Sequence record: DRR378314_1976
Length of the DNA: 38,503 nt
Reading direction: 5' to 3' (one strand)
Below are positions 1 through 38,503 of the stretch, piece by piece. The notes under the pieces are model-generated. The model did not search any database. It was given only the letters and a program-made list of their open reading frames with translations, and had not been told where the DNA came from. The position numbers and the translations under genes are program-made. Every line of letters starts with the position of its first letter. Position 1 is the stretch's first letter.

Positions 1-2
1 AA

Positions 3-1016
3 GCTGCAGAAAAGTTAATGGTTGTTGGTGCGTTTTGCATTGGGACTAAGCAAATTGATTTAGAAACTTGTAAAGAAAATGGAGTAGTCGTATTTAATGC
101 GCCATATAGTAATACACGTTCTGTAGTAGAATTAGCAATTGGAGAAATTATTATGCTAATGCGTAGTGTTTTTCAAAGAAGTACTGAGCTGCATAACGGA
201 CAATGGAACAAAACAGCACAAGGTTCAAAAGAAGTTCGTGGTAAAAAACTCGGTATTGTAGGTTATGGAAATATTGGTAAACAATTATCAATTTTGGCTG
301 AAGCATTGGGGATGGATGTGTATTATTATGATGTAGAAGATAAGTTGGCATTAGGAAATGCTACAAAAATTGAAAAGTTAGCTGATTTGTTAGCAATTTC
401 TGATGTGGTTACATTACATATTGATGACAATGCAGCGAATAAAAATTTTATTGGAGCAAAAGAAATTTCTCAAATGAAAGATGGCGCTCATTTAGTAAAT
501 CTTTCACGAGGTTTTGTAGTTGATATTAATGCGTTAACCAAAGCACTAAAAAAAGGTAAAATTGCAGGTGCAGCAGTAGATGTGTATCCAGAAGAACCAA
601 GAGCAAATGGCGGTTTTTATACCGAATTAAAAGGATTGAATAATGTAATTTTAACACCACATGTTGGAGGAAGTACTGAAGAAGCACAAAAAGACATTGC
701 AGATTTTGTGCCTAGTAAAATGATGGCGTATATCAATTCTGGAAATACCGTTGATGCTGTTAATTTTCCAAATATAAGATTACCAAAACATAGCAATGCA
801 CATAGGTTTTTGCATATACATAAAAATGTACCTGGTGTAATGGCTAGAATTAATAAGGTTTTGGCTAAATATGATATGAATATTATTGGGCAATATTTAT
901 CTACAGATGAAAAAGTAGGTTATGTAATTACAGATGTAGATAAAGAGTATAATCAAAAAGTAATTAATAAGTTAAAAGAAGTAGACGGTACGATAAAGTT
1001 TAGAGTACTTTATTAA
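3..1016 (+). CDS. serA: D-3-phosphoglycerate dehydrogenase with C-terminal ACT domain (5'-truncated by window edge)
   Basis: Frame is open from position 3. Motifs FCIGT, FNAPYSNTRSVVE, GIVGYGNIG, NLSRG, DVYPEEP, LTPHVGGSTEEAQ and ACT HKNVPG. Confidence 0.95.
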   Translation, partial: AAEKLMVVGAFCIGTKQIDLETCKENGVVVFNAPYSNTRSVVELAIGEIIMLMRSVFQRSTELHNGQWNKTAQGSKEVRGKKLGIVGYGNIGKQLSILAEALGMDVYYYDVEDKLALGNATKIEKLADLLAISDVVTLHIDDNAANKNFIGAKEISQMKDGAHLVNLSRGFVVDINALTKALKKGKIAGAAVDVYPEEPRANGGFYTELKGLNNVILTPHVGGSTEEAQKDIADFVPSKMMAYINSGNTVDAVNFPNIRLPKHSNAHRFLHIHKNVPGVMARINKVLAKYDMNIIGQYLSTDEKVGYVITDVDKEYNQKVINKLKEVDGTIKFRVLY

Positions 1017-1030
1017 TTAGAAATATATAT

Positions 1031-1061
1031 AAAGAGGCTTCCAATTTGGAGGCCTTTTTTT
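1031..1061. terminator. Bidirectional intrinsic terminator between convergent serA and NlpC/P60 genes
   Basis: aggcttcca-att-tggaggcct hairpin (1035-1055), with an A-rich left flank and a T run on the right. Confidence 0.85.
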
Positions 1062-2253
1062 ATGGTTTAATTTTTAAATCTTTCTTCAAATCAATAATTT
1101 TATTATCCTCAATACCTAAATAACGTCTACTTCCTAAATAACGATTCTTATTAAATTCATCATAATGTGGTTGGTCTTTATTAATAGAGCTTAAATGCAC
1201 ATTTTTAGAAGAGTGAATAAACTCTCCTTTACCATTTCCTAACCAAATACCTACATGGGTAACTCGTTGTTTTTTGTTTTCTGTAGCAGGTCTTCCAAAG
1301 AAAAGTAAGTCTCCTTTTTCTAAGCCTTCAAATTTTAAATTTTCATCAACTACTTTTCCTGCGTGTATTTGTTGTGATGCATCTCTAGGGATTACAAAGC
1401 CGTTCATTAAGTATACTGTTTTTGTAAATCCACTACAGTCATTTCCTTTGGTAGAGGTTCCTCCCCATAAATAAGGAACTCCTAACATGGTTTTAGCTGA
1501 GGTTTCTATAAAGTCTGAATTTGATGGATTGTTTTTTAGCCAAGAGTTATAAAGAACTGCATCTTGTTTTTTTATAAAGCCAATTCTAGCATCAGGATAT
1601 GTTACTTCGTAAAATGAAGAATGTTCTTTAGTTAAGGCAACTACTCCTCCAAAGACGATATCAGAAACAGGAGTAGATTTTATATCTTTTTGAGAATAAA
1701 CAGTTCCAGAAGTTGCTGTAAAAATGATTTTCCTTTTTTGATTCCACTTATCAAATTCTACTTTATCCATTTGTTTAATTCCACCATGATCAACCCAAGA
1801 AATATATTTATCTGGAGTTTGTACCCTGTAAAAATCTCCCTTTTTGTCTAACACTCTTAGTTGCATACCAAGTAAACCTTGTGTTCCTAATTCGGCAGAA
1901 TGTTTTGGTTTAGATCTGATATTAATAACAGAGTTGTTACCAATAGCGTAAGTTTTATTGCCAACCGCAGTATCAGGTAAAATTCTGACATGATTAGTAA
2001 ATTCTAGTTTTCTGTTTTTTAAGCTGTCTAATAGAACTGTTAGAGCTTTCGTATTGGTTGTTGTCCCTTTTAAAATACTTTTATTTCCTTTGTTTATAAA
2101 TTGAATTTCAAACAGATCAACTCTTTTGTCAGGTGCATATTCTTTTTTAATACTTGCATGTAGATTTTCTAAATCGTCAATAGTATTCGACTTTTCACCG
2201 CAAGAAATTAATATAGAGATAAATACAAAGAATAATAATTTGAAGATTTTCAT
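1060..2253 (-). CDS. SH3b + NlpC/P60 (C40) peptidase lipoprotein, YkfC/dipeptidyl-peptidase VI-like
   Basis: PYLWGG..GNDCSGF, PRDASQQ, GDLLFF, THVGI, FIHSS; lipobox LISC. Start moved to MKIFK (2253) because of the signal peptide and a TActTTAG element at 2270-2277. Confidence 0.88.
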   Translation of the reverse strand: MKIFKLLFFVFISILISCGEKSNTIDDLENLHASIKKEYAPDKRVDLFEIQFINKGNKSILKGTTTNTKALTVLLDSLKNRKLEFTNHVRILPDTAVGNKTYAIGNNSVINIRSKPKHSAELGTQGLLGMQLRVLDKKGDFYRVQTPDKYISWVDHGGIKQMDKVEFDKWNQKRKIIFTATSGTVYSQKDIKSTPVSDIVFGGVVALTKEHSSFYEVTYPDARIGFIKKQDAVLYNSWLKNNPSNSDFIETSAKTMLGVPYLWGGTSTKGNDCSGFTKTVYLMNGFVIPRDASQQIHAGKVVDENLKFEGLEKGDLLFFGRPATENKKQRVTHVGIWLGNGKGEFIHSSKNVHLSSINKDQPHYDEFNKNRYLGSRRYLGIEDNKIIDLKKDLKIKP

Positions 2254-2295
2254 TGAGTATAATTTTGGTCTAAAGTACAAAATACTGGTATGTAA

Positions 2296-3048
2296 TTACA
2301 AGTTAATTTTTGAAGCACCATTTTTTAATATTGAGATGTAGTTTTTAACGTTTTTCAATTCAAATCTGCTGGAAGGGCCAGAAGCACTAATGCTGCCAAT
2401 TAACTTATGGTTTTTGTTAAAAATAGGAATGGCAATACAAATTAAACCCAGTTCAAACTCTTCTAAGTCCAATGCATATCCTTGTTTTTTTGTTTTATTT
2501 AATTGAATTAATAACTCTTTTTTATTGGTGATTGTGTTTTTAGTGTAGGAATTAAAAGTAATCGAATTTAATAAGCTTTCTTTTTTTGTTTCTGAAGAAA
2601 AAGCAAGTAATACCTTGCCAATTGCAGTGGCATGAATTGGTTGGTAGGAACCTACTGTTGTACTAATTTTTAATCCTTGAATGCTTTCTGCTTTATTAAT
2701 GTAAAATACTTGATGCTCTTTTAAAACACCAAACAAAACTGTTTCTTGAATGTTGATTGCAATATCTCTAATCGGAATTTTAGTGGCATTAATTAATGAT
2801 TGGTATAATGAAACTCGATTGCCTAATTCAAATAATTTACTGCCTAAGCTATACTTTTCATTTTCATTTTGTTGAACAGCATTTAAAGAAACTAAGGTGC
2901 TTAATAATCGGTAAGTTGTGCTTTTATTATAGCCAGATTTTGCAGCCAATTCTCTAACACCCCATTCTTTTTTATCTGAAGTAAAAGATTCTAGCAAATT
3001 AAATGCTTTAATTATGGATTGGTTTAGGTTTTTAGAAGCTGTTTCCAT
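2296..3048 (-). CDS. IclR family transcriptional regulator
   Basis: N-terminal HTH (GVRELAAKSGYNKSTTYRLL), HATAIGKVLLAF, GYALDLEEFELGLICIAIPIF, ISASGP. Confidence 0.93.
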   Translation of the reverse strand: METASKNLNQSIIKAFNLLESFTSDKKEWGVRELAAKSGYNKSTTYRLLSTLVSLNAVQQNENEKYSLGSKLFELGNRVSLYQSLINATKIPIRDIAINIQETVLFGVLKEHQVFYINKAESIQGLKISTTVGSYQPIHATAIGKVLLAFSSETKKESLLNSITFNSYTKNTITNKKELLIQLNKTKKQGYALDLEEFELGLICIAIPIFNKNHKLIGSISASGPSSRFELKNVKNYISILKNGASKINL

Positions 3049-3108
3049 GGAGTTTTTGTAAAATCATTTTGGCTAATATAAGATAAAAGTGTAGATTTAT
3101 AAAACGCC

Positions 3109-3125
3109 GTTTCATATAGTGAAAC
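3109..3125. promoter_or_regulatory. Palindromic operator, probable IclR site
   Basis: GTTTCA-tatag-TGAAAC perfect inverted repeat in the IclR/kynU divergent spacer. Confidence 0.65.
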
Positions 3126-3213
3126 ACTTAAGAGTTTTTAGATAAGAGAATCGTGTCAAAAAACGTATCTTTAGTGTTCTAATGAAAAGGTTAGATAATA
3201 GAAATAATAAGAA

Positions 3214-4473
3214 ATGTATCAAGACAGTTTAGCCTACGCACAGCAACAAGACAAACAAGATAAATTAGCACATTTAAGAACTCAATTTCATATTCCTAAA
3301 GATAAAAACGGGAATGATTGGTTGTATTTTACCGGAAATTCTTTGGGTTTACAACCTAAGAATACTCAGAAGTATATTCAACAAGAATTAGATGATTGGG
3401 CTAATTATGGTGTAGAAGGTCATTTTGAAGCAAAAAATCCTTGGTTGCCATATCATGAGTTTTTGACCGAGAATATGGCAAAGATTGTGGGAGCAAATCC
3501 ATTAGAGGTTGTTATTATGAATACATTAACAACCAACCTGCATTTGTTAATGGTGTCTTTTTATCAGCCAATCAAAAAGAAATATAAAATTGTTATTGAA
3601 TCTGATGCCTTTCCATCAGATAGATATGCGGTGCAATCGCAATTAAAATTTCATGGATTTGATGTAGATGAAGGATTGATAGAATGGAAACCGAGAGCTG
3701 GAGAAGAATTGCTAAATATTGAAGATTTAGAATCAATTGTTGAAGAGCAAGGAGATGAAATAGCATTGCTACTAATTGGTGGTGTAAATTATTACACTGG
3801 GCAATATCTAGATTTGAAAAGAATTGCAAAAATTGGTCATGCTAAAGAATGTATGGTCGGAATAGATTTAGCACATGGAGCGGGAAATATTTCTCCAGAG
3901 TTACACGATTCTGGGGTTGATTTTGCTGCTTGGTGTACTTATAAATATTTGAATTCTGGGCCAGGAAGTTTAGGTGGCTTGTTTGTACATGAAAAGCATG
4001 CGCATAATAAAGATTTACCACGTTTTTCAGGTTGGTGGAATCATAACAAAGAAACGCGTTTTAACATGCGTCAGCCATTTGATGTAATGCCTGGAGCTGA
4101 AGGTTGGCAATTGTCTAATCCTCCAATTTTATCCATGGCAGCAATTAAAGCATCACTAGATATGTTTGCTGAGGTTGGTATGAAAGCATTGCGTGATAAA
4201 TCAGAAAAGTTAACAGGCTATTTTGAGTTTCTAATCAATCAAATAGATTCTGATAGTATTAAAATTATCACTCCTTCTAATCCAAAAGAAAGAGGTTGTC
4301 AATTGTCTATACAAGTTAAAGATGCAGATAAAAGTTTGCATCAAAAACTAACAGATAATAATATCATTACAGATTGGCGAGAGCCAGATGTGATCCGTTG
4401 TGCACCAGTGCCAATGTATAACAGTTTTGAAGATGTGTTTAGAATGGTGAGTATTTTAAAAGGTTTGTTATAA
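3214..4473 (+). CDS. kynU: Kynureninase (3-hydroxykynurenine-preferring type)
   Basis: YFTGNSLGLQP, FPSDRY, DLAHGAGN, WCTYKYLNSGPG, GWW, LSNPP, RGCQLS, DWREPDVIR. Confidence 0.97.
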   Translation: MYQDSLAYAQQQDKQDKLAHLRTQFHIPKDKNGNDWLYFTGNSLGLQPKNTQKYIQQELDDWANYGVEGHFEAKNPWLPYHEFLTENMAKIVGANPLEVVIMNTLTTNLHLLMVSFYQPIKKKYKIVIESDAFPSDRYAVQSQLKFHGFDVDEGLIEWKPRAGEELLNIEDLESIVEEQGDEIALLLIGGVNYYTGQYLDLKRIAKIGHAKECMVGIDLAHGAGNISPELHDSGVDFAAWCTYKYLNSGPGSLGGLFVHEKHAHNKDLPRFSGWWNHNKETRFNMRQPFDVMPGAEGWQLSNPPILSMAAIKASLDMFAEVGMKALRDKSEKLTGYFEFLINQIDSDSIKIITPSNPKERGCQLSIQVKDADKSLHQKLTDNNIITDWREPDVIRCAPVPMYNSFEDVFRMVSILKGLL

Positions 4474-4474
4474 A

Positions 4475-5881
4475 ATGAATAAACAAGAGAATATATTAAT
4501 AATTGGAGCTGGATTATGTGGCTCATTATTAGCCTTACGTTTAGCACAAAGAGGCTTTAAAGTTGATGTTTATGAAAGGAGGCCAGATTTACGTATTACA
4601 GATATTTCTGCTGGAAGATCTATAAATTTAGCTTTGTCAGATAGAGGTTTTAAAGCTTTACGGTTGGCAGGTGTTGAAGAAAAGGCGCGTGAAATTTGTA
4701 TACCAATGTATGGACGATTAGTTCATGACATAGCTGGAAATACATTTGCGTCAAATTATTCTGGAAGAGAAGGGGAATATATCAATTCGATATCCAGAGG
4801 AGATTTAAACGGAATTTTACTAACAGAAGCTGAAGAACATGAAAATGTATCGATTCATTTTAATAAGAAGTGTGTTAAAATAGATATTGAAAATTCAATA
4901 GCAACTTTTGAAGATTATATAACAAAAGAGCATATAAGTGTTAATCCTGATGTGATTTTTGGAACAGATGGAGCTGGTTCTGTTTTACGTAAAAGCTATT
5001 ATTTAGAAAGAAAATTTTTGTTTAGTTATTCACAAGAATATTTAACACATGGTTATAAAGAATTAGAAATTCCGGCAGATGTTAATGGCAAACACCAAAT
5101 AAGTAAAGATCATTTACATATTTGGCCTCGTGGTGAGTATATGTTAATTGCTTTGCCAAATATGGATGGTAGTTTTACCGTAACTTTATTTTTAGGAAAT
5201 GAAGAAGGTGTGTACCATTTTAAAGGTTTAAATTCTGAAGAAAAAATAGCTCACTTTTTTAAAGAACAGTTTCCGGATGCATTAGAATTAATTCCAAATA
5301 TTTCTGATGAATTTGCAAACAATCCAACAGGTGCTCTAGGAACAGTGAAATGTTCGCCTTGGTCATATAAAAATAATACATTAATTATGGGAGATGCTGC
5401 ACATGCTGTAGTGCCATTTTATGGGCAAGGTATGAATGCTTCTTTTGAAGATGTAGTTGTTTTGGATGAGGTTTTAGATCAAAATTTGAATAATTGGGAA
5501 GCAACTTTTAAAGCTTATGAAAAGAAAAGGAAAAATGATGCAGATGCTATTGGAGAATTGGCAGTAGAGAATTATTATGAAATGCGAGATCATGTTGCAA
5601 ACCCACTTTTTAAGCAAAAACGTAAAATAGAAATGGACTTGGAGAAGAATTTTCCTTCTGTATACTTTTCTAAATATTCTATGGTAACGTTTAATGCTGA
5701 AATTGGATATTATGAAGCCATGATGAAAGGAAGAGCACAGGATAAAGCATTATTAAACATGATTGCTGATAAAAATATATCAACATCTATGGAGATGACA
5801 AAAGATGAATTAGCAATTGTGTTGCAAAAAGTACAAGAAGAAACCAATACAATTTTGCAAGAAGATAAAACGCTGGATTGA
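4475..5881 (+). CDS. kmo: Kynurenine 3-monooxygenase
   Basis: GAGLCG Rossmann motif, GRSINLALSDRG, GYKELEIP, LHIWPRG, GDAAHAVVPFYGQGMNASFED. Confidence 0.95.
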   Translation: MNKQENILIIGAGLCGSLLALRLAQRGFKVDVYERRPDLRITDISAGRSINLALSDRGFKALRLAGVEEKAREICIPMYGRLVHDIAGNTFASNYSGREGEYINSISRGDLNGILLTEAEEHENVSIHFNKKCVKIDIENSIATFEDYITKEHISVNPDVIFGTDGAGSVLRKSYYLERKFLFSYSQEYLTHGYKELEIPADVNGKHQISKDHLHIWPRGEYMLIALPNMDGSFTVTLFLGNEEGVYHFKGLNSEEKIAHFFKEQFPDALELIPNISDEFANNPTGALGTVKCSPWSYKNNTLIMGDAAHAVVPFYGQGMNASFEDVVVLDEVLDQNLNNWEATFKAYEKKRKNDADAIGELAVENYYEMRDHVANPLFKQKRKIEMDLEKNFPSVYFSKYSMVTFNAEIGYYEAMMKGRAQDKALLNMIADKNISTSMEMTKDELAIVLQKVQEETNTILQEDKTLD

Positions 5882-5885
5882 GTTA

Positions 5886-6416
5886 ATGCAAACATATATT
5901 GTCATATTAAGAGGGGTTAATGTATCTGGAAATAATAAACTTCCAATGGCAGAACTCCGTTATTTATTGAATGATTTAAAGTTTGAAAATGTGCAGACCT
6001 ATATTCAGAGTGGAAATATTGTTTTAAATTCTGAATTGTCTAAAGACGAAGTTATTGAAAGTGTAAAGAATGGAATTGTATCAAAATTTGGGTTTAATGT
6101 TGCTGTATTGGCAAAAACCATTTCAGAATGGGAAAATGCGATTGCAAATAATCCATATCCAACTAATAATCATAAAATCGTATCTTTTACTTTTTTAAGT
6201 GAAATGTCAAAAGAAACAACGGTTGAAGTGAATATTACTAATGATGATCGGTATTCTGTAATTAATGACATGGTGTACATGTACTGTCCAGACGGATTTG
6301 GAAAAACAAAATTGACTAATAATTTGTTTGAAAGAAAGTTAAAAGTAACAGCTACTTCTCGTAATTATAGAACAACTATAAAATTGTTAGAGATAGCAAA
6401 AAACAATAATAACTAA
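5886..6416 (+). CDS. DUF1697 family protein
   Basis: LRGVNVSG..KLPMAEL, VQTYIQSGN, ATSRNYRT. Start set at ATG 5886, just after the kmo stop. Confidence 0.88.
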   Translation: MQTYIVILRGVNVSGNNKLPMAELRYLLNDLKFENVQTYIQSGNIVLNSELSKDEVIESVKNGIVSKFGFNVAVLAKTISEWENAIANNPYPTNNHKIVSFTFLSEMSKETTVEVNITNDDRYSVINDMVYMYCPDGFGKTKLTNNLFERKLKVTATSRNYRTTIKLLEIAKNNNN

Positions 6417-7552
6417 TGAAATATACTATTATTGGCGCTGGTATTGGAGGTTTAACAACCGCATTAGCTTTTCAAAAAAGAGGAATAGATTATGAGATTT
6501 TTGAAAGAGCAACTGAATTAAATGAAGTTGGAGCAGGAATTTGGTTAGCACCAAATGCATTGCAAGTATTAGAATCGTTAGATATTTTAGATGAGGTGCA
6601 AGTAAATGGGAATAATATTGATAGAATTACAATTGGAAAACCAAATTTAGAACCGATATCCGATAGCATACAAGATAACATTGAGAAAACCTTTGGGTAT
6701 ACAACAGTTGCAATACATAGAGCAAGGTTACAGAAAGTGTTGTTTGATAAAATCCCATCAAATAAAATTCAATTAAATAAAGGTTTTCATTCATATCAAG
6801 AATTACAATCGGGTAAAATAAAAGTTGTTTTTGATGACAAAAGTAGTGTTGAAACTGATTTTTTAATTGGAGCAGATGGAATCAATTCAAAAGTTAGAAG
6901 TCAGCTTTTTCCTTATAGTAGAGCAAGGTATTCTGGACAAACTTGTTGGAGAGGAATTGCAGATATTCAACTAGAGGATAAATATAAGCATCGAGGATAT
7001 GAATTGTGGGGAAATCAAATTAGGTTTGGAATCTCTAGAATTTCAGAAGGAAAAGTATATTGGTTTGCTGTGGTTTTGGCTGAAGAGAATAGTAAGCAAA
7101 ATGCTAGTTTAGTAAAAAAAGATTTAACTGCATTATTTTCAGACTTTCATCCGTTAATAAATATGTTAATTAATCAAACGCCTCTTGATAAAATCATAAA
7201 AAGTGATATCAATGACTTGAAACCATTAAATAAATGGTATGAAAATAATATTTGTTTAATTGGTGATGCTGGACACGCAACTACACCTAATATGGGACAA
7301 GGAGGAGCTCAGGCTATAGAAGATGCTTTTTACCTAAGTAATGCAATAAAAGAAGTTGAAGGAAATGCTTTTGAATTATTTCAGAAAAGAAGAATGAAAA
7401 AAGTTAATGCCATTGTAAAGCAATCTTGGAATACTGGGAAAATAGCTCATTGGAAATATGGTAGAAATGCAAGAAATTTTATCATACAAAATATGCCTAA
7501 CAATGTTATAGAAAAGAAAATGATAAAATTATACGAATTAGAACAATTTTAG
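6416..7552 (+). CDS. FAD-dependent monooxygenase (group A flavoprotein aromatic hydroxylase), substrate unknown
   Basis: GAGIGG, GAGIWL.PNA, IGADGINS, LIGDAGHATTPNMGQGGAQAIEDA. TAATG overlap with DUF1697. Confidence 0.88.
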   Translation: MKYTIIGAGIGGLTTALAFQKRGIDYEIFERATELNEVGAGIWLAPNALQVLESLDILDEVQVNGNNIDRITIGKPNLEPISDSIQDNIEKTFGYTTVAIHRARLQKVLFDKIPSNKIQLNKGFHSYQELQSGKIKVVFDDKSSVETDFLIGADGINSKVRSQLFPYSRARYSGQTCWRGIADIQLEDKYKHRGYELWGNQIRFGISRISEGKVYWFAVVLAEENSKQNASLVKKDLTALFSDFHPLINMLINQTPLDKIIKSDINDLKPLNKWYENNICLIGDAGHATTPNMGQGGAQAIEDAFYLSNAIKEVEGNAFELFQKRRMKKVNAIVKQSWNTGKIAHWKYGRNARNFIIQNMPNNVIEKKMIKLYELEQF

Positions 7553-7558
7553 AAAAGA

Positions 7559-7963
7559 ATGGAAGAAAAAAAAGTTACACCAAGAGGCGCCTATCCACAT
7601 GTAAAAATAGTAGGAGATTTTATATTTGTTTCAGGGACTAGTTCTAGAAGACCAGACAATAGCATTGCTGGTGTTGATATTATTGATGAAATGGGGACTA
7701 AATACTTAAACGCAGAAACACAAACTAGAGAAGTGTTGAATAATATTGATAAGAATTTACAAAAAGTTGGAGCGAGTATTAAAGATGTAGTAGATGTGTC
7801 TACTTTTTTGGTTAATATGAATGATTTTGCAGGGTATAATAAAGCTTATGCTGAATTTTTTGATAAGGAAACTGGCCCAACAAGAACTACCGTAGCTGTA
7901 CATCAATTACCACATCCAGATTTAGTTGTGGAAATTAAAGTAACAGTCTATAAGAAAAGCTAA
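7559..7963 (+). CDS. RidA/YjgF family protein, probable 2-aminomuconate deaminase (NbaF/AmnD-like)
   Basis: [36 protein letters not shown]; operon context. Confidence 0.85.
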
Positions 7964-7966
7964 TAA

Positions 7967-9409
7967 ATGAATATTCAAAACTACATTAACGGAAAATTTG
8001 TAAACCCAATAAATGGGAATTATATAGATAATTACAATCCAGCAAATGGAGAAGTATATGGTCAAATTCCAAATTCATCAACAGAAGATGTTGAGTATGC
8101 ATATGAAGCTGCTAAACAAGCTTTTTCTAAATGGTCAAAAACTACATTAGAAGAACGAAGTAGAATTTTAATTAAAATTTCCGAATTATTAGAATCTAAT
8201 TTAGACCGTTTTGCAGGTGCAGAAAGTATTGATAATGGAAAGCCAATTGATTTGGCAAAACAAATTGATATTCCGAGAGCGGCAAGTAATTTTCGATTTT
8301 TTGGAAATGCAATTACACAGTTTGCTTCAGAATCTCATGAAAGTGTAGGGCAAAATGCAATTAATTTTACACTACGCAAACCTATTGGAGTTGTTGGATG
8401 TATATCTCCATGGAATTTGCCTTTGTATTTGTTTACTTGGAAAATTGCACCAGCAATTGCTGCTGGAAATTGTGTAGTTGCAAAACCAAGTGAAGTAACA
8501 CCATTAACAGCATTCTTATTAGGTAGAATTTGTACAGAAGCAGGTTTGCCAAATGGAGTTTTAAATATTGTTCATGGTTTAGGAACCACAACTGGGCAAG
8601 CAATTGTTGAACATCAAAATATCAAAGCAATCTCATTTACTGGTGGAACTACAACTGGGGCACATATTGCCAGTATTGCTGCACCAATGTTTAAAAAGCT
8701 TTCATTGGAGCTAGGAGGAAAAAATCCAAATATCATTTTTTCAGATTGTGATTATGATAAAATGCTAGAAACAACATTACGTTCATCTTTTGCAAATCAA
8801 GGTCAAATTTGTTTGTGTGGAAGTAGAATCTTAGTTGAAGAGTCAATCTATGAAAAGTTTAAGATAGATTTTGTTCAGAAGGTAAAACAATTAAAAGTTG
8901 GACATCCTTCAGAAGAAACAACAAATATTGGAGCTTTAGTTTCAAAATCACATTTAGAAAAAGTTGAATCTTATATTAAATTAGCTCAGGATGAAGGAGG
9001 AAAAATATTATGTGGTGGATTAGAAGTTACTGTGCCTGGATTTGAGAATGGTTATTATTTACAGCCTACAGTTATTGAAGTAACATCTAATGATTGTAGT
9101 ATAAATCAAGAAGAGGTTTTTGGACCTGTAGTTACAATCATGTCTTTTAAAACAGATAAAGAGGCTTTGTACTTAGCAAACGATGTAAAATACGGATTGT
9201 CTGCAACGGTTTGGACTAACAACTTAAATAGAACCATGCAGTTTTCTCAACAGTTACAAGCCGGAATTGTTTGGGTAAACACATGGATGCTTCGTGATTT
9301 AAGAACTCCTTTTGGAGGAGCAAAAGCATCTGGAGTAGGTAGAGAAGGTGGTTTTGAAGCATTACGATTCTTTACCGAACCAAAAAATATATGTATCAAA
9401 TACGAATAA
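7967..9409 (+). CDS. 2-aminomuconate 6-semialdehyde dehydrogenase (ALDH8/HMSDH family)
   Basis: DIPRAASNFRFF, ISPWNLPLYL, LELGGKNP, NQGQICLCGSR, WMLRDLRTPFGG; operon context. Confidence 0.88.
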   Translation: MNIQNYINGKFVNPINGNYIDNYNPANGEVYGQIPNSSTEDVEYAYEAAKQAFSKWSKTTLEERSRILIKISELLESNLDRFAGAESIDNGKPIDLAKQIDIPRAASNFRFFGNAITQFASESHESVGQNAINFTLRKPIGVVGCISPWNLPLYLFTWKIAPAIAAGNCVVAKPSEVTPLTAFLLGRICTEAGLPNGVLNIVHGLGTTTGQAIVEHQNIKAISFTGGTTTGAHIASIAAPMFKKLSLELGGKNPNIIFSDCDYDKMLETTLRSSFANQGQICLCGSRILVEESIYEKFKIDFVQKVKQLKVGHPSEETTNIGALVSKSHLEKVESYIKLAQDEGGKILCGGLEVTVPGFENGYYLQPTVIEVTSNDCSINQEEVFGPVVTIMSFKTDKEALYLANDVKYGLSATVWTNNLNRTMQFSQQLQAGIVWVNTWMLRDLRTPFGGAKASGVGREGGFEALRFFTEPKNICIKYE

Positions 9410-9418
9410 GAAGTTATT

Positions 9419-10189
9419 ATGAATTTAGAAATAAAAAATAAAAACGCATTGGTTTGCGGAAGTACACAAGGAATTGGTAAAGCATCTGCTTTAGGATTGG
9501 CAGCAGAAGGTGTTAATGTTACTTTAATTGCAAGAAATGAAGAAAAGTTGAAAGCTGTTTTAAAAGAATTGCCAGATGGAAACCATAATTATATTGTTGC
9601 AGACTTTTCAAATCCAGAAGAATTAAAAGAAAAGATTACAGCGTCAAATTTAAATTTCCATATTTTAGTAAATAATACAGGAGGTCCTGCAGGAGGCCCA
9701 ATATTTAATGCAAAGCTAGAAGAGTTTGAGTCAGCATTTACACAACATTTAAAATGTAACCATGTATTGGCACAAGCAATTGTTCCGTTTATGAAAGAAG
9801 CAGGATTTGGAAGAATAATCAATGTGATTTCTACTTCAGTTAAACAACCGTTAGATGGTTTAGGAGTTTCAAATACTATTCGAGGAGCAGTGGCAAGTTG
9901 GTCTAAAACTTTAGCTAATGAGTTAGGTCAATTTGGTATTACAGTTAACAATGTTTTACCAGGGGCAACCGGTACAGAACGTTTGAATGAAATTATCAAT
10001 AATAAAGCAAATAAAACAGGATTATCTGTTGATGAGGTTTCTAAAAATATGATGGATGCTTCACCAGCAAAACGATTTGCAAAACCAGAAGAGATTGCAA
10101 ATGCTGTAGTCTTTTTAGCAAGTGAAAAAGCAAGTTTTATCAACGGAATTAATGTCCCAGTTGATGGGGGAAGAACAAAATCTTTGTAG
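9419..10189 (+). CDS. SDR family oxidoreductase with atypical active site
   Basis: GSTQGIG, VNNTGGP, SNTIR in place of YxxxK, NNVLPG, VDGG. Confidence 0.88.
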   Translation: MNLEIKNKNALVCGSTQGIGKASALGLAAEGVNVTLIARNEEKLKAVLKELPDGNHNYIVADFSNPEELKEKITASNLNFHILVNNTGGPAGGPIFNAKLEEFESAFTQHLKCNHVLAQAIVPFMKEAGFGRIINVISTSVKQPLDGLGVSNTIRGAVASWSKTLANELGQFGITVNNVLPGATGTERLNEIINNKANKTGLSVDEVSKNMMDASPAKRFAKPEEIANAVVFLASEKASFINGINVPVDGGRTKSL

Positions 10190-10210
10190 ATTTATAAAAA
10201 ACAGAAAGTC

Positions 10211-10741
10211 ATGAGTAAACTAGTATCGCCTTTAAATTTTAAAAAATGGATTGATGAAAATCGTCATTTGCTAAAACCACCAGTAGGAAATAAATGTGTT
10301 TGGAAAGACGGAGAGTTTATAATTATGGTTGTTGGTGGGCCAAATAGTAGAAAAGATTATCATTATAATGAAACGCCAGAATTCTTTTACCAAGTAGAAG
10401 GAGATATGGTGTTAAAGATTATTGATTATGATGGAAAACAACAAGATGTAGCAATTAACGAAGGAGATATTTATTTGTTGCCAGCAAAAGTGCCACACTC
10501 GCCACAGCGAAAAGCAAACACTGTTGGTTTGGTGATTGAATATCCGCGTTCTGAAGGGATGCTTGATGCATTAGAATGGTATTGCGAAAATTGTGGAAAT
10601 CAATTGTATAGAGAGCCATTTGCGTTGGATAATATAGAAACTGATATGCCAATTATTTTTGATAAATATTATTCTGATTCAAAAAAATGTACTTGCTCTA
10701 ATTGTGGAACGGTGATGGAATCTCCTAATAAAATTTTATAA
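10211..10741 (+). CDS. nbaC: 3-hydroxyanthranilate 3,4-dioxygenase
   Basis: LKPPVGNK, VGGPNSRKDYHYNETPEFFYQ, VPHSPQR, and two CxxC (CENC, CSNC) for the rubredoxin-like site. Confidence 0.96.
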   Translation: MSKLVSPLNFKKWIDENRHLLKPPVGNKCVWKDGEFIIMVVGGPNSRKDYHYNETPEFFYQVEGDMVLKIIDYDGKQQDVAINEGDIYLLPAKVPHSPQRKANTVGLVIEYPRSEGMLDALEWYCENCGNQLYREPFALDNIETDMPIIFDKYYSDSKKCTCSNCGTVMESPNKIL

Positions 10742-11824
10742 ATGAAACGTAAACTTAGAATAAACGGTCATTCACATTTATTGCCATATCCAGAACAGAT
10801 TCCTCAGTTTATGAAAGACAAGGAAATATTTTGGGTAGATGATGAGCGTAAACATATGTTGCAAAAAGGATGGAAACGCCCAGTAACAGATTCGAGTTTC
10901 TTTTTAGATGAGAAGTTAGCGTGGATGGAGAAGAATAATTTGGATCACGCTGTGGTATTGAATCTTTCTCAATTATACGGAAATGGATTACGTTTGGAAG
11001 AAATGAAGAAGGCTTTGCGTTTTCAGAATGATTTCAATGCAAAAGTTCAACATGATCATCCATCTAAATTTACTTGTGGATTTGTAGTGCATCCAGGATT
11101 TATTCAAGGTGCATTATGGGAAATAGAACGTTGTGTAGTTGAGTTAGGATTGAAGGTATTGTGTTTACCTACACACTTTATGGATTCTATTGGTCAATGG
11201 CGATGTGTATTTGACAAAGAAAATGATCCAATTTTCGAATTGGCAAATAAATATAAATTGGCGATCGAAATTCATCCGTATGACGGAGATAAAATGATAA
11301 AATTAGAAAATACCAACTGGCGTTTTCATTTAATTTGGATGCTGGCACAATGTGGAGATGCATATCATTTTTATACTTTAAACGGAATGCAAGAGCGTTT
11401 TCCGAATATTCGAACTTGTTTTGCACATGGAGGTCAATTAGCGCAAATGAACTTAGGAAGAAGAATTCAAGGATTTGATGGAAGACCAGATTTATTTGAA
11501 GGGAAAACACATCCTAGAAAAGCAGTTGGTCATCCAAATATTTATTTTGATACGTTGGTACACGATACAGATTCGCTAAAATTGATGATAGAACGACAAG
11601 GCTCTAATCAGGTAATTATGGGTTTAGATGACCCGTATCCTTTAGGAGAAATGGAAAGTGATGCGCAATCTTCTTATCCAGGTAAGTTATTAGATTTAGC
11701 TATTGAGCGAAATTTAATCAATCAGAAAGAATATGATGAAATTTGGGAGGATAACACGCTGCGTTGGTTATTTGGAAATGATGAACAAGCAAAAAAAGAT
11801 TTGATTCAAAAAATAGTATCATAA
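10742..11824 (+). CDS. Amidohydrolase family protein, probable 2-amino-3-carboxymuconate-6-semialdehyde decarboxylase (ACMSD)
   Basis: N-terminal HxH (GHSH), IHP, FAHGG, YFDTLVHD, GLDDPYPLGE; directly follows nbaC. Confidence 0.88.
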   Translation: MKRKLRINGHSHLLPYPEQIPQFMKDKEIFWVDDERKHMLQKGWKRPVTDSSFFLDEKLAWMEKNNLDHAVVLNLSQLYGNGLRLEEMKKALRFQNDFNAKVQHDHPSKFTCGFVVHPGFIQGALWEIERCVVELGLKVLCLPTHFMDSIGQWRCVFDKENDPIFELANKYKLAIEIHPYDGDKMIKLENTNWRFHLIWMLAQCGDAYHFYTLNGMQERFPNIRTCFAHGGQLAQMNLGRRIQGFDGRPDLFEGKTHPRKAVGHPNIYFDTLVHDTDSLKLMIERQGSNQVIMGLDDPYPLGEMESDAQSSYPGKLLDLAIERNLINQKEYDEIWEDNTLRWLFGNDEQAKKDLIQKIVS

Positions 11825-11860
11825 AAAAAAGCCTTCTCCATTGAGAAGGCTTTTTTTTTT
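11823..11860. terminator. Bidirectional intrinsic terminator ending the kynurenine and ftsH operons
   Basis: A8-gccttctc-catt-gagaaggc-T10. Confidence 0.93.
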
Positions 11861-12491
11861 ATTGAAAAACTGTAGTGATATTAATGGCAACTTCATTCCA
11901 AGTTTTTGAAACACCGTCTTTACCTGCATGCAAAACTTTACATGCAACATTTAAAGAGTCAACAGCATTTTGAGCACTCCAATTGTTTAAAAGCATCGTA
12001 GCTGTTAATTTAAATTCTTTCCCTTCTATTGTATATGTAAAAGGTAAATCAGCAGTTACACCATTCATTGTTATTGAAGCAACTCCATTGGTGTCATCAG
12101 ATATGTTTAATGCTCCAGTTAGTAAAGAAGTATTGTCCATTACACCAAAGAAAAATTTTCTAATTTTGTAATCTCTACTCACATCAGAAGTGAAAATACT
12201 ACTAACAGGAATAGAAAATTCAGCGCCATTTATTGCTTCTTTAGCAGTATTTCCTTCTCCGTTTCTGGTTATGGTTACTTTTTTAAATTTCCCTTTAACT
12301 GGAATTTTCTCAGTAGTTTTATAAGCTATCCAATCAATAGTGTTTGTTGCTTTATTTAAAGAAAATGGATAGACTTTTATTGCTTTTTTACTACTTGAAG
12401 ATTTCTGTTTCTTTTCTGATTTACATGCTGTAAATTGAGTAGATAGACTAATTGTTAATACTAATATGATTAATTTTTTCATGATAGACAT
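11859..12491 (-). CDS. YceI-like lipid/polyisoprenoid-binding lipoprotein
   Basis: Lipobox-like FTAC; WIAYKT..PVKGKF, SIFT...RDYKI, ITMNGVT, KTWNEV. Start may be at MKKL. Confidence 0.75.
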   Translation of the reverse strand: MSIMKKLIILVLTISLSTQFTACKSEKKQKSSSSKKAIKVYPFSLNKATNTIDWIAYKTTEKIPVKGKFKKVTITRNGEGNTAKEAINGAEFSIPVSSIFTSDVSRDYKIRKFFFGVMDNTSLLTGALNISDDTNGVASITMNGVTADLPFTYTIEGKEFKLTATMLLNNWSAQNAVDSLNVACKVLHAGKDGVSKTWNEVAINITTVFQ

Positions 12492-12758
12492 TTATAATGA
12501 GTTGACTAATTTAATATATTCTTTTTTTGCGTTTTCTATAGACATCCCACGAAGTTGAACCCAAGCATTTAGTTTGAAACCGTTTCTAAGGTCAATTTCG
12601 TTAGACTCTACATATTCTGGATTATTATCACCGTAAGTAGCTTGTTTATAGTATGCGTACAACTTAAGCATTACATCTGGTGTGAACTGATCTTGAGACA
12701 GATCAGAAATTGTTCTATAAGCTTCTTTAAATTGTATGTCAATTTTGTTATTATTCAT
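12492..12758 (-). CDS. Acyl-CoA-binding protein (ACBP)
   Basis: LKLYAYYKQATYG, KLNAW, GMSIENAKKEYI. Confidence 0.9.
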   Translation of the reverse strand: MNNNKIDIQFKEAYRTISDLSQDQFTPDVMLKLYAYYKQATYGDNNPEYVESNEIDLRNGFKLNAWVQLRGMSIENAKKEYIKLVNSL

Positions 12759-13397
12759 TTATTTACTCCCAATTATTTGTTCACCTCCTTTAACCCTGTC
12801 TCCTAATTGAACATGTAATTTTGTGTTTAATGGCAAAAATAAATCTATTTTAGACCCAAAATTAATAAAGCCAGCATTTTCTCCTTGTAAAACATTATTG
12901 CTTTCTTGAGCGTAATTTACAATTCTTTTTACAAATGATTTTGAAATTTCTTGATACATGATATCGTTAAAAGAGCTATTATTAATAACTATAGTTGTTC
13001 GCTTATTTTTTGAAGAGAGGTTTAGGTCGGTATTATCTAGTAATCTTTTTGAGATTTTAACAATTCCACTAACTGGAAATCTGCTAACATGAACATTTAA
13101 TGGAGAAACAGAAATTGTTATTAGTAACCTATTGTCTTTAAAATATGTAGGTTCATAAACTTCTTTAAGAAATACTACTTTTCCGTCTACAGGAGCAATA
13201 ATATGGTTTTTATTAATTAAAACATTTCTTCTTGGGTTTCTAAAATATTGCAAAACCAATAAAAAGATAATTAACAAAGATATTTGAGCAATCTTTTGAA
13301 ATAAGTATGTTTCAAAAAACGATTCAGAAAGTAAAATACCAGCAACAATAATAATTGCGGTAATTGTAATGAAATTAAATCCTACTTTATGAAACAT
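12759..13397 (-). CDS. psd: Phosphatidylserine decarboxylase proenzyme homolog (divergent)
   Basis: YFRNP, APVDGKV, SPLNVHV and FGS self-cleavage motif; sits downstream of cdsA. Confidence 0.8.
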   Translation of the reverse strand: MFHKVGFNFITITAIIIVAGILLSESFFETYLFQKIAQISLLIIFLLVLQYFRNPRRNVLINKNHIIAPVDGKVVFLKEVYEPTYFKDNRLLITISVSPLNVHVSRFPVSGIVKISKRLLDNTDLNLSSKNKRTTIVINNSSFNDIMYQEISKSFVKRIVNYAQESNNVLQGENAGFINFGSKIDLFLPLNTKLHVQLGDRVKGGEQIIGSK

Positions 13398-13406
13398 AAT
13401 GAGGAA

Positions 13407-14207
13407 TTAAATAAAAAAGTATAAGTATAGAAACACGAAAGGTGCTGCGAAAAACAAGCTATCTAATCTGTCTAACATTCCGCCATGTCCTGGCATAATT
13501 GTACCGCTATCTTTAACGTTTGCTTGTCTTTTAAATTTTGATTCTACTAAATCTCCAATAGTTCCAAAAATTGAAAGAATAGACGCAATAATAATCCAAT
13601 CTACTAATTTAATTTCAGAATCTGTATGTTGTTGAGTAATAATAAATGCAGCAATTAAAGAAAAAATCCATCCGCCAATAAATCCTTCTATAGTTTTTTT
13701 TGGAGATACACTTTCAAAAAGTTTTCTTTTACCAAAGTTTTTTCCAACTAAGAATGCAAAACTATCATTCACCCAAATGAAAATTAAGATACAAATGACA
13801 ATTTTAGGTTGATAATTTCCAAAAACAAAAGGAATACTAATTAAAAAGCTAAAGGGAAGAATAATGTATCTTATAGAAAGATCAAATTTATCAATATTAG
13901 CTTTAGGGTAATTCTGAGTCTTATTGTACAGATTGTAAATTAAACGAATTGAACAAAGTAAGGTCGCAATTAATAAAAATATAATTACTTTTTCTGGAAC
14001 TTTATGAGGGAAATAAAATATAGATATAGCTAATAAAATATAAGGGATTACATTTTTAAACTTTACTATTCTAGAAAACTCCCATAAACAGATCGCAGTA
14101 AATAATGCAGTTATAGCAATATAACTTTTGGCATCATACCATATGGCAAATAAGAATAAAAAAACATAAACAAATCCTGATATAGATCTGGTAAGTAAGT
14201 TGTGCAT
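13407..14207 (-). CDS. cdsA: Phosphatidate cytidylyltransferase
   Basis: WVNDSFAFLVG, SPKKTIEG, GDLVESKFKR..VKDSG..MPGHGGMLDRLDS. Start set at MHNLL (14207). Confidence 0.95.
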   Translation of the reverse strand: MHNLLTRSISGFVYVFLFLFAIWYDAKSYIAITALFTAICLWEFSRIVKFKNVIPYILLAISIFYFPHKVPEKVIIFLLIATLLCSIRLIYNLYNKTQNYPKANIDKFDLSIRYIILPFSFLISIPFVFGNYQPKIVICILIFIWVNDSFAFLVGKNFGKRKLFESVSPKKTIEGFIGGWIFSLIAAFIITQQHTDSEIKLVDWIIIASILSIFGTIGDLVESKFKRQANVKDSGTIMPGHGGMLDRLDSLFFAAPFVFLYLYFFI

Positions 14208-14208
14208 A

Positions 14209-14799
14209 CTATAAATCTTCAAACAGCAGCAAATATAAGTTTTTTGAATTACTGTTACCGTAATTTAAGAAATTATCATCTTTTTTATTGATTGCATAGC
14301 TTTTTACAGCGCTAATATTAGTTGGGATATTTCCTTTAAAATTAGTTTTTATTCCAGTTAAACCTTCACCAGTGTTTTTAACTAATTGACTTGTAGTAGC
14401 AAAAACAATAAAATGCTCTGAAAGAGAAGCTATTTTTTTACTTCTTAATTGATTTGAAGAAAATAGAATATCTCCATTGTCAGATATTAAATGTTCACAA
14501 GAAGTTAAGAAAGGCGCAGAATAATTAATATCTTCTTTGATGGAAACATTTTTTTTATTTGCTAACTTAATTATGTCTTTGTCTATACAAACAAGTTCTT
14601 TCCAGTTGTTTTCAGAGATAATGTTCTCTAAATGATGTTTAACTTCTGATTTCTTAGTGCAATACAAGAATTTGCCACCTTTTTCTAGAAAATAGTGTAC
14701 AAAAGAATCATCTAAAGATAAATTGACTTCTTGCTTTTTAGCCGCTTTTTCTTCAGATGATTCGTTAGATATTTTAAATACTTTTTTTAAAAAACTCAT
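14209..14799 (-). CDS. LUD-domain (lactate utilisation B/C-like) conserved hypothetical protein
   Basis: GGKFLYC, CEHLI..G.ILFSS.Q; conserved flavobacterial position between ftsH and cdsA. Confidence 0.65.
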   Translation of the reverse strand: MSFLKKVFKISNESSEEKAAKKQEVNLSLDDSFVHYFLEKGGKFLYCTKKSEVKHHLENIISENNWKELVCIDKDIIKLANKKNVSIKEDINYSAPFLTSCEHLISDNGDILFSSNQLRSKKIASLSEHFIVFATTSQLVKNTGEGLTGIKTNFKGNIPTNISAVKSYAINKKDDNFLNYGNSNSKNLYLLLFEDL

Positions 14800-14826
14800 T
14801 CTTTATAAAAAAATAAAGGTAAAAAA

Positions 14827-16782
14827 TTATTCTTCAGTTTTTTCAATTACTTCAGTAGTTTTTTCTTCAATTTTATTTTCTTCTTTTTCAAAAGGTCTTT
14901 TTCCGAATATCTTTTCTAAGTCATCTTTAAAAATAACTTCTTTTTCTAAAAGTAATTCGGCAAGAGTTGTTAATTTTTCTTTATGAGATTCTAAAAGTTC
15001 TATTGCTCTTTGATATTGAGCCTCAATCATTTTAGAGATTTCTTGATCAATTGTTTTAGCTGTTTCCTCACTATAAGGTTTTACAAATGAATCGTTACCA
15101 GAAGAATCGTAATATGTTATATTTCCAACCTCTTCATTTAAACCATAAACCGTAACCATTGCTCTCGCTTGTTTAGTTACTTTTTCTAAATCACTTAAAG
15201 CACCTGTAGAAATTTTATTAAAGATAATTTTCTCTGCTGCTCTTCCTCCTAAAGTAGCACACATTTCATCAAGCATTTGCTCCGTTTGCACTATCATTCT
15301 TTCTGCAGGTAAATACCAAGCTGCGCCTAAAGATTGTCCTCTAGGTACTATTGTTACTTTAACTAAAGGTGCGGCATGTTCTAACATCCAGCTTACCGTT
15401 GCATGACCAGCTTCATGAAAAGCAATTGCTTTTTTCTCTTTAGGAGTAATAACTTTATTTTTCTTTTCTAACCCACCAACAATTCTATCAACGGCATCTA
15501 AGAAATCTTGATGTTCAATAGATTTTTTATTATTTCTTGCAGCAATTAAAGCTGCTTCATTACACATGTTTGCAATATCTGCTCCAGAAAAACCTGGAGT
15601 TTGTTGAGCTAAAAACTCAATATTTACATCTTCTCCTAATTTTAAAGGTTTAATATGAACATCGAAAATAGCCTGACGTTCGTTAATGTCTGGTAAATCT
15701 ACATAGATTTGACGATCAAAACGTCCAGCACGCATTAATGCTTTGTCTAAAACATCAGCACGGTTTGTTGCTGCTAAAACAATTACATTGGTGTCTGTAC
15801 CAAATCCATCCATTTCTGTTAACAATTGATTTAACGTGTTTTCACGTTCATCGTTACCACCTGTCATGCTGTTTTTTCCACGAGCTCTACCAATGGCATC
15901 AATTTCGTCAATAAAAATTATTGAAGGGGATTTTTGTTGTGCTTGTTTAAATAAATCTCTTACACGAGAAGCACCAACTCCAACAAACATTTCTACAAAG
16001 TCTGAACCAGATAAAGAGAAAAATGGTACACCAGCTTCACCAGCAACAGCTTTTGCTAATAATGTTTTTCCTGTTCCAGGTGATCCAACTAATAACGCTC
16101 CTTTTGGTATTTTACCACCTAAGGAAGTGTATTTTTCTGGATTCTTTAAGAAATCTACAATTTCTTGAACTTCTTCTTTTGCGCCTTCTAAACCAGCAAC
16201 ATCTTTAAAAGTAGTTTTAACTTTAGTGTCTTTGTCAAATAATTTAGCTTTTGATTTACCAATGTTAAAAATTTGGCCACCACCGCCACCTCCAGCACCA
16301 CCGCCAGACATTCTTCTCATGAAAAATAACCAAATAGCGATTAAAATGATGAATGGTAAAAACGCAAATATTTGATCCATAAAGCTTGTCTGCTCAATAT
16401 GTTTTTGATCAAAGTCTAACTTAAATGATTCTTTCGCGCTTGAAAGTTGATTTTCAAAATTTTGTAAATCCCCAAAATCATATGAGAAAATAGGAGCCCG
16501 TTGATTGAAAATTGTAGTTTTATTATACTTTTTGTATTCTGGTTTCTTTAAAGCTTCCTCAGTTAAATAAATTTGGGCACTGCTTCTATTTACAATTATT
16601 ATTTCTTTAATATCATTACTGCTAAGTATTTCTGAAAACTTATTAGTTGTAATGTTTCTAGAAGAAGTTTCTCCAGTGTTTAAAAACTGAAATCCTATTA
16701 ATAGAACAAAAATTGCTCCATAGATCCAGTAAAAATTGAATTTTGGTAAATTCTTTTTAGTTTTTTTATTAGAATCACTCAT
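14827..16782 (-). CDS. ftsH: ATP-dependent zinc metalloprotease FtsH
   Basis: Two TM segments, Walker A GSPGTGKT, Walker B IFIDEID, SRH, HEAGH. Confidence 0.98.
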
Positions 16783-16806
16783 GTGTTTGTGTCTATATGC
16801 TGTTTA

Positions 16807-17178
16807 TTAATTTGATGCATTGATTGAGGTGATTTTTGCATCTCCCCAAAGGCTTTCTATGTCGTAAAACTCTCTTATTTGTTTTTGAAAAACATGTACA
16901 ACTACGTTAACGTAATCCATTAAAACCCATTCTGCATTTACTTCTCCTTCTACATGCCAAGGTTTATCTTTTAAACTTTTACTAACTACTTTTTGAATTG
17001 AACCAGATATGGCTTTTACTTGAGTATTTGAGTTACCAGAACATATTATGAAATAGTCACAAACTGTATTTTCTATTTCTCTTAAATCTAATAGTTGAAT
17101 ATCTTCTCCCTTAACATCATCAATTCCTTTTATAATTTCAGCAATTAAATCGTCTGTGTTTACTTTTTTTACAGTCAT
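16807..17178 (-). CDS. rsfS: Ribosome silencing factor RsfS
   Basis: KGEDI..LDL, DYFIICSG, EG...WVLMDY..VVVHVF, FYDIESLW. Confidence 0.96.
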   Translation of the reverse strand: MTVKKVNTDDLIAEIIKGIDDVKGEDIQLLDLREIENTVCDYFIICSGNSNTQVKAISGSIQKVVSKSLKDKPWHVEGEVNAEWVLMDYVNVVVHVFQKQIREFYDIESLWGDAKITSINASN

Positions 17179-17200
17179 TAAAATTCTTTAATATTTAAAA

Positions 17201-17208
17201 CAAAGTTA
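17201..17208 (-). promoter_or_regulatory. Bacteroidota housekeeping-sigma -7 element for the rsfS-ftsH operon
   Basis: TAACTTTG on the minus strand, 22 nt before the rsfS start. Confidence 0.65.
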
Positions 17209-17265
17209 TTATTTTTTTATGAGTAATTTGCGCTATATTCAACTTGTTTGTAGAATATTTAACAA

Positions 17266-17997
17266 ATGAAGATAATCAAACTTGATGCCATCGACTCTAC
17301 CAATTCTTTTTTAAAAGAATTGGCGCATTCTAATAGTCTAGAAAACTATACAATTGTTACAGCTAGAGAACAAAAAAAAGGAAGAGGGCAAATGGGAACA
17401 AACTGGGTTTCTGAACCAGGTAAAAACTTGCTGTGCAGTGTTTATGTTACCTTTGAAGGTTTTCCAATTACACATCAAGTGTTAATTAATTATGCAGTCT
17501 CTTTAGCTGTTGTTAAAACTTTAGAGAGATTTAATGTGTCAAAACTAGCAATAAAGTGGCCAAACGACATTTTGTCATCTAATCAAAAACTGTGTGGTGT
17601 TTTGGTAGAAAATGTCATACAAAACAAAGAAATTAAATCTGCTATTATTGGGATTGGTTTAAATATTAATCAAGAAGTATTTTCAGATAATATTTTAAAT
17701 GTAACTTCTGTTTTAAATGCAACTGGGGCAAAAACAACTGTTGAGGAAGTTTTAGAAATATTAATTATTGAACTGAAGCAATACTTATCATTTATAACAA
17801 ATTCGAACACAAATATTTTAAAGAAGAGCTATTTGGATAAGCTGTATAAAAAAAACATTCCAACAATGTTTAAAAACAGTCAGAATGATTTGTTTATGGG
17901 GAAGATTGTAGGTGTGTCTCCTTTAGGAAAACTTCAAATTGAATTAGAGGATGAATCCATAAAAGAATTTGAAATCAAAGAAGTCTCTTTTGCTTAA
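17266..17997 (+). CDS. birA: Biotin--[acetyl-CoA-carboxylase] ligase (no HTH domain)
   Basis: IDSTN, Q.KGRGQ, KWPND, KLCGVLVE, IGIGLN. Confidence 0.94.
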   Translation: MKIIKLDAIDSTNSFLKELAHSNSLENYTIVTAREQKKGRGQMGTNWVSEPGKNLLCSVYVTFEGFPITHQVLINYAVSLAVVKTLERFNVSKLAIKWPNDILSSNQKLCGVLVENVIQNKEIKSAIIGIGLNINQEVFSDNILNVTSVLNATGAKTTVEEVLEILIIELKQYLSFITNSNTNILKKSYLDKLYKKNIPTMFKNSQNDLFMGKIVGVSPLGKLQIELEDESIKEFEIKEVSFA

Positions 17998-18383
17998 AGC
18001 TTAGAGATGTTTTCAGCTAATACTTCAATGAATTTACTTAATGGTTTTTTAACCATCATCGCCATCATTGGGTTAAAATCTCCATTAAAAACTAATTGAG
18101 CTTCTGATGAATTGTCAGAAACTTCAGTTAAGTTTCCTGATAAAGTAAATGGCAATTTGCTACTTGCCGCACCTAATGTAATATTAGAGAATTCGGTTTT
18201 TTCTTTTAATACCAATCTAATTTCTGGCATTCCTTTTAACGCAAATAAGAATGAATCACCATCTACCTCAAATTTTTGAGTGTTTTCTGGCATTAATTGT
18301 TCAAAGTTTTTTAAATCTGATAAAAATTCAAAGACTTCTTTAGTAGATTTAGCTACAGTTACTTTTTGACTTTCTAAATTCAT
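17994..18383 (-). CDS. SRPBCC/START-like hypothetical protein
   Basis: VFEFLSDLKNFEQLMP, FNPMMAMMVKKPL; sits downstream of pyrE. Confidence 0.7.
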   Translation of the reverse strand: MNLESQKVTVAKSTKEVFEFLSDLKNFEQLMPENTQKFEVDGDSFLFALKGMPEIRLVLKEKTEFSNITLGAASSKLPFTLSGNLTEVSDNSSEAQLVFNGDFNPMMAMMVKKPLSKFIEVLAENISKL

Positions 18384-18391
18384 AATTTATA

Positions 18392-19033
18392 TTATTGTTT
18401 CCACTCACTTGGATTTTTTCTCCAATCTTGTAAAGTGTTTAATTCTTTTTCTGAAATATATTTACTATCAAGAGCCTGTTCTAATAAATATTCATAACTA
18501 CTTAAAGTGGTTAATTCAACATTGCTTTCTTGAAAGTTGTTTGAAGCAATATCGAATCCATAAGTAAAAATAGCGACCATTCCTTTAATATTAACATCAG
18601 CTTCTTTTAATGCTTCTACAGCAAGTAAACTACTTTTACCAGTACTAATTAAGTCTTCGATTACTACTACATTTTGTCCTTTTTCTATATGACCTTCAAT
18701 TTGGTTTTTTCTACCGTGCTTTTTTGCCTCTGGTCTCACATATACAAAAGGAACTCCTAGTTCTTGAGCAACTAAAACACCTATAGCAATTGCACCGGTT
18801 GCAACACCAGCAATAACATCAGGTTTTCCATGTTTCTCTTCTACTAATTTCGCAATCTCTTCTTTTAAGAAATTTCTCACTGCAGGAAAAGATAGTGTAA
18901 TTCTATTGTCACAATATATTGGAGATTTCCATCCAGAAGCCCAGTTAAAAGGTTCAGAAGGGTTTAATTTTATTGCTTTTATTTGCAATAAAAATTCAGC
19001 TGTTTTTTTTGCCGTATCTTTGTTTAAAATCAT
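18392..19033 (-). CDS. pyrE: Orotate phosphoribosyltransferase
   Basis: WASGWKSPIYCDNR, YVR...KKHG, PRPP-binding VVVIEDLISTGKS. Confidence 0.97.
   Translation of the reverse strand: MILNKDTAKKTAEFLLQIKAIKLNPSEPFNWASGWKSPIYCDNRITLSFPAVRNFLKEEIAKLVEEKHGKPDVIAGVATGAIAIGVLVAQELGVPFVYVRPEAKKHGRKNQIEGHIEKGQNVVVIEDLISTGKSSLLAVEALKEADVNIKGMVAIFTYGFDIASNNFQESNVELTTLSSYEYLLEQALDSKYISEKELNTLQDWRKNPSEWKQ
19015..19022 (+). promoter_or_regulatory. -7 element for the NUDIX gene, located inside pyrE
   Basis: TATCTTTG matches TAnnTTTG. Confidence 0.6.
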
Positions 19034-19037
19034 GCCG

Positions 19038-19045
19038 CAAATGTA
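19038..19045 (-). promoter_or_regulatory. -7 element for pyrE (likely leaderless transcript)
   Basis: Minus strand reads TACATTTG-CGGC-ATG. Confidence 0.65.
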
Positions 19046-19646
19046 TAAAGTTTTTGTAAATGATAAGCCAATTATCTTAACAGATTCATTAAAAAATGAG
19101 AACAGTTTTCCTGTTTATATTTTTAAGGAAGTGGTTCTGGATGAAATTTTGCACAAACTTAAGCGAGGAAATACATTAGGAATCAATCTTTTTACGCCCA
19201 ATATTGAAGGTGACTGGAAGAAGTTTAAAGAACATTTTAAAGTGGTTCCAGCTGCTGGAGGTTTGGTTGTTAATCCTAATAAAGAATTATTATTTATTTT
19301 TAGATCTAATACATGGGATTTGCCAAAAGGCAGAATAGAAGAAGGTGAATCAATAGAAGAAACTGCAATAAGAGAAGTTGAAGAAGAATGTGGGGCAGAA
19401 AATTTAACATTGATTAAACCTTTAATTACAACACATCACTTATTTTATATGGATAAAATTCAGCAAATGAAAATTACCTATTGGTATTTAATGAAAGCTG
19501 ATTTTCAAAAAAACTTAACACCTCAATTAGAAGAAGGTATTACCCAGGTAGTTTTTAAAAATAAAGAAGAAGTAAAAAGGGCAATGCAAAACACTTATGC
19601 AAATATTAGGTTGGTTTTAAATACATATTATAAAAACGAAATATAA
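19041..19646 (+). CDS. NUDIX hydrolase
   Basis: Nudix box GRIEEGESIEETAIREVEEECG, with AAGG and WDLPKG. Start at MYKVF (19041) or MPQ (19032). Confidence 0.92.
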   Translation: MYKVFVNDKPIILTDSLKNENSFPVYIFKEVVLDEILHKLKRGNTLGINLFTPNIEGDWKKFKEHFKVVPAAGGLVVNPNKELLFIFRSNTWDLPKGRIEEGESIEETAIREVEEECGAENLTLIKPLITTHHLFYMDKIQQMKITYWYLMKADFQKNLTPQLEEGITQVVFKNKEEVKRAMQNTYANIRLVLNTYYKNEI

Positions 19647-19655
19647 AATAAAACC

Positions 19656-19663
19656 TATCTTTG
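19656..19663 (+). promoter_or_regulatory. -7 element for SulP gene
   Basis: TATCTTTG 25 nt upstream of the ATG. Confidence 0.6.
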
Positions 19664-19688
19664 CCGACTTTCAGAAAACCTATTTACC

Positions 19689-21350
19689 ATGATGAAATAT
19701 ATTAAAAGCAAAACGTTAAACATAAAAGACGACACTTTTGCTGGAATTACAGTTTCTTTAGCAATGATTCCAGAAGTTGTTGCGTTTGCTTTTGTTGCTC
19801 AGATAGATCCTTTAGTAGCGCTATCTGGTGCTTTTATTATAGGTTTAATTACTGCAGTTTTTGGAGGAAGACCAGGACTGATTTCTGGTGCGGCTGGAGC
19901 TGTAGCTGTTATTTTTGTAACGATGATTTCTGAAGGACATGCAAAAGGAATGCTTTTAAATACTCCTGTAGATAATATGGGATATTATTATTTATTAGCA
20001 GCTGTAATTTTAATGGGATGTTTTCAAATTGGAGCAGGTTTATTAAAACTAGGTCGTTTTGTGCGTTTAATCCCACATTCTGTAATGATGGGTTTTGTTA
20101 ATGGATTAGCAATTGTAATTTTTATTGCTCAAGTAAAAATGTTTACTCATAAAGAAGCTACAATATCTGCAGAAGGAGTTAAGAGTTATGTGAACATAGC
20201 AATGCACGGAAGTGAATTGTATATAATGTTAGGTTTAGTAGGTTTAACTATGGCAATTATTTGGTTATTACCAAAGTTAACTAAAAAGATTCCCGCAGCA
20301 TTAACAGCAATATTAGTAACAACCGGAATTGTAATTTTTGGAGGTTTAGAAGTAAGTACTGTTGGTTCTTATATAATAGAAGGAGGAGGAAAGGGATTGT
20401 CAGGAGAATTTCCAACTCCAAATACAGAATTGTGGAGAAATTTACCAATTAACTTAGATACATTTATGTTTATTTTACCTTACGCTTTTTTGGCTGCTAG
20501 TGTTGGTTTAATAGAGTCTTTAATGACTATGAATTTAGTTGATGAATTAACCGAATCTCGTGGAAATGGTAATAGAGAGTGTGTTGCTCAAGGAGCTGGA
20601 AATATTATGAGTGGTTTGTTTGGAGGTACTGGTGGCTGTGGTATGATAGGTCAAACGGTAATTAATATTAATGCTGGAGGAAGAGGTAGAGTTTCAGGAA
20701 TTGTTATGTCTTTAACGTTATTAACTTTTATTTTATTTACAGATAAATATATAGAGCAAGTACCGATTGCAGCTTTAGTTGGTGTAATGTTTATGATGGT
20801 AATTGAAACTTTTGCTTGGTCTAGTTTTAGAATTTTAAGAAAAATACCAGCTTCTGATGCATTTGTATTAATAGTGGTTTCTGTGGTTACTGTATTGTTT
20901 GATTTAGCAATTGCAGTATTTGTTGGAGTTATTATTTCTGCCTTAGTTTTTGCATGGGAAAATGCAAAGAAAATTAGAGCAAGAAAACGTGTAAAAGAAG
21001 ATGGTACAAAAGTATATGAGATTTGGGGACCGTTATTTTTTGGAAGTATTTCTGCTTTTAATGAAAAATTTGATCCTAAAAATGACCCCAAAAAGGTAGA
21101 AATTGATTTTGTTGAAGCTAGAATTAGTGATCATTCTGCAATAGAAGCTATTTATGCCTTGGTAGAGAAATATCAAGCTCAGAATAAATCTATAAAACTA
21201 AAACATCTTAGTGAAGATTGTAAAGTCTTGTTGTATAAATCAAGTCCAATTTTTAAAGGGATAATTGAAGAGGCAATTGATGACCCTAGATATCATTTAG
21301 CAGCAAATCCAGAGGATTTTCCAAAACCATTATCAGAATATAAATTTTAA
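19689..21350 (+). CDS. SulP/SLC26 family anion transporter with STAS domain
   Basis: PEVVAFA, GGRPGLISGAAGA, GGCGMIGQTVIN, GPLFFGS, many TM segments. Confidence 0.94.
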   Translation: MMKYIKSKTLNIKDDTFAGITVSLAMIPEVVAFAFVAQIDPLVALSGAFIIGLITAVFGGRPGLISGAAGAVAVIFVTMISEGHAKGMLLNTPVDNMGYYYLLAAVILMGCFQIGAGLLKLGRFVRLIPHSVMMGFVNGLAIVIFIAQVKMFTHKEATISAEGVKSYVNIAMHGSELYIMLGLVGLTMAIIWLLPKLTKKIPAALTAILVTTGIVIFGGLEVSTVGSYIIEGGGKGLSGEFPTPNTELWRNLPINLDTFMFILPYAFLAASVGLIESLMTMNLVDELTESRGNGNRECVAQGAGNIMSGLFGGTGGCGMIGQTVININAGGRGRVSGIVMSLTLLTFILFTDKYIEQVPIAALVGVMFMMVIETFAWSSFRILRKIPASDAFVLIVVSVVTVLFDLAIAVFVGVIISALVFAWENAKKIRARKRVKEDGTKVYEIWGPLFFGSISAFNEKFDPKNDPKKVEIDFVEARISDHSAIEAIYALVEKYQAQNKSIKLKHLSEDCKVLLYKSSPIFKGIIEEAIDDPRYHLAANPEDFPKPLSEYKF

Positions 21351-21958
21351 TGACTAATGAACTTTAGCCATTCATTTGGTGTATTTAAATTTAGAATACA
21401 TAACTCATCAGAAACTTTGACTATTGAAGTTTTTGATGGGTTGTTTTTTTTGATTAGATAGTCTAAACGAGCATCAGAATCAGTTAGATTTATTAGTAAA
21501 AGATTTTTCCAGAAATCATATTTAAGCAGTATTGGATGTCCTCTTTTGTCTTTGTATTTGGGAATTACAATTGTGTTATTTGTCTTTTCCATTAACATTT
21601 GTTCCTTTTGATTAAATAAAGGAACATCAATAGGTAAAATAAAAACGGATTGTTCTTTTTTTAGATGCTTTAAAACAGTCTGTATGTTAGAAAATAACCC
21701 ATATTTAGGTGATGGATTGATAATAACTTTAATGTTTTTTTCTTTAAATTTTACTGGCGTGTTTACAGCTTTTTTTAACCAAGGAATAGCAGAGAAATAC
21801 AATTCTTTGTCAAAACCTAAACCTATAAAAATATCTATACCAATAAATTTCTCTATTTGAGAAAGAATCCAATATTGATTATTATGTTTTAATAAGCCTT
21901 TTGGTATTCCCATTCTAGATGATTTTCCGCCAGCAAGTATCATCAAAGAAGATTTCAT
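21347..21958 (-). CDS. MobA/MocA-like nucleotidyltransferase (probable molybdenum cofactor cytidylyltransferase)
   Basis: ILAGGKSSRMG.PK.LL, DVP, GHPIL, NLNTP; downstream of a Mo-enzyme. Confidence 0.8.
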   Translation of the reverse strand: MKSSLMILAGGKSSRMGIPKGLLKHNNQYWILSQIEKFIGIDIFIGLGFDKELYFSAIPWLKKAVNTPVKFKEKNIKVIINPSPKYGLFSNIQTVLKHLKKEQSVFILPIDVPLFNQKEQMLMEKTNNTIVIPKYKDKRGHPILLKYDFWKNLLLINLTDSDARLDYLIKKNNPSKTSIVKVSDELCILNLNTPNEWLKFISH

Positions 21959-22237
21959 TTAATTAGATATTATGTACATCCAAAGCGTAAAGTTGAAAAG
22001 AATAATAGCATTTACAAGTAGTGTTACCTTATTATAAGCCGACTTTTTCTGTTTGAAAAAGTATTTGTTTAATGAAATTATCAACCAAATAAAACTACTA
22101 AAATAAAGAATGATGATTCCATAATGATACGCAGAAAACACGTTGGTTGTAGAATTTCCAAAAATAACATAGATCAAATATATCAATCCAATTCCAGTTG
22201 CATAAAACCTAACTATATCTATAAGTCCTTTTTTCAT
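21959..22237 (-). CDS. Small hypothetical membrane protein (about 3 TM helices)
   Basis: 92-aa hydrophobic ORF whose stop abuts the MocA-like start. Confidence 0.6.
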   Translation of the reverse strand: MKKGLIDIVRFYATGIGLIYLIYVIFGNSTTNVFSAYHYGIIILYFSSFIWLIISLNKYFFKQKKSAYNKVTLLVNAIILFNFTLWMYIISN

Positions 22238-22265
22238 AAAAAGATTCCCGCCGAAGCGGGAAAAA
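22238..22265 (-). terminator. GC-rich hairpin / probable terminator after the IorB-like gene
   Basis: Minus strand ttcccgc-ttcg-gcgggaa followed by tcttttt. Confidence 0.65.
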
Positions 22266-22277
22266 TAATTTTATTGA

Positions 22278-24470
22278 TTATACAATTCCGTGATCAGATA
22301 ATGGTAGAGTTCGATATCGTTTTCCTGTAGCATTAAAAATAGCATTTACAATAGCTGGTGCAATTGGAGGAACACCTGGCTCTCCAACACCAGTTGGTGC
22401 TTCATCACTATCAACAATAGTTATATCTATTGGCGGCACTTCGTGCATTCTTGTCATGGTATAGTCATGGAAATTACTTTGTTCAATGGCACCGTCTTTG
22501 GCAGTGATTTTTCCATGCAAAGCAATTGACATTCCAAAAACAGCAGCTCCTTCCATTTGATTTAAAACATTGTCTCTGTTTAGTACTAATCCACAATCTA
22601 AAGCTGTCCATATATTATGTACTTTCACTTTATCATTAATTACAGATACTTCTACAACAGAAGCAACATAACTGTAAAAGCTGTAATAAAAAGCGATTCC
22701 TAAACCATGACCTTTAGGTAATTCTCTTCCCCATTTTGCTTTTTTAGCAGCAATATGCATTACATTTTTTAAACGTTTTGTATTTAATGGATGAGGAGAT
22801 TTTTCTTCTCTTACTCGATCTTTTCCTATTAGGTTTAGTTTAAACTGTAGAGGATCTTTTTCTGCAGCATTGGCTAATTCATCAATAAAAGAATTAATTC
22901 CGAAACTGTGAAAAATAGCACATACAGAACGTAGCCATCCAATTCTAACATGAGGTTCTGCTTTGCCATTTTCGTAACGTGTATTTGCAATTTCAAAAGG
23001 ATTGTTATTCATACCCTGACCAATTTCCCATCCAGCAGCATAATTTGCTCCAGGCATAAAAGTTGAATTAATACTCGGAAAAGCAGTTCTATGCAACCAT
23101 CCAGTAACATCTCCTTTTTGATCTAGTGATGCTTTTAAATATTGTGCATTTGTAGTATGAAAATATCCATGTTGGATATCGTCTTCTCTTGTCCAAACAA
23201 TCTGTACTGGAGCATTCATTTTCTTAGATAAAGCAACTGCTTCTACTACGAAATCTGGTTTCGATTTTCGTCCAAATCCTCCACCTAAAAAAGTTACGTT
23301 AATTGTTACGTTTTCTTTGTCAATTCCTAAAAATTTAGCTGCTTCTTCTCTAGCAGATTGAGGTGATTGAACTGGAGCCCAAACTTCACACTTTCCATCA
23401 TGCACCCATGCCAATGCATTAGGAACTTCCATAGGAGCATGTGCTAAATGTGGTAATTGATACGTTGCCTCAATAGTTTTTGTAGCATTAGAAAAAGCTT
23501 TGTTTATATTGCCATTTGTTGGTGGTACAACTTTAGCTCTTGCATGAACTCTATTGGTTAATTTTTGAGTATAGTTTTTGCTATTATATTTACTGTTACT
23601 GCCAAAATTCCATTCAATCTCTAAGTTGTTTTTGCCTTGTATGGCTGACCATGTATTAGAGGCGATTACAGCAATTCCTCCTAGCATTCCAAAAGGTCTT
23701 TTTACTCTGTCAACCTCAAATACGTCTTCAACACCAGCTATTTTTAGAGCTGCTGTTTTGTCAAAACTTTTAACAGTTCCAAATGCTGAAGGACAACGTG
23801 CAATAACTGCAAATTTCATATTAGGTAAACGAGCATCTATTCCATAAGTTGCAGATCCATGAGTAAAGTCTTTAATGTCTATACTCTTTAGTTTTTTACC
23901 AATATATTTAAAATCCTTTTTGTCTTTTAATTTTACCTTTTCTGGGACCTTTATGGTCATAGCTCCTTCAACTAAATCTCCAAAAAAGATCTTTTTATTG
24001 TTCTTTTTATTAATTACAAAATGGTTTTCTGCTTTACAATCTGTCGCAGCTACTTGCCATTTTTTGGCAGCAGCTTCTATTAAAATTGCTTTAGCTGTTG
24101 CACCCATTTTACGCATTGGTTCTAAAATAGTTCTTACACTACGAGAACCATCTGTGTTTTGATTTCCAAATTTCTTATTTCCTGTTGCTTGCTCTACAGA
24201 AACATATTTCCAATCAGCTTCCATTTCATCAGCAATAGCAGAAGTAAGTGAGGTTCTGATTCCTTGCCCCATCTCAGAACGAGCACACAATAGAATCAAT
24301 TTACCATCTTTTTTTAACTGAATAAATAAATTAGGAGCAAATGTGGTTCCGTCATCAATTCGTACAATTTCTTTTTCTGATGTAAATTGACATCCAATAA
24401 TTAATCCTCCAGAAGCTAAACCAAAAACTTTAACAAAATTTCTACGGCTCATATTTTGAATACCTTCCAT
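22278..24470 (-). CDS. Xanthine dehydrogenase family molybdopterin-binding subunit (IorB-like), Tat signal
   Basis: SRRNFVK Tat motif, [42 protein letters not shown]. Confidence 0.93.
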
Positions 24471-24472
24471 AT

Positions 24473-24928
24473 CTATTTATTTTTAAGTTTAATTGCTTTA
24501 TGAATAGCTTTTCTTATTCTAGGATACGTTCCGCATCTACATATGTTTCCGCTCATAGCATTGTCAATGTCTTCATCTGTAGGGTTTGGATTGCTATTCA
24601 ATAAAGAAGTTGCTGCAATTAATTGCCCAGATTGACAATATCCACATTGAGGTACATTTATTTCTTCCCAGGCTTCTCTTAAATATTCAAGATTTTTAGA
24701 TTCTCCTTCTATTGTTGTAATTTGTTTTCCATAACCATAGCTTACAGGTAAGCTACATGATCTAACTACTTCATTGTCAATAAGAATAGAGCAAGCGCCA
24801 CATTGGCTTACTCCACAGCCATATTTTGTGCCTGTTAACCCTATAATATCTCTAATTGCCCACAATAGAGGCATATCTGAAGGAGCATCTATATTGTGAC
24901 TTTTTCCGTTAATTGTGAGTGTTTTCAA
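24473..24928 (-). CDS. [2Fe-2S]-binding subunit (IorA-like)
   Basis: GTKYGCGVSQCGACS, RSC, QCGYCQSGQ, NICRCGTY; TTG start. Confidence 0.94.
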   Translation of the reverse strand: MKTLTINGKSHNIDAPSDMPLLWAIRDIIGLTGTKYGCGVSQCGACSILIDNEVVRSCSLPVSYGYGKQITTIEGESKNLEYLREAWEEINVPQCGYCQSGQLIAATSLLNSNPNPTDEDIDNAMSGNICRCGTYPRIRKAIHKAIKLKNK

Positions 24929-25127
24929 TTGGTTGATTTTTTATGCTTACTAAGTTACATTTTTTTTAAAGGATTTTGAAAATTTAACTGAATTTAACTT
25001 TTAAAGGGTTTTTATATAATTAATAGGTTGATAGTTTTTTTAGGCTCTTTAAAAAAGGTATATTAGCAATAATGCTAAAAAATGGAGGGTATTCTCTAAT
25101 TTATTGCATAAGAAATAATAAAAACGA

Positions 25128-25709
25128 TTGGATTCCAGTAGAAAAACATCAAAAGACTTAAATACACTTTCAGAATTAGTTCAAGTTCTTGATGAAGTAG
25201 ATAGGAAAAATTACACAAGCATTTTAAAATCATTACAATTACCAAGTACAGAATTTGAGAAATTTGCATCTTGGTCTGATACCTGTTATACAAGAAATTG
25301 TATTGCTGAAAATGAGAAATTTGAGTTGATTTTGATTTGTTGGCAAGAAGGGCAAGAAACTTCTATACACGATCATGGTGGAGAAGAATGTTGGGTAAAT
25401 ATTATTGAAGGAAAGTTTATAGAAGATATCTATAAAAAAAATGATGAAGGAAAACTTGAAATCATGAAAACTAGTAAATCTGAAAAAGGCGCTGTTACTT
25501 ATATGGTAGACTTTATGGGATATCATAGTTTAAAAAATAATTCTCAAGCAAGAAGTATGTCTTTGCACTTATATGCCAAGCCTATTAGAAACTGTAATGT
25601 TTATGATTCAGAAAATAATTCGTTTAGTCGTAAGGAATTATCCTATGATAACGTCGAAAAGAACAAAGAGTTAAATAAAATAAATAAAGAAAGTATATGT
25701 CTGAATTAA
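25128..25709 (+). CDS. Cysteine dioxygenase (Arg-type, retains crosslink Cys)
   Basis: YTRN, CWQEGQETSIHDHGGEEC, GYH, SLHLY; TTG start. Confidence 0.9.
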   Translation: MDSSRKTSKDLNTLSELVQVLDEVDRKNYTSILKSLQLPSTEFEKFASWSDTCYTRNCIAENEKFELILICWQEGQETSIHDHGGEECWVNIIEGKFIEDIYKKNDEGKLEIMKTSKSEKGAVTYMVDFMGYHSLKNNSQARSMSLHLYAKPIRNCNVYDSENNSFSRKELSYDNVEKNKELNKINKESICLN

Positions 25710-27085
25710 GTAATGATTTAATTCTATTTAATGAGTTAGTAGAAGTTTTATTAAAAGAAGAAGAAAATCATCCAGTTGCAAAGCGAATTGATTCAGTCGA
25801 ATTATATAACACTATAGATTTATCTTTAAATGAAACATCATTATTAGATGATCAATTTAAAATTGTTTTAAAAGAAGTGCTAATTGCTACTCCAAAAACC
25901 GCAACCAATTTATTTTTCAATCAATTATTTGGAGGTAGACAAAGTAAAGCTGTTTTGGGAGATTTATTAGCAGTTTTATTAAATAATAGTATGTATACCT
26001 ATAAAGTGGCTGGACCACAAGTAGGAATTGAACAAGAAATCATTAGAAAATCTTGTGATATGATTGGTTATGGGGATCAAAGTAATGGGACATTTCCAAC
26101 TGGAGGATCTATGAGTAATTATATGGCTTTGATTATGGCAAGAGACGCCAAAGATCCTGCTTGTAGACATGAAGGGATTACCAAATCTATGATAATGTAT
26201 ACATCTAAAGAGTCTCATTACTCTAACGCTAAAAACGCAAGTTTTGCGGGTTTAGGAAGAAAAAACGTAAGATATATAGCTTCTGATGAGAAAGGAAAAA
26301 TGATTCCAGAAAAATTAGAAGAACAGATATTAATCGATTTAGAGAATGGATTAACTCCAACATTTGTTAATGCAACTGCTGGAACAACAGTTTTAGGAGC
26401 TTTTGATCCTATAGATGCACTTGCAGATATTTCAGAAAAATATAAAATATGGCTTCATGTAGATGGTGCTTATTGTGGTTCTGTAATGTTTAGTGATGCA
26501 AAAAAGCATCTTTTAAAAGGAGTCGAAAGGTCTAATTCATTTAGTTATAATGCTCATAAAATGATTGGAACACCTATGACATGTTCTATTATTTTGGTAA
26601 ATGATAAAAAGCAACTGCACGATTCTTTTAGTAATGAAGCAGATTATTTATACCAAACTGATGGAGATGATTTTAATTTAGGAAAAACATCTTTTCAATG
26701 TGGTAGAAGAAACGATGCATTAAAATTTTGGACTTTATGGAAGTCTTTAGGAACCAATGGATTAAAGACAATTGTAGATCAGCAATTTGATTTAGCAGAA
26801 GTAGCAAGAAACTATGTTGCAAACCATCCAGATTATACCTTGTACAGTTTTGAAGATTCTATATCAATATGTTTTAATTATAAGGGGATTGATCCGAAGA
26901 CTTTGTGTACTTTATTGTATCAGTATCAAATAACAGTAGTTGGTTTTGGAGCGTTTAAAGAAAAAGAATTTGTGAGATTAGTTACCATTAACGCTACAAA
27001 TTCTAAAGAGGATATACTTAACTTCTTTAAAGTTTTAGAGAGTTTTGTTGAAGAAAATGAATCTGTTTTAGAGGCAGTATATTAA
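25697..27085 (+). CDS. Group II PLP-dependent decarboxylase, probable cysteine sulfinic acid decarboxylase
   Basis: FFNQLF-x19-SMY, GGSMSN, SHYS, TAGTTVLGAFD, LHVDGA, NAHK (PLP Lys), QCGRR; 13-nt overlap with the CDO gene. Confidence 0.85.
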   Translation: MSELSNDLILFNELVEVLLKEEENHPVAKRIDSVELYNTIDLSLNETSLLDDQFKIVLKEVLIATPKTATNLFFNQLFGGRQSKAVLGDLLAVLLNNSMYTYKVAGPQVGIEQEIIRKSCDMIGYGDQSNGTFPTGGSMSNYMALIMARDAKDPACRHEGITKSMIMYTSKESHYSNAKNASFAGLGRKNVRYIASDEKGKMIPEKLEEQILIDLENGLTPTFVNATAGTTVLGAFDPIDALADISEKYKIWLHVDGAYCGSVMFSDAKKHLLKGVERSNSFSYNAHKMIGTPMTCSIILVNDKKQLHDSFSNEADYLYQTDGDDFNLGKTSFQCGRRNDALKFWTLWKSLGTNGLKTIVDQQFDLAEVARNYVANHPDYTLYSFEDSISICFNYKGIDPKTLCTLLYQYQITVVGFGAFKEKEFVRLVTINATNSKEDILNFFKVLESFVEENESVLEAVY

Positions 27086-27092
27086 GTCATGC

Positions 27093-27560
27093 TTACTGCT
27101 GTTTAAAATATTCTGCAACAGATTTTGGCAACAAACTAGATGCATCACCACCGTTTCTAACTACGTCTCTTACTATAGAAGAGCTGATGTATGAAGTTTC
27201 TGCACTTGTTAAAAGAAAAACAGTTTCTATGCCAGATAATTTTCTATTGGTTTGGGCAATAGCTTTTTCAAATTCAAAATCGGCAGGATTACGTAATCCA
27301 CGTAAAATGAAATCAGCATTGATAGATTTACAATAATCAACAGTTAAACCAGTGTAAGTTTCTACTGTGATTTTTTGTTCGGCAAAAAAAGCATTCTGAA
27401 TAAATCTTTTACGTTCATCAACAGAAAACATGTAATTCTTTTTTGCGTTGATTCCGATTGCTATAACAATTTCATCAAATAATGGCAAGCTTCTAGAAAT
27501 AATATCTACATGTCCTAATGTAATTGGATCAAATGAACCAGGGAAAACTGCTTTTTTCAT
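27093..27560 (-). CDS. coaD: Pantetheine-phosphate adenylyltransferase
   Basis: PGSFDPITLGH, RGLR..DFEFE, ISSSIVR. Confidence 0.97.
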   Translation of the reverse strand: MKKAVFPGSFDPITLGHVDIISRSLPLFDEIVIAIGINAKKNYMFSVDERKRFIQNAFFAEQKITVETYTGLTVDYCKSINADFILRGLRNPADFEFEKAIAQTNRKLSGIETVFLLTSAETSYISSSIVRDVVRNGGDASSLLPKSVAEYFKQQ

Positions 27561-27567
27561 TTTGTTT

Positions 27568-28542
27568 TTATTTTAATGCCGATTGAATAGCGTTATCAAA
27601 TAAATCTGATAAACTAATATTGGCTTTGTTTGCTTGTTGAGGTAAAATACTTTCTTCAGTTAAACCGGGTACTGTATTCATTTCTAAAAAATGAGGTTCA
27701 CCATTTACTAATATATATTCTGATCTTGAAAAACCGCTCATGTTTAAAATTTTGTAAACTCTTTTTGAAATTTCTGCAACTTTTTTATGCGCTTCCTCTG
27801 AGATTCTAGCAGGTGTAATTTCTTCCGATTTCCCTTCGTATTTTGCTTCATAATCAAAGAAATCATTTTCTGTAACAATTTCTGTCATGGGTAATACTTT
27901 AATTACTCCTTGATGTTCTATAACACCAACAGAAATTTCTGGTCCATCTAAAAAACTTTCTATTAAAATTTCATTATCCTCTTTGTATGCTTTTTCAATT
28001 CCTGTAATTATTTCGGATGCTTTATGTACTTTTGAAATTCCAAAACTAGAACCAGCATTATTTGGTTTAATAAAACAGGGAATTCCAACTTTTTCTATAA
28101 TTTTAGCAATATCAATCTGATCACCCTTATTTAAGTATACTGAAGTTGCAGTCTTTATTCCGTAGTTTCTAACAACACTTAACGTATCTCTTTTGTTAAA
28201 AGTTAATGCCATTTGATAAGCAGGTGCAGATGTGTGTTTTAGTCCAATTAAATCAAAATATGCTAAGATCTTTCCATCTTCTCCCGGTGTTCCATGAATG
28301 GCATTAAAAACACAATCAAAAGTAATTTTCTGTTCATTTACAATGACAGAAAAATCATTTTTATCAATAGTAAATTCATGAGAGTCATGATTTATATACA
28401 CCCATTTGTCTTTTAAAACATGTATACAATAAGGTGTGTACTTTAGTCTATCTAAATGATTGTAAACCACATTTCCGCTTTTTATGGAAATGTGTACTTC
28501 AGAGGAATATCCTCCCATAATAATGGCAATGTTTTTTTTCAT
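27568..28542 (-). CDS. ddl: D-alanine--D-alanine ligase
   Basis: GGYSSE..IS, HGTPGEDG, KP..AGSSFG, FDYEAKY, EMNTVPG. Confidence 0.96.
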   Translation of the reverse strand: MKKNIAIIMGGYSSEVHISIKSGNVVYNHLDRLKYTPYCIHVLKDKWVYINHDSHEFTIDKNDFSVIVNEQKITFDCVFNAIHGTPGEDGKILAYFDLIGLKHTSAPAYQMALTFNKRDTLSVVRNYGIKTATSVYLNKGDQIDIAKIIEKVGIPCFIKPNNAGSSFGISKVHKASEIITGIEKAYKEDNEILIESFLDGPEISVGVIEHQGVIKVLPMTEIVTENDFFDYEAKYEGKSEEITPARISEEAHKKVAEISKRVYKILNMSGFSRSEYILVNGEPHFLEMNTVPGLTEESILPQQANKANISLSDLFDNAIQSALK

Positions 28543-28564
28543 TGTAGTTTTTTCGATACTAAAA

Positions 28565-28616
28565 CAAATTTATCAAAATATAAATAGAAAGACTAACGTT
28601 TGGTTTTATATCTTTG
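28565..28616. promoter_or_regulatory. Divergent -7 elements for ddl-coaD and PASTA-rluD
   Basis: TAAATTTG on minus (28565-28572) and TATCTTTG on plus (28609-28616). Confidence 0.6.
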
Positions 28617-28636
28617 TTCCTATTAAAAAATTGACC

Positions 28637-29194
28637 ATGAGTTTATTTCAATTTATTAAAAGTAAATCTTTTTTCAAGCAAGTAGCTATTGCTATTGGAT
28701 CTCTATTGCTGTTTATATTTACTTTGCAGTGGTGGTTTGGTTTTACAACAAATCACGATCAGAAAATACAAGTTCCAGATTTACATAAAATGGAGTTGTC
28801 AGAAGTTGAAGCAAAACTAAAAGAGTTTGATTTGCGTTTTGAAGTGATTGATTCTGCTAGTTATAACCCTTCTTACCCAAATAAATCTGTAATTGAGCAA
28901 AATCCAGAAGCAGGAGATTTTGTAAAAGAAAATAGAAAGATATATTTAACAATAAATCCGTCTAAATATAGAGATATTATTTTGCCAGATTTAAATGGTA
29001 GAACAAAAAGACAAGCCATTACACATTTATTATCTATCGGATTTAAAGTTGGAGAAGCATTTTCTTTTGTTCCAGATATTGGTAAAGATGTGGTAAGAGG
29101 ATTTAAGTTTAAAGAGAAAAAAGTTAAACCAGGAGTGAAATTACCAAAAACATCGGTAATCGATTTAATTTTAGGAGACGGAAAAGGTAAATAA
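28637..29194 (+). CDS. PASTA domain-containing membrane protein
   Basis: N-terminal TM, VPDL, VIEQNPEAG..VK..RKIYL, LPDLNG. Start set at MSLFQF (28637). Confidence 0.88.
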   Translation: MSLFQFIKSKSFFKQVAIAIGSLLLFIFTLQWWFGFTTNHDQKIQVPDLHKMELSEVEAKLKEFDLRFEVIDSASYNPSYPNKSVIEQNPEAGDFVKENRKIYLTINPSKYRDIILPDLNGRTKRQAITHLLSIGFKVGEAFSFVPDIGKDVVRGFKFKEKKVKPGVKLPKTSVIDLILGDGKGK

Positions 29195-29195
29195 C

Positions 29196-30233
29196 ATGCA
29201 GGAGGAAAATACAAACGATATAGAAAACGACGATTTATACGAACATTATAGGTTTACTGCTAGTGAAGGACAAGAACCTTTACGTGTAGATAAATTTTTA
29301 ATGAATTTTGTGGAAAATGCTACTCGTAATAAAGTACAACAAGCAGCAAAAGCAGGAAATGTCTTGGTAAATGATGTTGCTGTTAAGTCTAATTACAAAG
29401 TGAAGCCTAATGATGTTGTACGTGTAGTATTAGCACATCCACCAGCAGAAAATTTATTAGTAGCAGAAGATATTCCGTTAGATATTGTATATGAAGATGA
29501 AGCCGTTATTGTGGTTAATAAAGCGCCAGGAATGGTAGTACATCCTGGGCACGGAAACTATTCTGGAACTTTAGTTAATGGATTAATTCATCATATAGAA
29601 AATTTACCAACCAACTCTAATGAACGTCCAGGGTTAGTGCACAGGATTGACAAAGATACAAGTGGGTTATTAGTTGTTGCGAAAACAGAATATGCCATGG
29701 CACATTTGTCAAAGCAGTTTTTTGACAGAACTACTGAACGATTGTATTATGCACTTGTTTGGGGTAATATTGAAGAAGACGAAGGTAGGATTGAAGGAAA
29801 TATTGGACGAAGTTTTAAAAACCGCTTACAAATGGATGTTTTCCCAGAAGGTGATTTTGGAAAACATGCAGTTACTCATTTTAAAGTTTTAGAACGATTA
29901 ACTTATGTAACACTAGTGCAGTGTAAATTAGAAACCGGTAGAACACATCAAATAAGAGCCCATTTTAAGCATATTGGTCATACACTTTTTAATGATGAAC
30001 GTTATGGCGGAGATGATATTTTAAAAGGGACAACGTTTACCAAATACAAGCAATTTGTACAGAATTGTTTTAAAACATTGCCAAGACAAGCATTACATGC
30101 AAAGACCTTAGGTTTTGAACATCCAACAACAGGGGAATTTATGAGATTTAATTCAGAAGTTCCTGAAGATATTGAATCTTGTTTAGAAAAATGGAGAACC
30201 TATTCTGAAAATTCTAATCACGAGATTCAATAA
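29196..30233 (+). CDS. rluD: RluA-family 23S rRNA pseudouridine synthase RluD
   Basis: S4 domain, NKAPGMVVHPG, catalytic HRIDKDTSG, LETGRTHQIR, QALHA. Confidence 0.93.
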   Translation: MQEENTNDIENDDLYEHYRFTASEGQEPLRVDKFLMNFVENATRNKVQQAAKAGNVLVNDVAVKSNYKVKPNDVVRVVLAHPPAENLLVAEDIPLDIVYEDEAVIVVNKAPGMVVHPGHGNYSGTLVNGLIHHIENLPTNSNERPGLVHRIDKDTSGLLVVAKTEYAMAHLSKQFFDRTTERLYYALVWGNIEEDEGRIEGNIGRSFKNRLQMDVFPEGDFGKHAVTHFKVLERLTYVTLVQCKLETGRTHQIRAHFKHIGHTLFNDERYGGDDILKGTTFTKYKQFVQNCFKTLPRQALHAKTLGFEHPTTGEFMRFNSEVPEDIESCLEKWRTYSENSNHEIQ

Positions 30234-31312
30234 TTACTTTTTTTTTGGATAAACTGACCTAATTTATTCATAGCACTTATTGTACCTTTTTTAAAAGCCT
30301 TTTTTACAAACAAGAATATTAATAATTTTTTTATTGGAGATTTTGCTTCTAAAATAACTTCTGTTTCTAACAAGCAAGAATTGGCATTAATAGGTGTAAT
30401 TATTTGGTATTGATATACCTTATCTACAGGAGCAGGACTCGATGTCATTTCTCCGTAAATTAACTGACCAGGCTTTCCTTGTTTAGTAATTGTAGTAAAA
30501 TTTAGATGTTTGTCTTTAATAATACAAATATGTTCTGTACCAATTCTGTTTACTTCTTCTGCTTTAAATTTTAATTCTACACTTTCATCCAACCAGAATT
30601 TACGAAGCTGAAAATTAGTAAGATATTCTAATAAATCATTTGCAGCAATCTTAAACGAATTCTTAATTACAAAATTAGGCTTTTGAAGATGCTCAATTTT
30701 TATTGCAAGCTGAAAAGGTTTAAGCTGTAACTCCTTTTTATCTATAGTAGAGTATAAGTAATCTATTGTGTTAGAATCATAAATGTCTCTGCCAGTTTTA
30801 AAGTTGTACAACTTAGTTTGATAAGATTCAGATAATTGAATATGCTTTGTAAGTTCTTGGCTAAACAAAACATAATTATTGCTTTTTACAGAATTCTTTA
30901 ACAGTCTATGAGCTTCAATTACTTGTTTTCCAAAAGGTTTTCTGTTGTTTTGAACTGTAATAAATTGCAATTCGCCGCAATGCACAACAATTTTTAATTC
31001 TAAATTTGGTGCTGTAGAGCAAGCATTACACGGACAAATTCTGTTGTTTTCTAATAATTTTAAATGACTATAAAAAGCAGTAAACATATGTTCTACTTGT
31101 GCCAATAGTTTTTCTATAGATGGTATTTCATTCTCTTTATAAAAAAACAAAGCATCACCTTCAATTTCTGCTAATTGTAAATTTTCTGTATTTGCATCAA
31201 TCAATACTTCTAGTAATTCTGAAATTACATGCTGACTATGTTCTACCTCTGTATTTTGTACAAACTGTGTAAATCCAGAAATATCAGGTAAAAAAAGTAA
31301 AGATGATTGCAT
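30227..31312 (-). CDS. DUF2652 (class III nucleotide cyclase-like) domain fused to SRPBCC-like domain
   Basis: PDISGFT, EIEGDA, CPCNAC, LK.VVH.GE, VIEAHRLLKN; C-terminal START-like region (NRIGTEHIC). Confidence 0.75.
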   Translation of the reverse strand: MQSSLLFLPDISGFTQFVQNTEVEHSQHVISELLEVLIDANTENLQLAEIEGDALFFYKENEIPSIEKLLAQVEHMFTAFYSHLKLLENNRICPCNACSTAPNLELKIVVHCGELQFITVQNNRKPFGKQVIEAHRLLKNSVKSNNYVLFSQELTKHIQLSESYQTKLYNFKTGRDIYDSNTIDYLYSTIDKKELQLKPFQLAIKIEHLQKPNFVIKNSFKIAANDLLEYLTNFQLRKFWLDESVELKFKAEEVNRIGTEHICIIKDKHLNFTTITKQGKPGQLIYGEMTSSPAPVDKVYQYQIITPINANSCLLETEVILEAKSPIKKLLIFLFVKKAFKKGTISAMNKLGQFIQKKSNY

Positions 31313-31325
31313 AGGTTAAATCTAA

Positions 31326-31652
31326 CTATTTTTTTTGAGTATTAATTGTTACTGCCTGGTTTATGTAATAAGACAATGCAATTTCATGATATCCATTTAG
31401 TGAGATTACTCTTATACGTTTTCCTTTTCCTTGAAGTAAAGCTAGTTTGTCTTGAAAATATACTCCTTTTAAAAATCCGATATCTACGCCTTTTTCAGTA
31501 GTTCTTAAATGACAAATACCACCATTAGCATCACTATAAGTAGTAATTCTAACTTTTTTAGTTTCAGTAATATTTGGGTTTGATAATAATAAATTTCTAA
31601 TATCTAAAAACAAGGTTTTATAAACCGATTGTAAATCTTTATCGAATTGCAT
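31326..31652 (-). CDS. DUF1801/YdhG-like protein
   Basis: VDIGFLKG..D...LLQGKGKRIRVI pattern. Confidence 0.65.
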   Translation of the reverse strand: MQFDKDLQSVYKTLFLDIRNLLLSNPNITETKKVRITTYSDANGGICHLRTTEKGVDIGFLKGVYFQDKLALLQGKGKRIRVISLNGYHEIALSYYINQAVTINTQKK

Positions 31653-31679
31653 TTTTGTTAGTTATGTAATTTGGTGTAT

Positions 31680-32369
31680 TTAATCTCCGTAAGGACACGA
31701 AGCAAAATAATCTTGAATATTAAATTTAGGATCTTCGAATTGCTCTGGTAAAATTTTAAAATGTAATATTCTGTCAATTCTAAAAGCCCTAAGTTCTTTT
31801 CTTAAATGACAATATGCAATTAAAATCCATTTATGATTTGTAGAATACATTGCACAAGGTTCAATTTTACGAAACGAAACACTTGGATCATTGGCTTTCT
31901 GATAATTAATTTCTACAAAATTAAAATTGGTAATTGCCAACTGTATTTCAGACAAAGCATCACTAGAAAACTCTTCATACTCCCAGTTCCATACACGAAT
32001 CTTATCACTTAATAATTCGCTTTTTTCTTGAATAGAACTTCTAAAAACCGACTTTATTTTTGTCAATGCTTCATTAAACTCATTTACAAAAGAAGCATCT
32101 TTAGATTGGTTAATAATATGTTGCGCAGTAATTAATGCATTGGCTTGTTTTTCTGAAAACTGAACTGGAGCTACGGTGTAATTATCCATTAAACTATAGC
32201 CTCTACCTTCTATAGTATATACAGGTATGCCAGCATCTTCTAGTTTTCTAATATCTCTATAAACAGTTCTTATGCTAACATCAAATTTTTCTGATAATTC
32301 TGTAGCAGTTAAAAGCCGTTTAGATTTTAACAGGGTAAGAATAGAAATAAGCCTAGATAATTGCGACAT
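31680..32369 (-). CDS. YafY-like HTH-WYL transcriptional regulator
   Basis: TATELSEKFDVSIRTVYRDI..L..AG.P, GRGY, R.IEP, WILIAYCHLRKELRAFRIDRI. Confidence 0.94.
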   Translation of the reverse strand: MSQLSRLISILTLLKSKRLLTATELSEKFDVSIRTVYRDIRKLEDAGIPVYTIEGRGYSLMDNYTVAPVQFSEKQANALITAQHIINQSKDASFVNEFNEALTKIKSVFRSSIQEKSELLSDKIRVWNWEYEEFSSDALSEIQLAITNFNFVEINYQKANDPSVSFRKIEPCAMYSTNHKWILIAYCHLRKELRAFRIDRILHFKILPEQFEDPKFNIQDYFASCPYGD

Positions 32370-32371
32370 AG

Positions 32372-32406
32372 AAAAACAAAGATAGCGAACCCAACGGATT
32401 CGCTAT
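32372..32406 (-). terminator. Hairpin terminator after the VOC gene, overlapping the -7 element of the WYL gene
   Basis: Minus strand atagcgaatcc-gtt-gggttcgctat then ctttgttttt; TATCTTTG at 32377-32384. Confidence 0.7.
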
Positions 32407-32414
32407 GTTAAAAT

Positions 32415-32792
32415 TTAATTCATAGAGTGTAAAGCAACACGATTCCCTTCGGTATCAATAAACTGAGCGATAAAGCCGTTTTCTCCAATACCCATTTTTG
32501 CAATAAAAACTTGTCCGCCTGCCGCTTCTACTTTGTTTAAAACGTTGTTTAAATCTTCGCCACCATTTAAATAGACGGTAGAACCATCTTTAGAAGGATT
32601 CATCTTGTCCATCCTCATAATAGCGCCACCAACGCCACCGTTTTCTATATCATGTGGAAACATTCCATACTCAACATTTTCCTCTGGCATTGGCATGTCT
32701 GTAATTTCAATGCCTAAAATAGTTTGGTAAAAAGTTTTTGCTCTTTGGTAATCTGTTACTGGAATCTCAAACCAGTTGATTGCATTTTTCAT
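32415..32792 (-). CDS. VOC/glyoxalase family protein
   Basis: INWFEIPVTD..RAK.FY, VEAAGG, FIDTEGNRVALHS. Confidence 0.92.
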   Translation of the reverse strand: MKNAINWFEIPVTDYQRAKTFYQTILGIEITDMPMPEENVEYGMFPHDIENGGVGGAIMRMDKMNPSKDGSTVYLNGGEDLNNVLNKVEAAGGQVFIAKMGIGENGFIAQFIDTEGNRVALHSMN

Positions 32793-32822
32793 TTGTTTTG
32801 GTTTTTATATTAAATAATACCA

Positions 32823-32857
32823 CAAAAGTAAATGCAGAGTTGTCAGATGATGTCAGA
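32823..32857 (-). promoter_or_regulatory. VOC promoter with direct-repeat operator (candidate WYL-regulator site)
   Basis: Minus strand TCTGACA-tca-TCTGACA-N10-TACTTTTG. Confidence 0.65.
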
Positions 32858-32899
32858 GGTAAAAAGATTTTTTATTTTTAATATGTTTGCTATAACATT

Positions 32900-33346
32900 T
32901 TATAAATCTATTAATCGCCTATGATAATTAATTTGTCCAAGATGATAAGTCAAATGTTTAATTAAATGAACTAGTAAATACTCATTAGTTTCTGCTTTAG
33001 AAAACTTTAAAATAGGGAAATCATTTTTTAATTCTTCGTTTGTAATCGATAATAGTGATTTTTTCACTAATTCTTTGGTGCAATTTATGCTGTTTATCAA
33101 TTCAGTTCTAGGAACTTTTTTTTGAGTAAATTCAAGTTCTCTATTCCTAACATACTTAGTTTTTCCTATTTCTTTACCAATAAAAGTGTGTAAGTTTCCA
33201 ATTAAATGCAAAGTTAAATTCCCTGCAGAATTAGAAATGTTTTTCTCTGTTTTCCAAATATTATCTTCATTATTATAGAGTTTTATTTCAGAGATTAAGT
33301 TGTTCAGCTCGTTTTCAAAAAAAGTTGTTAACTCGTTTTTATTCAT
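32900..33346 (-). CDS. DinB-like (DUF1572) protein
   Basis: NSAGNLTLHLIGNL, RNRELEF, HLTYHLGQINYHRR. Confidence 0.88.
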   Translation of the reverse strand: MNKNELTTFFENELNNLISEIKLYNNEDNIWKTEKNISNSAGNLTLHLIGNLHTFIGKEIGKTKYVRNRELEFTQKKVPRTELINSINCTKELVKKSLLSITNEELKNDFPILKFSKAETNEYLLVHLIKHLTYHLGQINYHRRLIDL

Positions 33347-33573
33347 TTGTAAAATCTATTAAATTTAAAATCATTTAATACTTATTAATTTATGAAACTA
33401 AATCAGGCTTATTGCTTTGTGTTTTCAAAAGTATTTGTTAGTTAGAGCATAGAGCTCTTTTTTAATAATGTATTAGTAGTTAGCGAATTTATCTAAAAAC
33501 CAATTTAGAAACAAACTAAAGAAAGGGTTTTGTCTAGGTATAAATACCTGTTTTTAGTTGTTGTCTTTATGTA

Positions 33574-34761
33574 TTACTGATAATATTTTTCTGCATATTT
33601 TTTAAGTGTTCGATAAATGTCTCTAGCATCTATCATACTGTTTTCAGTGTCTGAAGTATTTATAAATACAACAATACCAATTCCTAATTTTTTTAATATA
33701 TAGGCATGAGAAATTATTCCAGGATCATTACCACTATGTCCAATTTTTTCTGAGTCCACACTCCAGAAAATACCTTTTTTAAAATCAGAAGAAACTGGGT
33801 TTTTCATCATTACTTTATAACTTTTAGAGGTCAATACATTATCTTCACCTTGATACCCCTGAATCATTGTACTTAAGAATGTGCCGTAATCAATTACGCT
33901 TGACATAAAATTGCCATCAGGGTAGGTTATCAAATCGCTATCTGGTAAAGGATGCCCCATCCAATATAAGGTTGATTGGTTTGTAGGTTCGTAATTTTTT
34001 CCTCTCCAACCCGAGTTTTTCATCTGTAGAGGTTCTAGTATGTGTTTTTTTACAAAATTGGCATAGTTTTCACCTGTAGCTTGTTCAATAATATAAGCCG
34101 CAATATTAGCGCCCATATTGCTGTATTTGTAGGTGCTTCCTGGGCGGTTGTTGGAAAAGTTTTGTGCTGTGTTATACCATGCTTGATCTTTTACATATTG
34201 CTTTTTAATAAATTTACCTAAAGGCATCATTTTATTTGTATTGACCATATCTACCCATTGTTTAACTTCTGCTTTTAAGTTGTTGTCTTCAAAATGCTTG
34301 TAAAAAGCAGGAATTGCGTTTTTATATACATAGGTTTTTTCATAAAAATCGCCATCAAGAATACTAGAAGTATGGTTAGCAAGTTGGCGTATTGTAATTT
34401 TTTCGTTTGAAAAATTCGGATTGTTTATCTTAAATGGTAAATAGTTGTTTATAGGGTCATTCAAATGCAATTTTCCCATTTCCTGAGCTTTCATTAAGGC
34501 AACAGCTAGGAGTGTTTTAGAAACCGAGGCAACAGGTTGTACTGTATGAATGTTGTACGGTGTGTTGGATTTTTTATCAGCATTTCCAAACCCTTTTGCA
34601 TAGATGATACTGTCTTTATTTACCATGGCTACACTAAAACCAACAAGAGCGTTCTTCTTACTTATTTTAGTCAACTCAATAGTAATTGAATCATTTATGC
34701 TTTGAGCTTTGAGTGAAATGTTTATTCCTAGTATAAAGACTAGCAAAATTATTTTTTTCAT
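33574..34761 (-). CDS. Secreted serine hydrolase, beta-lactamase class C/PBP-like fold
   Basis: SxxK (SVSK), LANHTS, YSN, GHSG. Signal peptide from MKKIILL (34761). Confidence 0.88.
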   Translation of the reverse strand: MKKIILLVFILGINISLKAQSINDSITIELTKISKKNALVGFSVAMVNKDSIIYAKGFGNADKKSNTPYNIHTVQPVASVSKTLLAVALMKAQEMGKLHLNDPINNYLPFKINNPNFSNEKITIRQLANHTSSILDGDFYEKTYVYKNAIPAFYKHFEDNNLKAEVKQWVDMVNTNKMMPLGKFIKKQYVKDQAWYNTAQNFSNNRPGSTYKYSNMGANIAAYIIEQATGENYANFVKKHILEPLQMKNSGWRGKNYEPTNQSTLYWMGHPLPDSDLITYPDGNFMSSVIDYGTFLSTMIQGYQGEDNVLTSKSYKVMMKNPVSSDFKKGIFWSVDSEKIGHSGNDPGIISHAYILKKLGIGIVVFINTSDTENSMIDARDIYRTLKKYAEKYYQ

Positions 34762-34890
34762 GAAAAATCTAATGATGTTTGATAAAAGACGATTAAAGGG
34801 TTCTGTGATAACATCGCTTTTTTTACTTGTTATTAATCTGGACATATGTTTCTGCTTTTGAGTTTTTTTTCACTGCTTAAAAAAGAAAGG

Positions 34891-35583
34891 TTACTGTTTT
34901 TTTCTTGGTTTCTTTTTTGAGGAAGGAGCATCATCATTTACATGGCGAAAATTGGTAAACCCGCGTTCTGGATGAAAAGTATAAATATTGTCTTGATTTC
35001 TGTATTTCCCTTCGCCAACGGTCCATCTAAAGGTTAAAGAATGTCCTGGTCCGTCTAATTCTAAAATTTCTATTCTGGTTGGTCTGTCTGAATTATAAAC
35101 ACGTACTTCACCTTGTTTCCAATACCCAAGCGGAAATTTACTTCCTGTACCTTTATAAGTTCTGGTTCCCCATTGCGCTCTTTTGTCGTAAATTCTTACC
35201 AGTCCGTCTTTCGTTTTATTAATAGTAAAAAAAGACTCTACCAATCCACCACGAATTTTAAAGGTTCTTCGGTAATAAGAAACTGTATCACCAGCCCAAT
35301 CTATAGCCGTGTTGTTCTCTTTGGTTTTAAAAGGGCCTGATATATAATACTTGTCGCAGGGTCTATTTTTACCAGTTACTTTTGCACAGGCAACGGTGTT
35401 TACTTCTTTTAATGTTAACTCGTGTTTTCCATCCCAAGTAGCTCCGGTAAACAATTCAACAGGAATAAAACGTTGTTTGGTGGCGCTGTTATAGGCCTTA
35501 TCCCAAGGACTTTGTTTAGTGGTTTGTTGTCCAAAGGAAATAGAACAGATACTTACGAATAGTGCTAGGGTGAAAAATCTCAT
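34891..35583 (-). CDS. Hypothetical secreted protein
   Basis: Sec signal peptide MRFFTLALFVSICSISFG; no family recognised. Start set at ATG 35583. Confidence 0.7.
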   Translation of the reverse strand: MRFFTLALFVSICSISFGQQTTKQSPWDKAYNSATKQRFIPVELFTGATWDGKHELTLKEVNTVACAKVTGKNRPCDKYYISGPFKTKENNTAIDWAGDTVSYYRRTFKIRGGLVESFFTINKTKDGLVRIYDKRAQWGTRTYKGTGSKFPLGYWKQGEVRVYNSDRPTRIEILELDGPGHSLTFRWTVGEGKYRNQDNIYTFHPERGFTNFRHVNDDAPSSKKKPRKKQ

Positions 35584-35822
35584 TTTTTGATGCTTTTTAA
35601 TTTGAAATTGCAATAGTAGCCATCAAATAAGAGCCAGAAAAAAGTGATGTCTTCAACTGTAGTATTTATGTTGTGAACTGCTGTTTTGAGATTGGTTCGA
35701 GTATGAAAAATTATTCTCGTTCCGAAATCAATTCTATTTATGTATGTATCAATTTAAATGTTGCGAAAATTTGAATGTGTTGGTAGCAAATTGTATTTTT
35801 ACTTCATAAGAAAACAGTCTAT

Positions 35823-36581
35823 ATGAAAATCATTATATCTCCAGCCAAATCTTTAGATTTTGAAACTCCAGTAGCTACGAGCTTACATTCGCAACCACAA
35901 TTTTTAGAAGAATCTGTAAAACTAAACAAGAAGTTAAAAACGTTATCTCGTAAAAAGATTGCTGAGTTTATGGGGATTTCTAAAGACTTGGCAGCACTCA
36001 ACTATCAACGCAACCAAGATTGGTCGTTGCCTTTTACACCAGAAAATGCCAAACAAGCTGTATTTGCGTTTACCGGAGAAGTATATCGAGGTATTGATGT
36101 GACTACACTAGCAGTAGACAAATTACCAGTATTACAAGACCGTTTACGTATTTTATCTGGACTGTATGGCTTGCTAAAACCATTGGATTTAATGCAACCG
36201 TATCGTTTAGAAATGGGGAAGAAGCTAAAAGTAGGTCGTAAAGAAAACTTATATAAATTCTGGGGAGATAGTATTGCAGAAACATTAAATGATGAAATGG
36301 CTGACGATGAATTGTTTATCAATTTGGCAAGTTCTGAGTATTTTAAAGCGGTCAATCAAAAGGTATTGAAAGTGCCAATGATTACGCCAGTATTTAAAGA
36401 TTTTAAAAACGGACAATACAAAACCATCATGACTTTTGCTAAAAAAGCACGTGGATTAATGGTGCGTTATCTTGTAGAAAATAATATCCAAGATTTAGAC
36501 GGTATCAAAACATTTAATACCGATGGTTATGCGTTTGATGCAAACATGTCAACTGAAACGGAATTGGTGTTTACTAGATAA
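35823..36581 (+). CDS. yaaA: Peroxide stress protein YaaA
   Basis: IISPAKSL, ILSGLYGLLKPLD..PYRLEMG, NLASSEY, AKKARGLM. Confidence 0.95.
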   Translation: MKIIISPAKSLDFETPVATSLHSQPQFLEESVKLNKKLKTLSRKKIAEFMGISKDLAALNYQRNQDWSLPFTPENAKQAVFAFTGEVYRGIDVTTLAVDKLPVLQDRLRILSGLYGLLKPLDLMQPYRLEMGKKLKVGRKENLYKFWGDSIAETLNDEMADDELFINLASSEYFKAVNQKVLKVPMITPVFKDFKNGQYKTIMTFAKKARGLMVRYLVENNIQDLDGIKTFNTDGYAFDANMSTETELVFTR

Positions 36582-36674
36582 TACATATCACAGTATTGTT
36601 GCAGTATTTTTAAAGAAAAATAAAGGATTGAGATAATTTAAGGCAATGTATAGCCTTGTAATGCTATTTTTGGT

Positions 36675-38099
36675 TTAACAATCAGCCAAGCCAACAGTAA
36701 CAGCTAAACCACCTTCAGAAGTTTCTTTATAATTCCTATTCATGTCCTTAGCTGTTTCCCACATGGTGTCAATTACTTTATCTAAGGGCACTTTTGCTTC
36801 TTTTGGATCAGTTTCTAAAGCCAATTCAGCCGCATTAATTGCTTTAATGGCTCCCATGGCATTACGTTCTATACACGGAATTTGAACCAAACCTCCAATT
36901 GGGTCACATGTCAAACCTAAATGATGCTCCATCGCAATTTCAGCAGCCACTAAGCTTTGAGCTGGACTTCCTCCAAGTAATTCGGTTAAAGCTCCAGCTG
37001 CCATCGCAGAAGAAACGCCAATCTCTGCTTGGCATCCACCCATTGCTGCAGATATGGTTGCGTTCTTTTTGAAAATACTACCAATTTCTCCAGCGGTTAA
37101 TAAGAATTTTTTAATGTGGGTGAAATCTGCTTCATGATTTTCAATAACTAAATAATACATTAAAACAGCTGGGATTACTCCTGCACTTCCATTGGTTGGA
37201 GCTGTTACAACTCTACCTAAAGAAGCATTTACTTCGTTTACAGATAATGCAAAACAACTTACCCATTTTAATATTTCTCTAAACTTAACCTCTGTGCTTC
37301 TAATTCCAGTAATCCAATCATGTTGGTTGGTGTATTTAGCATCTTTTATTAACTTATTATGCATAGTTAAAGCTCTTCGCTTTACATTTAATCCTCCTGG
37401 TAAAACACCATCTGTATGACAACCAGTATACATGCATTCTAACATAGTGTCCCAAATTCTATGCAATTCAGTATCAATTTCTTTTGCTGATTTTAATTCT
37501 AATTCATTTTGATAAACAATTTCAGAAATCAATTTTCCTTCATCTTCGCAATATTTTTCTAATTGCGTTGCTCTATTTATTGGATAGGGGAAATTGTTTT
37601 TTGTGAATTCATTTTCCTCTAGTGCTTCTGTACTTTCTTGAACAACAAAACCACCTCCAATAGAGTAATATGTTTCTTTAGAAATAATGGTTTCATTCTG
37701 ATATCCAATAAATGTCATCCCGTTAGAATGAAAAGGTAAAAAGTCGCGATTAAAAACTACGGTATTTTCAGAGTATGGGATTTCTTTGGTACCGTTAAAT
37801 TGTAACTTATTAGAGGTTTTTATAGTTGAGATTATTGAATCAATCGAATCAATAGGAATATATTCAGGATCTGTTCCGCTTAACCCTAATAATACAGCTA
37901 AATCTGTTGCGTGTCCTTTTCCTGTTAAAGATAAAGAGCCATATAAATCTACATGTATATGGGTAATGTTTTCAAAAAGAGCATCTTCTTGCAATTTCAA
38001 TATCCATTGCTGAGTTGCACGCCACGGACCTAAAGTATGAGAACTTGAAGGTCCCACACCTATCTTTAACATATCAAAAACACTAATAAATTGCGACAT
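36675..38099 (-). CDS. sdaA: L-serine ammonia-lyase, Fe-S dependent single-chain form
   Basis: GVGPSSSHT.GP, GSLSLTGKGH, YSIGGG, TAPTNG, GCQAEIG, GLTCDP, IPCIERN. Confidence 0.96.
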   Translation of the reverse strand: MSQFISVFDMLKIGVGPSSSHTLGPWRATQQWILKLQEDALFENITHIHVDLYGSLSLTGKGHATDLAVLLGLSGTDPEYIPIDSIDSIISTIKTSNKLQFNGTKEIPYSENTVVFNRDFLPFHSNGMTFIGYQNETIISKETYYSIGGGFVVQESTEALEENEFTKNNFPYPINRATQLEKYCEDEGKLISEIVYQNELELKSAKEIDTELHRIWDTMLECMYTGCHTDGVLPGGLNVKRRALTMHNKLIKDAKYTNQHDWITGIRSTEVKFREILKWVSCFALSVNEVNASLGRVVTAPTNGSAGVIPAVLMYYLVIENHEADFTHIKKFLLTAGEIGSIFKKNATISAAMGGCQAEIGVSSAMAAGALTELLGGSPAQSLVAAEIAMEHHLGLTCDPIGGLVQIPCIERNAMGAIKAINAAELALETDPKEAKVPLDKVIDTMWETAKDMNRNYKETSEGGLAVTVGLADC

Positions 38100-38185
38100 C
38101 CTTTAATTTTTGGCTAAAGTATAAAAAACCTTTATTTGAAAAGTATTATTTATTGAATTTTATATGCTCCTAAAAAAGATGAATT

Positions 38186-38268
38186 CTGTCAACCTGTCAT
38201 ATTTTTTAATGAATCTTGTTTAGAAGCTGACAATTTATTTGGTAAAATGCAATGGCACACAAATTGAC
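38186..38268 (+). promoter_or_regulatory. Putative sigma54-like promoter and upstream TGTCA/TGACA motifs of dnaK
   Basis: TGGCAC-acaaa-TTGA at 38253-38267; CTGTCA at 38186 and 38194; CTGACA at 38227. Confidence 0.45.
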
Positions 38269-38311
38269 AATAACAGAAATGTAAAATTGAATTAAAATAT
38301 TAATTATATAA

Positions 38312-38503
<192 letters not shown>

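Follow-up and report, generated by a model that had tools for sequence, protein, structure and literature searches.

A Tyr-less SDR in a marine flavobacterial kynurenine operon as a candidate NADPH-dependent 2-oxohex-3-enedioate reductase

In the nba/amn/dmp lower pathway the deaminase AMD is followed by the DmpH decarboxylase, the DmpE hydratase, the DmpG aldolase and the acylating acetaldehyde dehydrogenase DmpF. In animals a different strategy is described: according to a preprint (June 2026, 10.64898/2026.06.05.730449), 2-aminomuconate itself is reduced by ASPDH, without a deaminase, to 2-aminohex-3-enedioate; the same preprint reports that the deaminase product is 2-oxohex-3-enedioate by NMR and that spontaneous decay of 2-aminomuconate is slow (half-life about 160 min, pH 7.6). 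In Aspergillus, ATEG_10008 is an uncharacterised SDR syntenic with the 3-hydroxyanthranilate cluster (PMC7842363). In other SDRs, AerF from Microcystis aeruginosa (6jh7/6jha/6jhb) and BacG/YwfH from Bacillus subtilis (3u49/3u4c), NADPH-dependent reduction is directed to a C=C bond, that of dihydro-4-hydroxyphenylpyruvate.

The window, i.e. the whole stretch of 38,503 nucleotides analysed here (record DRR378314_1976), contains a marine flavobacterial tryptophan-breakdown operon, predicted to degrade kynurenine. Its features are the following:

2296..3048, minus strand, IclR-family regulator, divergent from the operon (PF01614 and PF09339)
3214..4473, plus strand, kynureninase (KYNU), first gene of the operon (PF22580 KYNU_C, PF00266)
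4475..5881, plus strand, kynurenine 3-monooxygenase-type (KMO) FAD monooxygenase (PF01494)
5886..6416, plus strand, DUF1697 protein (PF08002, 123 bits)
6416..7552, plus strand, second FAD monooxygenase, PRK06753, HpxO or 3-hydroxybenzoate-6-hydroxylase-like (NF005243, 315 bits against a cut-off of 365)
7559..7963, plus strand, AmnE-type 2-aminomuconate deaminase (AMD) with RidA fold (match to PDB 6izh, E 1.5e-49)
7967..9409, plus strand, 2-aminomuconate-6-semialdehyde dehydrogenase (AMSDH) (PF00171; best NCBIfam TIGR03216, 555 bits, under the 693-bit cut-off)
9419..10189, plus strand, Tyr-less S-N-x-x-R SDR, candidate NADPH-dependent 2-oxohex-3-enedioate reductase (PF13561, PF00106)
10211..10741, plus strand, 3-hydroxyanthranilate 3,4-dioxygenase (HAO) (NF009763, 267 bits against a cut-off of 220; TIGR03037 also over its cut-off)
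10742..11824, plus strand, ACMSD (PF04909; best PDB match the human ACMSD, E 1.4e-27)
11823..11858, no strand assigned, bidirectional intrinsic terminator between ACMSD and a convergent YceI-like gene

The nine genes (3214-11824) are tightly packed, with intergenic gaps from -1 to 21 nt and a single terminator; the KMO-type gene starts 1 nt past the kynureninase gene, and the SDR gene is separated by 9 nt from AMSDH and by 21 nt from HAO. The original prediction had covered 7559-11824, and both the content (HAO, ACMSD, AMSDH, a RidA-type deaminase and the SDR) and the coordinates that it gave are confirmed; the operon is longer than this span, since it begins at 3214 with kynureninase and KMO. 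A strong terminator had also been proposed after ACMSD, and it is indeed found as an A-tract, a 16-bp hairpin and a T-tract, with -20.2 kcal/mol, z -6.4 and none of 200 shuffles equally stable; the element was missed by a consensus scan. The name KMO is suggested by the context and by homology to a KYNU-linked gene in related loci. ACMSD resembles its human counterpart more closely than that of Pseudomonas (E 6.8e-9).

Classical SDRs, which are mostly carbonyl reductases, are characterized by the catalytic tetrad N-S-Y-K and by a YxxxK motif. The operon SDR scores above the cut-offs of PF00106 and PF13561 and displays the Rossmann features, namely a Gly-rich TGxxxGxG with G14, G18 and G20 invariant, and NNAG, with N86-x-G88-G89 conserved. 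The YxxxK motif is instead lost: alignment with solved SDRs places S151 and R155 of S151-N152-T-I-R155 at the positions of the Tyr and Lys (Y151 and K155 equivalents), and R39 lies in IARN, both where the original prediction had put them. In a family alignment of 111 sequences, comprising the query and 110 full-length representatives of 50%-identity clusters (40 of the 150 listed were removed for length), S151 is found in 106, N152 in 97, R155 in 104, S138 in 103, T186 in 106, R188 in 97 and R39 in 104. The protein is therefore atypical, as had been claimed, relative to classical SDRs, but its motif is the signature of a large subfamily and not a peculiarity of one protein; the operon SDR carries the complete residue set of this subfamily, S-N-x-x-R with S138, T186 and R188. 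The score against NF006212 (PRK08339), 183 bits with a cut-off of 339, identifies it as a relative and not an equivalog. More distant members (38-42% identity) lie in unrelated clusters, adjoining DHDPS-family or dihydropyrimidinase genes, indicating that the S-N-x-x-R family is functionally mixed.

The top sequence matches (E 9.5e-44 to 4.4e-40), which also form the best fold group (TM 0.94), are structures of the 5va8/5idx/5vps/1o5i/2z1n type; S151-N152-x-x-R155 is common to 5va8, 5idx/5idy, 5vps (Burkholderia), 1o5i (TM1169) and 2z1n (APE0912). These structures bear NADP(H), which together with the conservation of R39 points to NADPH as the probable cofactor of the operon SDR; they are only 32-39% identical to it and have no assigned function. 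Of the seven PDB entries that match best in sequence, only AerF (6jh7, E 2.1e-35) and BacG/YwfH (3u49, E 1.7e-30) are characterised; on these the AF2 model of the SDR (pLDDT 95.7) superposes with a TM of 0.95 and, for YwfH, 0.92. The resemblance concerns the SDR fold, the NADPH bound by AerF and BacG, and the class of the proposed substrate, a 2-oxo acid with a conjugated C=C bond; in addition, AerF has a Ser at the Tyr position, lacks the catalytic Lys and retains K142, P144, T186 and R188. Conversely, identity to the SDR is 34% for AerF and 29% for BacG, and AerF has Gly, Gly and Asn in place of S138, N152 and R155, so that the two active sites coincide only in part. AerF and BacG belong to a natural-product pathway from prephenate, and their substrate has one carboxylate, whereas the SDR lies in a context of aromatic amino-acid catabolism and its proposed substrate has two; no prephenate decarboxylase or cupin isomerase domain (BacA/BacB, AerD/AerE) is present among the nine operon proteins. 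The match of sorbose reductase 3ai1, a classical ketoreductase, has an E of 1.9e-28, to which AerF and BacG are barely superior. Such a nearly equal score, and the fact that carbonyl reduction is the usual SDR activity, would suit a carbonyl or other reductase, or a dehydrogenase, acting on other pathway species with no production of 2-oxoadipate, for instance converting a 2-oxo to a 2-hydroxy acid or clearing a reactive semialdehyde or a quinone-imine by-product from 3-hydroxyanthranilate or 3-hydroxykynurenine. We consider this unlikely, since both the general-acid Tyr and the Lys have been lost across the family, and this speaks against an ordinary reduction of carbonyl groups.

A different type of evidence comes from 80 loci in metagenomes that carry an orthologue of the SDR (56-79% identity). 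A kynurenine-pathway gene is located within 6 kb of the SDR in at least 54 of them, a lower bound because one locus (L067) was missed by ORF calling yet has SDR and AMSDH by tblastn; in 49 it is the immediate neighbour. The partners are AMSDH (37 loci), HAO (34), ACMSD (29), KYNU (21), AMD (21), KMO (19), TDO (6) and formamidase (3), and the arrangements include AMSDH-SDR-HAO-ACMSD, SDR-ACMSD, ACMSD<HAO< >SDR-M19-AMSDH, TDO-SDR-AMSDH-AMD-HAO-ACMSD-KFA and HAO< >SDR. The linkage thus survives rearrangement, being kept in four or more different gene orders and in either orientation, and supports the SDR as a conserved component of the kynurenine pathway. Where the flanks extend for 3 kb or more in each direction, a pathway gene is near the SDR in 29 of 36 loci; the remaining seven, and the probable origin of all the loci from one phylum (indicated by a GC content of 30-55% and by type IX secretion-type domains among the neighbours), would agree with a neighbouring housekeeping gene retained by descent in Bacteroidota, with no role in the pathway. 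This explanation is very improbable, given the persistence of the linkage across those orders, orientations and protein identities and the insertion of the SDR amid closely spaced operon genes. The action on other pathway species discussed above finds some favour here, since HAO is among the tightest and commonest partners and six loci (L027, L040, L046, L057, L060 and L069) have SDR and HAO, with ACMSD/AMSDH absent from the available flanks; if the genomes of these six were devoid of AMSDH, the SDR could not act downstream of it.

The genes of the decarboxylase route were searched by tblastn (E<=1e-3) with E. coli MhpD (DmpE/H family), MhpF (DmpF) and MhpE (DmpG) as probes. No homolog was detected in the 38.5-kb window and the 80 SDR loci (933,634 bases), so the claim that the operon has no decarboxylase, hydratase, aldolase or acylating dehydrogenase genes holds, and extends to the window. 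As controls, ten of 35 plasmid or chromid records bearing an AMD homolog, from Proteobacteria and Actinobacteria, were used: nine have MhpD-family genes, seven have two of these together with MhpF and MhpE, and none of the ten deaminase clusters has an SDR above 28% identity. The mutual exclusivity of the SDR clade and dmpH, which the original prediction had proposed to check, is therefore observed at the cluster level (dmp genes in 0/80 SDR loci), and may partly reflect taxonomy, because the SDR- and AMD-anchored samples differ in collection and phylum. Up to the exit the two types of cluster are alike, with HAO, ACMSD, AMSDH and an AmnE-type deaminase, 52-64% identical between the operon and the proteobacterial/actinobacterial nba/amn-type clusters, leading to the same intermediate; they differ in DmpH/E/G/F, present in nine of ten controls and absent from the operon, and in ACMSD, which shares only 23-24% identity with its counterparts in the control clusters. 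A carbonyl-type role of the SDR would leave 2-oxohex-3-enedioate without an exit in the window and in these loci. The annotated neighbours in the SDR loci include no further oxidoreductase or CoA enzyme that recurs, and no cluster showed a 2-oxoadipate dehydrogenase or a glutaryl-CoA dehydrogenase in its vicinity. The linkage of SDR orthologues to kynurenine genes, with the cluster-level absence of DmpH/E/G/F-type proteins, is the new observation of this work.

Pathway linkage, cluster-level exclusion with dmp genes and C=C reductase homologs together make the proposed chemistry plausible. The SDR is the best available candidate for the unassigned step from the deaminated ring-cleavage product to 2-oxoadipate, and its best reading, to which we assign a probability of about 0.5, is that of a putative NADPH-dependent 2-oxohex-3-enedioate reductase yielding 2-oxoadipate. 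We infer substrate, product, regiochemistry, cofactor and the fate of 2-oxoadipate as follows. Kynurenine would be converted through 3-hydroxykynurenine, 3-hydroxyanthranilate, ACMS and 2-aminomuconate semialdehyde to 2-aminomuconate, from which the AmnE-type deaminase would free ammonia and so form 2-oxohex-3-enedioate, which is 4-oxalocrotonate in its keto form. In the next step the SDR would deliver hydride from NADPH to C4 of this compound, an alpha,beta-unsaturated 2-oxo acid, and Ser151, Asn152 and Arg155, replacing Tyr and Lys, would stabilise and protonate the enolate; the resulting 2-oxoadipate would leave the operon for housekeeping metabolism of 2-oxoadipate to glutaryl-CoA.

Alternatively, the SDR could act on 2-aminomuconate or its imine tautomer, giving 2-aminohex-3-enedioate, 2-iminoadipate or 2-aminoadipate, as a non-homologous bacterial counterpart of ASPDH/AMR; the RidA-type protein would then work before the SDR, after it, or as a back-up only. 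The deaminase is indeed absent within 10 kb on either side in 8 of 19 well-flanked loci with SDR and AMSDH/ACMSD, where the SDR is present by construction, although RidA-family genes may sit elsewhere in the genome. Also in favour are the slow spontaneous decay of 2-aminomuconate and its reduction with NAD(P)H in animals, both reported in the preprint (10.64898/2026.06.05.730449). We nevertheless regard this alternative as improbable, since a bona fide AmnE-type deaminase is one gene away from the SDR in the window and in 21 loci, and its counterparts in dmp-type clusters yield 4-oxalocrotonate. Furthermore, we know of no SDR that reduces 2-aminomuconate.

The original designation of the route as animal-like is outdated in the light of the preprint cited above, in which animal ASPDH acts without a deaminase; the operon has one, as fungi and Proteobacteria do. 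The likeness to the metazoan pathway outlined in that source would lie in a reduction with NAD(P)H directly following AMSDH and in a presumed end at 2-oxoadipate and glutaryl-CoA; metazoan ASPDH/AMR has an unrelated fold, that of the aspartate dehydrogenase family, and its product is 2-aminohex-3-enedioate instead of 2-oxoadipate. No ASPDH domain occurs among the nine operon proteins. For the SDR clade as a whole, 2-oxohex-3-enedioate reductase activity, and with it a third exit from 2-aminomuconate in which deaminase and SDR lead to 2-oxoadipate, is tentatively proposed at slightly under even odds. Such an exit would be added to two others, the decarboxylase route of Proteobacteria and the ASPDH route of metazoans, and would suggest that ATEG_10008 has the same function after the fungal deaminase, a step left open in the preprint (10.64898/2026.06.05.730449).

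Some genes of the operon are less widespread in the 80 related loci: no orthologue of the second FAD monooxygenase is labelled in any of them, and the DUF1697 protein is found in only three. A homolog of the IclR regulator, with 68% identity, occupies the same position in one locus (L003).

The SDR under study (9419-10189) belongs to an operon of nine plus-strand genes, which spans 3214-11824 with intergenic gaps of -1 to 21 nt.

Genes of the kynurenine operon of the window, in order, and the adjoining regulator
Operon gene 1, plus strand: kynureninase (PF22580)
Operon gene 2, plus strand: FAD monooxygenase of the kynurenine 3-monooxygenase (KMO) type
Operon gene 3, plus strand: DUF1697 protein
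Operon gene 4, plus strand: second FAD monooxygenase (PRK06753; HpxO-like or 3-hydroxybenzoate-6-hydroxylase-like)
Operon gene 5, plus strand: RidA-fold deaminase (matching the solved 2-aminomuconate deaminase 6izh, E 1.5e-49)
Operon gene 6, plus strand: aldehyde dehydrogenase, 2-aminomuconate-6-semialdehyde dehydrogenase (AMSDH; best model, 2-hydroxymuconic semialdehyde dehydrogenase)
Operon gene 7, 9419-10189, plus strand: SDR (PF13561, PF00106)
Operon gene 8, plus strand: 3-hydroxyanthranilate 3,4-dioxygenase (HAO; scores exceed the curated cut-offs)
10742-11824, plus strand: ACMSD amidohydrolase (best solved relatives, human ACMSD, E 1.4e-27)
Divergent, upstream of the operon: IclR regulator

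Domain, NCBIfam and PDB matches bear out the gene content of the original prediction; the genes that it placed in 7559-11824 are present, but the limits did not hold, the operon being about twice as long. The strong terminator proposed at its end was recovered by folding as a 16-bp hairpin between A and T runs (-20.2 kcal/mol, as stable in 0 of 200 shuffles), which a consensus terminator scan did not pick up. Neither tryptophan 2,3-dioxygenase (TDO) nor formamidase was found in the window. The region is flavobacterial sequence of low GC content (about 31%); the closest database relatives of the SDR come from Tenacibaculum and Polaribacter (82-98% identity), and matching DNA occurs in marine metagenomes.

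The DUF1697 and second FAD monooxygenase genes (5886-7552) are wedged between those for KMO and the deaminase. DUF1697 is found in just 3 of 80 metagenome loci carrying SDR orthologues, and no orthologue of the monooxygenase was labelled in any of them; as a guess, this enzyme could broaden the substrate range of the operon, for instance to anthranilate hydroxylation. Further along the window, a molybdopterin-dependent oxidoreductase (PF02738 and PF20256, 22278-24928) adjoins an unannotated small ORF (24473-24928), and a PLP-dependent amino-acid decarboxylase (PF00282, 25697-27085) lies 10-15 kb downstream.

The upper enzymes of this operon are common to the nba/amn route of Proteobacteria and Actinobacteria, which exits instead through the decarboxylase, hydratase, aldolase and dehydrogenase DmpH/E/G/F. 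As predicted, genes for these four enzymes are missing from the operon: the E. coli probes MhpD, MhpF and MhpE, standing for the DmpE/DmpH, DmpF and DmpG families, had no match at E<=1e-3 in the window or in the 80 loci (933,634 bases). Homologues of the deaminase (52-64% identity) occur in 35 plasmid or chromid records, ten of which, from Beta-, Alpha- and Gammaproteobacteria and Actinomycetota, served as controls; MhpD-family genes are present in nine of the ten, the full set (two MhpD-family genes, MhpF and MhpE) in seven, and in none was there an SDR more than 28% identical to the query. Thus, the expected mutual exclusion of the SDR and the decarboxylase route is observed at the cluster level in these samples, which differ from each other by phylum and by the way they were drawn. 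The remaining control, a Mycetohabitans megaplasmid (L090), carries an AMSDH-deaminase-HAO-ACMSD cluster with neither dmp genes nor the SDR within 8 to 10 kb on either side, so there must be one or more additional arrangements or exits. The ACMSD of the window is only 23-24% identical to those of the control clusters and its score against human ACMSD far exceeds that against the enzyme of Pseudomonas, whereas the deaminase (55-64%) and AMSDH (41-45%) are much closer to their control counterparts. A separate family search run via an E. coli record named control genomes of its own, none of which has HAO.

The association of the SDR with kynurenine catabolism was followed in the 80 metagenome loci (orthologues of 56-79% identity), whose ORFs were called, clustered and labelled by window proteins and Pfam; ORF calling missed one, L067, in which tblastn reveals the SDR with AMSDH. 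At least one pathway gene lies within 6 kb of the SDR in 54 of the 80 loci, including 29 of the 36 flanked by 3 kb or more on each side and 25 of the 44 shorter ones, and in 49 the immediate neighbour is a pathway gene. The partners are AMSDH (37 loci), HAO (34), ACMSD (29), kynureninase (21), the deaminase (21), KMO (19), TDO (6) and a cyclase-family formamidase (3). The window order AMSDH-SDR-HAO-ACMSD recurs in a group of loci; others show SDR-ACMSD without HAO, TDO-SDR-AMSDH-deaminase-HAO-ACMSD-formamidase, a bare divergent HAO and SDR pair, or ACMSD and HAO divergent from SDR-(M19 peptidase)-AMSDH. Since the linkage persists across rearranged orders, it argues for a functional tie to the pathway rather than mere inheritance of a single ancestral arrangement, and the SDR truly belongs, as a conserved component, to a kynurenine catabolic cluster of Bacteroidota from which the decarboxylase route is absent. 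Seven well-flanked loci have no pathway gene (L016, L031, L044, L054, L062, L074 and L080); that the SDR is a bystander appears very improbable. In the 80 loci, the surroundings of the SDR clusters contain no further recurrent oxidoreductase, nor a recurrent CoA ligase, CoA transferase or acyl-CoA dehydrogenase, so that the product of the SDR must be one that suits general metabolism.

The SDR is of standard length, with Gly-rich and NNxGG motifs and Ser138. Alignments to solved SDRs and to family sequences confirm that Ser151 and Arg155 replace the usual catalytic Tyr and Lys of YxxxK. Among the best 150 of 726 clusters at 50% identity (E<=1e-30), 110 representatives of 245-275 residues were kept; in these and the query (111 sequences), S151 is found in 106, N152 in 97, R155 in 104, R39 in 104, T186 in 106 and R188 in 97. 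The S-N-x-x-R motif is therefore family-wide and no private oddity of the query; it also occurs in the best solved relatives, to which no function is assigned (Burkholderia 5va8, 5idx and 5vps, TM1169 1o5i, APE0912 2z1n). The AlphaFold model is confident (pLDDT 95.7, built on 34 sequences), and the probable use of NADPH, originally proposed from R39, is supported since the model superposes on S-N-x-x-R structures solved with NADP(H) (TM 0.94-0.95). The nearest NCBIfam equivalog, NF006212, gives 183 bits against a cut-off of 339, an ESM Atlas search returned generic SDR clusters only, and a scan of viral contigs found no relative.

The only characterised enzymes among the seven best PDB matches are AerF (6jh7, E 2.1e-35) and BacG/YwfH (3u49, E 1.7e-30), the latter an NADPH-dependent reductase of bacilysin biosynthesis according to its PDB title. 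In the HMMER alignment AerF, like the query, has Ser at the Tyr position, no Lys, and K142, P144, T186 and R188, but differs by Gly, Gly and Asn at positions 138, 152 and 155. AerF is an NADPH-dependent C=C reductase of dihydro-4-hydroxyphenylpyruvate, a 2-oxo acid on which BacG/YwfH presumably carries out a conjugate reduction too. More distant plasmid homologues (38-42% identity) are found next to DHDPS-family genes that are accompanied by an amidohydrolase and a racemase, or next to dihydropyrimidinase and DUF1445; given these unrelated contexts, the subfamily is functionally diverse and the pathway role is limited to the closer clade. In a FastTree phylogeny of 191 SDRs rooted on one plasmid homologue, the locus sequences group apart from two plasmid homologues; the relevant nodes are weakly supported (0.39-0.54), one pathway-linked sequence branches apart, and no clade boundary was drawn. 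Residues specific to the pathway clade are F63, A98, N114, I137, V150, M211, P247, R252 and T253, of which R252 might, at a guess, be a second ligand of the carboxylate.

NMR assignments in a June 2026 preprint (10.64898/2026.06.05.730449) identify the product of the deaminase as 2-oxohex-3-enedioate, an alpha,beta-unsaturated 2-oxo acid. Hydride transfer to its C4 followed by protonation of the enolate would require no Tyr general acid, and the enolate step would be favoured by a cationic or hydrogen-bonding pocket such as the S/N/R constellation could supply. Reduction of the C=C bond to 2-oxoadipate is thus plausible, the closest homologues of known function offering a precedent, and conversion of 2-oxohex-3-enedioate to 2-oxoadipate by the SDR would be the most economical reading, with a probability of about 0.5. 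The six loci in which the SDR accompanies HAO, with neither ACMSD nor AMSDH in the available flanks, would fit an enzyme that reduces a carbonyl or detoxifies a side product connected with HAO; with Tyr and Lys missing and no other exit for the pathway, such a role seems unlikely.

Textbook maps lead from the deaminated ring-cleavage product to 2-oxoadipate, and an "oxalocrotonate reductase" is named in the figure legend of a 2026 review; in the literature searched, which lay outside most subscription journals, no gene is assigned to this reduction in any organism. Fungi possess the deaminase, and their following step has no gene assigned; in Aspergillus, an SDR (ATEG_10008, PMC7842363) is syntenic with the 3-hydroxyanthranilate cluster. 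For Metazoa, the same preprint assigns ASPDH as acting on 2-aminomuconate to give 2-aminohex-3-enedioate; this sole assignment found downstream of 2-aminomuconate concerns a different product, and the preprint does not assign the later steps. Hence the original view of the animal gene as not firmly assigned is outdated, and the label "animal-like" does not suit the route proposed here, since animals use no deaminase whereas the operon has one of the AmnE type. Direct reduction of 2-aminomuconate in animals, together with its slow spontaneous decay (10.64898/2026.06.05.730449), raises the alternative that the SDR uses 2-aminomuconate itself, as does the lack of a deaminase within 10 kb on either side in 8 of 19 well-flanked loci with the SDR and AMSDH or ACMSD. 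This substrate is held to be improbable, since the window operon has a true deaminase of the AmnE type adjacent to the SDR and RidA genes may be located elsewhere in a genome.

For the reduction to 2-oxoadipate there is thus a concrete candidate: a small protein, soluble, modelled with high confidence and conserved in its linkage to the pathway, which lends itself to a clear in-vitro test through a published substrate preparation. No relevant flavobacterial description of this SDR was found in the literature, one search returning NAD-biosynthesis papers only. If true, the proposal would assign a function for the first time within a large subfamily of tyrosine-less SDRs, several of whose crystal structures are orphans, and would reveal by what path tryptophan carbon reaches glutaryl-CoA in the marine Bacteroidota, an abundant group; it would also provide an enzyme of possible use in making adipate precursors from aromatics.

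Other genes accompany the pathway in some of the metagenome loci. A class-I O-methyltransferase (PF01596) is directly 3' of ACMSD in 13 of the 80 (e.g. L014:11921-12562); the window has none, its terminator lying there. An M19 "membrane dipeptidase" gene between SDR and AMSDH in L038, L042 (10764-11771) and L055, with no RidA-type deaminase within 10 kb on either side, might substitute for the deaminase. GNAT, GIY-YIG, DUF559, DUF6500 and thioesterase inserts were rejected as operon components, being sporadic and not conserved. Small GIY-YIG or DUF559 endonuclease-like ORFs interrupt otherwise collinear kynurenine operons (L019:9636-9953, L006:8045-8362, L013:3914-4315), suggesting that they are selfish insertions.

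What the first reader, a model, noticed from the sequence alone, without database searches (positions are those of the whole stretch)
25128..27085. Overlapping CDO + CSAD-motif decarboxylase: animal-type hypotaurine/taurine synthesis operon in a flavobacterium
Seen: a cysteine dioxygenase overlaps by 13 nt a group II PLP decarboxylase carrying F78-x19-S98-x-Y100 (FFNQLF...NNSMYTY). Known: this F-x19-S-x-Y triad marks cysteine sulfinic acid decarboxylases, whereas GAD has S-x19-N-x-F, and CDO then CSAD is the animal route cysteine to cysteine sulfinate to hypotaurine. CDO-CSAD pairs have been reported in a few marine bacteria, so the pairing itself is not new. Inference: this organism makes hypotaurine/taurine as an osmolyte, antioxidant or lipid headgroup, although marine bacteria are mostly viewed as taurine consumers. 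Caveat: insect aspartate 1-decarboxylases have a similar triad, and coaD is adjacent, so beta-alanine synthesis is an alternative.
Basis: partly seen in the sequence, partly recalled or inferred. Interest (0 to 1): 0.8.

Follow-up and report, generated by a model that had tools for sequence, protein, structure and literature searches.

The report
Bacterial cysteine-to-hypotaurine gene pair
This marine flavobacterium (Polaribacter-like) carries two tightly linked genes, a cysteine dioxygenase and a cysteine-sulfinate-type decarboxylase, that most likely turn cysteine into hypotaurine (the precursor of taurine); the reading is sound, but the pathway was described for marine bacteria in 2013 and turns out to be common in marine Bacteroidota.

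Summary
A 193-aa cysteine dioxygenase (CDO, 25128-25709) overlaps by 13 nt a 462-aa group II PLP decarboxylase (25697-27085). The decarboxylase has F78/S98/Y100 aligned without gaps to F94/S114/Y116 of human CSAD.

The interpretation, cysteine to cysteine sulfinate to hypotaurine, survives every in-silico test I could run.
- The best solved-structure matches are mouse and human CSAD.
- The CDO keeps the 3-His iron site, the substrate Arg, the Ser-His-Tyr triad and the Cys of the Cys-Tyr cofactor.
- CDO sits directly upstream of the decarboxylase in 73 of 80 related loci.
- A natural CDO-decarboxylase fusion exists.

The beta-alanine caveat fails.
- coaD is a neighbour in only 10 of 80 loci.
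- Canonical panD co-occurs in 40 of 41 decarboxylase-positive Flavobacteriaceae genomes.

By phylogeny the enzyme lies in a bacterial clade, not among the animal enzymes.

In 42 of 80 loci the pair has a divergent PutP-like Na+/solute symporter beside it; the window has none. In Polaribacter the pair fills a variable slot, which suggests lateral spread.

This is a new member of a known kind (Agnello et al. 2013). This scan had found it before on other DNA (e1-4421355, e1-2259454). No enzyme assay or metabolite data exist for this organism, so its physiological role remains inferred.

The parts
25128..25709 (+). Cysteine dioxygenase (CDO type I, Arg-type), 193 aa, TTG start
   Evidence: PF05995, 94.5 bits. 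Human CDO1 6bgf scores 83.1 bits, E 1.6e-22, against 48.3 bits for the Bacillus-type 3eqe. Y54, R56, H81, H83, C88, H133, S145, H147 and Y149 match rat/human Y58, R60, H86, H88, C93, H140, S153, H155 and Y157. TTG start is conserved in 6 relatives.
25697..27085 (+). CSAD-type group II PLP decarboxylase, 462 aa
   Evidence: PF00282, 244.8 bits. Mouse CSAD 6zek 271.5 bits, human CSAD 2jis 270.7, GADL1 261.1, GAD65 244.3. F78/S98/Y100 triad, H174 and PLP-lysine K288. All NCBIfam equivalog models score far below their cut-offs.
25697..25709 (+). 13-nt overlap of the CDO stop region with the decarboxylase start (translational coupling inferred)
   Evidence: The same -13 overlap occurs in L002, L004, L006 and L008. 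Across 73 loci the spacing is -13 to +38 nt, median 15, and the genes are always co-directional.
24929..25127 (.). 199-nt divergent intergenic region between the Mo-enzyme small subunit gene and the CDO. Presumed promoter region of the pair; it holds a stretch (AATAATGCTAAAAA...) conserved in relatives about 45-60 nt before the start codon.
   Evidence: Sequence and relatives. No promoter is shown: the sigma-70 consensus scan gave no more than chance (17 found against 18.5 expected), and no TAnnTTTG box was found.

Best explanation
A two-gene operon makes hypotaurine from L-cysteine.

Step 1. The CDO, a cupin with a 3-His Fe(II) site, an Arg that holds the substrate carboxylate, and a Cys/Tyr pair able to form the Cys-Tyr cofactor, adds O2 to the thiol of L-cysteine and gives L-cysteine sulfinate.

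Step 2. The PLP decarboxylase (Schiff-base lysine K288, CSAD specificity triad F78/S98/Y100) removes the alpha-carboxyl and gives hypotaurine plus CO2. The same enzyme type also converts cysteate to taurine.

Hypotaurine is then presumably oxidised to taurine, either non-enzymatically or by an unidentified enzyme.

What is shown: the genes, their domains, the catalytic and specificity residues, the tight operon linkage, co-occurrence across genomes, and a natural fusion of the two enzymes.

What is inferred: the substrates, the product, translational coupling through the 13-nt overlap, and the role. I favour a compatible solute and/or antioxidant in a marine, oxygen- and salt-exposed flavobacterium. 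In most other carriers a PutP-like Na+ symporter next door may take the product, or a precursor, back up.

The pair looks laterally acquired in this lineage.
For: - Domains.
- Closest solved structures are CSADs: 271.5 and 270.7 bits, ahead of GADL1 and the GADs.
- The triad aligns without gaps to human F94/S114/Y116 (numbering from passages). F/S/Y plus His plus Lys is present in 81 of 81 sequences of the window's clade.
- CDO active-site residues, including R60 (Arg-type) and C93, are present in 72 of 74 CDOs of the clade. The other 2 are N-terminally truncated ORF calls.
- CDO is directly upstream in 73 of 80 loci, co-directional in 73 of 73, with a median gap of 15 nt.
- In 301 Flavobacteriaceae genomes, 19 of 20 CDO-positive genomes carry the decarboxylase.
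- Natural fusion P0121 (634 aa): CDO at residues 16-185, 39.5% identical to the window's CDO, joined to the decarboxylase at 186-632, 59% identical.
- panD is present in 5 of 5 close genomes and in 40 of 41 decarboxylase-positive genomes.
- In 5 close relatives no Xsc scored over the cut-off (0 of 5) and no TauD was found (0 of 5). They therefore lack the usual taurine-degrading genes.
- JGI names relatives 'sulfinoalanine decarboxylase'.
- Literature: CSAD of Synechococcus PCC 7335 was expressed and characterised (passages). The cysteine route to taurine is stated for 'marine cyanobacteria and marine flavobacteria' (passage of PMC12585060).
Against: - No biochemical or metabolite data exist for this protein or organism.
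- The F/S/Y triad is shared by an insect enzyme named aspartate 1-decarboxylase (P0262), so the triad alone does not exclude aspartate.
- The Cys of the human C190-H191-Y192 loop is Ser in the window.
- 22 of 41 decarboxylase-positive Flavobacteriaceae genomes showed no PF05995 CDO. In those, mostly of the 57-67% identity sister clade, the enzyme must be fed otherwise or act on something else.
- No enzyme for hypotaurine-to-taurine oxidation was identified.
- The window and its 11-member subclade lack the symporter beside the pair.
- No NCBIfam model reaches its cut-off.
- Expression is not shown.
Confidence: 0.75

Rival explanations
1. The decarboxylase is a PLP-dependent aspartate 1-decarboxylase that makes beta-alanine for pantothenate and CoA.
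For: An insect protein named aspartate 1-decarboxylase carries the same F/S/Y triad (P0262). Human CSAD slowly decarboxylates aspartate (abstract and passages of PMC8153620). coaD lies 7 nt downstream. JGI names for some relatives include 'aspartate 1-decarboxylase'.
Against: coaD is convergent, not co-transcribed, and is a neighbour in only 10 of 80 loci. Pyruvoyl panD (PF02261) is present in 5 of 5 close genomes and in 40 of 41 decarboxylase-positive genomes; the one miss is a 1.7-Mb partial genome. The constant partner is a CDO, even fused to it, and a CDO has no role in beta-alanine synthesis. PanP model TIGR03799 scores 127.6 bits against a cut-off of 606.1.
Confidence: 0.06
2. The pair is mainly a cysteine disposal (detoxification) route. 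Excess cysteine is oxidised and decarboxylated, and hypotaurine is only an excreted end product with no function of its own.
For: Bacterial CDOs were first described as a cysteine-degradation route (cited in passages of PMC4019311). Close relatives lack known taurine-degrading genes, so the product would accumulate or leave the cell. The window has no dedicated transporter beside the pair.
Against: Cysteine sulfinate can be removed by transamination to pyruvate and sulfite without a dedicated decarboxylase (pathway stated in PMC4019311). The decarboxylase is very strongly conserved, at 75-86% identity across classes of Bacteroidota. In 42 of 80 loci it is teamed with a Na+-driven uptake-type symporter. 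Both points fit a product that is valued better than one that is discarded.
Confidence: 0.12
3. The physiological substrate of the decarboxylase is L-cysteate, giving taurine directly. The CDO is then only one of several feeders.
For: CSADs accept cysteate (PMC8153620). 22 of 41 decarboxylase-positive Flavobacteriaceae genomes have no detectable CDO yet keep the triad: 15 of 17 sampled have F/S/Y and 2 have Y/S/Y. From my own knowledge, not tested here: many Bacteroidota make cysteate for sulfonolipids.
Against: In the window's own clade the CDO is present in 73 of 80 loci and is operon-linked. Its product is cysteine sulfinate, the better CSAD substrate in the human enzyme. No cysteate-forming gene was seen in the conserved neighbourhood.
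Confidence: 0.07

Closest known systems
Bacterial CDO/CSAD taurine pathway (Agnello et al. 2013, ACS Chem Biol 8:2264; CSAD of Synechococcus sp. PCC 7335). I could not read the paper itself (PMC3815685 is not held) and know it only through passages of citing papers.
   Same: A CDO gene lies next to a CSAD-type decarboxylase identified by the x19-S-x-Y motif, in a marine bacterium, with the same predicted chemistry. A citing paper says the route occurs in 'marine cyanobacteria and marine flavobacteria'.
   Different: The Synechococcus enzyme has W-x19-S-x-Y, whereas the window has the mammalian F-x19-S-x-Y. Here the pair overlaps by 13 nt. In most other Bacteroidota carriers it comes with a divergent PutP-like symporter. 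The flavobacterial enzymes are not characterised in any paper my searches found.
Mammalian CSAD (PDB 2JIS human, 6ZEK mouse) and GADL1 (6ENZ)
   Same: Best structural-database matches at 271, 270 and 261 bits. Identical F/S/Y triad, PLP lysine, His-Tyr of the active-site loop and Tyr of the catalytic loop.
   Different: About 30-50 residues shorter at the N-terminus. The Cys of the CHY loop is Ser. It belongs to a bacterial clade, separate from the animal clade.
Mammalian cysteine dioxygenase CDO1 (PDB 6BGF, 2B5H)
   Same: 3-His site, Arg60, Tyr58, Ser153-His155-Tyr157 and Cys93 are all conserved. It scores higher against mammalian CDO (83 bits) than against the Bacillus-type CDO (48 bits). 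Cys93 is called prototypical of eukaryotic CDOs and is missing from many bacterial ones (passages of PMC4019311).
   Different: It is bacterial, 193 aa, and linked in an operon to its downstream enzyme. Formation of the cross-link is not shown.
Insect aspartate 1-decarboxylase / CSAD (e.g. Ischnura protein P0262)
   Same: Same family and the same F/S/Y triad.
   Different: Different clade. The insect enzymes make beta-alanine for cuticle, whereas here panD already supplies beta-alanine. A residue said to confer aspartate preference in the mosquito enzyme (Q377, recalled from Liu et al. 2012, which I did not see) could not be mapped.

Membership tests
[quoted passage not shown] | Pyridoxal_deC fold-type I domain | tested here: met
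   PF00282, 244.8 bits, residues 67-396.
[quoted passage not shown] | PLP-binding lysine (human K305) | tested here: met
   K288 in NAHK aligns with NPHK of human and mouse CSAD. It is conserved in 98 of 98 Bacteroidota sequences.
[quoted passage not shown] | Substrate-selectivity triad F94-x19-S114-x-Y116 (W also accepted at the first position) | tested here: met
   F78/S98/Y100 in a gap-free alignment. Present in 81 of 81 sequences of the clade. Motif definition from passages.
[quoted passage not shown] | Active-site loop C190-H191-Y192 and catalytic-loop tyrosine (human S331-K341) | tested here: inconclusive
   The window has S-H-Y (SKESHYS against SKECHYS). His and Tyr are kept and Cys is replaced by Ser. 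The loop Tyr is kept (ADYLYQ against ASYLFQ). The weight of the Cys is unknown to me.
[quoted passage not shown] | Decarboxylates cysteine sulfinate or cysteate in preference to Asp or Glu | not testable with these tools
   Needs an enzyme assay.
Animal CSAD/GADL1/GAD/ADC clade (descent) | Branches within or next to the animal enzymes | tested here: not met
   FastTree of 142 rows. The window lies in a 13-row Bacteroidota clade (support 99) inside a 36-row clade (support 100) that includes a cluster named Gemmatimonadales. The animal representatives (insect P0262, shark P0248) lie in another part of the tree. The tree is FastTree only, with weak deep branches.
Cysteine dioxygenase type I, Arg-type (EC 1.13.11.20) | CDO_I cupin domain with the 3-His iron site (H86, H88, H140) | tested here: met
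   PF05995, 94.5 bits. H81, H83 and H133 align.
Cysteine dioxygenase type I, Arg-type (EC 1.13.11.20) | Arg60, which binds the cysteine carboxylate (Gln here marks 3-mercaptopropionate dioxygenases) | tested here: met
   R56 in YTRN aligns with YTRN of human CDO. The Arg/Gln distinction comes from passages of PMC8050391.
Cysteine dioxygenase type I, Arg-type (EC 1.13.11.20) | Ser153-His155-Tyr157 triad | tested here: met
   SLHLY is identical to the human sequence. S/T-H-Y is present in all 82 aligned sequences.
Cysteine dioxygenase type I, Arg-type (EC 1.13.11.20) | Cys93-Tyr157 cross-link (eukaryote-typical) | tested here: inconclusive
   The Cys (C88) and the Tyr are both present, here and in all 80 Bacteroidota CDOs aligned. 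Whether the thioether forms needs mass spectrometry or a structure.
Bacterial CDO/CSAD taurine pathway (Agnello 2013) | CDO and CSAD genes adjacent or co-transcribed | tested here: met
   13-nt overlap. Adjacent in 73 of 80 loci. Transcription itself is not shown.
Bacterial CDO/CSAD taurine pathway (Agnello 2013) | Hypotaurine or taurine detectable in cells | not testable with these tools
   Needs LC-MS of a cultured carrier.
PLP-dependent aspartate 1-decarboxylase PanP (TIGR03799) | Score over the equivalog cut-off | tested here: not met
   127.6 bits against 606.1.
L-2,4-diaminobutyrate decarboxylase (NF052646; NCBI's name for one Polaribacter relative) | Score over the equivalog cut-off | tested here: not met
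   189.2 bits against 900.
Glutamate decarboxylase | S-x19-N-x-F triad (animal GAD), or a TIGR01788 score over the cut-off (bacterial GAD) | tested here: not met
   The triad is F/S/Y, whereas the shark GAD1-like P0248 shows S/N/F at these columns. TIGR01788 scores 26.2 bits against 380.4.

The most novel reading that the evidence does not exclude
The (symporter)-CDO-CSAD set is a laterally mobile 'make and recapture' module for hypotaurine/taurine as a compatible solute or antioxidant. On this reading, abundant bloom- and ice-associated marine Bacteroidota (Polaribacter, Tenacibaculum, Dokdonia, Crocinitomicaceae, Saprospiraceae) are net producers of these sulfur metabolites rather than only consumers. 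Their CDO would use the Cys-Tyr cofactor thought typical of eukaryotes.
Probability: 0.3. Interest if true: 0.55.

Novelty: new member of a known kind. Interest (0 to 1): 0.3.

Why it matters
Taurine and hypotaurine are major currencies of the marine organic sulfur and nitrogen cycle. They are usually credited to animals and algae, with bacteria cast as consumers. If the widespread flavobacterial module is active, heterotrophic Bacteroidota are an overlooked bacterial source.

For enzymology, these are compact bacterial versions of CSAD with the exact mammalian specificity triad, and of a CDO that keeps the Cys-Tyr residues. Both could be handy models or biocatalysts for taurine production.

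For this window in particular, the result is mostly a correct annotation. NCBI names for relatives range from 'L-2,4-diaminobutyrate decarboxylase' to 'aminotransferase class V-fold enzyme', and these names look wrong or uninformative.

Tried and rejected
- Own genome: none is held, so panD and other genome-wide checks were done on relatives only.
- Agnello et al. 2013 (PMC3815685) and Mahootchi et al. 2021 (doi 10.1016/j.jsb.2020.107674) are not held. Their content is known only from citing passages. Supplements were not consulted.
- Literature searches for flavobacterial work gave only one paper that mentions flavobacteria in passing: 'cysteine sulfinic acid decarboxylase' + 'cysteine dioxygenase' + bacteria + Flavobacteri (1 paper), hypotaurine + Flavobacteri + 'cysteine dioxygenase' (1 paper), taurine + biosynthesis + Polaribacter + cysteine (8 papers, none on this pathway by title or abstract; one checked), and 'sulfinoalanine decarboxylase' + marine + bacteria (0 papers).
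- The search for the mosquito Q377 specificity residue found nothing usable, so that determinant was not mapped.
- The sigma-70 promoter and terminator scan gave no more than chance. No Bacteroidetes TAnnTTTG box was found in the upstream 199 nt.
- No tRNA gene in the window, so there is no sign here of the tRNA-linked cassette array noted in e1-2089399.
- Sequencing runs: no RNA holder is listed, so expression was not examined and read laying was not used.
- The neighbouring IorAB-like molybdenum enzyme was considered as a hypotaurine oxidase. I rejected this as unsupported because it is a neighbour in only 7-8 of 80 loci.
- SulP permease as a partner: it lies directly upstream of the CDO in L004 and L010 only, which is local Polaribacter synteny.
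- Structure prediction, fold search and complex prediction were not run. Sequence matches to solved CSAD and CDO structures were already decisive for family, and I make no binding claim.
Full report
**1. What is in the sequence**

Two ORFs on the + strand are open as described. One runs 25128-25709 (193 aa, TTG start) and the other 25697-27085 (462 aa, ATG start). They overlap by 13 nt.

Pfam assigns the first to CDO_I (PF05995, 94.5 bits) and the second to Pyridoxal_deC (PF00282, 244.8 bits). The TTG is the only ATG/GTG/TTG in frame before position 25300, and six relatives have TTG at the same place. G+C is about 0.30, and the nearest relatives are Polaribacter.

**2. The decarboxylase**

Against all PDB sequences the best matches are:
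- mouse CSAD 6ZEK, 271.5 bits, E 1.2e-79
- human CSAD 2JIS, 270.7 bits
- GADL1, 261.1 bits
- GAD65, 244.3 bits
- GAD67, 240.3 bits

Diaminobutyrate and aromatic decarboxylases score far lower.

The printed alignment is gap-free from FFNQLF to YTY. This puts F78/S98/Y100 on the human F94/S114/Y116 triad. That numbering, the PLP lysine K305, the C190-H191-Y192 loop and the S331-K341 loop are taken from passages of bioRxiv 10.64898/2026.08.27.747329. K288 (NAHK) matches K305, and the His-Tyr of the loop and the loop tyrosine are kept. The loop Cys is Ser.

No NCBIfam equivalog reaches its cut-off:
- DABA decarboxylase, 189.2 against 900
- PanP, 127.6 against 606.1
- bacterial GAD, 26.2 against 380.4

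It also follows that the triad by itself cannot exclude aspartate.

**3. The dioxygenase**

Human CDO1 is the best PDB match (83.1 bits, E 1.6e-22). The Bacillus-type CDO scores 48.3 bits.

All residues that define an authentic, Arg-type CDO are present: Y58, R60, H86, H88, H140 and S153-H155-Y157 in rat/human numbering. So is C93, the partner of Y157 in the Cys-Tyr cofactor. The Arg/Gln distinction comes from passages of PMC8050391. The statements that Cys93 is prototypical of eukaryotic CDOs and that many bacterial CDOs lack it come from passages of PMC4019311.

The same nine residues are kept in 72 of 74 CDOs of the window's clade. The other two are N-terminally truncated ORF calls. They are also kept in all 6 CDOs of the sister clade.

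**4. Is the pairing real?**

The best 80 were kept. They are 75-86% identical to the window's decarboxylase.

- In 73 of these 80 loci a CDO lies immediately upstream.
- It is always on the same strand, -13 to +38 nt away, with a median of 15 nt.
- Four relatives share the 13-nt overlap.

In an even sample of 301 Flavobacteriaceae genomes:
- the decarboxylase (E <= 1e-100) is in 41
- PF05995 is in 20
- 19 genomes have both. Fisher p = 8e-18, not corrected for shared ancestry.

A 634-aa protein in the representative library (P0121) is a natural fusion: CDO at residues 16-185 and decarboxylase at 186-632. A second protein, P0128, has a weaker CDO-like N-terminus.

These are three independent lines for a functional link: operon linkage, co-occurrence and fusion.

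**5. The beta-alanine alternative**

coaD is real (TIGR01510, 174.8 bits) but convergent. It is a neighbour in only 10 of 80 loci, all among the closest relatives.

The pyruvoyl panD family PF02261 is present in 5 of 5 close genomes that carry the pair and in 282 of the 301 sampled genomes. Of the 41 decarboxylase-positive genomes, 40 have panD. The exception is a 1.7-Mb partial genome. There is no complementary distribution, so this rival is weak.

**6. Wider anatomy**

In the window's clade the commonest arrangement is a three-gene set. A roughly 510-aa Na+/solute symporter lies divergently upstream of the CDO.
- Family: PF00474, E 7e-77.
- Closest named model: PutP at 343 bits, under its cut-off of 515. 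PanF scores 187 bits against 328.
- The arrangement SSF< CDO> DEC> is seen in 42 of 80 loci.
- The symporter is somewhere in the locus in 51 of 80.
- None is seen in 29 of 80, which includes all 11 loci of the window's subclade and a few loci cut short by contig ends.
- Six of the 7 CDO-less loci still have the symporter next to the decarboxylase.
- Symporter orthologues are 73-100% identical to one another.

The window holds no copy. An orthologue lies elsewhere in 2 of the 4 close genomes that lack it beside the pair, and next to the pair in G003. No other enzyme recurs in the neighbourhood.

**7. History**

*Position in the family.* In a FastTree of 142 rows (the window, 9 Bacteroidota loci and 132 representatives of at least 380 aa taken from the best 150), the window sits in a 13-row Bacteroidota clade (support 99). 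That clade lies inside a 36-row clade (support 100) containing a cluster named Gemmatimonadales. The animal representatives lie elsewhere. About 35 representative clusters score above the level at which animal CSAD scores. 'Animal-type' is therefore a statement about motif and chemistry, not about descent. Deep branches are weak and the method is quick, so I draw no donor or direction from the tree.

*Two clades.* Within Bacteroidota there are two clades.
- One holds 81 rows and is 75-86% identical to the window across Flavobacteriia, Cytophagia and Saprospiria labels. Two MAGs in it are labelled Arenicella and Acidimicrobiia, which may be binning errors. The CDO here is co-directional.
- The other, at 57-67% identity, sits in a stable chromosomal context: nqrB-nqrA, a T9SS plug protein, the decarboxylase, DUF3667, ApaG, then a TseH/DUF6695 gene. 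The CDO here is divergent, or not detected.

*Polaribacter.* The genus appears at two places in the first clade, with two different gene contexts. In 17 Polaribacter loci that keep both flanking anchors, the Mo-enzyme small subunit gene and coaD, only 1 holds the CDO-decarboxylase pair. The other 16 hold a roughly 580-aa M14-peptidase-like gene, with or without a lactonase.

The pair therefore occupies a variable slot in the window's lineage. Together with the flat 75-80% identity across orders, this suggests lateral spread, but MAG labels are too unreliable for proof. Across the phylum the gene is rare: 6 of 301 sampled genomes.

**8. Fate of the product**

Five close relatives have no Xsc over its cut-off (0 of 5; the hits are generic thiamine-diphosphate enzymes) and no TauD (0 of 5). 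The usual taurine desulfonation routes were thus not found in them. This fits a producer better than a consumer, but it does not show what the product is used for.

Osmolyte, antioxidant or exported metabolite all remain inference. A lipid-headgroup role has no support in the neighbourhoods seen.

**9. What is known**

Citing papers state that a taurine pathway was found in bacteria and that the CSAD of Synechococcus sp. PCC 7335 was expressed and purified (PMC8153620). That enzyme carries W-x19-S-x-Y. They also state that the cysteine route exists in 'marine cyanobacteria and marine flavobacteria', citing Agnello et al. 2013 among others (PMC12585060). Another calls bacterial taurine synthesis 'sporadic in distribution' (PMC10356861).

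I could not read Agnello et al. itself. My four searches for experimental work on the flavobacterial enzymes found none.

This scan has reported the same module before on other genomes: e1-4421355 (with symporter and regulator) and e1-2259454 (divergent pair). My counts were made independently here and agree with those notes.

**10. Verdict**

The module is a new member of a known kind. It is ordinary for marine Bacteroidota rather than a rare curiosity, and it is not of animal descent by this tree.

Modest points of interest remain:
- the exact mammalian triad
- the retained Cys-Tyr residues in a bacterial CDO
- the symporter partnership
- the natural fusion
- the signs of mobility
- the unexplained CDO-less carriers

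Interest: 0.3.

Noticed in passing
window 19689-24928: Upstream, on both strands, lie four genes. A SulP-family sulfate permease with a STAS domain is at 19689-21350 (+). A MobA-like nucleotidyltransferase is at 21347-21958 (-). A two-subunit molybdenum hydroxylase of the aldehyde oxidase/xanthine dehydrogenase family occupies 22278-24470 (730 aa; its N-terminus, [16 protein letters not shown]..., looks like a Tat signal by eye) and 24473-24928 (2Fe-2S subunit, TTG start). The substrate is unknown. It is a neighbour of the pair in only 7-8 of 80 loci.
   Followed up: partly
L099-L118 (Polaribacter genomes), interval between the Mo-enzyme small subunit gene and coaD: This interval is a variable slot. 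In 16 of 17 loci with both anchors it holds a roughly 580-aa M14-carboxypeptidase-like gene, with or without a 7-bladed lactonase. In 1 of 17 (L116), and in the window, it holds the CDO-decarboxylase pair.
   Followed up: partly
L082-L087, L089, L092-L094, L096, L097 (Flavobacteriaceae genomes by G handles): These are decarboxylase-positive genomes without a detectable CDO, 22 of 41 in the family sample. The gene keeps the F/S/Y triad (two have Y/S/Y) and, in most of these loci (L094 is an exception), sits in a conserved context: nqrB-nqrA, a T9SS plug protein, the decarboxylase, DUF3667, ApaG, then a TseH/DUF6695 gene. What feeds the enzyme there is open. Earlier scan notes e1-2415053 and e1-2187758 describe a decarboxylase-DUF6695 link.
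   Followed up: partly
P0121 (634 aa) and P0128 (673 aa), protein representatives: These are natural single-chain fusions of a CDO-like N-terminal domain with the CSAD-type decarboxylase. In P0128 the Cys93 position is Trp.
   Followed up: partly
P0143, P0152, P0156, P0235 (907-1103 aa representatives): Each of these proteins has two decarboxylase domains in tandem, with unusual residues at the triad positions (R/P/Y, V/P/L, L/S/L, Y/Y/G). Origin and function are unknown.
   Followed up: no
L053 vs L055; L019; L033: Nearly identical decarboxylases occur in MAGs labelled Roseivirga (Cytophagia) and Cryomorphaceae (Flavobacteriia). Copies also occur in MAGs labelled Arenicella (Gammaproteobacteria) and Acidimicrobiia. 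This is either recent transfer or mis-binning.
   Followed up: no
window 25068-25085 and the same place in L002-L004, L006, L008, L010: A stretch (AATAATGC[T/G]AAAAA...) is conserved about 45-60 nt upstream of the CDO's TTG start across seven sequences. It could be a promoter or an operator.
   Followed up: no
window 30227-31312 (-): A 361-aa protein with a DUF2652 domain (160.5 bits), of unknown function, lies beyond rluD.
   Followed up: no
L015, L076, L077: A peptide methionine sulfoxide reductase (MsrA, PF01625) gene lies near the decarboxylase in 3 loci. This is a faint hint of an oxidative-stress theme, but too few cases to weigh.
   Followed up: no
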